A stretch of 58,269 bases of DNA. Source: Nanobdellota archaeon (GTDB taxonomy: Archaea; Nanobdellota; Nanobdellia; Parvarchaeales; Parvarchaeaceae). Both the position numbers and the translations under genes were made by a program. The stretch is taken from positions 1 through 58,269 of the forward strand of contig JAKASS010000005.1 of NCBI GenBank assembly GCA_021818905.1, given 5' to 3'. Positions 1 to 58,269 of this stretch are shown piece by piece. The notes under the pieces are model-generated. The model saw only the letters and a program-made list of their open reading frames with translations, did not search any database and was not told the origin of the DNA. Within the stretch, counting starts at the first letter, position 1, and each line of letters starts with the position of its first letter.

Positions 1-246
1 GAAGGATATCTGGAAGCCGATGAGGACATGGTGGAAGGGTATGTGCACGGACTCCCACAATAAACTACTTTCTTCCTAGATGTCGGCTCCGCGGTTCGCT
101 CAGTAATAGTGCGTTTTGACTACGTGGTCGAACAGCTTTCCTTCTTTTCCAGAGCTTTCGCATATGGGACTAAGGAGACAGGCACACGCCTAAGAATGCG
201 CGTAAAGCATTTATATTAAAAAATTTATTACTACCTATAACTACTC

Positions 247-639
247 ATGGAATTCAAACAGGTCGGGATAAATGAATTAAGAAAAGGCGATTCTATCCTT
301 GTCGATGACCAGTTTATCTGTAAGATAACCGAGATAAGCCTAAGCGCACCTGGAAAACACGGTCATGCTAAAGCCAGGATAGAGGCTGTGGGGCTGTTAG
401 ATGATAAAAAGAGAGTCTTCATAATGTCGGCTGAGGACCGGGCAAAGATACCTCTCATAGAGAAGAGGACGGGACAGGTGATAAGCGTGACTGGGGACAA
501 GGCGCAGATCATGGACATGGAGACATATGACGTTTTTGAGACCACCGTTCCAGAAGAACTCAAAGAAAAATTAACCGATGGCGTTCAGGTCACTTATTCC
601 GACTTAATGGGCCAAAAAGTAATAAAAGGAATAAAGTAA
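247..639 (+). CDS. eif5a: Translation initiation/elongation factor aIF5A
   Basis: Hypusine motif PGKHGHAK, 130 aa, C-terminal OB fold QIMDMETY. Confidence 0.97.
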   Translation: MEFKQVGINELRKGDSILVDDQFICKITEISLSAPGKHGHAKARIEAVGLLDDKKRVFIMSAEDRAKIPLIEKRTGQVISVTGDKAQIMDMETYDVFETTVPEELKEKLTDGVQVTYSDLMGQKVIKGIK

Positions 640-680
640 GGCCGAAAAAGTCTTAAATATATGCGTTTCTTCGAGTTTAT

Positions 681-1262
681 ATGGGATTGACAAACTGGTA
701 TTCCGCTCTTTCGATGAACCAGTGGTATATGTTTGCATTCGCAATTTTATTGGGCGTTTTGGCGGGTTTTGCACTGTCCAAATACTTGGACAGGGACCAT
801 AAGGTAATAAGATTAGACGGTGCGCAGATTCCGACGCTTCTTACAGTTTCCTTGTTTATAGAACTTGTAGCGGCTATCTATCTTCTGGTATTTGACTCAA
901 ATCTTGTAACTTACGCGCAGCTTCACTGGTTAGGTCTGCTAGTATTCGCAGCAGTGACTATAGCATTGCTTGAAATGCACCTGACTTCCAAAAGACGCCT
1001 TGCAGCCTTCGGTTTGATGGCATGGGGATTATTGGGTGTCGTTGTAATGTTATTGGATGCAGGGCTCAATCTTCCGCTAAGTGGCTTTGCAGGTGCGATA
1101 GGCGGAACTGCCGGCTGGCAATATCTATTCGGCTTCGGTGTTGTAGTAGGATCGACGTTCGGCGTCTCATTCGCATTCGCCTTGCTATTAGTTTTCTCGG
1201 GAGTAGTGTTCGTAGACGGGCTCCTAAAATCTCTTAAGAAACAAAAGAAAAGAAAGCGGTAG
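681..1262 (+). CDS. Multi-pass membrane protein, unknown function
   Basis: About five hydrophobic segments and a basic C-terminal tail. Confidence 0.7.
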   Translation: MGLTNWYSALSMNQWYMFAFAILLGVLAGFALSKYLDRDHKVIRLDGAQIPTLLTVSLFIELVAAIYLLVFDSNLVTYAQLHWLGLLVFAAVTIALLEMHLTSKRRLAAFGLMAWGLLGVVVMLLDAGLNLPLSGFAGAIGGTAGWQYLFGFGVVVGSTFGVSFAFALLLVFSGVVFVDGLLKSLKKQKKRKR

Positions 1263-2099
1263 ATTGACCGTATCTTTCAACGATTTCGTCTTGTGATTCC
1301 TGCTAGCCATATCTATAGCAAGAGAATCTTTCAGTTTTAATTTAAAGGAGGTAGCGCCCGCATTCTCCACTGCATGTTTGACGCTGCCGGCCTTGGGTAT
1401 CGCAAAAACTTCCTTTTTTGAGACTAACCAGTTAAGCGCAACCTGTGCGGCGGTCTTGTGATAGTCTTTCCCAATCTTAGAAAGCAGATCAAAAAGTTTC
1501 TTGTATCTGCCCATAAACAGTTTCCCATGCCCAAGCGGGCTATAAGCTATAACGCTTATTTTCTGTTTTTTGCAGTATGGCAGCAGTTCTTCTTCTGGGT
1601 CTCTCACCATAAGGCTATATTCTACCTGATTCGAAACTATCTCCTCCCTTTTCATTGCATTCTGTGCGGCGATAAGCTGCGTTTTGTCGAAATTACTCAC
1701 ACCGATGTACCGTATCTTTCCGCTTTTTACCAGGTTTTCCATTGCGCGCATCGTCTCCTCTATTCGTATGAACTTATTCGGCCAGTGTAACTGGTATAAG
1801 TCGATTTGTTTTACGCCAAGAGTTTTTAGGCTCTTATCACAGGCCCTTATGACATCATCGTAGTGAAAGTGGGCCGGCCAGACTTTTGTCGCGACAAAGA
1901 TGCCTTTCATGCCTTTTAGTGCCTTATTTACTATCGGCTCGCTGCCGTATATCTCTGCGGTGTCTATAAAGTTTACACCATTTTTCATCGCAGTTTTGAT
2001 TGCCTTTACTTCTTCAGAAGGATTCTTTCCAAGCTGCCAGGTACCTATACCTACAGAAGAAAGTTTCTCTCCGGTCTTGCCAAGTTCTTTGTAGATCAT
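1224..2099 (-). CDS. Aldo/keto reductase
   Basis: GIGTW, IDTAEIYG, ATKV, DLYQLHWP, IGVSNF, NQVEYS, AYSPLG, IPKA motifs. Confidence 0.95.
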   Translation of the reverse strand: MIYKELGKTGEKLSSVGIGTWQLGKNPSEEVKAIKTAMKNGVNFIDTAEIYGSEPIVNKALKGMKGIFVATKVWPAHFHYDDVIRACDKSLKTLGVKQIDLYQLHWPNKFIRIEETMRAMENLVKSGKIRYIGVSNFDKTQLIAAQNAMKREEIVSNQVEYSLMVRDPEEELLPYCKKQKISVIAYSPLGHGKLFMGRYKKLFDLLSKIGKDYHKTAAQVALNWLVSKKEVFAIPKAGSVKHAVENAGATSFKLKLKDSLAIDMASRNHKTKSLKDTVNLPLSFLLFLKRF

Positions 2100-2100
2100 T

Positions 2101-2562
2101 TTACTTTTCTTCTTCCCAAGGGAAGACTATCCATTCTGATCTTTCTTGTACATAGTCATCGGGTCTAAATTCGCTGTGTGGTTTGACGATTATCGACGCC
2201 GTGACAATTTTTTTAGGGCGGTACTTTCCGTTAAGGTAATTTATCGCGAACTGCATCGTTTTTCCTTCGTCTACTATGTCATCGACAAGCATTATAATTT
2301 TATCAGTAAGGTCTGTATTGACATCGTATACTAATTCGATTTTACCTCTGATGCCATCTCCCGTATAGGATTTTATTCTCATAGAATCCCATTTAGTACC
2401 CAAAGAATTAGCCAAACAAATAGAAATGGGCAGGCCGCCTCTAGCTATTCCGATTACCACGTCGATTTCTTTATTGTATTTAGATTTCACCTCTGTTTTA
2501 AGTTTATCAGAAAGAACGCCAAACTCTTGCCAGCTAAGTAAGATTTTTTCTAGGCCCCCCAT
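2101..2562 (-). CDS. Purine phosphoribosyltransferase (Gpt/Hpt-like)
   Basis: IARGG, PRPP-binding VDDIVDEGKT, C-terminal WIVFPWE. Confidence 0.92.
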   Translation of the reverse strand: MGGLEKILLSWQEFGVLSDKLKTEVKSKYNKEIDVVIGIARGGLPISICLANSLGTKWDSMRIKSYTGDGIRGKIELVYDVNTDLTDKIIMLVDDIVDEGKTMQFAINYLNGKYRPKKIVTASIIVKPHSEFRPDDYVQERSEWIVFPWEEEK

Positions 2563-2720
2563 ATTTTGCTATTGATGATCATACATATATAAGTGTCTGT
2601 CACTACAGTTTTTAACGGCGATACCGCTCATTAAAAAGATTAGTCTAAAATCAAAGGCGTTTTTCGTATTTTTGGTATTTATAAAAAAGATTTAAATATA
2701 AAAAACAAACCCTATAGGTT

Positions 2721-3227
2721 ATGGATTTATCGCAACAGACTAAGGACTTTCCAGAGACCTTCTACGCTTTTGTAGAGATCCCCGCCGGCAGCAATTGCAA
2801 ATACGAATTCAAGGAGGATTTAGAGGCGGTAGCATTGGATAGGATACTTCATACCTCGATGGTTTATCCGACAAATTACGGTTTTATACTGAACACAGAA
2901 GGAAAAGACGGGGACCCGATGGACGTGTTAGTGATGTCTTCGGTTTCTATAGCATCTGGTATAATAGTAAAATGCAGGGCCGTGGGCGTAGCAGAGATGA
3001 ATGATGAGGAAGGTTCGGACAATAAAATACTCGCTGTGCCAGTAGATAAGGTGGATCCATCAATGTTGGATATAAAAGACGCTTCTGATATACCAGAATA
3101 CACGAAAGACAAGCTCAAACATTTCTTTGAGCATTACAAGGAGCTCGAAAAAGGGAAATTCATGAAGTTTCTAGGAATAAAGGGGAGAGAAGAAGCTTTG
3201 AAACAGATAAAAGAATCTAAATTGTAA
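2721..3227 (+). CDS. ppa: Family I inorganic pyrophosphatase
   Basis: YPTNYGF, DGDPMDVLV, FFEHYKELE. Confidence 0.97.
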   Translation: MDLSQQTKDFPETFYAFVEIPAGSNCKYEFKEDLEAVALDRILHTSMVYPTNYGFILNTEGKDGDPMDVLVMSSVSIASGIIVKCRAVGVAEMNDEEGSDNKILAVPVDKVDPSMLDIKDASDIPEYTKDKLKHFFEHYKELEKGKFMKFLGIKGREEALKQIKESKL

Positions 3228-3244
3228 ATAATTTCTAAACATTC

Positions 3245-4099
3245 ATGAAATTATCAGTCCTATTTGAGAAGGCTTTCGCCAAAAGATGGATTGCCGGCCC
3301 AGGATTAGACGATGCACTGGATTTGACAAGAAGACTAAATGCACGCGGACTTTCTGCCCAGATAAACTATTTAGGTGAAGCATCCAGAGGAAAGGACAGA
3401 ATAAAAGAATCAGTTGACGTGTATCTTAGGATAGTAAGGGAGATAAAACGAAACGGCCTAAATGCCGATGTAGCTTTGAAACTATCCGAGATAGGACTTG
3501 ATGTAAGTATTAGTTTCGCTAAGGAAAATTATGCCAAGATAGTGAATGCGGCACTGAAGAACGGCGTGTTTGTGTGGATAGACATGGAAGAGCACGAGCT
3601 AGTTGACGACACTTTGTCCATTTATGGGAGTTTTATAAAAAAGGGAAACGTAGGATTATGCATACAATCTTATCTTAAGAGAAGCGAAGCCGACCTTCAA
3701 AAGATAGTTCGATCTGGGGGGATCGTAAGGCTTGTTAAAGGCGCTTACATGGAATCTAAAGGAATATCTTATAGAGAACCATTGAGAACCTCCAATTATC
3801 TAAAATTGATGGATTATCTTTTCATACACTCTAAGAAATTTATGATAGCCACACACGATACAAATATGATAAAGACCGCTCTATCACTGAATAAAAAATA
3901 TAAACGTAAAGTCACTTATGCGATGCTTCTCGGCGTTAGAAACAAATACGCGATTGAGTTAGCAAAGACCGAGCGAGTCTCAATATACGTGCCATTCGGG
4001 GAGAGATGGACAAAGTATGCTTTCAGAAGATTGCGCGAAGCTAGCAATTTAAAACTAATAATAAAGTCTTTGATAAAAGAACCGGTTTCGAAAATCTAA
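3245..4099 (+). CDS. Monofunctional proline dehydrogenase
   Basis: WIAG, WIDME, QSYLKR, VRLVKGAY, IATHD, IYVPFG, YAFRRL. Confidence 0.93.
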   Translation: MKLSVLFEKAFAKRWIAGPGLDDALDLTRRLNARGLSAQINYLGEASRGKDRIKESVDVYLRIVREIKRNGLNADVALKLSEIGLDVSISFAKENYAKIVNAALKNGVFVWIDMEEHELVDDTLSIYGSFIKKGNVGLCIQSYLKRSEADLQKIVRSGGIVRLVKGAYMESKGISYREPLRTSNYLKLMDYLFIHSKKFMIATHDTNMIKTALSLNKKYKRKVTYAMLLGVRNKYAIELAKTERVSIYVPFGERWTKYAFRRLREASNLKLIIKSLIKEPVSKI

Positions 4100-4689
4100 A
4101 TGCTTAGAATGTGGGCTAAAATAATAAGTGGACTTATTGAGAATACTGCATTTAACACGATAAATATAAGTTGTATCCTATTTTTATATAAAATAAACGC
4201 CGCGCAAGAGTAGACTGCTATCGCCAAAGAGCCAAAACCCAGTGCAGCACTTGCAATAAGCGGATTGGAACCATTATTGAACGCATATCCTAGCGCTAAA
4301 AGAACGAAACCGAAACTTCCAAACATCCCGATTGGTTCTTTTCTGTAGTGCTCTATCTTGTAAAGATATGTGACCATTATCATTGCTACAAATAGTGTGA
4401 TGGAAAGTGCATATAAAGCACTTACAGTCATAAACGCCACTATGACGCCGATAAGCGTCACAATCTCTAAAGCCTGCAATACTCTCTGGTTTGACAATGT
4501 TGCTACTGTAAACAATAAAAAACCTGCAAATAGAAACAGAAGTTTCTGTTGAATTGAACCAAGGTTAAGAAATGATACCGCGAATATCAGGATTAGCATC
4601 GCAAATATGCCGATATAAAAAAGCAGGTCGTCTTTCTTTTTTGATTTTTTATTCATCAAATACTTAGAAACTCCGAATTTAAAAAGCAT
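4096..4689 (-). CDS. Multi-pass membrane protein
   Basis: Six to seven hydrophobic segments; the start may be the second Met. Confidence 0.65.
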   Translation of the reverse strand: MLFKFGVSKYLMNKKSKKKDDLLFYIGIFAMLILIFAVSFLNLGSIQQKLLFLFAGFLLFTVATLSNQRVLQALEIVTLIGVIVAFMTVSALYALSITLFVAMIMVTYLYKIEHYRKEPIGMFGSFGFVLLALGYAFNNGSNPLIASAALGFGSLAIAVYSCAAFILYKNRIQLIFIVLNAVFSISPLIILAHILSI

Positions 4690-4692
4690 ATT

Positions 4693-5643
4693 TTACGCGA
4701 CGCTTCTGGAAGTAAGAAACAGACGGGCTCTCAGTCTAACAAAAACCCGGCTCTGTAGAAATCCTATGATAACAATATAAGCAAGCTGTATGCATCGCCG
4801 GATGTCGTAGATTACGTCGATCACCTTCACCTCCTTCAGCTTGTTAAAATGCAGTTTGCTGCCCAGGGTGGAGCCGAACTTCCTCTTCTCCACGAAGTTG
4901 ACGGTCTCCACAAGGCTTCGTTTATGGTACTCGTCGAGTGGAAAAGATGCTTTCATCAGCTTCCTCCATCTTCCCCTGGTCTTCCATATCGGAACGCCTT
5001 CATTCCTTGCAGGAATGATCGATTCTGCGTGAAGACGCTCTCTTGCGAACCTATGATTTCTCTCCGAATCGTATCCTTTGTCAGCCAGTATCTTATCGAT
5101 CTTTACCATTTCGGCGGCTTTCTTCATGAGCGGTCTGAAGGTCTTATTGTCGCTTTCATACCTTCGGTTAGAGGAGGAAACGGCTATCGCTTCCGTCTTC
5201 GGGTCTACGACGATGGAATGCTTGGTAAACACCTTTCTACGCAGTTCTTCTCCTATCCTCCACAGGTAGTGATAGGAAGCGTTTCGTTCATCGTATCCAG
5301 TGGAGTCTATGGCGGCGTCCATTCTTCTTATCCCGAACAGTCTAAACGCGAAGGACAGCATCGCATCCCATACTCGCAGCGGTATCCGTTTGAAGAATTT
5401 CTGCAGTGTCGTATAATGGGGGACTTTATCGAAGTCAAACAACCCTTTAAGCTCTTCCAGCTCGTCTACGACGTCCCGATAAGGCTTCCTTTCGTGTTTC
5501 ATCAGGCAGATGCACGCAGCAAGCTGTGGCTGCGTGTATGTCTTCTTGGAGAACTTGTTCGAGAAGGGCGACAACGCCCTTCTCGCTATGCCCAATACGA
5601 TGGACGCAAATCTTTTATAGTAAGAACTCCCATTTTTATCCAT
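4693..5643 (-). CDS. IS5-family DDE transposase
   Basis: PHYTTLQKF, AIDSTG, ADKGYDS, RSLVETVN; the ORF runs through the TIR into flanking DNA. Confidence 0.93.
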   Translation of the reverse strand: MDKNGSSYYKRFASIVLGIARRALSPFSNKFSKKTYTQPQLAACICLMKHERKPYRDVVDELEELKGLFDFDKVPHYTTLQKFFKRIPLRVWDAMLSFAFRLFGIRRMDAAIDSTGYDERNASYHYLWRIGEELRRKVFTKHSIVVDPKTEAIAVSSSNRRYESDNKTFRPLMKKAAEMVKIDKILADKGYDSERNHRFARERLHAESIIPARNEGVPIWKTRGRWRKLMKASFPLDEYHKRSLVETVNFVEKRKFGSTLGSKLHFNKLKEVKVIDVIYDIRRCIQLAYIVIIGFLQSRVFVRLRARLFLTSRSVA

Positions 5644-5849
5644 AACTACCTCCTTTTTTGTTTGTTTTATATAATAATCAAGGAGGTAGTTACTTTAGAG
5701 GATTTCTACAGAGCCCAAAAACCCAGAAAGTATTCATATATGTACCTTTCAGTGAGAGGTGGAAGAGCTACGCATTTGGGAGGCTACGCGAGACAAGTAA
5801 CCTGGAACCTATAATAAAATCTTTGATAGAAGAACTAGTGTCTAAAATT
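4694..5849 (+). pseudogene. Diverged duplicate of the proline dehydrogenase 3' end, split by an IS
   Basis: With the IS and one TSD removed it reads YATLLEVRNRRALSLTKTQKVFIYVPFSERWKSYAFGRLRETSNLEPIIKSLIEELVSKI, versus YAMLLGVRNKYAIELAKTERVSIYVPFGERWTKYAFRRLREASNLKLIIKSLIKEPVSKI in the intact gene. Confidence 0.88.
4749..5715 (-). mobile_element. IS5-family insertion sequence, copy 1 (967 bp)
   Basis: Perfect 17-bp TIR GGCTCTGTAGAAATCCT; 9-bp TSD CAAAAACCC at 4740-4748 and 5716-5724. Confidence 0.95.
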
Positions 5850-5889
5850 TGGACGCCGATAGTATAATATTAAAGCATTAAATCGAGTT

Positions 5890-6627
5890 TTAAATAACTT
5901 TGTTTGCACTTCGCCAAATTATTTTAAAGTATTGTTTAAATCCTTCAGTTATTTTCTTATTATTTATCTCTATTACTATTGGATAGTTTCCCCACAACAG
6001 TATCGCCACTGAATCCTTAAAAATATCTATTGACATTGGTACGGTATTTTTAAATGGGAGCGTTCTGACTTCGATTAGTTTCTGTTTTTTGTATTCTTCT
6101 ATCCATTCAGTAGCGTCTTCGACTATTATTATCTTCTTTTTAATTCCTATTTTCTCTCTTTTCTTATCCCAGCGCTTGAAAAACCCATATAGCGGCATTG
6201 ATCCCTTCGATACCCCCATTGCCAATTGTTCATCGTCTTTTTTCATCCTTACAAGCATGTCATTAAAAACTGTCATCGCCCCCCTGAGCCCTTCATAAAT
6301 AAATATTTCTTGTTTGGACTTTTCGGTGTTCTGGATTGAGACGAGGTCGGGTATCAGATCGTCGACTTTCAATTCTAGTTCTTTTAATAAGTCCTTCAAT
6401 TTTTCCGGCCGCTCCGCTACGAATGTTTTCGTTTTTCCTGAAATCGTATAAGTCACAAGTCCTCTTTTTATTAGGCCTTCCAAAGTGTAGTAAACTACCG
6501 AACTGTACAAGCCGCATTTTTTTATAAGCGGACCTGTAGTAGAACTACCGAGCTCCAACAATGCAATGTAAACCTTTGCTTCTGGCGAACTAAGCCCCAA
6601 ATCACGAAGAGTTTCCGGTACTTCCAT
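5890..6627 (-). CDS. TrmB-family transcriptional regulator
   Basis: LGLSSPEAKVYIALL wHTH, LIKRGLV, YEGLRGA, effector-domain FKQYFKIIW. Confidence 0.88.
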   Translation of the reverse strand: MEVPETLRDLGLSSPEAKVYIALLELGSSTTGPLIKKCGLYSSVVYYTLEGLIKRGLVTYTISGKTKTFVAERPEKLKDLLKELELKVDDLIPDLVSIQNTEKSKQEIFIYEGLRGAMTVFNDMLVRMKKDDEQLAMGVSKGSMPLYGFFKRWDKKREKIGIKKKIIIVEDATEWIEEYKKQKLIEVRTLPFKNTVPMSIDIFKDSVAILLWGNYPIVIEINNKKITEGFKQYFKIIWRSANKVI

Positions 6628-6684
6628 TCATTCTCCTAAAAAGAAGAGTGATTCTTTATATTTAAATGTACATCATAAGATATC

Positions 6685-6703
6685 TATGGATAAAAAATCC
6701 ATA
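6685..6703. promoter_or_regulatory. Palindrome TATGGAT-N5-ATCCATA in a divergent promoter, candidate operator
   Basis: Perfect 7-bp inverted repeat between trmB-like and ORF 6733. Confidence 0.35.
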
Positions 6704-6732
6704 AAAGAAAAATTCTAGTGCGAGGTAAATAA

Positions 6733-8046
6733 ATGGAAATGAAACAGTTAGATGGAATTTGTCAGGGAAGTTTAAAATTGGAGAATCCATATGAATCAAC
6801 ATCGCCTTATACAAATACCCTAACAAAATTATTCAGAAGCGCGCAAAATAGAATAAACTTTTCTCCATACATAAAAACCGGAATGACAATAAATAACTAC
6901 GCCGGGAACGCGGCTACAGAAAACACATTAGCTTGTAGATTATTTGAAGCGAGCTATGATAATGAAATTGTCGGGGGCCGCAAAGATTCTCTCTTAAGTA
7001 CCCTTTACAAAAACATAAACGGTATCACTTCAAATGTTGATTCTAGCGCATCCAAAGAAGAAGTGCTAAATTCTCTAGAAAGAGAGATCTTTGGAAGTGT
7101 TAGGTACGGAGAAAATTCATTGTATAGCGGGGATTTCGCATCAAAGAACCCTAGTGCAAATTGCGTAGGCTACGCTAGTATCTTAGTAAGCTGTTTGGAA
7201 CAAATCGACAGAAAAGACATTCTTGCTTGCGCTAGTGTAAAAAACGACGATAAGCATGTTTGGATGGAATTTGATTTAGGCAAAAGTAAATATTATTTTA
7301 ACCGACAGAATCATAGTTCTGAAATCTCGCATGATTTAAGTTATTTAGAGTTACTAAACGCCAATAGTCTTGGAAATGAGCTTCTTCGTTCATCCAATTA
7401 CAAAAAGGCATTAAATATCTTTAGAAGAATCGGGAGCGATGTTAATAACTTTGCAATAGGTCAAAGAAATCTGAATATTATATGCGGTAACCTTTTAACA
7501 AGCGGAGGTTGGCAAAGTCAGTTGGATAAGTTATTATTAATCAATCCTCAATGTGACGCGGAATCGGTGGCTTTCATGAACCGAGCAAAAACCAGTGCTA
7601 CATTTCAAACTCAAGCGATGCAGAGCTCGTCTTATTTAAACCTCGAAGAACCACAATATAATAATCATAGTTTCGGGAATCAGAATAATTTAGTAACGGA
7701 GATATCTCATCAAACCGATCCTGACCTTTTTAGAAAACGCAATACGAGTATGTATCGCTCCGGTTTTGATGAAGGCGAGGACGCAGGCTATGCTTACGGG
7801 AGTAGCCTCGCTGTAGACGGCAAAAAACCAACTAAGCAAGGATTGGGTCTACCTTTCGATGATTATTCACTAGGGTATACGCATGGTTTTAATAACGGAA
7901 TAGATGACGGCGTCAAAGCTGGGCGCGCAATAGATGATGCATTTAATAGGGCTTTAAAAGGCACAAATCTAAAACTCATAAAGGGCGGTTTTTTAGTAGA
8001 CTTTTCTGACGACAATAACACGGACTATTCTCATTTTCACGACTGA
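6733..8046 (+). CDS. Hypothetical protein with a transglutaminase-like (Cys-His) core
   Basis: ANCVGYASIL...HVWMEF resembles the transglutaminase-like catalytic motifs; C-terminal GY/GF-rich repeats. Confidence 0.5.
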   Translation: MEMKQLDGICQGSLKLENPYESTSPYTNTLTKLFRSAQNRINFSPYIKTGMTINNYAGNAATENTLACRLFEASYDNEIVGGRKDSLLSTLYKNINGITSNVDSSASKEEVLNSLEREIFGSVRYGENSLYSGDFASKNPSANCVGYASILVSCLEQIDRKDILACASVKNDDKHVWMEFDLGKSKYYFNRQNHSSEISHDLSYLELLNANSLGNELLRSSNYKKALNIFRRIGSDVNNFAIGQRNLNIICGNLLTSGGWQSQLDKLLLINPQCDAESVAFMNRAKTSATFQTQAMQSSSYLNLEEPQYNNHSFGNQNNLVTEISHQTDPDLFRKRNTSMYRSGFDEGEDAGYAYGSSLAVDGKKPTKQGLGLPFDDYSLGYTHGFNNGIDDGVKAGRAIDDAFNRALKGTNLKLIKGGFLVDFSDDNNTDYSHFHD

Positions 8047-8253
8047 TTTCTGCAGAATACTTCAAAATTCGAAAAATAATCCTTTAAATAAGGTTTAAAG
8101 TGTCATTATAAAGACTAAATAAATCAAAGATTTATTGGTATCTATTACGGTGAAACGATGATTTATATAAAAACGACAATGGCGTATAAGAGTTCTAAAA
8201 TGCTACTTTGGTATTATGAAATACATTAAAACTTAAATAGCAGTTTATAATTT

Positions 8254-9891
8254 ATGACAAAAAATAATAAAAAAATCTATGGTTATAAGTCTGTCGATAA
8301 AGGGACTTTAGACCTTCTAAGAGATTTAAGCTCCGCTGGCGACAAATTGAATCTACCAAAAGACTTATTATTAGACGCAATAAAAATTTACGAGGGTGGC
8401 ATAAAAGACAAATGGATTACAGGAGATTTCTCACCTAAAAATTTGATGGCGGCCGCTATAGATATTGCTATTATGAAGCGTAGAAAAATAAGCAAGGCCA
8501 GAGAATTGTCTAATGTATTTGGAATTCTGTTATTAGATTTGCTAAAAACCCGCAATAAAGTCGAGATTGCATTAGATATAGAATTACCGCCAACCCTAAC
8601 TTCTGATTATCTTTTTACACTACAAAAGGCGTATTCGAAATTAAATTTATCGGGGGAAACCCGTGACAAAGCCATTTCTTTAGTGCAAGAAGCATATGAA
8701 AATGGAATAGAAAGTGAAAACAAGCTTGATGCTGCGGCTAACTGGATGGACGTAGCTGCGGCTGCTGTATACATAAGCAGTAAAAATGACCACAAAAACA
8801 TCACTTTAAAGCAAGTTGCCGAAGCAACTGGAATATCTGAAGATATTATAATGAAGCGAGTAATCGAATTGTACTCTAAACTTAATCTTTATAATAAAAA
8901 AGACTTTATAGGATTTGATTTATCTAAAGAGGGCTTAGGGCACGCGTTTGAAAAGATAAAAAACGCGGGTGACGAATTAGGATTATCTGAAGAAATACAA
9001 AAAGAGGCAGCAAATATATACCTTAAAGCAATCTGTAATGAACCAATAAGAGCGGCAATGATAGAATCGGTTACAAACAAGCATAAATTAACAGAAAATT
9101 TAGCGGCTGGGGCATTATACACGGCTGCAAGAAGAAATATAGCACTTGTGTTCTTGGAGAAGATATCCAAACTCTTTGATTTAAAAGAAAAAGATGTAGC
9201 GATGGCTCACCATATTTTACGCAAGGGATTAAATATAGATTTACCGCAAATAACTGCATCGGCTTATTTACATTGGTTGACAGACCATCCGAACTTTTCG
9301 GATAAAACGGTTTCGGATGCAAACAAACTACTTAAAATGATTGAAAAGAATAGTTTGATTACTAAAGAAAATCTTATAATAACAACAAGACAGACGCTTA
9401 ACTTATCTGCACTCATAAATAACGATAATACCCGTGTCTTTATGGATATACTCTCCTTAAGACGCAGTGGATTCCCTTTCTATAATGACGACAAAAACGT
9501 ATACAAGCTGATTAAATCGGCAGAAAGGCGTTTGCCGGATTTTGACAATTCTTTCTTTGCCGACATGCTAACTAATTATAAAGGCATTCGCGATAAAACT
9601 TTAGAGAATATACTTTCAGATGCAAGGCGCCTTAAAGAGACAGGAGAATATAATTTGTCGCAGTTCGATCAATCTAATTATCTAGAAGGGTCAAAATATT
9701 ATAATCTTTCTGGCATAAAAACTCAAGAAAAGATATTCTTGGATGCAAATAAGCTACTGAAAATCGTGAAAGACGCTGGTTTTCTAAATGGAGAAAATTC
9801 CCAGCTTTTAGTTGGGTATATTCTTTTTATCGCAGTACTAATAAATCAGCATCCAAAGGCTAGTCTAGGCAATAAGAACGGCATATCTTAG
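8254..9891 (+). CDS. TFIIB/TFB-like multi-cyclin-repeat protein lacking a Zn ribbon
   Basis: Repeated cyclin-box patterns (LNLP..A..IY; AAAAVYIS..ITLKQVAEATGISE; LAAGALYTAAR); no N-terminal CxxC. Confidence 0.75.
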   Translation: MTKNNKKIYGYKSVDKGTLDLLRDLSSAGDKLNLPKDLLLDAIKIYEGGIKDKWITGDFSPKNLMAAAIDIAIMKRRKISKARELSNVFGILLLDLLKTRNKVEIALDIELPPTLTSDYLFTLQKAYSKLNLSGETRDKAISLVQEAYENGIESENKLDAAANWMDVAAAAVYISSKNDHKNITLKQVAEATGISEDIIMKRVIELYSKLNLYNKKDFIGFDLSKEGLGHAFEKIKNAGDELGLSEEIQKEAANIYLKAICNEPIRAAMIESVTNKHKLTENLAAGALYTAARRNIALVFLEKISKLFDLKEKDVAMAHHILRKGLNIDLPQITASAYLHWLTDHPNFSDKTVSDANKLLKMIEKNSLITKENLIITTRQTLNLSALINNDNTRVFMDILSLRRSGFPFYNDDKNVYKLIKSAERRLPDFDNSFFADMLTNYKGIRDKTLENILSDARRLKETGEYNLSQFDQSNYLEGSKYYNLSGIKTQEKIFLDANKLLKIVKDAGFLNGENSQLLVGYILFIAVLINQHPKASLGNKNGIS

Positions 9892-9898
9892 AAGTAAT

Positions 9899-10339
9899 TT
9901 AGCTTGGATTCTTGATAAGCTTATTACGAATAGCATCAAGTTTCTTCCAGCTGGTGCTGGTCTTTCTATACTTTATGTTAGGCTTGTAAAGCTTGTCTAG
10001 ATTTAATAGTATGTTCTCATAGCTTTTGCCAGGGGTGACTCCGATCTGTTCCTTATTGACTACATAGATCGGTTTTCTCTGCGAGAAAGAAAATCCAAAG
10101 TCCATAACACTTCCGCGAGAGCTCTTAGAGTAGAATAAGTGCACCTCATCTGCCCACATTATCGCATCGAGATTCTCGGATATTATGTTATAGCCTACCG
10201 GATCTTTTTGATTTGTATCCCTATGTGGGTAATGCACGTCATATCCAGCGCTCTCGATCGCCCCAATGTACATCATCATTTGGGCTTTCTGCTCTTCAGA
10301 AGCATTAGCAACTGGACATATAAGGAACGCCTTTGGCAT
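9899..10339 (-). CDS. Nucleoside 2-deoxyribosyltransferase-like (NDT/MilB fold) protein
   Basis: FLICPV...HYPHRD...NLDAIMWADEVH...SRGSVMDFG...KPI pattern. Confidence 0.7.
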   Translation of the reverse strand: MPKAFLICPVANASEEQKAQMMMYIGAIESAGYDVHYPHRDTNQKDPVGYNIISENLDAIMWADEVHLFYSKSSRGSVMDFGFSFSQRKPIYVVNKEQIGVTPGKSYENILLNLDKLYKPNIKYRKTSTSWKKLDAIRNKLIKNPS

Positions 10340-10439
10340 CTTACTTAATTAGAATAACCAGTTTTTATAGTTTTCTTAGTTTCTACTTTCCTGGGATCGA
10401 AGCAGTTGCTTTTATTTAGGTTCAACTTTTAAGTATCAT

Positions 10440-11711
10440 ATGAAAGACGGTGACTCCGACGCCTATTACGGAAAACGGGCTATAAAACTTTCCAAAAAAT
10501 ATGGCGGCAAGATAACTCTCGAAGCAAACCTAAAAGTAAAATCTCTATCGGATTTTTCTACGGTCTACACTCCTGGCGTTGCTGCGGTTTCCAATGCAAT
10601 AAAAATGCATAAAGATGCATCTTATGATCTAACCTGGCGCTGGAATACGATCTTTATAGTGACTAACGGAAGCCGCGTACTGGGCTTGGGCGACATAGGA
10701 CCTTTAGCTTCTTTGCCGGTTATGGAAGGAAAGTCACTTCTTTACAAGACGCTCGGGGGTGTTAATGCAGTCCCTATCCCTATAGACAGTACGTCGCCGG
10801 AGGATTTCGTCAAGGTCGTAAAATCAATATCGGTGACATCTGGCGGCATACATCTCGAAGACTTGGCTTCGCCATTTTGCTTTGACGTGCTCGAGAAACT
10901 TCAAAAAGAACTAAAGGTCCCGGTATGGCACGATGACCAGCAGGGAACGGCAGCGGCTACCCTCGCAGGACTGATAAATTCATTCAAGATTGTAGGCAAA
11001 GATCTTAAGGATTCGCGGCTGGTGCTCGTCGGCTCTGGTGCTGCTAATATAGCGCTGTTCAATATGCTTGGCGATTATGGCGTTGACCTTGGAAAGGTTG
11101 TGCTTATAGACAGCAAAGGCGTGCTTAGCAGAAAAAGAGAAGACCTGGAACAAATGAAGACCGAGAACATATGGAAACATGATGTGTTGTTGAGGTCAAA
11201 TGCTTCTGATTTTACGAAAATAGAAGATGCATTTTGTGGAGCTGATGCTGTAATTGCTTTCAGCAGACCTGGCCCGGGGATAATAGGGGCGAACTGGATA
11301 CGTTCGATGGGTACCAAACCAATAGTTTTTGCGAATTCAAACCCGACGCCAGAGATATTTCCAGACGCGGCTAAAAGAGCCGGGGCGTACATAGTAGGGA
11401 CGGGCAGGTCGGATTTTCCGAACCAGATAAACAATAGTCTGATATTCCCTGCGCTCTTCAGAGGCGTGCTTGACTCTAGGGCAAAAAGAATCACTGACAG
11501 GACAGCGATAGTCGCTGCAGAGGCTCTGGCAGAGTTCGCAAGAAAGAAGGGGATAAGTAAAAATTACATCGTGCCTAAAATGACTGAACGGGCGCTTTAT
11601 CCCGCGGTCGCCGCATCTGTCGCAGATTACTGCTGCTCTTCTGGGGATTCTTCGCTAAAAGAAGGCTTCGGATACTTCTATAAGAAAGCTAAAAAAATAT
11701 TGGTTAATTAA
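10440..11711 (+). CDS. NAD(P)-dependent malic enzyme
   Basis: YTPGVA, VLGLGDIGP, PVMEGK, WHDDQQGTA, SNPTPEI, TGRSDFPNQINN. Confidence 0.96.
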   Translation: MKDGDSDAYYGKRAIKLSKKYGGKITLEANLKVKSLSDFSTVYTPGVAAVSNAIKMHKDASYDLTWRWNTIFIVTNGSRVLGLGDIGPLASLPVMEGKSLLYKTLGGVNAVPIPIDSTSPEDFVKVVKSISVTSGGIHLEDLASPFCFDVLEKLQKELKVPVWHDDQQGTAAATLAGLINSFKIVGKDLKDSRLVLVGSGAANIALFNMLGDYGVDLGKVVLIDSKGVLSRKREDLEQMKTENIWKHDVLLRSNASDFTKIEDAFCGADAVIAFSRPGPGIIGANWIRSMGTKPIVFANSNPTPEIFPDAAKRAGAYIVGTGRSDFPNQINNSLIFPALFRGVLDSRAKRITDRTAIVAAEALAEFARKKGISKNYIVPKMTERALYPAVAASVADYCCSSGDSSLKEGFGYFYKKAKKILVN

Positions 11712-11764
11712 GCGTTTAGAAAACTACAAAACGCAGAAGAGCCGACCGCATTGATAACGTTCCG

Positions 11765-12382
11765 TTATTTCTTTCTGTGGTCTTTCATTATTTCTTGATA
11801 GCCGTCTTTAGTTTTTACCAAATCTGTGTGATATGGCGTGTCATAGCAATCGCCGGTCTTGTCGATCTGCACGGCTTCATAGGCAGTGTTAACGCGCCTC
11901 TTGTATTCGTCCTTTATGTCATTAAAGACCCCTATTAATCCATCTATTATCCAGCTATCATTATCCCTATATTTATCGTGTATCTCGAGTGGAATTCTAG
12001 TAAGAGCGCCAGCGGTTTGAGCGTATATCCAATACCTAAATGCTTCTTTCCATATGCCTCTGTCCACCATATTTTGCGGAACCACTTGTATGAGTCTTGT
12101 TATTGAATAGTTAAGTTCGCCATCGAAGTCTCCTTTATATCCGTATTTATCAGCGACTTTCACGATTTCGTGTGCCAATCTTTTTGCAGGAGTATCGCTA
12201 GGAATAGGCTTTTTTGTTTCTAAAGCAAGTATCACATCTGCTATCTCCATAAAGGCGTGACGATAGAATTGAGAAAGCTCCGCGCTTCCGTCAGTATCAA
12301 TCAAATTTTTACAAATGCTCTCCGCTGCTTCGGTGACCGACTTATCTAATACTAGTCTATCTTCCTTTGCTACATACGGCAT
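11765..12382 (-). CDS. DUF6899-like protein
   Basis: MPYV..EDR..LD start, GELNYSITRL, EYKRRV..YE....GDCY resemble this phage/archaeal family (from recall). Confidence 0.55.
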   Translation of the reverse strand: MPYVAKEDRLVLDKSVTEAAESICKNLIDTDGSAELSQFYRHAFMEIADVILALETKKPIPSDTPAKRLAHEIVKVADKYGYKGDFDGELNYSITRLIQVVPQNMVDRGIWKEAFRYWIYAQTAGALTRIPLEIHDKYRDNDSWIIDGLIGVFNDIKDEYKRRVNTAYEAVQIDKTGDCYDTPYHTDLVKTKDGYQEIMKDHRKK

Positions 12383-12421
12383 TCGATAACTAGAAGATGC
12401 AGCTATAAAAAGCTTTTTATA

Positions 12422-13459
12422 TTATTTATATTGGGTTGAGAACCTGCTCCTTATTAATTCTTTTGCTTTAGAAATATCCTCTGTATTCTGTATTTCCATG
12501 CCCAAGTTGCCGCCGGCTGCGTACTCATGCCCGCCACCGCCGAACAGCTTTGCGATTTTATTGCATTTTATATCTAGTCTGGAATTATCTCTTCTTATAG
12601 AAAGTCTGCCGTCCTGATGAAATGCGAAAGCGATTTGTGTATTGCCCTTGGTTAACAGCGACCCGCAGGCTAGAGAAGAAGATATTATGTCATCTGCGAA
12701 TCCGATAGAACAACTATAAGATCCTGACTTAAAAGTTTCTGCCGTTGAAAGGCATTCCTCAAGCTTTGAGACTTCTAATCCCCTGTATTTTTCCCAGTCA
12801 TTCTCAAGGTCTTTGTCCCATAGAGGTTGTTTAAAATCTTTGTTCAATATCTGCTGGAGAGAAACTTTTGAAAGTTTGTCGACTAGACTAGATAAAAGTT
12901 TTCGTCTCTTCTCTCTGTCCTTACCACCGAGATAGTTATAGTAGGTTATGATGTTGCCTATCGGCAAAGTCAGAGCATACGTTGGACTTGGGGGGTCAGT
13001 TTTCCACATATCTATATCGGCATCCCTGCCTAGCTTTGCAAGAGCTTCGGATATCTTGTCGTCCTTCATGTATTCCAAGTAAGACAGCTCTGCGCCACAA
13101 AATTCGCGGGATCCCGAAAGCCTTATTTTTGCAAATCTAGAAAGGTTCTGCCTTCCGCCGTCATCCCATTTGTGGTGATCAAGCCATACTATATTGCCGC
13201 CTTTGCTTTTCAATTTTCTGAAAGCTGTCTCGGCTAAAGATTCTATTCCGCCACTGCAGCCAAAGTCTGCTATTATCGCAGTCGCCTCGCTGTCCAAGTC
13301 TCCTATCTCTTTGAATATTTCCGCCAATTCTCCAGGCGGATCGTAGTTTATGAAGTCTATTCTACCTTCGAAATTTTCTTTCTCTATGTATCTTTTGAGA
13401 ATAGCCGCCGAGCAGATGCCGTCGCAATCAACCCTATGCGTGTATACACTGACCTTCAT
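12422..13459 (-). CDS. DHH/DHHA1 phosphoesterase (NrnA-like)
   Basis: DCDG, IAD, WLDHH, GGGGHEYAAG. Confidence 0.9.
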   Translation of the reverse strand: MKVSVYTHRVDCDGICSAAILKRYIEKENFEGRIDFINYDPPGELAEIFKEIGDLDSEATAIIADFGCSGGIESLAETAFRKLKSKGGNIVWLDHHKWDDGGRQNLSRFAKIRLSGSREFCGAELSYLEYMKDDKISEALAKLGRDADIDMWKTDPPSPTYALTLPIGNIITYYNYLGGKDREKRRKLLSSLVDKLSKVSLQQILNKDFKQPLWDKDLENDWEKYRGLEVSKLEECLSTAETFKSGSYSCSIGFADDIISSSLACGSLLTKGNTQIAFAFHQDGRLSIRRDNSRLDIKCNKIAKLFGGGGHEYAAGGNLGMEIQNTEDISKAKELIRSRFSTQYK

Positions 13460-13474
13460 AGTTTGTTAAATGCG

Positions 13475-14671
13475 CTATCTGTATTTATATCCTACATCTT
13501 CGTATGAGAGAAGTTTTACAGCTTGACTGTTTCCAGAGACTCTGCTTCCGATAACGTACTTCACTTCGCTCTGTTCGGAAGATTTTGCTATCTCCTCGGT
13601 TATCGAACCGTCAAGGACCAGCATGAATACGTTTTCTATGTTCAGTATCGCAGCTTCTACTTCTTTGTAAGGTATCTTGCCCATTATCTCGAATTTTTCG
13701 TTTACCAAAAAGGCGCCTCTCGTACCTATAATCTCATTTATGAGGCCAGGTGCTTTTTCTTTCAGTTCCGGTGGAACCTCTATAGGTTGCCTCTGTACCG
13801 GTGCAGCTTTTCGTTCTGGTAACGGTTCCTTGGATCTGCTTGCAGCCGAAGCATCGTACTCTTCAAAAGGCACTTTCACGCGCAACGCCTGGTTTATCTC
13901 TTTCTTTGCGAGTTCTTCTACTTCCGTGCCGCTTGGCGCCTTTGCAATGAAATCAACGTGCCCCATCTGCGAGAAAGCGCTTATTATCATGTCGCCGCCC
14001 CTGTCTCCATCTACAAAGAGAGTTATAGTTTTCTTACGGCTAAGCTCTATTACTGTCTTAGGGATGTTCGTTCCGTTCATTCCTATTACGTTTGTAAAGC
14101 CGTGCTTTAACATGTTCATTACGTCTGCCCTTCCTTCTACGACTATGACTTCCTCAGAATCGTTTACTTCTGGCCCAGCCGGCAGCTTTTCAGGTCCGTA
14201 TTCTACGAACTCTTTCTGTCTGACGTCCTCGTAAAGCTTCTGTAGTAATTCTGTCGTGTCTACTGACGTTACTTTGAGCGCATCGTTAAGCAACTGTTGT
14301 GCTTTCCTCATTATGTATTCACGCTTTGATACCCTTACATCTTCTATTTTATCCACTGTGACCGTGGCCTTGGACGGGCCTATCCTGTCTATGGTCTCTA
14401 TAGCTGCGCCGATAAGGGCGGTTTCTGCTATTCCCAAAGAAGTAGGTATTGTTATTTCCCCCGTGGTCTTGCCGCTGGAAGAAGTGCTTTCTACGTTTAT
14501 CCTTCCTATCTTTCCATTTTTCTGCGCTTCCCTTAGGTCTAATTCTTCACCCAAAAGTCCTTCGGTCTGGCCGAAGACTGCGCCTATCACATCTGGCTTG
14601 TCTATAAGGCTGTCTGCAGTGAACTTTGCACGCAATACATACTTAAACGAAGCCGGTCCTATTTTTGCCAT
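13475..14671 (-). CDS. dnaG: Archaeal DnaG (exosome-associated, TOPRIM domain)
   Basis: DKPDVIGAVFGQTEGLLG, IDRIGP, VVEGRADV, DGDRGG. Confidence 0.97.
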   Translation of the reverse strand: MAKIGPASFKYVLRAKFTADSLIDKPDVIGAVFGQTEGLLGEELDLREAQKNGKIGRINVESTSSSGKTTGEITIPTSLGIAETALIGAAIETIDRIGPSKATVTVDKIEDVRVSKREYIMRKAQQLLNDALKVTSVDTTELLQKLYEDVRQKEFVEYGPEKLPAGPEVNDSEEVIVVEGRADVMNMLKHGFTNVIGMNGTNIPKTVIELSRKKTITLFVDGDRGGDMIISAFSQMGHVDFIAKAPSGTEVEELAKKEINQALRVKVPFEEYDASAASRSKEPLPERKAAPVQRQPIEVPPELKEKAPGLINEIIGTRGAFLVNEKFEIMGKIPYKEVEAAILNIENVFMLVLDGSITEEIAKSSEQSEVKYVIGSRVSGNSQAVKLLSYEDVGYKYR

Positions 14672-14935
14672 ATTTTTACCTCCAATATCAAATTAAAAGG
14701 CTTCCAATAAAGCCTAACTACTAATTATAAAGTGATATTTAAACTGTTATTATCGATGACCTCCAAGTCATCAAATCTATAATATATAGGATAATATTTG
14801 GTATAAATAGCTTTCACTGGGATCATAAAACCTAATTTTGTCGCTGAATACGCCCGGAGAAAAATTAACAAATCAATGATTTAAATCTATAAATAGCAGA
14901 AACCTTCTTTAATAATAAAAAGATTCGGAGGTTAT

Positions 14936-15325
14936 ATGTCAAGACTTTTTGAAGTTGAACGAATAGACGATGGTGGGGCTTCCAAATATGGCGGTTGGGA
15001 AGCGATTATTTATAGACCGTCACAAAAAGCGGTATCTTCTGGAGAAGAGACTCTAGAGAAAGCGGTATTAAAGATGGCCAAGCATGCATTTAGAGATTAT
15101 ATGTGGCGTAGCTGTGGTCAAATGGCAGGAACTAGTTATGTCATAGACGCCGGTGGCTTGGAACCGACGGCAAGAAGCACTATAGAGAAAGTGCTTTCTA
15201 AAATTTCTGATGGTTACGAGAAGGCATTCTTACCGAAAGAAGGCAGTAAAAGCCGGGATTATAATCTTGAGGATACAGAAGGGTGGCGCAGACTGTTTTA
15301 TAAACAGATTTCAGTAGCAGCGTGA
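14936..15325 (+). CDS. Hypothetical protein
   Basis: 129-aa ORF with GGAGG RBS and an AT-rich promoter; no family recognised. Confidence 0.6.
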   Translation: MSRLFEVERIDDGGASKYGGWEAIIYRPSQKAVSSGEETLEKAVLKMAKHAFRDYMWRSCGQMAGTSYVIDAGGLEPTARSTIEKVLSKISDGYEKAFLPKEGSKSRDYNLEDTEGWRRLFYKQISVAA

Positions 15326-15352
15326 AAGTAATTTAGACTTTAGAACGAGGAA

Positions 15353-16366
15353 ATTACGGAAAAGATAATCATAGATTACAAAAGCTGTGACAAGCTCGTA
15401 GACTTTCTAAAGGAACGCCCAGTACCGGAAGATAGCGAAGAACCGACAAAAATAAGCTTACCGGACGATGTAACTAAAAATTTCTATTTGGCTCTTGTAG
15501 CCATATGCCACCAGACCACGCCCATGACGGGTCCCGCATTGCAAGGTACCGTAGACGGCACTTTCTTGAGGGGATGGGATTATTTACGCGCAGCTATGCT
15601 TAAAGCTACCGCCAAGGACAATCCCATAGTTTATCCGACCGCCTTGTCAAAGATGACCGGCGCAACCCTGCTAGATATAATAAAAGGCGATGACAGAAAG
15701 GGCGAAATTTCCGATCTAGAAGAAAGAGTCCGTCTGCTCAATGATATGGGCTCGAAGATGCAGCAAAACGGTGTAGATTCGGTCCAAAAACTATTCGAAC
15801 AAAGTGGGGGCCACCTCGATCAGTATGGCGAAAAGCAAGGGCTCTACCGATTACTATCGGGATTCGAGGCTTACTCCGATCCGGTAAAAAAGAAAAGCTC
15901 ATACTTCTTTACGCTTATGAAAAGGCAGGGTTTTTGGGATTATGCCGACCCAGAAAATCTTCTTCCAGTAGTCGATTATCACGAGATAAGGATAAACCTG
16001 CGTTTAGGGACGGTAAAGATAAATGATGAAGAATTAAGGTCTAAACTCGCGACTAAGCAGGAAGTTACCTGGCAGGACGATATAGACATAAGAAGTAGCG
16101 TGCAGCAGGCTATGGTCTATATCGCGAAGGAAGCAGGTATCGGGCACGGCAAACTTCACTATTTTTTATGGAATCTTTCAAGGAATTGTTGCAATAGAGA
16201 TGCGCCCCACTGTCCTTCTCATGGGGCAAAATGCGCTTTGCCGCAGAGATACGTACAGATTGGCCAGGAAATCGGCAGCACGTCCTGTCTCCTTAGTCCC
16301 ATATGCGAAAGCTCTGGAAAAGAAGGAAAGTTATTCGACCACGTAGTTAAAACGCACTATTACTGA
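15353..16366 (+). CDS. Queuosine-salvage (QNG1/DUF2419)-like N-glycosylase with a C-terminal Cys cluster
   Basis: AYSDPVKKKS and VDYHEIRINLRLG motifs; CC..PHC..C..C..C tail; frame open upstream of the TTG at 15488 to an ATT at 15353 after GAGG. Confidence 0.6.
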   Translation: MTEKIIIDYKSCDKLVDFLKERPVPEDSEEPTKISLPDDVTKNFYLALVAICHQTTPMTGPALQGTVDGTFLRGWDYLRAAMLKATAKDNPIVYPTALSKMTGATLLDIIKGDDRKGEISDLEERVRLLNDMGSKMQQNGVDSVQKLFEQSGGHLDQYGEKQGLYRLLSGFEAYSDPVKKKSSYFFTLMKRQGFWDYADPENLLPVVDYHEIRINLRLGTVKINDEELRSKLATKQEVTWQDDIDIRSSVQQAMVYIAKEAGIGHGKLHYFLWNLSRNCCNRDAPHCPSHGAKCALPQRYVQIGQEIGSTSCLLSPICESSGKEGKLFDHVVKTHYY

Positions 16367-16371
16367 GCGAA

Positions 16372-16728
16372 CCGCTATAGTGGTATGGTCTGGAGACTCT
16401 CCGTAAAGCCTCCTTACCAGAGCTTCGGTCTGCCTTAGTCTGGGGCAGAAATAGAACCTGAAGAAGCTTATAGCTATAATCAGGTCATCCGAATAAAGGA
16501 AGGGTCTTCCTTCTTTTCTTTTGTTCATAACGGCGAGTTTTTGCGGTTCTTTACGCAAAACGCAATCTATTTTAGCTATCACCGTCTCAGATCTTCGTTG
16601 GGGGCTGTCCTTCTTTTCCATGTTTTTCACCGGGTTTGAAGGATCTCCTCCACAAAGATCCTTTTTTAAGCTTATTAGAAGCCATATCCTTGTAGATACG
16701 GCTATTCTATTAATGAGTTATGCAACCG
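16372..16728 (-). mobile_element. Truncated IS5-family element (left end plus transposase N-terminus)
   Basis: GRPFLYSD..RQTEALVRRLYGESPDHTTI then breaks off; end sequence CGGTTGCATAACT is related to the 20114 end. Confidence 0.8.
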
Positions 16729-16776
16729 AATAGATTGGAACTAAAGATATTTATATCTTAAGATACTACAATTAAA

Positions 16777-17301
16777 ATGAAAGGATTAAAAATATACCTT
16801 CCGGATTCCCTCGACGAAGAATCCCGCGGGCTCGCGGCAAAAAGATTCGGACTTAGAAGGGGTTCACTGAGCAAGGCCGTGCAGGAAGCGTTGACCCAAT
16901 GGGTAAAACGTGAATCAAAAATAGAATCAAAATTAAACAGCATGACTATGGTCGCGAAGAACGACGGACACGCTATCGCGGTGATAGTCTTTGGCAGCTA
17001 CGCCAGGGGAGACCCTTCGTACAACGACGTCGACATAGCCATAGTATTCGATGGGGGGGGCGATACACTTTCAGCGCTGGCTAAGTACTCCGATCTTGTA
17101 ACGGATAAGTTGGGAAACCCGGACGCACTTTTCGATTTGTCTGCATTTGGCGACCTACCGCTCTACATGAGGCAGCGTATAATAAGGGAAGGAAAGGCCG
17201 TTTATGTCGGAAACGAACCGGAATTTTATCGGCTGGCGGTAAAAACGGCTTTGGACTGGTCGGATTTCAAGCCGATATTTGAAGAGGCGGTAGCGGCATA
17301 A
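16777..17301 (+). CDS. mntA: MNT nucleotidyltransferase antitoxin with an N-terminal RHH-like domain
   Basis: VFGSYARG..DVDIAI, LPLYMRQRIIREG; adjacent to a HEPN gene. Confidence 0.85.
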   Translation: MKGLKIYLPDSLDEESRGLAAKRFGLRRGSLSKAVQEALTQWVKRESKIESKLNSMTMVAKNDGHAIAVIVFGSYARGDPSYNDVDIAIVFDGGGDTLSALAKYSDLVTDKLGNPDALFDLSAFGDLPLYMRQRIIREGKAVYVGNEPEFYRLAVKTALDWSDFKPIFEEAVAA

Positions 17302-17302
17302 T

Positions 17303-17728
17303 ATGGATAGCGAAAGAATAAACGCAAGGCTGACGGACCTGTCATCGTTTATTGGTGAATTAAAGAAACTACCCCTGCCTAAAAATGTGGGGGATTACGA
17401 AAGAAGCAGTCCTGCGATAAAACGCGCTGTCGAAAGGGACTTGCAGCTCATAAGCGAGGCGGAACTGGAAATCATGGTGCAAGTGTATAAGAACCTAAAC
17501 CTAAAAGCGCCGGGCGAGGAAGAATCCATAATAAACGCAATGGAGATGGTGATGGATCGAGAGCTGGTCAAGAAAGCTAAAGAAAGGAGGGAATTACGCA
17601 ATCACTTAGTGCATGCCTATTTCAATATCGATGATAAGAAAGTCTTTATGCTGGCCAGCGATGTCCGCGACATAGAACAGTTTACTGCTGCAGTCAGAAA
17701 AATCGTGAATAAATACACGAGTCATTGA
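17303..17728 (+). CDS. hepT: HEPN/DUF86 RNase toxin
   Basis: AVERDLQ, RNHLVHAY (Rx4H followed by Tyr). Confidence 0.88.
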   Translation: MDSERINARLTDLSSFIGELKKLPLPKNVGDYERSSPAIKRAVERDLQLISEAELEIMVQVYKNLNLKAPGEEESIINAMEMVMDRELVKKAKERRELRNHLVHAYFNIDDKKVFMLASDVRDIEQFTAAVRKIVNKYTSH

Positions 17729-17799
17729 TACACGCTTAAGCGAACGAAAGGCAGGCGCAGAAAATCGCGCAAAAACTTTTTAATCCTTATGCGACCCGG

Positions 17800-18819
17800 T
17801 CATATCTTGCCCGCGATTTCTTTTCCTACTTCAGAACATTTCGCTGTGCCACCCAGATCGTATGTAAGGACTTTGCCTTCTTTTAGGACAGTTTCCACGG
17901 CTTTCTGTACTGCAATCGCAGCATCCTTGTAACCCATCCATTCAAACATCATCCTGACCGAAAGGATAGTAGCTACCGGGTCTACCTTATCCATCCCAGT
18001 GTACTTTGGTGCAGAGCCATGTATCGGTTCGAACATCGCGTATTTGTCGCCTATGTTTGCGCCGGGCCCTACGCCGACTCCTCCGACGATCTCAGCACCC
18101 TCATCTGATATTATATCTCCAAAAAGGTTTTCCGTTACTAAAACGTCGAAGGTTTCTGGTTTGCTTATGAGCCATTGTGTTATTGCGTCTGTGTGAGCGT
18201 CATCCGCCGTTACATCAGGGTATTCCTTACCGACACCATAAAATACTTCTTTGAACAAACCATCAGTTACTTTTAATATATTTCCCTTATGGACAAAGGT
18301 AAGGTGCTTCTTTCTTGTTCTTGCTAAATCAAAGGCGAATCTGCAAATTCTTTCGCACCCTTTGCGAGTTATTACCCTTAATCCTATCGCTGCGTCATTT
18401 CCTATTTTAAATTCTAAACCGGAATACATGCCTTCTGTGTTCTCCCTTACGATCACAAGGTCTATATTTGGTTTTAAACTTTTTACATTAGGAAGCGTCT
18501 TGCAAGGCCTAACATTTGCGTATAGATCAAAGGTCTTTCTTATCTGGACCGCGAGACTGGGTATCGACTCGGCACCTTCCGGTGTAGTTGCCGGACCCTT
18601 TATGACACAATCGCTTCGCTTTAGAAGTTCCAAGGTTTCTGGAGGTAGATTAGTGCCATATTTTTCTACACAATGTAATCCCCCTTCTCCAAAAGTGAGA
18701 TTAATGTTTAATTTGAATTTTTTCTTTACCGCATCAATTACCGGGATAGTCGCGGCAATTATGTCCGGGCCAGTACCATCTCCAGCGATGACTGCCACAT
18801 TCCAGACTTTGTTGACCAT
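17800..18819 (-). CDS. Isocitrate/isopropylmalate dehydrogenase family protein
   Basis: IAGDGTGP, LYANVRP, VRENTEGMY, HKGNIL, NLFGDIISD, FEPIHGSAP. Confidence 0.95.
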   Translation of the reverse strand: MVNKVWNVAVIAGDGTGPDIIAATIPVIDAVKKKFKLNINLTFGEGGLHCVEKYGTNLPPETLELLKRSDCVIKGPATTPEGAESIPSLAVQIRKTFDLYANVRPCKTLPNVKSLKPNIDLVIVRENTEGMYSGLEFKIGNDAAIGLRVITRKGCERICRFAFDLARTRKKHLTFVHKGNILKVTDGLFKEVFYGVGKEYPDVTADDAHTDAITQWLISKPETFDVLVTENLFGDIISDEGAEIVGGVGVGPGANIGDKYAMFEPIHGSAPKYTGMDKVDPVATILSVRMMFEWMGYKDAAIAVQKAVETVLKEGKVLTYDLGGTAKCSEVGKEIAGKI

Positions 18820-18926
18820 AATAAGTTTTGGATTTACTAAAATAAAAACGTGAAATCACGGCATACGCGTGTGCATGAGTGCTTTATAGGATCACTGCTT
18901 CTGCAAGGATATGGCGCCTAATGTCG

Positions 18927-19073
18927 CTAAAATAAACTCGTATGGTAGTAATGCCGGCACTTGGAGCAAAAAATCACAACATTTCTTGTTGTTACATGCT
19001 TTCTGTTGTTAGAACAATCGCTGCAATTGCAAACCACCGACCACCCCGCCTCGTCACTACAATCTTCGCACAT
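18927..19073 (-). CDS. Cys-rich zinc-finger microprotein (48 aa, not in ORF track)
   Basis: MCEDCSDEAGWSVVCNCSDCSNNRKHVTTRNVVIFCSKCRHYYHTSLF; TTTATAAA upstream. Confidence 0.55.
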   Translation of the reverse strand: MCEDCSDEAGWSVVCNCSDCSNNRKHVTTRNVVIFCSKCRHYYHTSLF

Positions 19074-19284
19074 AACTATAATATTAGACCCGGCACCGAA
19101 TAAATAGATTTATTTTTATTTCCTTTTTATAAATTTACTATGAAACTGTAGTTCCGAATGTAAATTTTGGCGATTATCTATCGTAAAACGTTACTAGTAA
19201 GTCACTAGTCGCGGTCTTTAACATAGCGACCCTATAAAACAATCGACCTAAAATTCGGACGAGCTTATCACAAAGATAAGCTTC

Positions 19285-20046
19285 TTGAGATTCATGTTCT
19301 GCGACAAGCTCATCCCGACCGAAGCTCTGGTAAGGAGGCTTTACGGCAGCTCTCCAGACCATACCACGATAAGCAGGAGGCTTTACCGCCTTGATGTGAA
19401 ATGGACCATCGACAAGAAACGCAGGAAAGGAAGGCTCTTGGCGATAGACGCCACAGGGATATCCATATGCAGGACCGGCAGCTATAGGCATTCAAAGTAC
19501 GGGGGGATGCCTAGATTCTGCAAACTACATGCTTTGATCGACCCCGATACCAAAGAGATCGTGGACTTAAGGGTCACCACAGACCGCTGTCATGACAATA
19601 GGAAGTTCCGTCCCATAGTCAGGGAAGCCGCGAAAAGAGGGGACACCGTCTACGCCGACGGAGCTTATGATTCAAAGGAGAACTTTGACTATCTCTCAAG
19701 GAACGGCATCAGAAGCGGCATAAAGATAAGGAGGAACTTCTCCACTAAGGCTGGGGGGAGCTACGCCAGGCAGAAAGCCGTGATGGAGCAGTTCGGGATA
19801 TCGACTGCGCGTCTCAAGGGAAGGGCCCATTTCCTGCCTATCGAAGGGATCGTCTTCGACAAGATAGGATACTACCAGCAAAAATGGAAAGAAAAGGTCG
19901 GATACGGCAGAAGATGGCTGGTCGAGTCCTTCTTCTCCGCCTTCAAGCGGAGGTTCGGGGAGCACGTATGCTCTCGAAGATGGAAGTCTGTGCAGGACGA
20001 GCCCGAGCTGGAGGCGATGCTTTACAATAGGCTTCTCGAAACGTAA
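19285..20046 (+). pseudogene. IS5-family transposase with a decayed 5' end
   Basis: PDHTTISRR, AIDATG, KLHA, ADGAYDS, RWLVESFFSAFKR; similarity continues upstream (SDELITKISF) then hits a stop. Confidence 0.85.
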
Positions 20047-20131
20047 GCCGATACGAGAAATATGGAAGGTCGCTAGCTGTGGCTATTGTCTTCTAGGCTA
20101 GTTATGCACAGGCGTAGCGCATTCTTATTTT

Positions 20132-20659
20132 ATGACGACAGAGGTCGAGATAAGGGCGTTTATAGACAAGAATAAGTATAACGAGCTTCTAGCTTTCTTT
20201 AAAAAGAACGGTAAATATCTCGGGGTAGATCACCAAGAAACCTACTATCTTGATTCTGAAAGCGACTTGAGAATACAGAAAAATAATTCTTTCTCAAAAA
20301 TCTGGCTTAAGAAGGGTAATATGCATGACGAGGCTAGAGAGGAGATAGAGGTAAAATTCGCCAGAGAAGACTTCCCAAAAATTGAGAAAATATTCCGACT
20401 CCTCGGTTTCGCTGTAAAAATAAAATGGCTTAGATTAAGAAAAACTTTCGAATGGTAGGGAGTTAACGTGATGTTGGACTCGACGAGGGGCTATGGCCAT
20501 ATAATCGAGCTAGAAAAGCTTATTGGGGGCAGAGAAAAGGAAGAAACGATAAGACTACTGAAGGGAAAATTAGAATCACTTGGAATACCGCTGACCAAAA
20601 AGAAGGTGTTCGACCAAAAGTATGCGTATTATCAGGATCACCGGAAAGAATTTTTATAG
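20132..20659 (+). pseudogene. CYTH-domain protein with an in-frame TAG at 20456-20458
   Basis: EVEIR, HQETYY, LRIQK, REEIEV, YGHIIELEK; both ORF halves are in the same frame. Confidence 0.85.
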
Positions 20660-20698
20660 TCCACCATATTTTGGTAAAACCTTATTTATTTTAAGTGA

Positions 20699-20866
20699 TG
20701 TTCGGATTTGTATCTCTTTGCAGTGGCTTTTGCATCTTTAATGCAGTCTTCGAAAAATAAAGAGAAAATAACATTGGAAGACGTCGCAAGAGCTTCAAAG
20801 ACAGATAAAAATGTTTTATTAAATCGTATAAATGAAATGCATATCAAACTTAATCTTAAGCGATAA
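20699..20866 (+). pseudogene. Orphan TFB-like cyclin-repeat C-terminal fragment
   Basis: AVAFASLMQSSKNKEKITLEDVARASKTDKNVLLNRINEMHIKLNLKR resembles AAAAVYISSKNDHKNITLKQVAEATGISEDIIMKRVIELYSKLNL of ORF 8254. Confidence 0.6.
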
Positions 20867-21041
20867 TCGAATATTTAATTCTCATTAGCGTAAAGTTACT
20901 AATTCGATACGCAAGTGTCTTAATCTGTAATAGTCCTTCTAGACTAAGAGAATTGAACATAAAATTATTGTATCTTAGTATTTCTTTAAAAATTGCAACG
21001 TTAAAACTTTTAAATTGTCTTTAGGTTAGTATAGTAGTAAT

Positions 21042-21114
21042 AGCCCCGTAGTCTAGTGGCCAAGGACAACTGGCTCTGAACCAGTGAACATCGGTCCAAA
21101 TCCGATCGGGGCTA
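21042..21114 (+). tRNA. tRNA-Gln(CTG)
   Basis: Acceptor stem AGCCCCG/CGGGGCT; anticodon arm ACTGG-CTCTGAA-CCAGT; T arm ATCGG-TCCAAAT-CCGAT; no encoded CCA. Confidence 0.93.
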
Positions 21115-21454
21115 AATTTTGTTGGGGGATATAGGTAGGAACCAAAAAGTGGAATTAAATTTATGCCCAAATATTATAGAATTTAGAGCAGCTTTTTTTA
21201 TATTCTCTCATCCAATTGAAATTATGAAAAAAGGGTAGGATCGAGTTGGTATTCTTCAGACCCAACCAAATTTAGAGGATTTGTCCCAGAAAAACTGCTT
21301 AAAACTTTAAAATAGGACGGACTAATAAAAATTACAGAAATAGACGATAAAACCATTTCTATCAGATTAACTAAAGATGGGATTCTTTTTGTGCAGTAGA
21401 TGAACTATTAGTAGAATTATAAGTCTCTTTTGTAATATTGTTACTAGTCACTCT

Positions 21455-21939
21455 TTAAGTGTTACTAAACTCAACATATGAATTACTATTCGAACAAGTT
21501 GCACCACTTGCACCCGTTGAAAGTAGAACCGAGTAAGTTCCAGTAGGTAATGACAAGTTTTGTGTAGCGTATAAGCAGTACAGAGGATAGCTTTTACTAT
21601 TATTGGCTGAAAAATCATAAGAATAGCCTACATTATTTGTAAGATTCACAGCGATAGCCATTAATTCTCCGGTGCTCCAAGACATGCTTAGATTACCGCC
21701 CGGCCACTTACAAGACCCGGATACCTGTGAATTTGGTGAGGTAGACTGTAAATTAAGAGTACTACATAAATTAGTTATATTTGTATTAGAACTATTTTTT
21801 GTCGTAGACAGATTAGTTGTCGGTTGGCTACTTAGAACAATTACTATAACAATAACGAGACAAACCCCGATTATAAGAATAAATTTAGGACTTAGGCACT
21901 GTTTAAGGCCGTTCCTTCTATCTTTTCCGTTTCTCCCAT
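21455..21939 (-). pseudogene. Membrane-anchored S/T/N-rich surface protein, apparently frameshifted near the start
   Basis: Frame open upstream of 21685 through the TM segment KFILIIGVCLVIVIVIVL; ATG at 21939 with GGAGG is one base out of frame. Confidence 0.55.
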
Positions 21940-21955
21940 ACTCTTTTTGCCTCCG

Positions 21956-21986
21956 AAAGCGACGACTTTTGACTTGTCGTCGCTTT
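21956..21986. promoter_or_regulatory. 11-bp perfect inverted repeat between divergent genes
   Basis: AAAGCGACGAC-N9-GTCGTCGCTTT. Confidence 0.55.
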
Positions 21987-22002
21987 TCCGTAAACTATTT
22001 AT

Positions 22003-22020
22003 TCTCTCTCTCTCTCTCTC
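22003..22020 (+). repeat. (TC)9 microsatellite two bases before a start codon
   Basis: ATTCTCTCTCTCTCTCTCTCTTATG. Confidence 0.9.
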
Positions 22021-22022
22021 TT

Positions 22023-23573
22023 ATGCTCCACGATCATAAGTCGCAATCAGCATTAGAATATCTCATGACCTATGGCTGGGCCATACTGATCATAGTGATA
22101 GTAGCGGCAGTCCTTGATGCAATGGGCATCTTCAATCCCGCTGCGGCGGCAAACGTCCCATTCACAGTGACAGGCACGTCAGGAACGGTGATAGCCGCAG
22201 GTCAGGGGAATGCGACGCAGATATATCTTACGATATACGATCAAACGGGTTATCCTGTGACAATAGACTATCTATCCTTCGAATCGGGCGGAGCGACCTA
22301 TTCTGCATTCGGCTGTGCCGGCTTCCCGCCTTACCAGCTTGTGGCAGGCCAAAGCACCATATGTGCCATCCGTTCATCCCCGAACGGCAACTTCCGGAGT
22401 CCGCTAGGAGGGCAGGTGTCCATAACATACCTGGAAGACAACGGCGTACCGGGACAGAACTTCATGACGACAAGCTCGATAAGGATGTCATTGACGACCT
22501 CTAAGCTGGACAACAACGGCGAGAACCTCTCTTTTCCTTTAATGACTACGTTCACAGAATCAGGTCTTCCTTCCGGTACATCGTGGAATGTCACGTATGA
22601 CGGAGTGACTAACCACTCTGCCACAAATACAATAACGTTTTTGGCATTGGCAGACCCATTTTCGTACACGATATACAATCAACTAATTTCAAGTACTGCG
22701 GGTTACTGTTATCTTAAAATGTATTCCGTGCCAGTTCTATCTTCAGGCTCGGCTAATGGCGGTTCTTCCATACCGGTCACGTTCACAAATTCTTCCGGGT
22801 GTACGCTCGCATACGTTGCAAATTATGGTGCAAATACCACTTCCGTCATCAATACCTCTACCAATACAGTCATAGGCGGCCCGATAACCGTCGGTTCCCA
22901 TCCGGATGGTGTAGCCATAACCCCCAATGGTAAATTTGCATACGTTACAAATTTTTATGTAAATGCAGTTTCCGTCATCAATACCTCTTCCAATACGGTC
23001 ATAGCCACCATAACCGTAAGTGCTAACCCGAATGGTGTAGCCATAACCCCCAATGGTAAATTTGCATACGTTACGAATCAGAATGCAAATGCAGTTTCCG
23101 TCATCAATACCTCTTCCAATACGGTCATAGCCACCATAACCGTAAGTGCTAACCCGAATGGTGTAGCCATAACCCCCAATGGTAAATTTGCATACGTTAC
23201 GAATCAGAATGCAAATGCAGTTTCCGTCATCAATACCTCTTCCAATACGGTCATAGCCACCATAACCGTCGGTTCCCATCCGTTTGGCGTAGCCATAACC
23301 CCCAATGGTAAATTTGCATACGTTACGAATCAGAATGCAAATGCAGTTTCCGTCATCAATACCTCTTCCAATACGGTCATAGCCACCATAACCGTAGGTG
23401 CTTATCCAGAGGGCATAGCCATAACCCCCAATGGTAAATTCGTATACGTTGTAGATTATAATACAAATACAGTTACTGTCATCAATACTACTTCCAATAT
23501 GGCCATAGGCCCCCTGATAGCCGTAGGTAATAGCCCGATTGACATGTCACTTTCTTCCGTAGATTCAGTTTGA
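22023..23573 (+). CDS. Class III signal peptide (pilin-like) surface protein with an Ig-like domain and YVTN/YncE beta-propeller
   Basis: True start is likely 22023 (MLHDHKSQSALEYLMTYGWAIL); FTESGLPSGTSWNVT domain; AITPNGKFAYVTN repeats. Confidence 0.9.
   Translation: MLHDHKSQSALEYLMTYGWAILIIVIVAAVLDAMGIFNPAAAANVPFTVTGTSGTVIAAGQGNATQIYLTIYDQTGYPVTIDYLSFESGGATYSAFGCAGFPPYQLVAGQSTICAIRSSPNGNFRSPLGGQVSITYLEDNGVPGQNFMTTSSIRMSLTTSKLDNNGENLSFPLMTTFTESGLPSGTSWNVTYDGVTNHSATNTITFLALADPFSYTIYNQLISSTAGYCYLKMYSVPVLSSGSANGGSSIPVTFTNSSGCTLAYVANYGANTTSVINTSTNTVIGGPITVGSHPDGVAITPNGKFAYVTNFYVNAVSVINTSSNTVIATITVSANPNGVAITPNGKFAYVTNQNANAVSVINTSSNTVIATITVSANPNGVAITPNGKFAYVTNQNANAVSVINTSSNTVIATITVGSHPFGVAITPNGKFAYVTNQNANAVSVINTSSNTVIATITVGAYPEGIAITPNGKFVYVVDYNTNTVTVINTTSNMAIGPLIAVGNSPIDMSLSSVDSV
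22841..23530 (+). repeat. Near-identical 126-bp intragenic tandem repeats (YVTN blades)
   Basis: TTCCGTCATCAATACCTC recurs at 22841, 22970, 23096, 23222 and 23348, with a degenerate copy near 23474. Confidence 0.95.
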
Positions 23574-23767
23574 TTACTCGATAAACAGAGTCATGGTAAC
23601 AGTTATAGTAGATCTATAACTTATTAGCTTCATTTTGCATCCTTTATATGAATCTTTGAGTTTTCAAATGGTAAAGGTGGAATATCTCCGTTCTTAGAAA
23701 GGGTTATTTCCAGTTTCTTTGGAACAAATTGTTTCTGTTCTTTTTCTTCTATCTTTAGCATTTTTTG

Positions 23768-23982
23768 TTCTATTTTGGGGGAGTTCTATTTTATTCTAAT
23801 TTACAACTGGTTCCATTCTATTTTAATTCTGTTTAATTCTATTTTGAGCTGTTTTTATAGGCTCTAATTTCTATTTTTACTCTATCTGATTCTATTTTAT
23901 TCTAATTTTTCTTGGATTAGAATCGGTTCCATTCTATTTTGAATCTGTTTTTATTCTGTTTAATTCTATTTTATTCTAATTT
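23768..23982. repeat. Non-coding array of TTCTATTTT motifs
   Basis: Eight copies (23768, 23784, 23816, 23837, 23869, 23890, 23932, 23964); TTCTATTTTATTCTAATTT x3; GGTTCCATTCTATTTT x2. Confidence 0.85.
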
Positions 23983-24003
23983 ATTCTGTTTTTAAGGCTT
24001 TGT

Positions 24004-24363
24004 TTATAAGTCTTCAAGTTTCTTTAGAATATTTTTAGAAAGATGCGCCGGCTTTCGTTCCTTAATCCGCTTTTTTATCTTCCAAAGTGTCGATGTATTT
24101 ATTCCGATTCTTTCAGCGTCTTTAACTTTCATTTTTCTAATCAGCCTTTCCAGCTCTTTTTGGTCTGTATAAACGTTTTGCTCTAATCTGTTGAGACAAA
24201 CTAAGGCCTTTTCTACGTTGTTGGCTTCCTTTCCTATCGACGTTATTTTATCAACTACTATATGCTTTCTATGTAAAATTCCCTCGTGACCATCGAGTTT
24301 ATGCTCTGGGTGTTTTACGTATCTCCAAAGTTCATCACTTAAAGTTTTCCAGTATTCAACTCC
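24004..24363 (-). pseudogene. C-terminal 119 aa of a casposon-type family B DNA polymerase (not in ORF track)
   Basis: GVEYWKTLSDELWRYVKHPEHKLDGHEGILHRKHIVVDKITSIGKEANNVE...DAERIGINTSTLWKIKKRIK; resembles, from recall, the euryarchaeal casposon PolB tail; no start codon, abuts the IS6 TIR. Confidence 0.7.
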
Positions 24364-24365
24364 TT

Positions 24366-25305
24366 GGCACTGTTACCAAATACGGTTGGTGAATCTTAAT
24401 TACACCGGCTGCCATCTTTATTTAAGGTGAAAATGGAAAACCGATGTAATTATTGTAAAAGTAGCAGCGCAGCCTTAAATGGTTTTAGAAAGACGAAAAA
24501 CAGGGGAAACGTACAGCGATACCGTTGTACGTCCTGTGGCAAGACGTTCGTAGAAAACATCGGTTTCAGGTGGAAACACCATGCGAAACGCACCATGATC
24601 GGCAGCATCCACCTGCATCTGATGGGATCGTCGCTTAGGGAAGCCGCGAAGTTCCTTTCCGTGTCCGTTGATTCCGTATTCAGGTGATTCCTGGAATATG
24701 GAAAGATGATCGTAGGATACGTAAAGGACATCAAGCCTTTCAGGACGGAAAGGCTTCACATGGACGAGATGTCCGTAAAGATGCGCGGGAAGTCCTTTTA
24801 CGTATGGGCTTCCATCTGCAGGGAAAGCAGGTTTGCCACGGCTTTCCTCGCTTCCGACAGGACGAAGAAGAACGCCAGACTGCTGATGAAAGAGTCCCCG
24901 CCCGCCATCAACATCACTACGGATGGCGCATTTGGATACGGCTCCGTCATAAGGGAAGCCAAGGGATCGTGGTATTACCACAATCGTTATCATCGCTGCG
25001 CTTCCTTCGAGGACAAGAAGGACAATGATCCCATGGAAAGACGGGACAATCCCTATCGTGCTAATACTCACGAGCTTCGCGGCTTCAAGAAGCTCGCCAC
25101 TGGAGACCTGTTCGTAAGGTTGTGGACGTTCTACTATGACTTCATAAGGCCGCATTCTTCCCTCGGCAGGACCCCTGCTGAAGAAGCGGGACTTGTAAGG
25201 TATTACAAAGGCGATGATTGGTTAGGACGGTGGGAGCGATGGGTCGAGAGAGCTTCGCTCTCTTTTTATTTGGCTTATATATCAACCGTATTTAGTAACA
25301 GTGCC
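24366..25305 (+). mobile_element. IS6-family insertion sequence (940 bp)
   Basis: TIR GGCACTGTTAC(C/T)AAATACGGTTG 22/23 identical; no 8-bp TSD. Confidence 0.9.
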
Positions 25306-25311
25306 TTATAA
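24427..25311 (+). pseudogene. IS6 transposase (Zn finger, HTH, DDE) with an in-frame TGA at 24685-24687
   Basis: CNYC..CTSC, VFR*FLEYG (expected Trp), HMDE, ITTDG, YYDFIRPH. Confidence 0.88.
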
Positions 25312-25352
25312 ATTTATGACTTTAGATTCTCTTCACTTATTTTATCCTTTGT

Positions 25353-25619
25353 TTAGTCTTTACCGTATACCTGTTTATGCGAACAGACCTTCAGCAAGAA
25401 TATCTCTCTGTTCTTGAAATCAACTGTATAAGCTATCCGATTGCTGTGACTTATATCCAGCGCATAGAAGCCAAGATTTCCTTTCTTTACACCAAGTTGC
25501 AGAGGATTTTCCACCGCGCCCAGTTCGATGATTTTACTTTTAGTTCTTTCTTGCATTTCCGTGCTCTTATTTTTGAACAATCTCTTGAAAGTCTTGGTTA
25601 TGACAAACGACCAAACCAT
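25353..25619 (-). CDS. RelE/ParE-family toxin
   Basis: TKTFKRLFK..., RIAYTV, VCSHKQVY; 88 aa, downstream of an antitoxin. Confidence 0.8.
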   Translation of the reverse strand: MVWSFVITKTFKRLFKNKSTEMQERTKSKIIELGAVENPLQLGVKKGNLGFYALDISHSNRIAYTVDFKNREIFLLKVCSHKQVYGKD

Positions 25620-25620
25620 A

Positions 25621-25857
25621 TCAGCTTTCTAGGTGTTTAATCGCGCTTTTTGCGTCTGAGAATTTTACAAAATCTCCTTTTTTGATGTCTATAAGGCTGT
25701 TTTTTATCTCTTCTATCTCGTTTAAGTCAAATCCGCCGACACTTTCATCTATGCCTATCAATCTTTTGATTACTTCATTCAAGGCTTCTCTTTTGTGGAT
25801 CTTGAGCTTTTCCAGCTCTTTTCTTACTTCTGAACTTATTTGTATCGTCGTTGCCAT
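25621..25857 (-). CDS. RHH-type antitoxin
   Basis: MATTIQIS.EVRKELEKLK...EVIKRLI with an acidic C-terminal half. Confidence 0.8.
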   Translation of the reverse strand: MATTIQISSEVRKELEKLKIHKREALNEVIKRLIGIDESVGGFDLNEIEEIKNSLIDIKKGDFVKFSDAKSAIKHLES

Positions 25858-26100
25858 AGCTAGTTATAACACGCTATAGTATTAATACTTTATTGTCGTC
25901 TTCCCTTATTTTATGCTTTTGTTAGCTCTTCTTTTATTCCTTATTTTGGAGCATCCCCTTTATAACCCACCACAACTTTATCCGCACAGCTAAAAACGGT
26001 TCAAATATAGTCTAGTTCATGTAGCAAGGGAATATAGATATCTCCAGAAATGGCGCAACTTTATAACCGTCTTTCCTTGCGGTTTTGAGTGGACCGGCCC

Positions 26101-26709
26101 TTAATAGAGCCAGGGGAATAATCGATACGTCCGCCCTGCATATTTCTCGTACTCAGCGCCGAAGCGGGAACGCAAGGCATTTTCTTCGATTTTGATTCGA
26201 TAGACATATACAGTAAGACCAGATGCGATTGTGATAACGATTCCGAACACCGGGCCAAGAGTGACTGCCAAGCCGATTATAGTCAGGAAGCCACCCGTGT
26301 AAGCGGGGTGGCGGATCCATCGATATGGGCCGTTTTTTACGATCCGATGATCTTGGGAGATGGTGATCGGCATGGTGAAGAATCGACCGAGGGTTCGTAA
26401 CGCCCATTCTCGTATCGCTAACCCGATTGCTACTATAGCGATTCCTAACGCGACTGTATATACTGGCAGATAGCCGCCGATGCCGGTCACAAATCCGAAC
26501 AAATCGGCAATTAAGCCGATCGTGATCCCGATCGCTATTATCGGATAGGTGCCTTTGTCGATTCTGGAGGAAGGATGTTTAGGAGCACCTTGGCGCCACG
26601 TGGATCGCCTAGCGAAATATTCCGACACGCACCAAGCGATGGCAAGCAAAAACGTCGCGACTACGGGAATGGAATGCATTGCAAATAGATTACTTAAGAA
26701 TCCAAACAT
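26101..26709 (-). CDS. Isoprenylcysteine carboxylmethyltransferase (ICMT/STE14) family membrane protein
   Basis: TLGRFF, GPYRWIRHPAYTG, RIKIEENAL, FGAEYEKY. Confidence 0.9.
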   Translation of the reverse strand: MFGFLSNLFAMHSIPVVATFLLAIAWCVSEYFARRSTWRQGAPKHPSSRIDKGTYPIIAIGITIGLIADLFGFVTGIGGYLPVYTVALGIAIVAIGLAIREWALRTLGRFFTMPITISQDHRIVKNGPYRWIRHPAYTGGFLTIIGLAVTLGPVFGIVITIASGLTVYVYRIKIEENALRSRFGAEYEKYAGRTYRLFPWLY

Positions 26710-26865
26710 AAGTTTCCACTGACCATTTCAGCGACATCCAAGGCAAGCTCACCGCATTCGTTAGTCATAAATTTTATCGTTTCTCCCTATCCTTTTTGTA
26801 AGTCATCCCTTATTTACCTTTAATGTGGTCAAAAGACCCCTTAAATTTATTTATCAAGCCTTTTT

Positions 26866-27180
26866 TATTTTGCCGGGGGTTTTATGCATAAGCCTCTTAT
26901 CTTCAAAGGCCAGCAGTTTAAGGATGCGGTCTCTATTTCTTACATACAAGCGGTTATTAGGGTCGATAGATATGGCGGCATCAAACTCCATCACAGCATC
27001 TACATATTTTCTAACGCATTTCCGTTGCTGTTATATGCCGCAGCATTTTTGGGTCGAATCTTATAGCATTTTCATATTCTTTTGTCGCTTCTCCATACTT
27101 TCCGAGGGAAAACAACGCAACCCCTCTGTCAAAGTGAACCTTTCCATCAGAAGCATCTCGTCTGGCTGACAGTTTTCTGG
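26866..27180 (-). pseudogene. Frameshifted TPR-repeat protein remnant
   Basis: Minus-strand pieces HFDRGVALFSLGKYGEATKEYENAIRFDPK / AAAYNSNGNALE / KYVDAVMEFDAAISIDPNN. Confidence 0.7.
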
Positions 27181-27188
27181 GCACATGA

Positions 27189-27788
27189 TTACTTTCTTCT
27201 TTGCAATAATTTATTGGACTGGTAAAAGCTTTCTACGCTCGATCTCTCCCACCAGCCTTCTAGTTCTGGATTTTCTATGAGTTCAGGCTTGTGGAATGGC
27301 ACCCTGCCCGGAGACAATGTCATACTAAGTGGATGTACACCTACTTTGTCTCGGATTTGTATCGGCTTGTCCCCTTTGAACCAAGTTCCTAATCTTATTA
27401 GCGACCTCCGTATAGCTATATCCTGCAGGTGCGTCCGATCGGTTTCCTGTACTGCGTAGTCCAAGCCGCAATTTACGTTGGAAGGCGAATCATCATATAC
27501 TTCAGACGCATCCGAAATCAATTGCTTTAGCACATTTGGGTTTCTCTTTAAGAATTCAAAATACGCGTCTTCATAAAGTGCATATGCGCCGGGTTCTCCC
27601 ACATAAATGTCCCCAATTTTCCAGACGACTCGCCAGTTTCCCTCGCCGTATTTGTCATCCCGCTCCTTGCGTTTGTCGTTTCTTTTAGAGCCCAAGTATC
27701 CAGTCCTGCCGACGGTTTCCCAGTTGGAAAGATTTTTTTCTACGCCAAAAAGCCTGTGTTCCTCTCTTTTAAGATCTAATTGTTCCAT
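27189..27788 (-). CDS. Conserved-looking hypothetical protein
   Basis: 199 aa, enzyme-like polar motifs (YEDAY, VYDD, HLQDIAIRR, SPGRVPFH, ESFYQSNK). Confidence 0.7.
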   Translation of the reverse strand: MEQLDLKREEHRLFGVEKNLSNWETVGRTGYLGSKRNDKRKERDDKYGEGNWRVVWKIGDIYVGEPGAYALYEDAYFEFLKRNPNVLKQLISDASEVYDDSPSNVNCGLDYAVQETDRTHLQDIAIRRSLIRLGTWFKGDKPIQIRDKVGVHPLSMTLSPGRVPFHKPELIENPELEGWWERSSVESFYQSNKLLQRRK

Positions 27789-27851
27789 ACGTTTAGCTTT
27801 TTGTTATAATTTATATGCTTTATGCATAATCTAATTTTGTCTATTCTAGCA

Positions 27852-28559
27852 TTATCTCTTTGCAGTCCCATAGATTATAGTAGCAAATCCCGTGTCAGCT
27901 TTGTTCTTTTTGTACGCCAATTTTATATTTCTAAATCCTGCCTTTTTAAATACCTTTTTGAAGATGGCTATTGATATAGGGGCCATACCATCGAACTGAG
28001 GAACTTCTTCAGCTATATCAGTTCTCCTGGCCAACCAGTTTACGAACAGAGCGCTTCCATCCTTCTTTAAGCGCGCGTACATGTTCTTAACGGCAATCAA
28101 AAGTTCAGATTCACTGTTAACACAACCTATACAGCCGATTTCTGTTACATAATCATATTTTTTCTTAAACGGAAGAGATTTTAGTATATTCGCAACTTTC
28201 AATTTTCCTATTTTTTTGAAAGCATCCATTACTAAGCTTTTGTCTTTTTTTGAATATGGGTTAGCAGCCAATCCGTGGGTTAGCAGCCAATCCGCAAGTT
28301 TGTAATAAATCTCTGGCTTTTTGCTTTTTACCAAAAGATTTTTAAGATATTCTATATTCTCTGACAAAATGTCAAAAGCATCTATGCTAGTTGCGTTTTG
28401 CATGAACATCGCCCAGTAAAGCAATGAAGGTCCACAGCCAAAGTCCAATACCTTCCCCTTTACATTATTAAATAATAGTTTACCCACAAAAGCAGTTTCT
28501 GGCGTGATTGAACCATACTCTTCTTTTATGTATCTGTCAATGCAGCTCTTAACGCTCAT
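27852..28559 (-). CDS. Class I SAM methyltransferase, NNMT/PNMT-like
   Basis: YIKEEY N-terminus, VLDFGCGP, AFD, LKKDG. Confidence 0.75.
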   Translation of the reverse strand: MSVKSCIDRYIKEEYGSITPETAFVGKLLFNNVKGKVLDFGCGPSLLYWAMFMQNATSIDAFDILSENIEYLKNLLVKSKKPEIYYKLADWLLTHGLAANPYSKKDKSLVMDAFKKIGKLKVANILKSLPFKKKYDYVTEIGCIGCVNSESELLIAVKNMYARLKKDGSALFVNWLARRTDIAEEVPQFDGMAPISIAIFKKVFKKAGFRNIKLAYKKNKADTGFATIIYGTAKR

Positions 28560-28579
28560 AAAAATCGGTAGAGTATCAT

Positions 28580-29137
28580 TTATTGTATACTTTTAGATTT
28601 GTAATTCTGCTTCGTAGTTTCTGCCGTCATGGCATCAAGCTTTATCTCTGTTATCCCGACCGTCTTTAGAAAAGATACGCAGCCATCGCATGCCCAGTAA
28701 TGCCCAGCGAGGTATAAACTAGCCCCTTTAAGTTTTTCAAGTTCTTCCTTCGAAAAAGCGGAAAGGACCACGTCTTCTGAGACCTTTAAGTTGCTCGCGA
28801 ATTTCTTCGTTTCCGTGAGTTCTCTTTCTTCTCGTATATTAAGACATGCCATTATTTCTGCATGTAACGGTGCACATAGCTCATAACCCGTTCCCGTCTT
28901 TACATTTGATCTAGGACACATCGCGAGAATCTGGCCATACTCACACTCGGCAGGCGCGCAGGAATTGCACCCTATAGAAAGTATCCTATACTTATTCAGA
29001 GAAGATTCGTAGCGAGCTATCGCCGCAGCCGTACGAGTTTTGAGACAGTTTGAATTGATTAGGTAATCGCGGACAGATTTTTTAATGTCGTCTTCTGTGT
29101 CAACTAATAAATCTTGTAATTTAGGCCCCGCCATCAT
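28580..29137 (-). CDS. Zn-dependent dCMP/cytidine deaminase-like protein
   Basis: SNCLK..AAAI, SIGCN, HAE, GASLYL..HYWACDGC, GITEI. Confidence 0.8.
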   Translation of the reverse strand: MMAGPKLQDLLVDTEDDIKKSVRDYLINSNCLKTRTAAAIARYESSLNKYRILSIGCNSCAPAECEYGQILAMCPRSNVKTGTGYELCAPLHAEIMACLNIREERELTETKKFASNLKVSEDVVLSAFSKEELEKLKGASLYLAGHYWACDGCVSFLKTVGITEIKLDAMTAETTKQNYKSKSIQ

Positions 29138-29260
29138 CCAATAATATGGATCTGGACGGATTATATACTTATTTGACGGATGTTAAAGCCAAGATCGCTA
29201 ATAAATCCACTTTATGCAAGACTATTTATTATGTGGAAGCAACATTATTCTATACACCAT

Positions 29261-29683
29261 ATGCGAGAGGACAATAAGCATAAAAAAATTGAGAATTGGC
29301 GCCAGATGCGTTCTCATCGTTTTTGGTTTTTTCCTTTTAGGTTAGTCGTCTTTTTTATAATAATATATGTATTCATCGCGATTGTCAGCGGGATAGCGGG
29401 CTATTATAATCTCAGCACAGGGCCGTTTGTAGGAATAATCGTAGGGATAAGTTGGATGTTCTGGGCATTCGTGCTAATTTTCGTTCTCTTCTTCGCTTTA
29501 CGACTCTTTTTCGGTGGATTTTGGTATGCTTACTCCGGCATGCCAAGTAGATTGCCCCATGGTGACTTTCGCCACGTGGATTGGGATAAAATGGCGTTAA
29601 ACCGCGCTAAGATGCGCCTAGCGTCCGGTGAAATATCAGAAAAAGAGTATAGAAACATAGTAAAGCTGATAAAAGGCAAGTAG
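29261..29683 (+). CDS. Membrane protein with a C-terminal SHOCT domain
   Basis: Two TM segments and RLASGEISEKEY. Confidence 0.75.
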   Translation: MREDNKHKKIENWRQMRSHRFWFFPFRLVVFFIIIYVFIAIVSGIAGYYNLSTGPFVGIIVGISWMFWAFVLIFVLFFALRLFFGGFWYAYSGMPSRLPHGDFRHVDWDKMALNRAKMRLASGEISEKEYRNIVKLIKGK

Positions 29684-29689
29684 TTCTTT

Positions 29690-31183
29690 ATGGTCCAGGA
29701 ATACAAGATATTCATCGACGGAGAATGGGTAAACTCCGAAAGCAAAGAGTTTTTTGACGTAATAAATCCTGCGACAGAGCAGGTAATAGCAAAGGTTGCA
29801 AAGGGCAATGCAAAGGACACAAAAAAGGCAATCGACGCGGCAAGGAGGGCCTTTGATAACGGCTCTTGGTCTAACAAGACCCCTGCGGAGAGGGCGCAGG
29901 CGCTATGGCAGCTCGCAGAATTAGTCGAAAAGAACAAGGACAAACTTGCTGCGTTAGAATCTACGAATGTCGGTAAGACGATTAAATACGCGCGGGATTC
30001 AGATCTTCCTTTCATAATAGACAATCTAAAGTTTTTTGCAGGGGCTGCAAGGATGCTAGAAGGGAAATCTGCAAATGAATATTCTGGTATAGGGATAAGC
30101 ATAACAAGAAGAGAACCGGTTGGAGTAGTAGGTGCAATAATACCCTGGAATTATCCTTTATACATAGCGATATGGAAGATCGCCCCCGCGTTGGCGGCTG
30201 GAAATACTTTAGTAATAAAGCCCGCAAGCAAAACGCCGTTGACTTTATTGGAGTTCGCAAAGCTCGCAGAAACTGTTCTGCCAAAAGGCGTCTTGAATGT
30301 AATAACTGGGCCCGGCGAAATAGTCGGCGAAGAGCTGGCTTTGAATAACAAAGTAGACATGATCGCACTCACAGGGGACACGTCGACTGGGAAAGAAATA
30401 ATGCGCCTAGCATCAGGAAATGTAAAAAGAGTGCAATTAGAGTTGGGCGGAAAAGCACCCTTCATAGTGCTCCCAGACGCATCGATAGAAGCCGCGACAG
30501 AAGGTGCGGTAGTATCGGCTTTTTGGAATAACGCGCAGGACTGCACAGCGACTACGAGAGTCTACGTTCACGAATCCATTTACGATAAGTTTTTAGAAGC
30601 TCTAGTTGGGAAAGTAAAGAAAATACGATTGGGCGACCCGCAAAATGAGAAGACAGATATGGGTCCTTTGATTTCAGAGTCACAGCGCGAGCACGTAGAA
30701 GAGTTCGTAAAATCTGGTGTAAACCAGGGCGCTAGGCTGCTATGCGGCGGCCGTAGGTCCAAGGAAATGAATAAAGGATTTTTCTTTGAACCCACTGTAT
30801 TCGCAGACGTTGGGCAGAAGATGAGGATATGTCAGGAAGAAATATTTGGTCCAGTGCTATCAGTGTTGAAATATTCCACGGTTGATGAAGCCATAACAAA
30901 TTCAAATGATGTCATTTATGGACTAGCCGCATCTGTATGGGGCAAGGACATAACTACTCTAATGAAAGTAGCGAATTCGCTCAAGTTCGGGACAGTATGG
31001 ATAAATGAACACGGCGTCTTGGTTTCGGAGATGCCGCATGGTGGCTTCAAGCAGAGCGGCTTTGGCAAAGATCTTTCTATGTATGCTCTTGAGGACTTTA
31101 CGCAGATAAAACACATTTACATAGACGAGACAGGCCTGGTAAGAAAACCATGGTATTATACCGTGTACGGAGACAAAGAATGA
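29690..31183 (+). CDS. Aminoaldehyde (gamma-aminobutyraldehyde) dehydrogenase
   Basis: PWNYPL, LELGGKAP, QDCTATTR, SEMPHGGFKQSGFGKDLS. Confidence 0.9.
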   Translation: MVQEYKIFIDGEWVNSESKEFFDVINPATEQVIAKVAKGNAKDTKKAIDAARRAFDNGSWSNKTPAERAQALWQLAELVEKNKDKLAALESTNVGKTIKYARDSDLPFIIDNLKFFAGAARMLEGKSANEYSGIGISITRREPVGVVGAIIPWNYPLYIAIWKIAPALAAGNTLVIKPASKTPLTLLEFAKLAETVLPKGVLNVITGPGEIVGEELALNNKVDMIALTGDTSTGKEIMRLASGNVKRVQLELGGKAPFIVLPDASIEAATEGAVVSAFWNNAQDCTATTRVYVHESIYDKFLEALVGKVKKIRLGDPQNEKTDMGPLISESQREHVEEFVKSGVNQGARLLCGGRRSKEMNKGFFFEPTVFADVGQKMRICQEEIFGPVLSVLKYSTVDEAITNSNDVIYGLAASVWGKDITTLMKVANSLKFGTVWINEHGVLVSEMPHGGFKQSGFGKDLSMYALEDFTQIKHIYIDETGLVRKPWYYTVYGDKE

Positions 31184-32544
31184 AAATAAGTTCTGTAGAC
31201 CCGTCGAATAACAAGCTAAACAAAAGTTTTACAGTTTTTACAAAGACAAAATCACTTGATATAGCGAGAGAGGCAAAAGAGGCGTTTCTAGACTGGAAAA
31301 ATCTTGGAGTTTCTAAAAGAGCTGCTTATCTGCGTAACCTTTCCAAAGTATTAAGAGAGAAAAAAGAGGACTATGCGCGGTTAATAACTATCGAGATGGG
31401 CAAACCAATCGGTCAGTCGCTTTCCGAAGTAGAGAAATGTGCTTGGACGGCAGATTTCTTTGCAGATAAATCAGAAAAATGGCTTAGTGACGAGCCGATA
31501 GAAATGGACGGGCAAAAGGCGTTCTTGTCTTTCGAACCTATAGGCGAAGTCCTGGCGATAATGCCTTGGAACTTCCCATTTTGGCAGGCGTTAAGATGTG
31601 CTATACCGGCTTTGGTAGCAGGCAATGTTGTTGTCCTTAGACATTCTAATATAGTTCCACTATGTGCTTTAGCGATAGAAAAGGCGTTTAGCCTCGCAGA
31701 ATTTCCAGAAAACGTTTTTAGAACCACAATAACAGACCATACCGTCGTAGATGAACTTATAAAGAGCCGATATGTCGATGGAGTTTCCATTACCGGGAGC
31801 GTAGAAACGGGCCGTACAGTAGCAAAAATTGCCGGAGAAAGCTTGAAAAAATGTGTACTTGAGCTTGGAGGTTCCGATCCGTTTATAGTTTTAGAAGATG
31901 CGGATATAGAATTAGCCTGTAAAAGCGCTTTTACTTCTAGATTGATAAGCAACGGGCAAAGTTGCATATGCGCAAAGAGATTCATAGTCATAAAAGAAAG
32001 ATTCAACGAATTCGTAAGCAAATTCGTGAGCTTAATGTCTGCAGCAAAAATAGGAACCCCTCTTGATAGATCCACCGACGTCGGTCCGCTCGCAAGCGCA
32101 CAGCAGCTCAAGACCATAGAAGCACAGGTAAACGATGCTAAAAAGAAAGGCGCAAAGATAGAATGTGGCGGCAAGAGGTTAGGCGATAAAGGTTTTTTCT
32201 TTGAACCAACCGTGATTACTAACGTAAAAAGCGATATGCGCATAGCAAAAGAAGAAGTTTTTGGACCAGTGGCAGTTATTCTTCCCGCTAGAAACGAACA
32301 AGAAGTACTGCAGATAGCAAACGATTCTAATTTCGGTCTGGGCGGCAGCGTATGGACTACGGACAGTAAAAAAGGAGAAAGAATGGCCCGCGCGCTTGAA
32401 AGTGGCATGATTTACGTAAATGACTTTACAAAGTCTGATCCTAGGATTCCATTTGGAGGCGTAAAGGATAGCGGCATAGGGAGGGAACTTTCGCGATACG
32501 GTTTGCTAGAATTTATAAATATCAAGCCGATAATACTTAAGTAA
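31180..32544 (+). CDS. NAD(P)-dependent succinate-semialdehyde dehydrogenase (Sad-type)
   Basis: IMPWNFPFWQ, LELGGSDPFIV, GQSCICAKRF, PFGGVKDSGIGRELS; ATGA overlap with the upstream gene. Confidence 0.9.
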   Translation: MKISSVDPSNNKLNKSFTVFTKTKSLDIAREAKEAFLDWKNLGVSKRAAYLRNLSKVLREKKEDYARLITIEMGKPIGQSLSEVEKCAWTADFFADKSEKWLSDEPIEMDGQKAFLSFEPIGEVLAIMPWNFPFWQALRCAIPALVAGNVVVLRHSNIVPLCALAIEKAFSLAEFPENVFRTTITDHTVVDELIKSRYVDGVSITGSVETGRTVAKIAGESLKKCVLELGGSDPFIVLEDADIELACKSAFTSRLISNGQSCICAKRFIVIKERFNEFVSKFVSLMSAAKIGTPLDRSTDVGPLASAQQLKTIEAQVNDAKKKGAKIECGGKRLGDKGFFFEPTVITNVKSDMRIAKEEVFGPVAVILPARNEQEVLQIANDSNFGLGGSVWTTDSKKGERMARALESGMIYVNDFTKSDPRIPFGGVKDSGIGRELSRYGLLEFINIKPIILK

Positions 32545-32551
32545 ATATGAT

Positions 32552-32800
32552 ATGGCTAAAAATAAAGTATTCAAATTAACAAAATCAGGTGAGCTTTACG
32601 CAAAAGCACTAAAAGCAGAAGAATATAACGCAGACGGGTTTGGAACTCAAGAAGACCTTTTAAACGGCATGCATAAATATTATCCGAAGATAGATTATGC
32701 ATCGCCGGTAACCGTAATAAAGTGGGATAACATACGCGGCAAGCTTGTTGACGAATATAAATCCAGGAAAGTGCCTTCAGAAATGTGCAATTCGCCTTAA
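32552..32800 (+). CDS. ASCH-like domain fragment
   Basis: DGFGTQEDLLNGMHKYYP..SPVTVIKW resembles the C-terminal half of ASCH. Confidence 0.45.
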   Translation: MAKNKVFKLTKSGELYAKALKAEEYNADGFGTQEDLLNGMHKYYPKIDYASPVTVIKWDNIRGKLVDEYKSRKVPSEMCNSP

Positions 32801-32806
32801 AAAAGA

Positions 32807-33961
32807 TTATTTATTGGCAGTCCAGACCTTCATGTTTCTTTTTTCAAGCTCTTTGAACATGATATCTGGTTGTATAGATATTTCTGGCGGGACGACGCCG
32901 GTCCGTTTTATTTCTCCGCTAGCAATCATCTGAGCGACAACGGAGGGAGCGACGCCGGTATTCCATGAGCCTGCAGGAATATTCCATTTCTCGTTTGTGA
33001 AGCTTTCACAGTAAACTACAAGTTTCTTTTTCTTGCCTTTAGATTTTCCGATAAGTTCAACGTGCAAGAATTCCAAATCGTTTATCTTTATATCAGGTGT
33101 CGGCACGAATCTGTCCAGCAACTTGACTACAAATTTTTTGGGCGATACTGACTGGCCGCCCGGTAAATTTATTTCTTCATCCGATGCAAATCCCGCGTCT
33201 AAAAGAAACTTCACCTTGCTTACTAAGCTGGGGTCAAAGCCGCCCCTGAAGCTGCAGTTCTTCAATTTAAAACTGGATGGTAATGTGGCTACCTCGGAAT
33301 GTAGAGTATAAAAGCAAGAAGCGCTATTCAAAGGCTTTGGAAAATTTATCTTCTCGGACCCGCTTAGAGGCTCCACGAATTCGATTTTTCCATTCCGTAA
33401 TACTGCAGGCTTTTTTCCAAATTCATCAAAAAGGGTCTGTATAGAATAAGGAAGAACTATGGGTGTATTGTATTTAGTGTAATCTTTATCAGCAAAACTA
33501 ACATGTATATCAGTTACTTTATCAAATTTTCTTGCACCGAAAGCAGCAAGGACGTTCATTATTCCCGGAGAAGAACCGCAACCAGGTATAGCCAATAAGT
33601 TCTGGCTCCCAAAAACTTTGTCGAGCTCAAGCTGTTTTAGTGTTGTGTGGAACAAACCGCCCAGATCTATGTAATTTACATGGGCCTCAAGACATGCAAG
33701 CATTACATCAAGATTAAAATAATAATTTACGGCGTTTATCACAACGTTCGCGCCAGACTCCTTTATAGTATTGACAAGGTTTTTATGGTCCTTAACGTTT
33801 ACAGAAGCTAGCCTTACTTTTCTTTTAGGGTATCTTGCTGCCAATGTTTTTGCTCTTTCAATCTCCAAGTCAGCAAATGTTAGGTCGCCTTCGTAAGTTT
33901 CTAGAAGATCTGTACCAGTTACGCTGCCCATCTCTCCGCAGCCGAGCAGGAATATCCCCAT
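32807..33961 (-). CDS. Saccharopine dehydrogenase family protein (lysine 6-dehydrogenase/CANSDH-like)
   Basis: LGCGEMG Rossmann motif, NYIDLGG, GSSPGIMN, HSEV, GVVPPE. Confidence 0.88.
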   Translation of the reverse strand: MGIFLLGCGEMGSVTGTDLLETYEGDLTFADLEIERAKTLAARYPKRKVRLASVNVKDHKNLVNTIKESGANVVINAVNYYFNLDVMLACLEAHVNYIDLGGLFHTTLKQLELDKVFGSQNLLAIPGCGSSPGIMNVLAAFGARKFDKVTDIHVSFADKDYTKYNTPIVLPYSIQTLFDEFGKKPAVLRNGKIEFVEPLSGSEKINFPKPLNSASCFYTLHSEVATLPSSFKLKNCSFRGGFDPSLVSKVKFLLDAGFASDEEINLPGGQSVSPKKFVVKLLDRFVPTPDIKINDLEFLHVELIGKSKGKKKKLVVYCESFTNEKWNIPAGSWNTGVAPSVVAQMIASGEIKRTGVVPPEISIQPDIMFKELEKRNMKVWTANK

Positions 33962-34034
33962 AAAGCTATTCAAACATCAGCAAAATAAATAGACAATATA
34001 ATCTTTTAGGGGGACCGACATTAAATTAAGCTAC

Positions 34035-35600
34035 TTAGGCGCCCGGCGGTGCATCCTTAGAAATGAAGTAAACTTTGCTTTCTTTTATCCCGCCGTCGTT
34101 TTCTGGCGCCGTGAAGGCGGACTTTGCAGGACCATCCGCGGTTTTTTTCTCGGTTTGGGCACCTTGGTCCTTTGTTTCATCTGACTTCTTTGAAGTGACG
34201 GGCAACGCAAGCCTTATAGGTGCCGAAGAAGCTTGAGACGCGGTCGGTTTTGAAGATCCGCGCGCCTTGCCGAAGAGTTCTGTCGCTACCTTTTCCATAA
34301 TCGAAAGCGCGTCGTTTATATGATTTTCTTCTATGATAAGAGAAGGTCTAAATCTTATACCGCTCGCGCCAGTCCTTAAAACTAAGAGCTTATTATCATA
34401 ACATCTATTATAAAATTCCTCTCTAAGCGCAGGGCTTTTAAGGTCAAATGCGCACATGAGGCCGCGCCCCCGCGCGTTGAATATATCATCAGGAAATTTA
34501 TCCTGTAGTCCTTCAAGGCCTTTAAGAAATATTTTGCCCATCTTTGCGGCGTTGTCGACAAGTTTTTCTTCGTTTATTATCTCGAGATATTTTGTCGCCC
34601 TGACCATGTCTGTTAAATTTCCGCCCCAGGTAGAGTCTATCCTGTTAGGCACCCTAAAAACGTGGTCGTTTATGTCTTCAAGCTTGTGGCCCGCCATTAT
34701 ACCGCATACTTGCATCTTCTTCCCGAATGCGATTATGTCCGGTCTTATGTCAAAGTGCTGGTGCGCCCACCACTTGCCGGTTATTCCTACGCCGGTCTGT
34801 ATCTCGTCTAATATGAAAAGGATATCGTTCTCTGCGGTTATTTTCCTGACAGCTTGCATGTATTCTTTCCTAAAGTGGTTATCGCCGCCCTCGCCTTGTA
34901 TAGGCTCCATTATCAATGCAGCTATCTGGTCACCTTCCTGGGATATTGCCTTTTGTATCTCTTCTATGCTCTGCTTTTCAAGCTCTTCCGCTTTCTTCGT
35001 GTTCTCTGCGTTTAGCGGGAAGGTTATCTTTGGATTCGAAACCCTTGGCCAGCTGAACCTTGGAAAATATTGTACTTTTTTTATGCTTGCGGTATTCGTT
35101 ATAGCGAGTGTGTAGCCGGATCTCCCATGGAACGCTTCCATAAGATATATTACTTTCTGCCCGCGGACTTCCTGTATCCCCTTTGTAAAGTTCTTCCTTA
35201 TCTTCCAGTCAAACGCGGTCTTAAGGGCATTTTCAACGGCCAATGCGCCGCCCTCGATGAAGAAGAAGTATTTCATGTAAGGTGGCGTCGCTATCCTGGA
35301 TAGAGTGTCGACGAATTCCGCCATTTCGACCGTTAAGACATCGCTGTTCGTAGGCTTGTTTATGGAGGCGCGCTGCAACTTTTTAAGAAAACCAGGCTCG
35401 AACATCTTTTCATGGTTCATTCCTATGGCAGAAGAAGCGAAAAAGCCAAAGAAATCAAGGAATTTCCTGTCGCTTTTTGCATCTTGGAGGTACATCCCCT
35501 TGCTTTTGTCAAGATCAAGGACAAAGTCGAAGACGTCGCTTATCATCCTTTTCTTAATTATGCCGTGAACATCATTCGGCGTTATCATAAAAATACTCAT
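34035..35600 (-). CDS. lat: L-lysine 6-aminotransferase with a low-complexity C-terminal tail
   Basis: FFIEGGALAVENALKTAFDWK, FHGRSGYT, EPIQGEGGDNHFR, AFGKKMQVCG, STWGGNLTDMVR. Confidence 0.92.
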   Translation of the reverse strand: MSIFMITPNDVHGIIKKRMISDVFDFVLDLDKSKGMYLQDAKSDRKFLDFFGFFASSAIGMNHEKMFEPGFLKKLQRASINKPTNSDVLTVEMAEFVDTLSRIATPPYMKYFFFIEGGALAVENALKTAFDWKIRKNFTKGIQEVRGQKVIYLMEAFHGRSGYTLAITNTASIKKVQYFPRFSWPRVSNPKITFPLNAENTKKAEELEKQSIEEIQKAISQEGDQIAALIMEPIQGEGGDNHFRKEYMQAVRKITAENDILFILDEIQTGVGITGKWWAHQHFDIRPDIIAFGKKMQVCGIMAGHKLEDINDHVFRVPNRIDSTWGGNLTDMVRATKYLEIINEEKLVDNAAKMGKIFLKGLEGLQDKFPDDIFNARGRGLMCAFDLKSPALREEFYNRCYDNKLLVLRTGASGIRFRPSLIIEENHINDALSIMEKVATELFGKARGSSKPTASQASSAPIRLALPVTSKKSDETKDQGAQTEKKTADGPAKSAFTAPENDGGIKESKVYFISKDAPPGA

Positions 35601-35931
35601 AACCTCCTAGCTCAACTATACTAGGCTCAAATTCTATATATGCGTTCTAGGTGTATATATAGATTTTTCCGAGCCAGGAAATTTTTAATGCTACTATAAG
35701 AATAACTGAATACCTATGATACCTCTCTGGATACTCTTGTAAAGTGCTAAATATGCTATAAATCGTAAGATGATATGGCCAAAACTATTGACTAGATATC
35801 GCTTTCGCTGATCGTTTCGAGTTTCTCGATGTCGATCTTGCTAGGATTTATTTATCTTCTATGAAAAGACATCATGTATAAAACTTTTTTTGTAGAAGAT
35901 CGATTTACTAGCGTAAACTTATATAATTCGA

Positions 35932-37326
35932 GTGGCAATAAAGGATATGGATTTCAAGAAATTACATTTCAATGACGCACCGGACATGCGCATTCCTCCG
36001 CCGGGGCCAAAAGCAAAGAAGATATTAGACGCTCAGGCAAAAACAGAAGGCAACGCAGTCTATTATCCCAAGGTCCTTCCATTCGTACCAGAAGAAGGGA
36101 TGGGAGCTACGATAAGGGACGCAGATGGAAATACTTACATAGATTTTTACGCAGGCGTTTCCGTGCTTAATTTTGGCCATTCGAATCCTTACATATTAGA
36201 TAAGGCACTTGCACAGATGAAGAAGCTTACGCACAGTCTCGACTTTCCTACGGCTGCGAGGACAGAGCTTGTCAGAAGACTCATAGGACTTGCGCCAGGT
36301 AACATGAAAAACGATGCAAAGGTCGTCTTTGGCGGCCCGACCGGATCCGACGCGGTAGAGTCAGCGATCAAATTGGCAAAGTCCAATACAAAGAGGCTTT
36401 CAGTCATAGCCTTCGAAGGTTCCTATCATGGTCAGACTACCATGGCTTTAGCGGCCACGGCCGAAAAGAAATACAGGGAAAATTATTCGCCGCTCGGACC
36501 AGAAGTTCATTTTGCTCCTTATCCAAACGTTTACAGAAATCCTTTCAGGACAGATGATCCAAATACCTGCGTAGAGATGTGCATTGATTATCTTGAAGAC
36601 ATGGTCCAGAACCCGGATTCCGGTGTATTATCGCCAGCGGCTATGATAGTCGAACCCATACAAGGCGAAGGGGGAATCATCGTTCCACCAGATAACTTCT
36701 TGCCGGAAGTAGAAAGAATATGCAGAAAGAACGGCATCGTGTTGATAGTAGACGAAGTACAAGCAGCTTTTGGAAGGGCCGGAAAATGGTTTGCTTCTGA
36801 ATACTCGGGTGTCAATCCAGATGTAATAACGATGGCCAAGTCGATCGGTGGCATCGGTCTTCCATTAAGCGGTATAATGTATAGGGGCGATCTGGACATA
36901 TGGAAACCCGGGGCCCACTTAGGTACTTTTAGGGGAGACGTGGTCGCGATGGCGGCCGGTGTGGCAGCCATAGATTTTGCTGAAGAAAGCGATTTACTGA
37001 AACACGTTAACATGGTCGGAGAAAAAGCTTTGAAGTATTTGAAAGACTTGATGAAAGAAAATAAATGTATCGGCGATGTCAGAGGCAAAGGATTATTCAT
37101 AGGAGTGGAATTCGTAAAAGACAGAAAGACCAAGGTCCCATGGAAAGAAATCTGCGACAAGATCCAACTCGAATGTTTCAAAAATGGGCTTATTGTGTGG
37201 CGTGCTGGAGCGTATGGAAACATAATAAGGATAATGCCGCCTTTGACGATCACAGATGAATTGATGACAAAGGGACTTGATATCTTCTCAAAGGAAATCA
37301 AATCTAGCGAAAAATCTTTGTTATAA
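35932..37326 (+). CDS. Class III PLP aminotransferase (GABA/diaminobutyrate type)
   Basis: GPTGSDAVE, YHG, EPIQGEGG, DEVQ, AKSIGG, HLGTFRG. Confidence 0.9.
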   Translation: MAIKDMDFKKLHFNDAPDMRIPPPGPKAKKILDAQAKTEGNAVYYPKVLPFVPEEGMGATIRDADGNTYIDFYAGVSVLNFGHSNPYILDKALAQMKKLTHSLDFPTAARTELVRRLIGLAPGNMKNDAKVVFGGPTGSDAVESAIKLAKSNTKRLSVIAFEGSYHGQTTMALAATAEKKYRENYSPLGPEVHFAPYPNVYRNPFRTDDPNTCVEMCIDYLEDMVQNPDSGVLSPAAMIVEPIQGEGGIIVPPDNFLPEVERICRKNGIVLIVDEVQAAFGRAGKWFASEYSGVNPDVITMAKSIGGIGLPLSGIMYRGDLDIWKPGAHLGTFRGDVVAMAAGVAAIDFAEESDLLKHVNMVGEKALKYLKDLMKENKCIGDVRGKGLFIGVEFVKDRKTKVPWKEICDKIQLECFKNGLIVWRAGAYGNIIRIMPPLTITDELMTKGLDIFSKEIKSSEKSLL

Positions 37327-37551
37327 AGATTATTTTCAAGTGAAAACTTTTCAGCAGACGGATAGGCGTTTTAAATCCGGTTTAGATATATGACCTATCA
37401 GTTAATGGAAAAGGTTAGTAGAACCTATTAATGATGGCACCTATCGCAGTACTCCCCGGGCTCGCAGCCACCGCGGCCGCATGCAGTATGTCGATATCAG
37501 CCGGTTAGCCGAAATAAATACAAATAAGAATAATGGCATACTCAAATAAGC

Positions 37552-38436
37552 ATGAAAAATAGAGCCTTAGAAGTGGTTATAATCATTGCGATTCTGGCAC
37601 CGATAGCCTATCTAATTTATTTTTTACTTAGGACTCCATCGCCTTATGACTCCGCTATGCTATCGATACTTGTATCGATACTCGTGATAGTTTTGGGGTA
37701 TATGACAGTCAGGGAGATCTCAAGAGTACTGGAAGGGTCTTTTGTAGGCAGACAGCACAAGAGTATAACGGGGGTCATAAACTACCTGATACGCGTAACG
37801 GCTTTCTTTGTCATACTATTCGTGATCCTTTCGGTTTTCCGCATTAACCTGACCGGCATACTTATAGCCGGGGGATTCGCGGGCATAGTGATCGGTCTTG
37901 CGGCTCAGACAGTCCTGTCAAATATATTTGCGGGGATAGCAATAACCGTCAGCGACATGGTAAAACCGGAAGAGGAGGTCACTGTACAGGGATGGCAATG
38001 GGGGTTTGGATTCCCGTTTTTTAAACCGAAGGGTCTTTCAGCAGACAGGATGCCTGCCGGTTTCACGGGAAAAGTACTGGCTATCAAGGCTTTTTACATC
38101 GAGATAATGATGGATGACGGCAACATCGTTAAGCTGCCGAACAGCGAATTTATAGGTGCTGCAATAACTTCACACACAAGAAATTCCATGGTCGTGGACA
38201 AACTGCAGATAGAGGTCCCGATAAAGACAAACATACTAAAATTCAACGGTTCACTTAGAAGAGCATTAGTCAAAGTAAAGAAGACAGAGGATCTGGAAGT
38301 CCATATTGAAGAGATGAGCATGGATGAATACCTAGTAAAGATAACTTGGAAATGCAAGAACATCAAGGAAGAGAGAAGGGAAATACGAGACAGCATAATA
38401 GCGATCACTTCAAAAGTCATAAGGAAGAAACCCTAA
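37552..38436 (+). CDS. mscS: Small-conductance mechanosensitive channel
   Basis: GFAGIVIGLAAQTVLSNIFAG, FTGKV, LPNS. Confidence 0.88.
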   Translation: MKNRALEVVIIIAILAPIAYLIYFLLRTPSPYDSAMLSILVSILVIVLGYMTVREISRVLEGSFVGRQHKSITGVINYLIRVTAFFVILFVILSVFRINLTGILIAGGFAGIVIGLAAQTVLSNIFAGIAITVSDMVKPEEEVTVQGWQWGFGFPFFKPKGLSADRMPAGFTGKVLAIKAFYIEIMMDDGNIVKLPNSEFIGAAITSHTRNSMVVDKLQIEVPIKTNILKFNGSLRRALVKVKKTEDLEVHIEEMSMDEYLVKITWKCKNIKEERREIRDSIIAITSKVIRKKP

Positions 38437-38507
38437 AACTTGCGATAACGATCAGTAGATGGACAGGTAAATGATTCCTTAGAATTTAACTCTTAATTAT
38501 AAAGGTA

Positions 38508-38603
38508 CGCTTGTGCATAACTGTCTTGTAGCGTGACTAGATACTCATCAAAATTACCCCGTTCCTGCGCACAAAGTAGAAAATGAGGAGTCATGCACAA
38601 GCG
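38508..38603. mobile_element. 96-bp MITE related to the 18866-20114 IS5 element
   Basis: TIR CGCTTGTGCAT(A/G)ACT at both ends, TA on both flanks, no ORF. Confidence 0.8.
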
Positions 38604-38701
38604 TACGATTTATATGCCAGAATGGCTTCTGCCTAATTGATGTGCAAAGCCGCTTATTGCATCACCTATATATTTGTACTAAACCATTCTTAGGATATTG
38701 T

Positions 38702-38815
38702 ATGAAAAAACAGGAAAAACCGGAAACATATACCTGCCCTATGCATCCTGATATAAGAATGAAAAAGAAAGGGAAGTGTCCTGAATGCGGGATGCAGCTC
38801 ATATCTTCAAAGTGA
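38702..38815 (+). CDS. Stand-alone heavy-metal-binding microprotein (37 aa, not in ORF track)
   Basis: MKKQEKPETYTCPMHPDIRMKKKGKCPECGMQLISSK, directly upstream of copA. Confidence 0.8.
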   Translation: MKKQEKPETYTCPMHPDIRMKKKGKCPECGMQLISSK

Positions 38816-38937
38816 CGGACTGCCGATGCAGCACATATGGACGGCGTTTGCGAGCGGTATTCATGTATAAAGACCATAATCTTGAACTAGCAAAACGTCG
38901 CATTGAAGAAAATAGACACAAAAGAAGTGGTAGATAA

Positions 38938-41022
38938 ATGGCAACTGACCCGATATGCGGAATGAGTGTAGACGAACACACTACTACTTTGATCAATGAA
39001 AGTGGCGGGAAAAAATATTATTTCTGCAGTGCTTCATGCAAGCTGCAATTTGAAAAACCTGCCAAAGAATTGAAAGGATTGAAAATGTCTTTGTCTATTT
39101 CTTGGCCGTTGACTGCCCTCGTCGTGGCCATCACATATGGTTTGTCATTTGCATATTCAAATTATCTAATGTTTGCTTTGGCAAGTGTGGTACAGTTTTA
39201 CGTCGGGATTAGATTCTATGCAGGCACATTAGATGCAATTAAAAACAGATCGAGTAACATGGACACGCTTATAGCAATGGGCACCTCTGCTGCGTGGGCT
39301 TATAGTTCGATAGTGACCTTCTTCCCAAGAATAGTACCGGCACAAGGAGTATACTTTGATACATCGACCATAATAATATCTTTGATCCTAACTGGCGTAT
39401 ACATGCAGAGACTGGCAGAAACCCGCGCTTCTTCTGCTGTGGCGGCGTTGATGTCACTTCAGCCAAAGATAGCACATCTAGTGGCGGGCCGTAATATCAT
39501 CGACAAATCGATAGAAGAAATCAAAAGAGGGAACATTCTACTGGTAAAGCCGGGCGAAAAGGTCCCGACAGACGCTATCGTCGTATATGGGACTAGCGCA
39601 ATCGATGAATCGATGATCACCGGCGAAAGCATGCCGATCGATAAAAAAATCGGTGATAAAATAACCGGCGGTACGATAAATGAAACGGGCTCTCTAAAAG
39701 TAAAGGTAACCGGCGTCGGCGAAGATACGACATTAGCACAAATAATAAAGATAGTGAAAGAAGCGGCATCGAGTAAAGTGCCCATACAAAAATTAGCAGA
39801 CAGGATATCTTCGGTTTTTGTGCCGCTGGTCATAGTGATAGCCATCGTTTCTTCGCTTTCTTGGTACCTTTTCGGGGGGATAGGACAGGCCTTTTCAATA
39901 TTAGTATTTGTCAGTGTATTGATCATAGCCTGCCCATGTGCATTAGGAATAGCGACGCCGGCAGCATTATTGGTTTCTTCTGGAAAGGCAGCTAAAAATG
40001 GCATCCTGATAAAAAGTGGCGAAAAGCTGGAGATCGCTAGCAAAGTAGATGTAGTCATATTTGACAAGACGGGGACCTTGACCGAAGGGATCCCAAAAAT
40101 AACTGAAATAGCGGCTGTCAAAGGGTATACAAAAAAGAGACTGCTAAAACTAGCGGCCGTAGCAGAAATAAATTCAGAACATCCGCTTGGCAAGGCCATA
40201 GTCTTGGAAGCCAAAAAAGAAAAATTAAAGGTGCCTTTTCCAATGAAATTTTCCTATAAACAGGGAAGCGGAGTGATAGCGATAGATAAAAGAGGCAGAC
40301 AACTCATATTAGGAAATCGCGATCTTTTTTCAAAGAAAGAACTGGCCCGTTTTGAAGAGAGGATAAAAAATTTAGAATCGAACGGAAATACCACGTTGAT
40401 AGTCGGGTTCGATAAACGGATAATCGGCATGATATCACTGGCCGATGCCCTAAAAAAGGACAGTAAGATCGCAGTTGAAGCATTACAACATTCAGGAAAA
40501 GAAGTCTGGTTGATAACGGGGGACAATGAACTCGTGGCAAAGGCGATCGCAAAGCAGCTTGGAATAAAAAATATGATCGCAAATTCCAAGCCGGGAGATA
40601 AACTGAAGAAGATCAGCGAGCTTCAAAAGAGTGGAAAGATAGTCGCCATGGTGGGTGATGGCATAAACGACGCTCCCGCTTTGACTAAAGCCGACGTAGG
40701 ATTAGCCATCGGCGCCGGGGCAGACATAGCAAGACAGGCTGGCGGTATAATCTTGATGAAAAATAGCCCTTACGGCGTTTTTTTGACCTTAGAGTTGGGC
40801 AAAAAGACCATGAGTAAAATAAGACAGAACCTCTTCTGGGCTTTTGGGTATAATACAGTCTTGATACCGGTGGCTGCCGGTGCTCTGGTCCCGATTTTCA
40901 CCGCGTCCGTCTACACTTTTTTACCCATGTTAGCGGCGTTTGCGATGGCGCTTAGCTCAGTCACTGTGATTTCAAATTCTTTATTATTAAATAGATTCAA
41001 GCTCGTTAAAGACATAAAGTGA
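38938..41022 (+). CDS. copA: Cu(I)-exporting P1B ATPase with an N-terminal YHS/TRASH domain
   Basis: DPICGM..YYFCS, TGES, CPC, DKTGT, SEHP, GDGINDAP, YN, MALSS. Confidence 0.95.
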   Translation: MATDPICGMSVDEHTTTLINESGGKKYYFCSASCKLQFEKPAKELKGLKMSLSISWPLTALVVAITYGLSFAYSNYLMFALASVVQFYVGIRFYAGTLDAIKNRSSNMDTLIAMGTSAAWAYSSIVTFFPRIVPAQGVYFDTSTIIISLILTGVYMQRLAETRASSAVAALMSLQPKIAHLVAGRNIIDKSIEEIKRGNILLVKPGEKVPTDAIVVYGTSAIDESMITGESMPIDKKIGDKITGGTINETGSLKVKVTGVGEDTTLAQIIKIVKEAASSKVPIQKLADRISSVFVPLVIVIAIVSSLSWYLFGGIGQAFSILVFVSVLIIACPCALGIATPAALLVSSGKAAKNGILIKSGEKLEIASKVDVVIFDKTGTLTEGIPKITEIAAVKGYTKKRLLKLAAVAEINSEHPLGKAIVLEAKKEKLKVPFPMKFSYKQGSGVIAIDKRGRQLILGNRDLFSKKELARFEERIKNLESNGNTTLIVGFDKRIIGMISLADALKKDSKIAVEALQHSGKEVWLITGDNELVAKAIAKQLGIKNMIANSKPGDKLKKISELQKSGKIVAMVGDGINDAPALTKADVGLAIGAGADIARQAGGIILMKNSPYGVFLTLELGKKTMSKIRQNLFWAFGYNTVLIPVAAGALVPIFTASVYTFLPMLAAFAMALSSVTVISNSLLLNRFKLVKDIK

Positions 41023-41054
41023 CATCCTCTCACCTCTAAAGGGTGTAGGCTTCC
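41020..41054 (-). mobile_element. Orphan IS200/IS605 (TnpB-type) right-end remnant
   Basis: rc GGAAGCCTACACCCTTTAGAGGTGAGAGGATGTCA resembles the archaeal GGAAGCCCC..TTTAGGG..GAGGATGTCA end hairpin; no tnpB ORF nearby. Confidence 0.55.
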
Positions 41055-41530
41055 GGTTCCCGCTCACCTTTAATAAATCGAGAAGGCGGTTTGTAAGAAA
41101 CGGCCTTAAATTAAGCCGAACCTTCGCTATGATCTTTGAGATAATCCTTAGCATTCGCACTTATGGCAGGTTTCATGAGAAAAACTGCATATATGGGCAG
41201 CTTTGTGCTGAGCCTGTTCGTCTGTTTCAGTGCCGGTGGCCAAATTACTTGTTGTGCAAGTGATTTTAGTCGCACTGACGTTTAGACTAACATTGTCGTA
41301 AAAATGGGCGTTGTAAGCAACTTTTCCGTCTATTATTGTAAAACCTTACGAATAGCCAAAAGAAATCATAGGATGATCGTCTACTATCGATGTTTTTAGT
41401 TGCAAGCCCAGAATTGATATAACAAGGAATGCAACTCGGATGCATTTGTCAGCTTTTTCGTCTATTTGGTTCGTTGCAGGCCAGGAATCTCGCTCACTGA
41501 CAATGCAACGTTCGAAAGAGAAAAACTCGC

Positions 41531-42289
41531 TCAGCTAATAGAAAGAGAGTTAACTCGGTATAAGAATGATGATGTCCCCGAGCTCGAAGTCACATGCGCG
41601 TTGGCGTATACGAGTAACTCCATGCTTTGATTGTTCTCCGGCCTACCGAGGCTAAAGATAGCGCTATCGACCTGCCCCCCTCCAGACGAGTTTGAGATCG
41701 GATAAGGATTTATCAGGGTGTACTTAGTGATCACCATGCCGACGTTTCCAATGGTCTGGGTATAAGTATCATTGCTCATGTCCGAGAATATCCCGGGGGT
41801 CTGTGAAGTAGTACCGCTGACAAACTGACCGGTAGTAAGTATCCGAAGCAGCGGGAAAAGGCTAATGGCCTGAATATGATTCCTAAAGGCCCCATAGTTT
41901 ATCGTGCCGTTGGGATACTTGAATCCGCTAAGCGAAAGATTAGAATCGACCGTGCCGTTCATGTAGGTATAAACTAGAGATGAAGTCGCCGGGGCGGAGG
42001 AGTTGGAGGCCGTAACGTTTAATTCGTCCATCTCTACACCGTTTATGGTCGTAGTCTCTATCTTATCGTAACTAATGGTTACATTTAAAGAAGAGGAAGG
42101 GCCGATAGAAATCGTCACCGACATGGATGGAAAGGCATTGATGACGCTTGCGAAGCTCTCATTGTAGAGGAGCGGGACTGCCTGGGGCGGAGCGGTAGGG
42201 ATACTGCCAGTATACTTCATATACATAAAGATGGATACTGCGACTACGACGACTATGATTACCGCAGCCAGAATCGTTCTATTTGACAT
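41531..42289 (-). CDS. Membrane-anchored S/T/N-rich surface protein
   Basis: N-terminal signal anchor, many NxS/T sequons. Confidence 0.7.
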   Translation of the reverse strand: MSNRTILAAVIIVVVVAVSIFMYMKYTGSIPTAPPQAVPLLYNESFASVINAFPSMSVTISIGPSSSLNVTISYDKIETTTINGVEMDELNVTASNSSAPATSSLVYTYMNGTVDSNLSLSGFKYPNGTINYGAFRNHIQAISLFPLLRILTTGQFVSGTTSQTPGIFSDMSNDTYTQTIGNVGMVITKYTLINPYPISNSSGGGQVDSAIFSLGRPENNQSMELLVYANAHVTSSSGTSSFLYRVNSLSIS

Positions 42290-42523
42290 AAATTTATAGA
42301 GCGGTGGTAGAATTAAAAGATGCTGTTCGGTTGTAGGCGTGTGCCGCTGGTGAACCTTATTGCATTAAGAAGATTTGCTGCGGGGGGATTTTGGACTTCG
42401 TAAAAATTTCTGGAGCTTTCCTTGCTGCGACATTATTTATCGGTTTATTGATCATTTATATATGATCTGTTATTTTACAGGAGACTTCAAAAGCTTATAT
42501 GCAACAAAACGCAAAGCCATTAT

Positions 42524-43660
42524 ATGAAAAATACAAGTTTAGCCGTTGCGATTGTTATAATAGTCGCAGCTGTGGGGCTATATCTTTACTTTAATTATCA
42601 CCAAAGTCAGAATAATGTCTTTCTTAGTCTTATGGACCCTGCTAACGTGCCACAAGGTACGCAAAGTTTAAACATAACTTATTCCTCTCTTATGGTTCAT
42701 ACAATCTCAGGAAATAGCAGCGGCTGGGTAAACGTAGCCGGCAGCGGCACTCTTAATCTTTTGTCTGTTGTAAATGTTAGTTCGATTCTGGGAAGCTTAT
42801 ATTTGCAAAATGGTACACGGATCAATCTAGTGAGATTTAATGTTACTTCCTCTAGCATTGAGATAAATAATTCTACTTACCCGGTTACTCTAAAGAACAA
42901 CCAAATAACAGCGACAGTCCTTCAAAATGATATGGTCGAAGGCACTACAAACTTGATTCTTGATTTATCGCCTACGATTATAACAGTACTTAATGCAAAT
43001 TCGACTGTGTTTATAATGGTTCCCTCTATAAGGGCCATTTTAGTTGGAAACACTGCATTACGTGGCGCTTCTTCTGGATCCAGACACGGATTAGACCCTG
43101 AAGAAAAGCTTGCGTTGGATGCTACAAATATGAATATCACATTGTCAAACGCAGTACTCTCTACGTCTGGTAATGTAACTCATTTATCGATAACTATAAA
43201 AGACAATTTAAATGAAAGTGTAGTTTTAAGACAGGTTATAGTATTTGGAAATCAGTCAGTATCGGCGGATCAAGCATCAATAGGTTCCGACGGAGTTATA
43301 TCCAGAGGCGACCATGGAAATCTCAGCGGTGAAAATGATTCTAGAGGAAGCAATGTAACAGCTGGATTAAATGGCTCTGAACGAGATCTAGAACACGAAG
43401 AAAGTTCGCAGGCAGGATTTAGAACAGTTAACTTCTTAGTCGCCCAAAATGGTAGCTTATTATTGCCTTCATTGGAGAGTGATTTCTCGGGGGAAGGATA
43501 TACATTGGCCGCCGGGCAGTTAGTCACGCTGACATTTACAAACGCAATACTTTTAGGTGACGGTCAGGTACTGGTTAAATTCGTTTCTGGTTCTAATTAC
43601 AAGATCGTTGTTCAAGGTGAAGAGGACGCAAGGGCAGCTCTTGATGTCACTGCAAGTTAA
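42524..43660 (+). CDS. DUF4382-like surface protein
   Basis: Signal anchor, LSLMDPANVP..SLNITYS..VH..GW..LNLL. Confidence 0.65.
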   Translation: MKNTSLAVAIVIIVAAVGLYLYFNYHQSQNNVFLSLMDPANVPQGTQSLNITYSSLMVHTISGNSSGWVNVAGSGTLNLLSVVNVSSILGSLYLQNGTRINLVRFNVTSSSIEINNSTYPVTLKNNQITATVLQNDMVEGTTNLILDLSPTIITVLNANSTVFIMVPSIRAILVGNTALRGASSGSRHGLDPEEKLALDATNMNITLSNAVLSTSGNVTHLSITIKDNLNESVVLRQVIVFGNQSVSADQASIGSDGVISRGDHGNLSGENDSRGSNVTAGLNGSERDLEHEESSQAGFRTVNFLVAQNGSLLLPSLESDFSGEGYTLAAGQLVTLTFTNAILLGDGQVLVKFVSGSNYKIVVQGEEDARAALDVTAS

Positions 43661-43685
43661 ATACGCCGAAGTCGTATAAAATTAT

Positions 43686-43952
43686 ATGCCGATAGTCAAC
43701 AAACGCGCCGGTAGGATGTCGGTTAAAACGGCACATGGCGAGGCGGAACTTCTTTATCGAATAAGAGGAAAAGTCATGGTTATTTATCGTACGTTCACCC
43801 CCGTCGAAGACCAAGGGCATGGTACGGCCGCAAAATTGGCAGAAGAAGCCTTCGCTTTTGCGAAACGGAATGGACTTAAAGTGAAGCCCGATTGTCCGTA
43901 TATCGGCTATTTCGTCGATAAAAACAAGGAATATGCTTCAGAAGTGGTCTAA
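43686..43952 (+). CDS. YjdJ-like small GNAT acetyltransferase
   Basis: TFTP..QGHGTAAKL, VKPDCPY. Confidence 0.85.
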   Translation: MPIVNKRAGRMSVKTAHGEAELLYRIRGKVMVIYRTFTPVEDQGHGTAAKLAEEAFAFAKRNGLKVKPDCPYIGYFVDKNKEYASEVV

Positions 43953-44030
43953 ACTTTAGATAATTTTATCAATGTGGTCTGATCCGGACAACGTTTAAAC
44001 ATTTATATTGTTAAAGATGCTAGACTAAAA

Positions 44031-45632
44031 ATGGACGAGCCATTTTCTTCAAAATTAATACTAAAAAATCTTTTCTTAAACGCCGTAAGGAGCTTCGGCG
44101 ACAGAGAGATACTCTACGCAAACAAGGAAAGATATTCTTACGAAAAATTCTTTAAAAGAGTCAAAGGACTGGCCGCGGGCCTGGAAAAATTAGGCGTCAA
44201 GAAAGGTGACATCGTCGCGGTACTTGATTGGGACACTAACCGTTATCTCGAAGCATATTTCGCGGTGCCCATGATGGGCGCCATACTGCACACTGTAAAC
44301 ATACGTTACCCGCCCGAATTGATATATTACACTATGAATCACGCAGGTGACAAGTACGTGATAGTCCGGGATGAGTTCGCACCGACAATAGAGCCTAATA
44401 AAGATCTTTTTGATTTTATAAAAGGCTGGATAATATACAATGAGGATAAAGGGAAGGTAAGCAGTTCTTTAAATCCATTTTACGACTATGAAGACTTGAT
44501 TTTAGATGAAGATTATGAATTTCCAGAATTAGATGAAGATACAATCGCTACGATATTTTATACTTCGGGTACCACAGGAATGCCAAAGGGCGTTACTTTC
44601 ACACAAAAGAATCTTGTGCTTCACGCACTCGCGGTCTCTGCAGCCGTGCATTCGCCGCCGCTTAATCTTACGGATAAAGACGTATTCCTCACTGCGGTCC
44701 CATTATTCCACGTGCATCAATGGGGGATGCCGTACGCAGGATTATTATCTGGAAATAAATATGTTCTCGCAGGAAAATACGATGTACCGACTATCTTAGA
44801 ACTTGTCAAAAATGAAAATGTAACTTTCTCCGCAATGGTGCCCGTCATATTAAACATGATATTAAGCTCGCCAAAGATAAGCGAATACAAAAGTTATCTC
44901 AAAAATTGGAAAGTGATAATCGGCGGTGCCGCACTTCAGAAGGGACTTGCCGACAGGGCGAAAGAACTTGGAATAACGGTCATTGGAGGGTACGGACTAT
45001 CAGAAACGGGGCCGGTAATATCTATCGCTACATTCAGCGATTATGTTTCTGGCTTGACGGAAGAACAAAAAACTGAATTTAGATTGAGTGCGGGGTTACC
45101 CATACCTTTGGTAGACGTAAAGATAGTAGACAAGGATATGAAAGAGCTGCCCCGGGATGGAAAAAGCGTGGGTGAAATAGTCGTAAGGTCTCCTTGGGTC
45201 ACAAGGGAATATTACAAAGAACCGGAAAGGACCGCAGGATTATGGCGCGGCGGATGGCTTCACACAGGAGATATCGGTTTTGTAGACCCGCATGGGTATA
45301 TCCACATAGTAGACAGAGAAAAGGACGCAGTAAAAAGCGGCGGAGAATTCATCCCCACCTTAGTGATTGAAAATGCCATAAGCGACAACGAAAAGGTAAG
45401 TGAGGTAGCCGTAGTCGGTATGCCGAGCGAGAAATGGGGCGAAAGACCCGTGGCGTTCATAGTAAAAAGAGGTGAAGTTACTGATAAGGATATATTCGAC
45501 CACCTGCAGAAATACCTACAGACTGGAAGGATACAAAAGTGGTGGATCCCGGACAAGATAATGTTTGTAGATTCTTTGCCAAAGACTAGCACCGGTAAAG
45601 TAGACAAAAAAGAATTAAGGAATCACGTTTAA
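44031..45632 (+). CDS. Fatty-acid-CoA ligase (AlkK/FadD-like)
   Basis: YTSGTTGMPKG, GYGLSET, WLHTGD, DREKDAVKSGGE, PKTSTGK. Confidence 0.94.
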   Translation: MDEPFSSKLILKNLFLNAVRSFGDREILYANKERYSYEKFFKRVKGLAAGLEKLGVKKGDIVAVLDWDTNRYLEAYFAVPMMGAILHTVNIRYPPELIYYTMNHAGDKYVIVRDEFAPTIEPNKDLFDFIKGWIIYNEDKGKVSSSLNPFYDYEDLILDEDYEFPELDEDTIATIFYTSGTTGMPKGVTFTQKNLVLHALAVSAAVHSPPLNLTDKDVFLTAVPLFHVHQWGMPYAGLLSGNKYVLAGKYDVPTILELVKNENVTFSAMVPVILNMILSSPKISEYKSYLKNWKVIIGGAALQKGLADRAKELGITVIGGYGLSETGPVISIATFSDYVSGLTEEQKTEFRLSAGLPIPLVDVKIVDKDMKELPRDGKSVGEIVVRSPWVTREYYKEPERTAGLWRGGWLHTGDIGFVDPHGYIHIVDREKDAVKSGGEFIPTLVIENAISDNEKVSEVAVVGMPSEKWGERPVAFIVKRGEVTDKDIFDHLQKYLQTGRIQKWWIPDKIMFVDSLPKTSTGKVDKKELRNHV

Positions 45633-45663
45633 GGTTTATTAACGCATTAAGATTAGTATTACT

Positions 45664-46002
45664 ATGGCTTCACATGATGCTATTAAAGATCTGGTAAGTA
45701 GGTTCAACGTCAAAGATGACTTAAAAAACGATGGGAAGGCGTGGAGTCCATCGAAATTCCAGTTCAAGCCTACGGACGCTTCGGCTTATTATATACTTTT
45801 CAATCAGGATGGATCGATTTCTTTAAACGAAGGCGAGACTACGGACGCCAAAACTACGTTCACTGCCGCAGACCAAGTATTAGAGGATATTTTGAGCGGA
45901 AAACTGGCCGGGGTAAAAGCATTTCTCTTCGGTAAACTAAAGGTTGCCGGAGACCTAGCATCGGCACAAAAATTGGTCGCATTATTGAAGCGCGCCGGGT
46001 GA
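45664..46002 (+). CDS. SCP2 lipid-binding protein
   Basis: GKLAGVKAFLFGKLKVAGDLASAQKL. Confidence 0.88.
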   Translation: MASHDAIKDLVSRFNVKDDLKNDGKAWSPSKFQFKPTDASAYYILFNQDGSISLNEGETTDAKTTFTAADQVLEDILSGKLAGVKAFLFGKLKVAGDLASAQKLVALLKRAG

Positions 46003-46012
46003 AATCCATTAA

Positions 46013-47992
46013 ATGGACATAACTAAAATAGCCGTTGTCGGAGCCGGCGAGATGGGCCACGGAATAGCCGAAGTTTTTTCTCTTTCTGGTTATAATGTGA
46101 ATTTAATCGACATAAGCCAGGATGTACTTACGAAAGCATTAAGCGGGATTGCCGACAGCTTAGACAAACTAGTAAAAAAAGGATTGGTAACACAGGATGC
46201 TGCAGAACAAACAAAAAAAAGAATAAAGGCTTTTACTGATATGCCCGCCGGCGTAAAAGATGCCGAGTTAGTCATGGAAGCCGTTCCAGAGGTCCCAGAT
46301 TTAAAAAGAAAGATATTCAAACAACTTGGAGAGTCGACAAAACCCGACACAATTCTCGGGTCAAATACTTCAAATATAAGGATAACTGAGATAGCTGAAG
46401 GCGTAAAAAATCCAGAGCGGGTAGTAGGAATACATTTTTTTAACCCCCCCGTCATCCTGAAGCTAGTAGAAATAATAAAAGGCGAAAAGACAAGCAATGA
46501 AACCGTTTCTTCTATTTACGCATTGATGCAAAAAATCGGCAGGGCCCCAATAAGGGTGAATAAAGATACTCCTGGCTTTATCGTCAACAGGATAAACGGT
46601 CCCGATATGTTATTTTTCGGGCTTCTTTTCGATAAAAAACTCGCAAGACCCGAAGAAGTAGACGCTTTCATGAAATTGCAAGGTCTTCCGATGGGCCCTT
46701 ACGAACTATTAGACTTCATAGGAATAGACGTGATCAATAGCTCATTGCTTTACTTTGCTAAAGAATTATCACCCGACTTTTCAAAGGTAAAGGTATATGC
46801 AGATTTAGTCAACAAAAAGATGCTTGGGAAAAAGACTGGACGAGGCTTTTATGATTGGAGTGCTGGCAGACCTTCTATAATAGATTCTGCAAAACCTACA
46901 GACAAGTTTTCATTGATGGACATATTTTCTTTGGAGATAAACGAAGCGGTAAAATTGATAGAAGCCGGCGTGGCTACTCCTGAAGACATAGATAACTCTG
47001 TTAAGTTAGGAATGAACAGGCCCTTCGGTCCTATCTCTGTAGCAAAAGGCTTGACCAATGACGAAGTAAAACGGACTTTAGAAAGGTTAGCGAAGACTTT
47101 TGACTGCCAGGTATTTGCTCCAGCCGAAAGCATAAAGCAAGGCAAGATGAGAGATGCGGTTGAAGGCAGATTACAGATAACTAAAGACCCTAACGGCACC
47201 GTCAGTTCGAACCAAACTAAATACAAATATATAATCTTAGAAAAGACAAAGGAAAAGGTTACAACGATATCACTTAATAGACCAAAATTAAACTTGATCA
47301 ACAACGACGTCTTAGATGAACTCGACCTTGCTGCGACCGAGCTATGGGATGATGACGAAACAAGGGTAATATTAGTAAGCGGACGAGGTGGCGTATTCTC
47401 TGCAGGAGCTGACCTTTCTGCTTACTTCGCAAACGAAGGGGAGTTCATCGAATTTTCAAAAAAAGGCCAGACTACGCTGAATAAATTTTCCGAGATACCA
47501 AAGATCACTATTGCGGTACTCGATGGCTATGTTCTTGGTGGAGGATTTGAACTCGCACTTGCCTGTGACATAAGGGTCGCGACGAGCGAGTCTTCTATCG
47601 GGGCCCCGGAGGTATTAAGAGGCTTGATACCTGCATGGGGTGGCTCACAGAGACTTCCAAAATTAATGGGCGTCTCAAATGCATCCAGATTGATATTGAC
47701 CGGCGAAAGAATAACCGGCAAAGAAGCGTTTGAGCTTGGGCTGGTCTCAAAGTTGTTCGATGCGGATATAACATCAGCTGCCATGGCATATGCAAAAGAT
47801 ATAGCCGCAAATACTGCTCCAGTCGCCGCATCGCTTGCAAAAGCTCTAATAAACAAAGGCGCAGAACAACCATTGGAAGTAGGATTCAACATGGAGTCAT
47901 TGGCAGCAGGAGTCGTGTTCAACACAGAAGACCTAAAAGAAGGTTTAATTTCATTCATGCAGAAAAGAACGCCAGAATTCAAAGGTAAATAA
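46013..47992 (+). CDS. 3-hydroxyacyl-CoA dehydrogenase/enoyl-CoA hydratase fusion
   Basis: GAGEMGHGIA, SNTS, HFFNPP, PMGP; C-terminal FSAGADL, GGGFELALACD, PEV..GLIPAWGG. Confidence 0.95.
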   Translation: MDITKIAVVGAGEMGHGIAEVFSLSGYNVNLIDISQDVLTKALSGIADSLDKLVKKGLVTQDAAEQTKKRIKAFTDMPAGVKDAELVMEAVPEVPDLKRKIFKQLGESTKPDTILGSNTSNIRITEIAEGVKNPERVVGIHFFNPPVILKLVEIIKGEKTSNETVSSIYALMQKIGRAPIRVNKDTPGFIVNRINGPDMLFFGLLFDKKLARPEEVDAFMKLQGLPMGPYELLDFIGIDVINSSLLYFAKELSPDFSKVKVYADLVNKKMLGKKTGRGFYDWSAGRPSIIDSAKPTDKFSLMDIFSLEINEAVKLIEAGVATPEDIDNSVKLGMNRPFGPISVAKGLTNDEVKRTLERLAKTFDCQVFAPAESIKQGKMRDAVEGRLQITKDPNGTVSSNQTKYKYIILEKTKEKVTTISLNRPKLNLINNDVLDELDLAATELWDDDETRVILVSGRGGVFSAGADLSAYFANEGEFIEFSKKGQTTLNKFSEIPKITIAVLDGYVLGGGFELALACDIRVATSESSIGAPEVLRGLIPAWGGSQRLPKLMGVSNASRLILTGERITGKEAFELGLVSKLFDADITSAAMAYAKDIAANTAPVAASLAKALINKGAEQPLEVGFNMESLAAGVVFNTEDLKEGLISFMQKRTPEFKGK

Positions 47993-48009
47993 AATTCAAA
48001 GGTAAATAA
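47976..48009 (+). repeat. 17-bp tandem duplication at a gene junction
   Basis: AATTCAAAGGTAAATAA x2. Confidence 0.9.
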
Positions 48010-48010
48010 A

Positions 48011-49192
48011 ATGGATGCATACATAGTCGACTATCTCAGAACGGCTTTTTCAAGATCTAGACCAAAAGAACCGGAGAGAGACGTCTTTAATTCCTTAAGA
48101 ATGGATGATGCGACGGGGTCGCTTATAAAAGCCATCCTCCAGAAAAGACAGATAGACACAAAAGACATCGGCGATGTTATTACTGGCTGCGCAATGCAAG
48201 CCGGAGAAAATTGGCTTTATGGTGGGAGACATCCGGTGCTTTCAGCTGGGCTCCCTACTTATGTCCCCGGAGTTGCGGTAGACAGGGCATGTTCATCATC
48301 GATGATGTCGATAAACATCGGCGCAATGGAAATAATGACGGGAAATTCGGAAGTCGTGCTTGCTGGCGGGATGGAACATATGACCCATGTCCCTATATCA
48401 GATAATCGATTGATATCGCCTAATTATAGACTTCTTCTTAGACCAGAATATGCGAAGTACGACATGGCTGTCGGATATAATATGGGCTTGACTGCAGAAA
48501 AGTTAGCAGAACAGAGTGGCATAACAAAAGATTCAATGGATGAATTCTCGCTTAGAAGCCACATGCTTGCATCGAAAGCTCAGAAAGAAGGCTGGTTCAA
48601 AAATGAGATATTGCCTGTCGAAGTGGAATACAATGGACAAAAAACTATAATAGACACCGACCAGAGCATACGAGCGGATACCACACTTGATCAGATAAAG
48701 GCGCTTCCGCCGTCTTTCAAACAAAATGGTGTGATAACCAGTGGAAATTCTTCTCCTCTTAATGCAGGCGCGTCACTTGTGATGCTGATGTCTGAGAACG
48801 CAGTAAAGAAATATGGCTTTAAGCCTATCGCTAAGATAAGATCTGCAGCATGGGTCGGAGTAGACCCAGATGTCATGGGAAAAAGTCCGGTGCCGGCAAG
48901 CAGAAAAGCATTGGAAAAGGCAGGTCTGAAGGTAGAAGACGTCGACTATTGGGAAATAAACGAAGCGTTTGCTGTGGTAAGCCTATACGCTATAAGAGAA
49001 CTTGGGCTCGATCCAAACAAAGTAAACGTCCACGGCGGCGCGATCGCAATAGGACATCCGTTGGGCGCAAGTGGAGCAAGGCTGGTCGGTACACTTTCAA
49101 GGATACTTCAGGATACTAAGAAAAAAATAGGAGTCGCGACGTTGTGTGTTGGTGGTGGGCAAGGCTTTGCGATAGTCTTAGAGAGAATGTAA
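48011..49192 (+). CDS. Acetyl-CoA C-acyltransferase (thiolase)
   Basis: RACSS, EINEAF, GHPLGASG, LCVGGGQG. Confidence 0.96.
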   Translation: MDAYIVDYLRTAFSRSRPKEPERDVFNSLRMDDATGSLIKAILQKRQIDTKDIGDVITGCAMQAGENWLYGGRHPVLSAGLPTYVPGVAVDRACSSSMMSINIGAMEIMTGNSEVVLAGGMEHMTHVPISDNRLISPNYRLLLRPEYAKYDMAVGYNMGLTAEKLAEQSGITKDSMDEFSLRSHMLASKAQKEGWFKNEILPVEVEYNGQKTIIDTDQSIRADTTLDQIKALPPSFKQNGVITSGNSSPLNAGASLVMLMSENAVKKYGFKPIAKIRSAAWVGVDPDVMGKSPVPASRKALEKAGLKVEDVDYWEINEAFAVVSLYAIRELGLDPNKVNVHGGAIAIGHPLGASGARLVGTLSRILQDTKKKIGVATLCVGGGQGFAIVLERM

Positions 49193-49321
49193 ATTTATCG
49201 GGCTTCTCCGACGTAAACCAGTACCTGGTAAAAAATGGGGCTCTGCCACGACCAAGCGGCGCTGGCGCAGTATGTGGAGCATAAAGTGATACGATGGGAT
49301 TAACTTATTTCTCTGTAAATT

Positions 49322-50191
49322 TCAGATGTTCCCTGACGCAGAGCCATTTATTTTTGATTTTCTCGTCTTGGTGGAAGATTTTAGCATGTCTTTTGTGAAA
49401 CCGTTTGGGATCCGATTGTATTTTATAAAATCGTATAATATCAGCTTAAAAAGATTGGACAGGAGGTACCCTATCATTACACCTATCACAAGGATTAAAA
49501 TGCCTACGATTCCGATAACCGCCCCAAAAAGGAAATTCACCATTAACGCTGATGCCAAACCTGCAAAAATGGTTAGAATCCCCACAGCGACTATCGCCAA
49601 GCTATACAAATCTGCATATACTAATCCACCGAAAGATTGTCCGAAGTTCTTGATTATAAAGGAAGCGCTGCTCTTTAACGCTGCTATGGGCCCTAACTTG
49701 TCCTCCAGTATCACTGGGACTACGAACAGCGTCGACAGGCCTATTGCAATAGAAACTGTGGCCCCCAACAATAATCCGGTTATACCTCGTAGCCTGGACT
49801 CGAGCATTCTCACTGCAATTAGGACTATCGAATAGAAAACGCTCCACTCGAGTATCAGCGTGGCGTAGGACTTTACCTGCGAAAACGCGTCTCTAAAGGA
49901 AATCTTTCTGCCAGAAGCGAATGAACGAAAGGCGATGAACATCGCCAGTATTATATAAGTCGAGGTGAAGGTTACCGCTACGTAAACTGCGAAAAGCGGG
50001 AGCAGATAATAATACTGCAAAGCCGGGTTATTCAATAACGGCGCTGAAAGAAGGAAAATAGCGACGACTTCCAGCACCACTGCAAAGGCGGAAACCAGAG
50101 GGTACATGAACAGGTCCTTGTCTTCAAATACCAGTTTTCTGGTCGCTTTTCCGATTGCCCATCCCTTTTTTAGATTTTCAAACATGGCCAT
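49322..50191 (-). CDS. DUF6159-like membrane protein
   Basis: VVPVILEDKLGPIAALKSS..FGQ with several TM segments. Confidence 0.6.
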   Translation of the reverse strand: MAMFENLKKGWAIGKATRKLVFEDKDLFMYPLVSAFAVVLEVVAIFLLSAPLLNNPALQYYYLLPLFAVYVAVTFTSTYIILAMFIAFRSFASGRKISFRDAFSQVKSYATLILEWSVFYSIVLIAVRMLESRLRGITGLLLGATVSIAIGLSTLFVVPVILEDKLGPIAALKSSASFIIKNFGQSFGGLVYADLYSLAIVAVGILTIFAGLASALMVNFLFGAVIGIVGILILVIGVMIGYLLSNLFKLILYDFIKYNRIPNGFTKDMLKSSTKTRKSKINGSASGNI

Positions 50192-50399
50192 AATATTATC
50201 CCGTGAAATTTAAATATAAAAGATTAGAGAAAAGCAATGTGCATGGCTCAAAAGCAGGTTTTAGATCTGATGCCGTCTTTTCCAGGCACTGCCATAAATC
50301 ACTTTCGCTTATTTCCCCATTAAAAATATGCGCTGACAATATCCATAAAATTTTCCTCCTTTAGTTGTTTTATTCTTTTTATATGAATGGTTATCACCT

Positions 50400-50415
50400 G
50401 CTCTGTAGAAATCCT
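50400..50415 (+). mobile_element. Solitary TIR of the 967-bp IS5 type
   Basis: GCTCTGTAGAAATCCT followed by a TATA-like TTTAATGATAATA as at the promoter end of the intact copies; no transposase follows. Confidence 0.65.
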
Positions 50416-50613
50416 TTATTAGAACGAAGTCCCTTTAATGATAATAACAAAGGGGAGACAAGAATACCGATAAAAGGAGTGGAGGACCCCCTGACGGAGG
50501 TCCACTCATCATCTTGCGTCTCTGAATAAAGATGCCAGCAAATTTTAGCTGGAGCATATAGAGATTTTGGCAACGATAGTAATGTAATTAAAACTCTGAA
50601 AACAGATAAAAGT

Positions 50614-51387
50614 ATGAAAGAAAATCATAACGAGTACATTGAAAATTTGGTATTAGATCCCTCTTTGTTTTTGTCTTATAAATCTATTGAAGAGGCGATA
50701 AATCTAATAAGAAATATACCAGAAATAAACTGCGGAATAAGGATAAAAGAGATTTTTATCCCAGACGACTTATACAACGAGCTGGATATAATAAGAGAAG
50801 AGAGAAAAATTAGCGACAAATTTCAAAAAGTACTAAAGACATGGAAAATTTTAGACGAATCAACTCCTAAAAATTTAAACGATTTATTTTATCAAACAAT
50901 AACCAATCTTTTTTCTTTGCAAGAAAGAGGATTAATGCTTTCGCCAGTAAGTAGTTTAGCTCGCAATAAGTCATTTAAAGAAGATTATTCAAAGTTAAGA
51001 GGAAACTTTGGTAACTATAAGAGACTATCCCTTAGGAGAAGATTAGCACTTGACATGTTATTTGTGTCAAAATACGTAAAATGCGCTATCTTATCATTTG
51101 GTGGAAAAATTAAGGATGTTTTAAAAGGCACCTTTGTACAGATTATTGAAGGCAGATCAGCACTGAAAGAACGACTTAAAAAATCAGCAAAAGTAAGTAG
51201 TGGCGTCAAATTCATCATCGTTTTAATAGAGAACAGAGATGTAATCACGGAAGCAATAGGTAAAATTTTAAAGTTTTTTGAAGTTTCTGGTGCTGCCGGT
51301 TTTGTCGTGAAAGAGGGAATTAATGGCGTACTAGTGTTTGCGGATGATGAAGTAGCTGAAGATTCTAAACAAACAAAACTTACTTGA
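50614..51387 (+). CDS. Hypothetical protein, possible degenerate PIN fold
   Basis: LVLDPSLFL and IFIPDDLYNEL resemble the PIN N-terminal motifs. Confidence 0.45.
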   Translation: MKENHNEYIENLVLDPSLFLSYKSIEEAINLIRNIPEINCGIRIKEIFIPDDLYNELDIIREERKISDKFQKVLKTWKILDESTPKNLNDLFYQTITNLFSLQERGLMLSPVSSLARNKSFKEDYSKLRGNFGNYKRLSLRRRLALDMLFVSKYVKCAILSFGGKIKDVLKGTFVQIIEGRSALKERLKKSAKVSSGVKFIIVLIENRDVITEAIGKILKFFEVSGAAGFVVKEGINGVLVFADDEVAEDSKQTKLT

Positions 51388-51428
51388 GTATTATGAGAGC
51401 ATCGGCTACGCTGGACACCGTAAGACTA

Positions 51429-52174
51429 GTGCCGCTTGGTGGTTATTCTCGAGAGTTGCGTGAGAAAGCTATAGAATTGCTTAGCAAAGGTTTAACAAAG
51501 ACCGGATCGCCGAAGAGTTGCATATAAGCGGAACAACCATAAGAAGATGGCTTCGAACTAGTATGCATCGTTACTTAAGGCCGCATTCATTCGAGATCAA
51601 GCAGAAAGCTTTGGAATTAGTCAAATCTGGATTAAGCAGGCGCGAAGCTGCAGAAAGAGTCGGCGTTAGCTATTTTACTGTCATATTTTGGGCCAAAGAA
51701 TTATTGCCTATTAAAAAGAGCTTATCGGCAAAGCTAAAATATAGAGCAAGAAGGTTGGTAAAAGAAGGGGTTTCTAGATTGCGGATTGCCGAAATCTTAG
51801 GAATTTCTTATCAGACGGTTTTAAAATTGACGCGAGACTTAGGCTCTCCATTTAAGAAACGAATCTTAACTGGAAGGATGGCGTTTTTAGCTTCACAACT
51901 TATTAAAAACGGATATGTATTTTGTAACAAAGAAATTGGTATAAGTACATATAGAGTCCTAAAAAAGAATTTTGATGTCAGATACATAAAAGTTAGGATA
52001 AAGTGGCATAAGGCGTCGATGATTTATCTTGTAGGTAGAGAGGAGAATGCTATTAAAGCATATTTAACTAAAAATCAACTGCATAACCTAACGGAAAGGC
52101 AATTAAACTCGATAAAAGCACGTTATAGTATCAGAAGTAAAGATAAAAGAAGGGGAGAATATAAAATTATATGA
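51429..52174 (+). pseudogene. Triple-HTH protein with a frameshift near 51505
   Basis: GTG at 51429 gives GGYSRELREKAIELLSKGLTKT, which continues in another frame as IAEELHISGTTIRRW, then two more HTH units. Confidence 0.7.
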
Positions 52175-53532
52175 CAAATAAATGTGATTTTTGTGGAAAG
52201 CTAGAAGAGTATTCTTTACCATTTAAGTGCCGTCGTTGTGGTAATCAGTTTTGTTCAGAGCACATATTACCAGAAAATCACGATTGTCCTGTCTTGGTGC
52301 AAGAAAAAGCGAAACTTCGGGTAGGCGGGACAGGTATTTTTGGTAGACTTTATTCTAGTAACGAAAATGAAAGCGTAAACCGAAACTTTAAGATTCATAA
52401 TCATGAACGCGGTGCCAAAAAATCGCCACAAGAAATGCATGTACATAAAGTACAAAAATCGGCTGGCTACAAACGATATCTATCATTAATCGGTATAGTT
52501 TTAATTCTTATAATTGCAATAGTATTCCTATTACAATTCTTTGCTGCATCCCAACAAACCTATGTCTATGTAGTTAATGGCAATAAAATTTCTGTTATTA
52601 ATGCGGCAACAAACATCGTAGTAAAAAACATCACTGTTGCGACCACACCATCCTCAATTACAGTAGCTTCTAATGGAGACTATCTATATGTTAGCGAACC
52701 AGCTTTAAATTTTGTGCAGGTTGTCTCTACATCTAGTTATTTGGTTGTTTCAAATATATCTGTAAATGACCCCTCTGAAATTATAAGTTCGCCTAACGGA
52801 GAGTTTGTATATGTTTTAGATACTCCAAAAGAGACCTACAACGCAAATAATGTGCGATTTTTTGATTATTCAATCTACACAATATCAACAGCAACAAATA
52901 AAATAAGCGCTACGGCTACCGGAATAGGTTATCCCTGGAATGCCGTAGTAAGTCCAGACGGCGCGTATTTATACTTCTCGAATTATGGCCCGCGTGGGGA
53001 GGCCCCAATAAATGGCGTGCCATCGGGCTATGTTTCAATACTAAATTTATCTACTGGTAACGTAATCAAAAATATAAGTTTAAATTTTAATCCTAACAGT
53101 ATTACTATAAGTCCGAATGGTCAATACTTATACATTACAAATACTGCAGAAAATTCCTTGTCAATTATAAATACAGCAACAGATTATACTTTGTCAAATA
53201 TACCATTAACTTCCTGTTCATGCGATTTACAAGATATAGCTTCGACTATAGCGTTGACATCAAATGGAGAATATGCTTATGTTTTTGGGGAAACCTGTTC
53301 ATTTTCATCCCCCTGTAATTCTAGCATATATGTAATTAACACGTCGACAAGCGCCATAATTAAAAATATTCCTCTGAGTTTTATTCCGGTCAGTATAGCA
53401 ATAAGTTCAGATTCGAGTAAGTTGTACGTTTCCGGCAACCAGAACCTTTATATTATTGATGCAATTACCTCCCAAATTTTAGATAATAAAAATCTCGGTG
53501 CAGAAACGTCCTTTATCGCAATCGGCCATTAG
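52171..53532 (+). CDS. AN1-type zinc finger, TM helix and YVTN/YncE beta-propeller protein
   Basis: CDFC..LPFKCRRCGNQFCSEHILPENHDC; TM LIGIVLILIIAIVFLL; SPNG.YLY repeats. Confidence 0.88.
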   Translation: MTNKCDFCGKLEEYSLPFKCRRCGNQFCSEHILPENHDCPVLVQEKAKLRVGGTGIFGRLYSSNENESVNRNFKIHNHERGAKKSPQEMHVHKVQKSAGYKRYLSLIGIVLILIIAIVFLLQFFAASQQTYVYVVNGNKISVINAATNIVVKNITVATTPSSITVASNGDYLYVSEPALNFVQVVSTSSYLVVSNISVNDPSEIISSPNGEFVYVLDTPKETYNANNVRFFDYSIYTISTATNKISATATGIGYPWNAVVSPDGAYLYFSNYGPRGEAPINGVPSGYVSILNLSTGNVIKNISLNFNPNSITISPNGQYLYITNTAENSLSIINTATDYTLSNIPLTSCSCDLQDIASTIALTSNGEYAYVFGETCSFSSPCNSSIYVINTSTSAIIKNIPLSFIPVSIAISSDSSKLYVSGNQNLYIIDAITSQILDNKNLGAETSFIAIGH

Positions 53533-54446
53533 AGTGCTTTTGAGGTCGTAGGGCTCTGTAGAAATCCTATGATAATGATATAAGCAAGCTGTATGAATCG
53601 CCGGATGTCGTAGACCACGTCGATCACCTTCGCCTCCTTCAGCTTGTTCAAATGCAGTTTGCTGCCCAGGGTGGAGCCGAACTTCCTCTTCTCCACGGAG
53701 TTGACGGTCTCCACGATGCTTCGTTTGTGGTACTCGTCAAGTGGAAAAGATGCTTTCATCAGCTTCCTCCATCTTCCCCTGGTCTTCCATATCGGAACGC
53801 CTTCATTCCTTGCAGGAATGATCGATTCTGCGTGAAGACGCTCTCTTGCGAACCTATGATTTCTCTCCGAATCGTATCCTTTGTCAGCCAGTATCTTATC
53901 GATCTTTACCATTTCGGCGGCTTTCTTCATGAGCGGTCTGAAGGTCTTATTGTCGCTTTCATACCTTCGGTTAGAGGAGGAAACGGCTATCGCTTCCGTC
54001 TTCGGGTCTACGACGATGGAATGCTTGGTAAACTCCCTTATACGCCGTTCTTCGCCTATCCTCCGCAGGTAGTGATAGGAAGCGTTTCGTTCATCGTATC
54101 CAGTGGAGTCTATCGCTGCATCCATTCTTCTTATCCCAAACAGTCTAAACGCGAAGGATAGCATCGCGTCCCATACTCGCAGCGGTATCCGTTTGAAGAA
54201 TTTCTGCAGTGTCGTATAATGAGGGACGTTATCGAAGTCAAACAGCCCCTTGAGCTCTTCCAGCTCGTCTACGACGTCCCGATAAGGCTTCCTTTCGTGT
54301 CTCGTCAGGCAGATGCACGCAGCAAGCTGTGGCTGCGTGTATGTCTTCTTCGAGAATTTGTTCGAGAAGGGCGACAACGCCCTCCGCGCTATGCCCGATA
54401 CGATGGACGCAAATCTTTTATAGTAAGGACTCCCATTTTTATCCAT
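53529..54446 (-). CDS. IS5-family DDE transposase
   Basis: Nearly identical to the 4693-5643 protein. Confidence 0.93.
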   Translation of the reverse strand: MDKNGSPYYKRFASIVSGIARRALSPFSNKFSKKTYTQPQLAACICLTRHERKPYRDVVDELEELKGLFDFDNVPHYTTLQKFFKRIPLRVWDAMLSFAFRLFGIRRMDAAIDSTGYDERNASYHYLRRIGEERRIREFTKHSIVVDPKTEAIAVSSSNRRYESDNKTFRPLMKKAAEMVKIDKILADKGYDSERNHRFARERLHAESIIPARNEGVPIWKTRGRWRKLMKASFPLDEYHKRSIVETVNSVEKRKFGSTLGSKLHLNKLKEAKVIDVVYDIRRFIQLAYIIIIGFLQSPTTSKAL

Positions 54447-54518
54447 AACTACCTCTTTTTTTGTTTATTTACTATAATAATTAAAGAGGTGCTTACTTTA
54501 GAGGATTTCTACAGAGCC
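53552..54518 (-). mobile_element. IS5-family insertion sequence, copy 2 (967 bp)
   Basis: Same 17-bp TIR; 9-bp TSD AGGTCGTAG at 53543-53551 and 54519-54527. Confidence 0.95.
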
Positions 54519-54742
54519 AGGTCGTAGTATTACTATAAATATTGAGAAAACTCTAATTTATAGCTCTCCACAGAAGTAATCCGACACCAAAATAGGCAAC
54601 CGAAAAGTATTTCGGGAAGTAGCGTTCTTAATAATAGCATAAGAGAGTGGGGGAAAGCCGAAGTTGAAAGGAAAAGAGGTTTTCCAACTTAGAAAGATAT
54701 TAAAGGGCGGAGTGTAGGATTACTTTCGAAGATTGCTATAAT

Positions 54743-55045
54743 ATGCAAGAAATAACCGTATATACTCCAAGAGAAGCCGCAAAGAGTAAATTAATTGATT
54801 TTCTTGTTGGTTTTTTAATAATTAATGGCTTGATGGGCCTTGGAATTTTAGGTGCTGCCTCAGTTTCTGCTATAAATATACAAACAAGAATTTTTAGTGG
54901 CGTTGTAGGTCCAATATACATATTTGCTAGCGTCTATGTATGGTACAGGGCTTATAAAAGACATTACAGTCTTCCTAGGGGAGTAATATTTGAACTTTTA
55001 TTATTTTTTGTAGGAGTCTTTCTACTTGGCGTTGCTTATATCTAA
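54743..55045 (+). CDS. Small three-TM membrane protein
   Basis: Hydrophobic segments. Confidence 0.6.
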   Translation: MQEITVYTPREAAKSKLIDFLVGFLIINGLMGLGILGAASVSAINIQTRIFSGVVGPIYIFASVYVWYRAYKRHYSLPRGVIFELLLFFVGVFLLGVAYI

Positions 55046-55069
55046 TAGTTTGTAACCTAGTTTAAACAA

Positions 55070-55438
55070 CTAGAGTTTGGATCTAATGTACTTATATGCT
55101 TGATACGAAAGAATACCAACTGGAGCAACCAAGCAGAAAATTATATCGGTTATACTCAATATATTTCCCCCTAAAAGTATTGTGGCACCAAATATGGTAC
55201 CTAATAGATAAAAAATACTTGTGGTTTCTAAACTAGCGATAGAAAAGGCTATAGCAACAAGTTCAAAGAGAACTATTGCAATTACCGGAACCCATGCAGA
55301 CGCATCGTAAGGATAAGATTCAAGTACTGCAGGCAGTACGCCGCCGAGTATCGTGGTACCTACGATTCCGGCAATCAGCCCCGTAAAAACACTTTTTACC
55401 CCCTCCCGGAAATCGTCTATTAAATCATCTAACCCCAT
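55070..55438 (-). CDS. Small membrane protein
   Basis: Hydrophobic segments; 3 bp from the upstream gene. Confidence 0.6.
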   Translation of the reverse strand: MGLDDLIDDFREGVKSVFTGLIAGIVGTTILGGVLPAVLESYPYDASAWVPVIAIVLFELVAIAFSIASLETTSIFYLLGTIFGATILLGGNILSITDIIFCLVAPVGILSYQAYKYIRSKL

Positions 55439-55441
55439 ACT

Positions 55442-55963
55442 TTATATTTTATTTTTTGTTATTAGCTTTGCAACTTCGCTGTAATATTCAACTATAATAC
55501 CTGCTCCAATAGGCAATAATATTGCACTTGTAAAATTAAAGATAGAATAAGCGTAATAATAAGTTAAAGTTCCTAAGAAAAGCCAAGAAAAAATAGCAAA
55601 AAATGCCAGTGGTAAAGCTTCTTTCCTACCTAAAGTCTTAACTAATTTTTTGAGGTATGCGCAGTAATACCCAAAAAATATTCCGAGAGCAAATATAAAT
55701 CCTGCATCAAGAACTATACATAGGCTAAAACCAGATTTAATCTGATTCACAGCTATATTTATGAATTCAAGGAATAATCCAAAAAACATGGCTGCTAAAA
55801 GCGGAGAAATAAAAATCCAAATCAGACGTGTTGCTTCTAAAAATGCTTTTCTTGTAGGTTTTTCTCTGATAGATTTACCAATCTTTCTAATCTTTATTTC
55901 TGCCCCGGCGTTTACTTTGTGCAAAAGAAAAGATGTAATTTTTTCGCCAGGTGTTTTCTTCAT
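55442..55963 (-). CDS. Membrane protein
   Basis: Basic N-terminus followed by about four TM segments. Confidence 0.6.
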   Translation of the reverse strand: MKKTPGEKITSFLLHKVNAGAEIKIRKIGKSIREKPTRKAFLEATRLIWIFISPLLAAMFFGLFLEFINIAVNQIKSGFSLCIVLDAGFIFALGIFFGYYCAYLKKLVKTLGRKEALPLAFFAIFSWLFLGTLTYYYAYSIFNFTSAILLPIGAGIIVEYYSEVAKLITKNKI

Positions 55964-56015
55964 AATATAATTAGTTACTAGAGTTGTATTTTATATTTTT
56001 TTATTCTGCATAGGA

Positions 56016-56282
56016 TTAGTTTCCAAATGCCGCTTTTGTATAGTCTTCCATTGTCTCTTTGATGGGCTTTAATGAGTATAGTCGTTTTCTATTATCATCT
56101 TTGCTTAATTTAACATTAATCCAACCCAATTTTCTTAGTCTAGAGATAGTGACACTAACAAACTTTTCATCTTTCTCTTTAAGCGATTTAGATGCGTCCC
56201 CGAACGTAAATTCTTTGTCTTGAAACGACCCCCACAATTCTTTGTAGCGTTTTATAATCCAAATAGGAACCTGACTTTCCAT
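56016..56282 (-). CDS. Small winged-HTH (MarR-like) DNA-binding protein
   Basis: FTFGDA...ISRLRKLGWI...DNRKRLYSL. Confidence 0.7.
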   Translation of the reverse strand: MESQVPIWIIKRYKELWGSFQDKEFTFGDASKSLKEKDEKFVSVTISRLRKLGWINVKLSKDDNRKRLYSLKPIKETMEDYTKAAFGN

Positions 56283-56369
56283 CGTATAATTAGTATATGC
56301 TTAGTATATTATATAAACGTTAAGTATATATACTATACGTGCTGTAAGTATATTAGGTATACTAATAGT

Positions 56370-57899
56370 ATGGACAAATCTAAATTTGGATTAAAACTAG
56401 TAATTAAAAATTATCGAGGTAAAAAGCTAGACCCGGCTAAAATATTAAATCAGCTAGAGTTTTGCCTTTCAATAAAGAAGCGTTTAGAATTTGATTATGA
56501 AACGATATTTAAAGCATTGTTATTCAAAGAATTGAAGGGCCTAAAGTCGGATAGATCTCTTGTATGGTATTTGCATGGTAACCCCGCAGAAGCGACTTTG
56601 CTCGGGTTCGACAAGGACATAAATAATAATGTACGAATACCATCGCGAAGGGCCATTGCTTACTTTAAATCTAAATTACTGACCTCGCAAGACAAAGCGT
56701 TGCTAGAAACTACTTTCAAGTTAATAAATGAAACCATAGAAAAGTTCAATATAAAGTTAGATAGAACCTCCGTCGCCTCCAAACTAATAGAAATAAAAGA
56801 ATCCAACTTTCAGTATCAAAAGGAAAGGAAGCTTATAGAAGCAGTCGAGATAGCTAAAAGGTTCTTGTCTAAAGAAATAAAACTTAATGTTAAGCCAAAT
56901 TCTAAATATAGCAAGGCGGAGATGTTAAATGTATTTCTTCATTCCGCATTAGAAAATCAGTTTACTCATGGTGGTGCCGAGTCTTTCAGAAAAACTAAAG
57001 GTTATGGCCCAGTCTCCGCAACTCTCCTTAGGAATATTAGGCTAAAAGACTTGACAGAGTTAAAAGAATCCTTTGAAAAGGCCATCGATAAAGTTCTTGA
57101 CAAGTCGATAAGGCAAGGCAGGTTACAAAGAAAAGTCGTAGACGTCGCAATAGATTATACCTTGATCCATTATTATGGCGATGGTGCATGTCCAGATATA
57201 GTCAGATCAAAGGACGATAGAGGTACCAACAAATACTTCGGCTTCATAACGCTAGATGTCGTTGATAAAGGTTGTAGACTTACCGTAAAGGCTATACCGA
57301 TATTCGGAGATCTTCGAAAAGAGCCGCAGGCTGATTTGGTAAGGCAGCTTGTAGAATACGCGAAAAGCAAGTTCAAGATAAGATACATTTTGATGGACAG
57401 GGGATTTGCTAGTGCAGAGACTTTTAGGGCACTTAAAGAGCTAAAGGTAAACTACATTGTACCGTTGCCAGAAGATGTTAGAATAAAGGGGCTTATAGCA
57501 ACTTTAAAGCCGCCCTTTGTCGTAAAAGATTACCTTAGGGGCGGGGAAGTAATCCCAAACGTAGTTCTGGTAAATGGCCAGAAGGGACTCATGAAGTTGG
57601 CTACAAACATAAAGCTGTCAAAGGACGACGTAGTTTTGCTTAATAGATTGCCAATAATTTATGGCGAGCGATGGGGAATCGAGACAGGTTATAGAGTCAA
57701 GAAAAGGCAAGGAATGGTCAAGACGACTTCTAATGATTATAAAGTAAGGTTTTTTTATTTCATGTTGTCCGTCCTGCTTTACGATGCTTGGATCTTAACT
57801 GGCATTATAGTTGCCGTTTTTCTAGGTAAATTTTTAGCAGAAAGACATGGTACTAGATTCAAGTCGTTTCTATTGGCACTGGAAACGGCAATCACCTAA
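56370..57899 (+). CDS. ISH3-like (IS4 superfamily) DDE transposase with an N-terminal extension
   Basis: VAIDYTLIHYYG, LMDRGF, YGERWGIETGYR, RFFYF..LLYDAW; ATG at 56370; a CAGTA-type end (rc CAGTACTTGAAAAAG) at 58088. Confidence 0.85.
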   Translation: MDKSKFGLKLVIKNYRGKKLDPAKILNQLEFCLSIKKRLEFDYETIFKALLFKELKGLKSDRSLVWYLHGNPAEATLLGFDKDINNNVRIPSRRAIAYFKSKLLTSQDKALLETTFKLINETIEKFNIKLDRTSVASKLIEIKESNFQYQKERKLIEAVEIAKRFLSKEIKLNVKPNSKYSKAEMLNVFLHSALENQFTHGGAESFRKTKGYGPVSATLLRNIRLKDLTELKESFEKAIDKVLDKSIRQGRLQRKVVDVAIDYTLIHYYGDGACPDIVRSKDDRGTNKYFGFITLDVVDKGCRLTVKAIPIFGDLRKEPQADLVRQLVEYAKSKFKIRYILMDRGFASAETFRALKELKVNYIVPLPEDVRIKGLIATLKPPFVVKDYLRGGEVIPNVVLVNGQKGLMKLATNIKLSKDDVVLLNRLPIIYGERWGIETGYRVKKRQGMVKTTSNDYKVRFFYFMLSVLLYDAWILTGIIVAVFLGKFLAERHGTRFKSFLLALETAIT

Positions 57900-58132
57900 C
57901 TAAACACTTTAGACATTGTATGATTTACCTTAGTCGTAAATATCTTCAAGTTCGTTAATTTTAAGATTAAAGAATCTCTTCTCCGAAGTTTCTTTTAACT
58001 GCGCCGTTGTTTATTATTAAAAAGATTTAATACCATAGCATTTTGATGCTTATCAGTTATCTGTATAGAGGGACTTTTTCAAGTACTGTATAATAAGAAA
58101 AGCTTTTAAACCATGCCATCTTTTGTAATAAA

Positions 58133-58244
58133 GATAGCGTCCATAGGCCGGTGGCAAATCCCGTTCCCATTTCGAACACGGAAGATAATCGCCGGTGCGT
58201 CTTATCGGTATTCCGTAAAAGGGAGAAAGTAAGTTGATGCTATC
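58133..58244 (+). rRNA. rrf: 5S rRNA (stand-alone, short and divergent)
   Basis: Conserved CCCGTTCCCATTTCGAACACGGAAG; helix I GATAGCGTC/GATGCTATC; TATA-like TTTTAAA about 25 bp upstream; T-run downstream. Confidence 0.88.
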
Positions 58245-58269
58245 ACTTTTTTATAACCCGACCTAGGCT

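What the first reader, a model, noticed from the sequence alone, without database searches (positions are those of the whole stretch)
21125..24365. Probable casposon relic at tRNA-Gln in a DPANN-type archaeon
Seen: (1) a start-less 119-aa minus-strand frame (24004-24363), missed by the ORF track, running to the IS6 TIR; (2) GGGGATATAGGTAGGAACCAAAAAG beginning 10 bp after the tRNA 3' end; (3) the IS6 has no TSD. From recall of known families: the YWK.L...Y..HPE.K.DG..GIL.RKHI.V..I..IGKEAN motif plus terminal HTH matches the C-terminus of Methanosarcina/Aciduliprofundum casposon PolB, casposon TIRs begin GGGGATATA, and these elements target tRNA 3' ends. Inference: a casposon integrated here, and IS6-mediated adjacent deletion removed cas1 and most of polB, leaving one end and its cargo. 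I am not aware of described DPANN casposons, but cannot verify that. A weak candidate second end (rc GGGGAT-GCT-CCAAAATAAGGAATAAAA) ends at 25958 without a TSD.
Basis: partly seen in the sequence, partly recalled or inferred. Interest (0 to 1): 0.82.

Follow-up and report, generated by a model that had tools for sequence, protein, structure and literature searches.

The report
Truncated casposon beside a DPANN tRNA-Gln
This is the decayed stump of a casposon (a self-replicating transposon that uses a Cas1 integrase), parked at a tRNA-Gln gene of a tiny DPANN archaeon and cut short at an insertion sequence; the stump itself is ordinary decay, but it shows that casposons live in this little-studied group.

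Summary

- **PolB fragment.** Window 24004-24365(-) is the last 120 codons of a family-B DNA polymerase of the casposon type (motif C YCDTDS). It is 85% identical to an 874-aa protein. In 32 of 38 related loci with near-full-length polB, a Cas1 gene lies in the flank held.
- **Casposon end.** GGGGATATAGGTA starts 14 nt after GG|GCTA of tRNA-Gln(CTG). An intact casposon in a same-class genome (G131) has this geometry, with Cas1, HNH, PolB, 29-nt TIRs and a 14-bp TSD at tRNA-Gln. The 12-mer GGGATATAGGTA is the invariant TIR tip of eight Methanosarcinaceae casposon ends aligned here.
- **Empty sites.** Two same-genus genomes have the site empty and lack the motif.
- **What is missing.** The own assembly has no cas1, no more polB and no second TIR.
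- **The break.** polB stops exactly at a 940-bp IS6 copy without TSD; 4 of 9 copies have one. An IS-linked deletion is likely, but a contig misjoin at the IS is not excluded.
- **Second end.** The proposed end at 25958 is not supported.
- **Genus.** 10 of 33 genomes carry this polB.

My paper searches found no DPANN casposon in print. Verdict: new member of a known kind, moderate interest.

The parts
21042..21114 (+). tRNA-Gln(CTG), intact; the integration target
   Evidence: ARAGORN 21041-21115; Rfam tRNA 62.4 bits, 21042-21114
21111..21124 (+). 14 nt (GCTA plus 10 nt) between the tRNA body and the TIR. This is the surviving copy of what would be the target-site duplication; it overlaps the last 4 nt of the tRNA.
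   Evidence: Sequence. Same geometry and length as the 14-bp TSD that flanks the intact G131 casposon. No second copy next to a TIR in the window or the genome.
21125..21155 (+). tRNA-proximal terminal inverted repeat of the casposon. Its inner limit is uncertain because the partner arm is lost.
   Evidence: Unique in window and genome. The 12-mer 21126-21137 is invariant in 8 Methanosarcinaceae casposon ends and occurs as inverted pairs 8.5-11.5 kb apart in their loci.
21455..21985 (-). Open frame without a start codon (P0005): N-terminal membrane helix plus a Cys-containing C-terminal domain. Probable casposon cargo, possibly a pseudogene.
   Evidence: Translation. The C-terminal 108 aa are 31% identical (E 6e-11) to the C-terminus of a 796-aa secreted protein inside the intact same-genus G409 casposon. 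No Pfam hit.
22023..23573 (+). Gene for a 516-aa surface protein (P0006): type-IV-pilin-like signal (KSQSALEYLMTYGWAILIIV) plus YVTN beta-propeller repeats. Possible cargo; its origin is uncertain (GC 0.466 against 0.27-0.36 around it).
   Evidence: Translation. NCBIfam beta_rpt_yvtn 1.5e-61 and Pfam Lactonase 5.2e-21. GC. A gene with a 59%-identical signal region lies next to the tRNA-proximal TIR inside the G425 casposon. The family is in all 33 genus genomes, so this is weak evidence.
23747..23992 (.). AT-rich spacer made of about 10-nt TTCTATTTTA-like repeats, just downstream of the polB stop
   Evidence: the repeat finder; GC 0.27 over 23574-24003; function unknown
24004..24365 (-). C-terminal 120 codons (about residues 755-874) of a casposon-type family-B DNA polymerase, including the conserved YWK...IGKEAN block and the terminal HTH; no start codon
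   Evidence: 85% identical to P0002; Methanosarcina casposon-locus PolB, E 7e-19; family shown to be PolB
24366..25305 (+). IS6-family insertion sequence, 940 bp, inverted repeats GGCACTGTTACC. It abuts the polB break, has no TSD, and its transposase frame carries an in-frame TGA.
   Evidence: Pfam DDE_Tnp_IS240 41.1 bits (cut-off 27) and NCBIfam IS6 E 2.3e-11; copies and flanks; TGA against TGG in three other copies

Best explanation
A family-2-type casposon once integrated at the 3' end of tRNA-Gln(CTG) in this DPANN (Nanoarchaeota-type) archaeon. By analogy with studied casposons, its Cas1 casposase joined the TIR ends to a staggered cut 14 nt wide that overlaps the last 4 nt of the tRNA gene, and its own PolB copied the element. 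What is left is the tRNA-proximal TIR, about 2.9 kb of cargo (two secreted or surface-protein genes and an AT-rich repeat spacer) and the last 120 codons of polB. The rest is gone: about 750 codons of polB, cas1, the HNH and HTH genes, the distal TIR and the second TSD copy. The break lies exactly at the end of an IS6 copy that has no target-site duplication. The most likely route is therefore an IS6 insertion into polB followed by an IS-linked deletion, either by intramolecular replicative transposition or by recombination between two IS copies. The stump can no longer move. Shown: the anatomy, the homologies, the empty sites and the absence of the rest from the assembly. Inferred: the integration chemistry (from published casposases) and the IS-linked route of the deletion.
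For: - PolB identity: the fragment is 85, 80 and 72% identical to the C-termini of three longer proteins. By eye, the two full-length ones (874 and 873 aa) carry the exonuclease I-III motifs and polymerase motifs A, B and C (YCDTDS); the third (339 aa) holds only the C-terminal part from motif C on. A profile of 12 family members hits only family-B polymerases in the PDB (48 hits, best 1.2e-8). 8 of 12 members match Pfam DNA_pol_B. A published 'PolB_CDTDS' cluster includes the A. boonei casposon polymerase (passages of PMC7544198).
- Link to Cas1: 32 of 38 loci with at least 750 aa of PolB hold at least 250 aa of Cas1. Pfam Cas_Cas1 scores 4.4e-61 in G131. G131 and G304 each have a single Cas1 match.
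- Intact model element: G131 has 29-nt TIRs (86% complementary), a 14-bp TSD (TAATAAAAAGTAGC), HNH, Cas1 and PolB, and tRNA-Gln 10 nt from the TIR. Its polB 3' end points to the tRNA, as in the window.
- TIR: the 12-mer is identical to Methanosarcinaceae casposon tips.
- Site occupancy in the genus: empty in G424 (syntenic on both sides) and G218. Another casposon-type end (GGGGATAATGCTAT) follows the tRNA in G413 and G423, with a PolB fragment beside it in G413.
- Loss of the rest: no Cas1 family match, no further PolB and no second TIR or TSD copy in an assembly rated 100% complete.
- IS: 4 of 9 copies have a TSD, this one does not, and no reciprocal flank is found elsewhere.
- Reads: contigs of 3 public runs bridge the tRNA-TIR junction.
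Against: - No cas1, second TIR or TSD pair exists at this locus, so the defining features are inferred from relatives, not seen here.
- The route of deletion is not shown. Relics that keep only the polB C-terminus also occur in G141, G413, G410, G411 and G414. I did not look for an IS at their breaks, so plain deletion is a common fate.
- The contig passes through a 9-copy repeat in a metagenome-assembled genome. In one search the pieces reach only 27 letters into the IS on the polB side and 30 on the other side, below the tool's 31-letter rule. No piece spans the IS, so the two flanks are not proven to be joined.
- The YVTN gene has a GC of 0.466 against 0.27-0.36 for the rest of the stump, and it belongs to a family present in all 33 genus genomes. 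It may not have come with the casposon.
- The fragment's nearest fully delimited relative (G409, same genus) has a different TIR type and keeps its P0005-like gene at the other end of the element.
Confidence: 0.8

Rival explanations
1. The casposon decayed by ordinary internal or terminal deletion, as in its relatives. The IS6 copy arrived at, or was later left at, the break, so the IS did not cause the loss.
For: Other relics in the genus keep the TIR plus the polB C-terminus. G141 is a 2.9-kb derivative that still has both TIRs and a polB pseudogene with 3 stops. G413 keeps residues 635-871. 44 of 82 related loci hold only polB fragments.
Against: The polB frame is open right up to the first base of the IS, and homology to P0002 stops within one codon of it. 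The IS lacks the 8-bp TSD that a simple insertion leaves. The count of 44 fragments is biased, because both search patterns lay in the C-terminus.
Confidence: 0.15
2. Assembly artefact: the IS really sits inside an otherwise complete casposon. The assembler joined the polB-side flank to the flank of a different IS copy, and the rest of the element was left unassembled or unbinned.
For: There are 9 full IS copies of 90-99% identity in a 25-contig assembly, two of them at contig ends. 5 of 9 copies lack a TSD. No run contig spans the IS.
Against: No other polB or cas1 sequence exists anywhere in the assembly, which is rated 100% complete with 0.27% contamination. A missing piece of 7 kb or more would normally form its own contig.
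Confidence: 0.1
3. The fragment comes from a non-casposon element that carries a family-B polymerase (virus, plasmid or pipolin-like island) and integrated at the tRNA gene by a tyrosine recombinase.
For: tRNA 3' ends are common targets of integrase-type elements. P0002 has no Pfam hit at all at E <= 1.
Against: 32 of 38 near-full-length relatives sit beside Cas1. The element end is a casposon TIR tip at TSD distance from the tRNA, not an att repeat. By eye the family has a KxY-type motif (SKRY) after motif C; the KTRG variant of piPolB is recalled, not tested.
Confidence: 0.02

Closest known systems
Family 2 casposons of Euryarchaeota (A. boonei AciBoo-C1; Methanosarcina, Methanolobus and Methanococcoides elements; Krupovic et al. 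2014 and 2016)
   Same: - PolB with a C-terminal HTH.
- In intact relatives, the core genes: Cas1 of about 400 aa with a C-terminal extension, HNH, HTH proteins and PolB.
- A tRNA 3' end as target, overlapped by 4 nt.
- A 14-bp TSD (in G131), the length reported for M. mazei.
- The TIR tip GGGATATAGGTA, identical to the Methanosarcinaceae elements aligned here.
Sources.
   Different: - The host is a DPANN archaeon with a 0.94-Mb genome.
- The target is tRNA-Gln; the sections and passages I read name tRNA-Pro and tRNA-Leu.
- The window copy is a stump without cas1, HNH, the HTH genes, the second TIR or a TSD pair.
- PolB is only 38-45% identical to the methanogen proteins.
- The cargo consists of secreted or pilin-signal proteins.
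IS6/IS26-family insertion sequences and their adjacent deletions
   Same: - DDE_Tnp_IS240 transposase.
- An 8-bp TSD in the copies that have one.
- Inverted repeats that start GGCACTGTT (that IS26 starts the same way is recalled).
- A copy without TSD at the edge of a lost segment, which is the usual scar of intramolecular replicative transposition or of recombination between IS copies.
   Different: - The event itself was not observed.
- The NCBIfam IS6 score is below its cut-off (43.8 against 125 bits).
- This copy's transposase carries a premature TGA.
Pipolins (piPolB-encoding elements at tRNA genes)
   Same: A self-replicating element with its own family-B polymerase, integrated at a tRNA gene.
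   Different: Pipolins use tyrosine recombinases and direct repeats and are bacterial or mitochondrial (abstracts seen; the rest is recalled). This lineage sits beside Cas1 and has TIRs and a TSD.

Membership tests
Casposon (superfamily) | Cas1-family casposase gene in the element | tested here: not met
   No PF01867 match in the whole own assembly at E <= 1. Present beside the homologous polB in 32 of 38 related loci. The window holds a relic, not a complete member.
Casposon (superfamily) | Family-B DNA polymerase gene | tested here: met
   Only the last 120 codons survive. They are 85% identical to an 874-aa protein whose family hits only family-B polymerases in the PDB and Pfam DNA_pol_B in 8 of 12 members.
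Casposon (superfamily) | Terminal inverted repeats at both ends | tested here: not met
   One end is present (21125 onward). No partner arm in the window or the genome. The tip is identical to known casposon TIR tips.
Casposon (superfamily) | Target-site duplication (median 15 bp; 14 bp in M. mazei) | tested here: inconclusive
   Only one copy can exist in a stump. The TIR starts 14 nt after GG|GCTA, matching the 14-bp TSD of the G131 element. No second copy next to a TIR.
Family 2 casposons | PolB with a C-terminal HTH; Cas1 with a C-terminal HTH | tested here: inconclusive
   The fragment ends in an HTH-like stretch, but the Pfam hits are weak (HTH_psq 0.088, HTH_23 0.099). Relatives' Cas1 proteins are 398-409 aa, with about 100 aa beyond the Cas1 domain. 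BLASTP found no significant PolB-Cas1 C-terminal similarity.
Family 2 casposons | Core of Cas1, PolB, HNH and two HTH proteins | tested here: not met
   None except the PolB stump is in the window. HNH (2.6e-12) and winged-helix proteins are present in the G131 element.
Family 2 casposons | Cas1 falls in the family 2 clade of the Cas1 tree | not tested
   There is no cas1 at the locus and no reference Cas1 set of families 1-4 was at hand. The G131 Cas1 is 58-65% identical to the Cas1 of Methanosarcinaceae loci.
Family 2 casposons | Integration at a tRNA 3' end overlapping 4-7 nt, leaving the gene intact | tested here: met
   The tRNA-Gln is intact. The 14-nt interval overlaps its last 4 nt. 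Same-genus empty sites diverge from the window within or right after this interval.
IS6 family | DDE transposase of the IS6/IS240 type, short inverted repeats, 8-bp TSD | tested here: met
   Pfam DDE_Tnp_IS240 is above its cut-off. There are 9 full copies with conserved inverted repeats, and an 8-bp TSD in 3 of them plus a 7-bp one in 1. NCBIfam IS6 is below its cut-off.

The most novel reading that the evidence does not exclude
Casposons are common and recently mobile in this DPANN genus, and they carry secreted or pilin-signal surface-protein genes between polB or cas1 and the TIR. They are present in 10 of 33 genomes. They sit at eight or more different tRNA genes. One site shows back-to-back TIRs at one target, and one element is a deletion derivative with both TIRs. 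Because they share the exact TIR tip with Methanosarcinaceae casposons, they could move surface-protein genes within DPANN and between DPANN and methanogens.
Probability: 0.35. Interest if true: 0.6.

Novelty: new member of a known kind. Interest (0 to 1): 0.42.

Why it matters
Casposons are the presumed ancestors of the CRISPR adaptation module. In the papers I could search they are described from Thaumarchaeota, Euryarchaeota and a few bacteria. This stump, together with the intact relatives found through it, places them in DPANN archaea, whose genomes are under 1 Mb and mostly lack CRISPR-Cas. In such a genome a 10-15 kb selfish element is more than 1% of the DNA. It adds tRNA-Gln, -Arg, -Ser, -Pro and -Lys to the list of targets. 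It also offers natural sets of filled, empty and decayed sites for studying how casposons are gained and lost. The relic itself has no likely function.

Tried and rejected
- **Family scans of the fragment alone.** Pfam, NCBIfam and PHROGs gave nothing significant. P0002 and P0003 have no Pfam hit at E <= 1, no PHROG hit and no PDB hit as a single sequence. Only a 12-sequence profile reached PolB structures.
- **Second end at 25958.** It is not above chance. The toxin-antitoxin cassette's homology to other genus genomes ends at 25892, and the ICMT gene's homology ends at 26100, so nothing marks 25958 as a boundary.
- **TSD copy.** The 14-mer with up to 3 mismatches gave 13 window hits against 11.7 expected. 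The genome-wide hits with up to 2 mismatches are none of them next to a TIR.
- **TIRs of the G304 and G416 elements.** Not found in the DNA held.
- **PolB C-terminal HTH against Cas1 C-terminus.** BLASTP found no significant match.
- **PolB tree.** Only the quick tree finished, with a midpoint root. 5 of 35 rows under 700 aa were dropped (L044, L049, L051, L059, L073). I use it only for the grouping of P0002 and P0003 with the same-genus G409 protein (SH-aLRT 99).
- **GGGATATAGGTA 12-mer next to a YVTN gene in G408 (L151).** It has no tRNA beside it and no partner arm. About 0.2 such hits are expected by chance over all loci held, so I left it aside.
- **Read laying.** No joint was reported, so no IS-free or casposon-free form was seen in 4 runs of 2 studies. 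Contigs show presence, not absence, and one run may be the window's own source. No piece spans the IS.
- **Papers.** The 2017 casposon review (PMC5665730) is not held. Supplementary tables of PMC4046053, PMC4779613 and PMC7544198 could not be seen; they list casposons, TIRs and PolB_CDTDS members and may include DPANN entries.
Full report
**What is in the sequence.** tRNA-Gln(CTG) lies at 21042-21114 (ARAGORN 21041-21115; Rfam 62.4 bits). Ten nucleotides after its end, at 21125, begins GGGGATATAGGTAGGAACCAAAAAG. This string is unique in the window and in the 944,665-base assembly.

- On the minus strand, 24004-24366 reads as 120 residues and a stop, with no usable start codon.
- The frame ends at the left inverted repeat of a 940-bp IS at 24366-25305. 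The IS has Pfam DDE_Tnp_IS240 at 41.1 bits and NCBIfam IS6 at E 2.3e-11, below that model's cut-off.
- The genome holds 9 full copies of this IS. Three have a perfect 8-bp TSD, one has a 7-bp TSD, and five, including this copy, have none.

**What the fragment is.** On its own it matches no Pfam, NCBIfam or PHROG family. A search for longer proteins found three: 874, 873 and 339 aa, at 85, 80 and 72% identity over 98% of the fragment.

- Read by eye, the two full-length proteins carry the exonuclease motifs (FDTETT, NLPFD, YNFTD) and the polymerase motifs A (DFTSMYPS), B (KVLLNSTSYG) and C (YCDTDS), followed by SKRY. The 339-aa one holds only the C-terminal part from motif C on.
- Pfam sees nothing in the 874-aa and 873-aa proteins even at E <= 1.
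- A profile of 12 family members hits 48 PDB sequences, all family-B DNA polymerases, best E 1.2e-8.
- 8 of the 12 members match Pfam DNA_pol_B, and 4 match DNA_pol_B_2.
- Kazlauskas et al. 2020 (PMC7544198, passages read) name a divergent 'PolB_CDTDS' cluster after this motif C. They state that its A. boonei member is encoded by a casposon.

**Is this polymerase lineage tied to Cas1?** Yes.

- In a sample of 401 genomes of the phylum, 9 matched P0002, 5 of them strongly. The two with full-length genes, G131 and G304, each have one Cas1 gene about 2 kb upstream on the other strand.
- A scan of one genome per species returned 74 loci. Most are Methanosarcina, Methanolobus, Methanococcoides and Methanomicrobiales. 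Others are Nanoarchaeota, Woesearchaeota, Ca. Forterrea and Ca. Iainarchaeum records, plus some bacteria.
- Over 82 loci (79, and 3 from the genus), 38 have at least 750 aa of PolB. Of those, 32 also hold at least 250 aa of Cas1.
- Of the six without Cas1, three have very short flanks, two have Cas1 remnants and one has none.
- The fragment itself aligns to the PolB C-terminus in the Methanosarcina sp. 2.H.T.1A.6 locus at 38% identity over 89 aa, E 7e-19. That strain is a published casposon host (PMC4779613, passages).

**An intact model.** In G131, which the tool places in the same class as the window's genome, an 11.2-kb element is bounded by 29-nt TIRs, 86% complementary, that start GGGATATATACA. 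It is flanked on both sides by TAATAAAAAGTAGC, a 14-bp TSD that overlaps the last 4 nt of tRNA-Gln(TTG).

- It encodes HNH (2.6e-12), Cas1 (4.4e-61), several HTH-like proteins, PolB, a 679-aa protein and a membrane protein.
- The polB 3' end faces the tRNA-proximal TIR, with 3.1 kb between them. The window has the same orientation and a 2.9-kb gap.
- In the window the TIR starts exactly 14 nt after GG|GCTA.
- A 14-bp TSD, and an overlap of 4-7 tRNA nucleotides, are what the literature reports for family 2 elements (PMC4046053 sections 7 and 9; PMC4779613 passages).

**The TIR.** GGGATATAGGTA follows tRNA-Leu genes at TSD distance in Methanosarcina and Methanolobus loci. In at least nine Methanosarcinaceae loci it occurs as inverted pairs 8.5-11.5 kb apart. 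It is invariant in an alignment of the window with eight such ends, and an A-run follows it in most of them.

**Filled and empty sites.** In the genus (33 genomes), 24 others matched the tRNA region. I read four of them.

- G424:C99 is syntenic on both sides. Upstream is a TFIIB-repeat gene. Downstream lies the orthologue of window 27189-27788. Its site is empty...GGGGCTAAATTTTATTTGAGGGCAATAAAT.
- G218 is also empty.
- G413 and G423 carry a different casposon end, GGGGATAATGCTAT, at the same distance.
- G141 carries that end type at tRNA-Gln(TTG).

**What is missing, and how.** The own assembly is rated 100% complete with 0.27% contamination. It has no Cas1 match, no more PolB, no second TIR and no TSD copy beside a TIR.

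- Homology to P0002 stops within one codon of the IS.
- This IS copy lacks the TSD that four other copies show, and no other copy carries a reciprocal flank.
- This is the usual scar of an IS6-linked deletion, but it is not proof.

Two rivals remain. The first is plain deletion, as in relatives; G141 is a 2.9-kb derivative with both TIRs and a polB pseudogene. The second is a contig misjoin across the 9-copy IS.

Public-run contigs bridge the tRNA-TIR junction in three runs. They reach only 27 letters into the IS from the polB side and 30 from the other side, and none spans the IS.

**The cargo.**

- P0005 (21455-21985, minus strand, no start codon) shares a C-terminal domain with a 796-aa secreted protein inside the intact same-genus G409 casposon: 31% identity over 108 aa, E 6e-11. 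That element spans L141 8776-19224.
- P0006 (22023-23573) has a pilin-type signal and YVTN repeats.
- A gene with a 59%-identical signal region is the terminal gene of the 15.5-kb G425 casposon, L143 912-16381.
- Such proteins are in all 33 genus genomes, and the GC of P0006 is 0.466 against 0.27-0.36 around it. 'Cargo' is therefore likely for P0005 and open for P0006.

**Spread in the genus.** 10 of 33 genomes match this PolB. It is full-length in four (G409, G416, G425, G426) and fragmentary in six.

- Casposon-type ends follow tRNA-Arg(GCG), Arg(TCT), Ser(CGA), Pro(TGG), Lys(CTT), Gln(TTG) and Gln(CTG).
- In the own genome a second orphan end follows tRNA-Arg(CCT) on contig C12.
- In the quick PolB tree, P0002 and P0003 group with the G409 protein, SH-aLRT 99.

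**Literature.**

- The search 'casposon' + 'DPANN' found 6 papers. In the passages shown, none describes a DPANN casposon.
- A 2023 casposon review has no occurrence of DPANN, Nanoarchaeota or Woesearchaeota.
- The Forterrea genome paper has no occurrence of Cas1, casposon or polymerase.
- The searches added nothing.
- The 2017 review is not held, and supplements were closed.

**Verdict.** This is a genuine casposon relic, correctly read by the first stage. It is ordinary as a relic and extends the known hosts. It is a new member of a known kind, of moderate interest.

Noticed in passing
own genome, contig C12 13197-13320 (outside the window): A second orphan casposon end in the same genome. 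tRNA-Arg(CCT) is followed after 10 nt by GGGATAATGCTATCTCCCGAAAAGTGTACGC. No partner arm lies in the remaining 5 kb of the contig. By eye, a minus-strand frame at 13527-13904 resembles part of the 796-aa cargo protein of the G409 casposon. 2 of 29 tRNAs in the genome are followed by such an end.
   Followed up: partly
window 24685-24687: The IS6 transposase frame of this copy has an in-frame TGA where copies C7, C21 and C23 have TGG (Trp). The 99%-identical copy at C4:133 shares the TGA and also lacks a TSD.
   Followed up: partly
window 19285-20866: The left side of the tRNA is also rearranged. 20708-20866 is only the last 50 or so codons of a TFIIB-repeat gene that is intact (212 aa) in G424 (68% identity, E 1e-19). 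Before it lie a CYTH gene split into two frames (20132-20659) and a DDE_Tnp_1 transposase (19285-20046).
   Followed up: partly
window 23747-23992: An AT-rich array of about 10-nt TTCTATTTTA/ATTCTGTTTA repeats just downstream of the polB stop. No Rfam match. Function unknown.
   Followed up: no
L141 (G409:C7) 8745-8830: Two casposon TIRs lie back to back and share one target copy (GGCAGTTTTATCTG). This looks like a tandem insertion or the remnant of a second element beside the intact 10.4-kb casposon at tRNA-Arg.
   Followed up: no
L014 (G141:C13) 8592-11491: A 2.9-kb casposon derivative with both TIRs (the right one partly duplicated), a degenerate TSD, a polB pseudogene (residues 579-874, 3 stops) and two membrane-protein genes, but no cas1.
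   Followed up: partly
L012/L028 and L013/L045 (G131, G304): The public titles call these genomes 'uncultured Methanosarcinales archaeon'. The genome tool places them in the same class as the window's DPANN genome. The labels and the placement disagree.
   Followed up: no
window 25353-25857: A ParE-like toxin (7.5e-5, below the Pfam cut-off) and a DUF7557/VapB-like antitoxin lie right after the IS. A 67-69% identical cassette sits in other contexts in G416 and G425.
   Followed up: partly
window 22004-22022: A (CT)n run just upstream of the P0006 start codon. Read laying reports that run contigs break at 21992-22029.
   Followed up: no
L151 (G408:C19) 9520-9565: GGGATATAGGTA lies 14 nt after ...CATTATCCC (a reversed tip of the other TIR type), beside a 1014-aa YVTN gene. 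No tRNA or partner arm was found. It could be chance or two decayed ends.
   Followed up: partly
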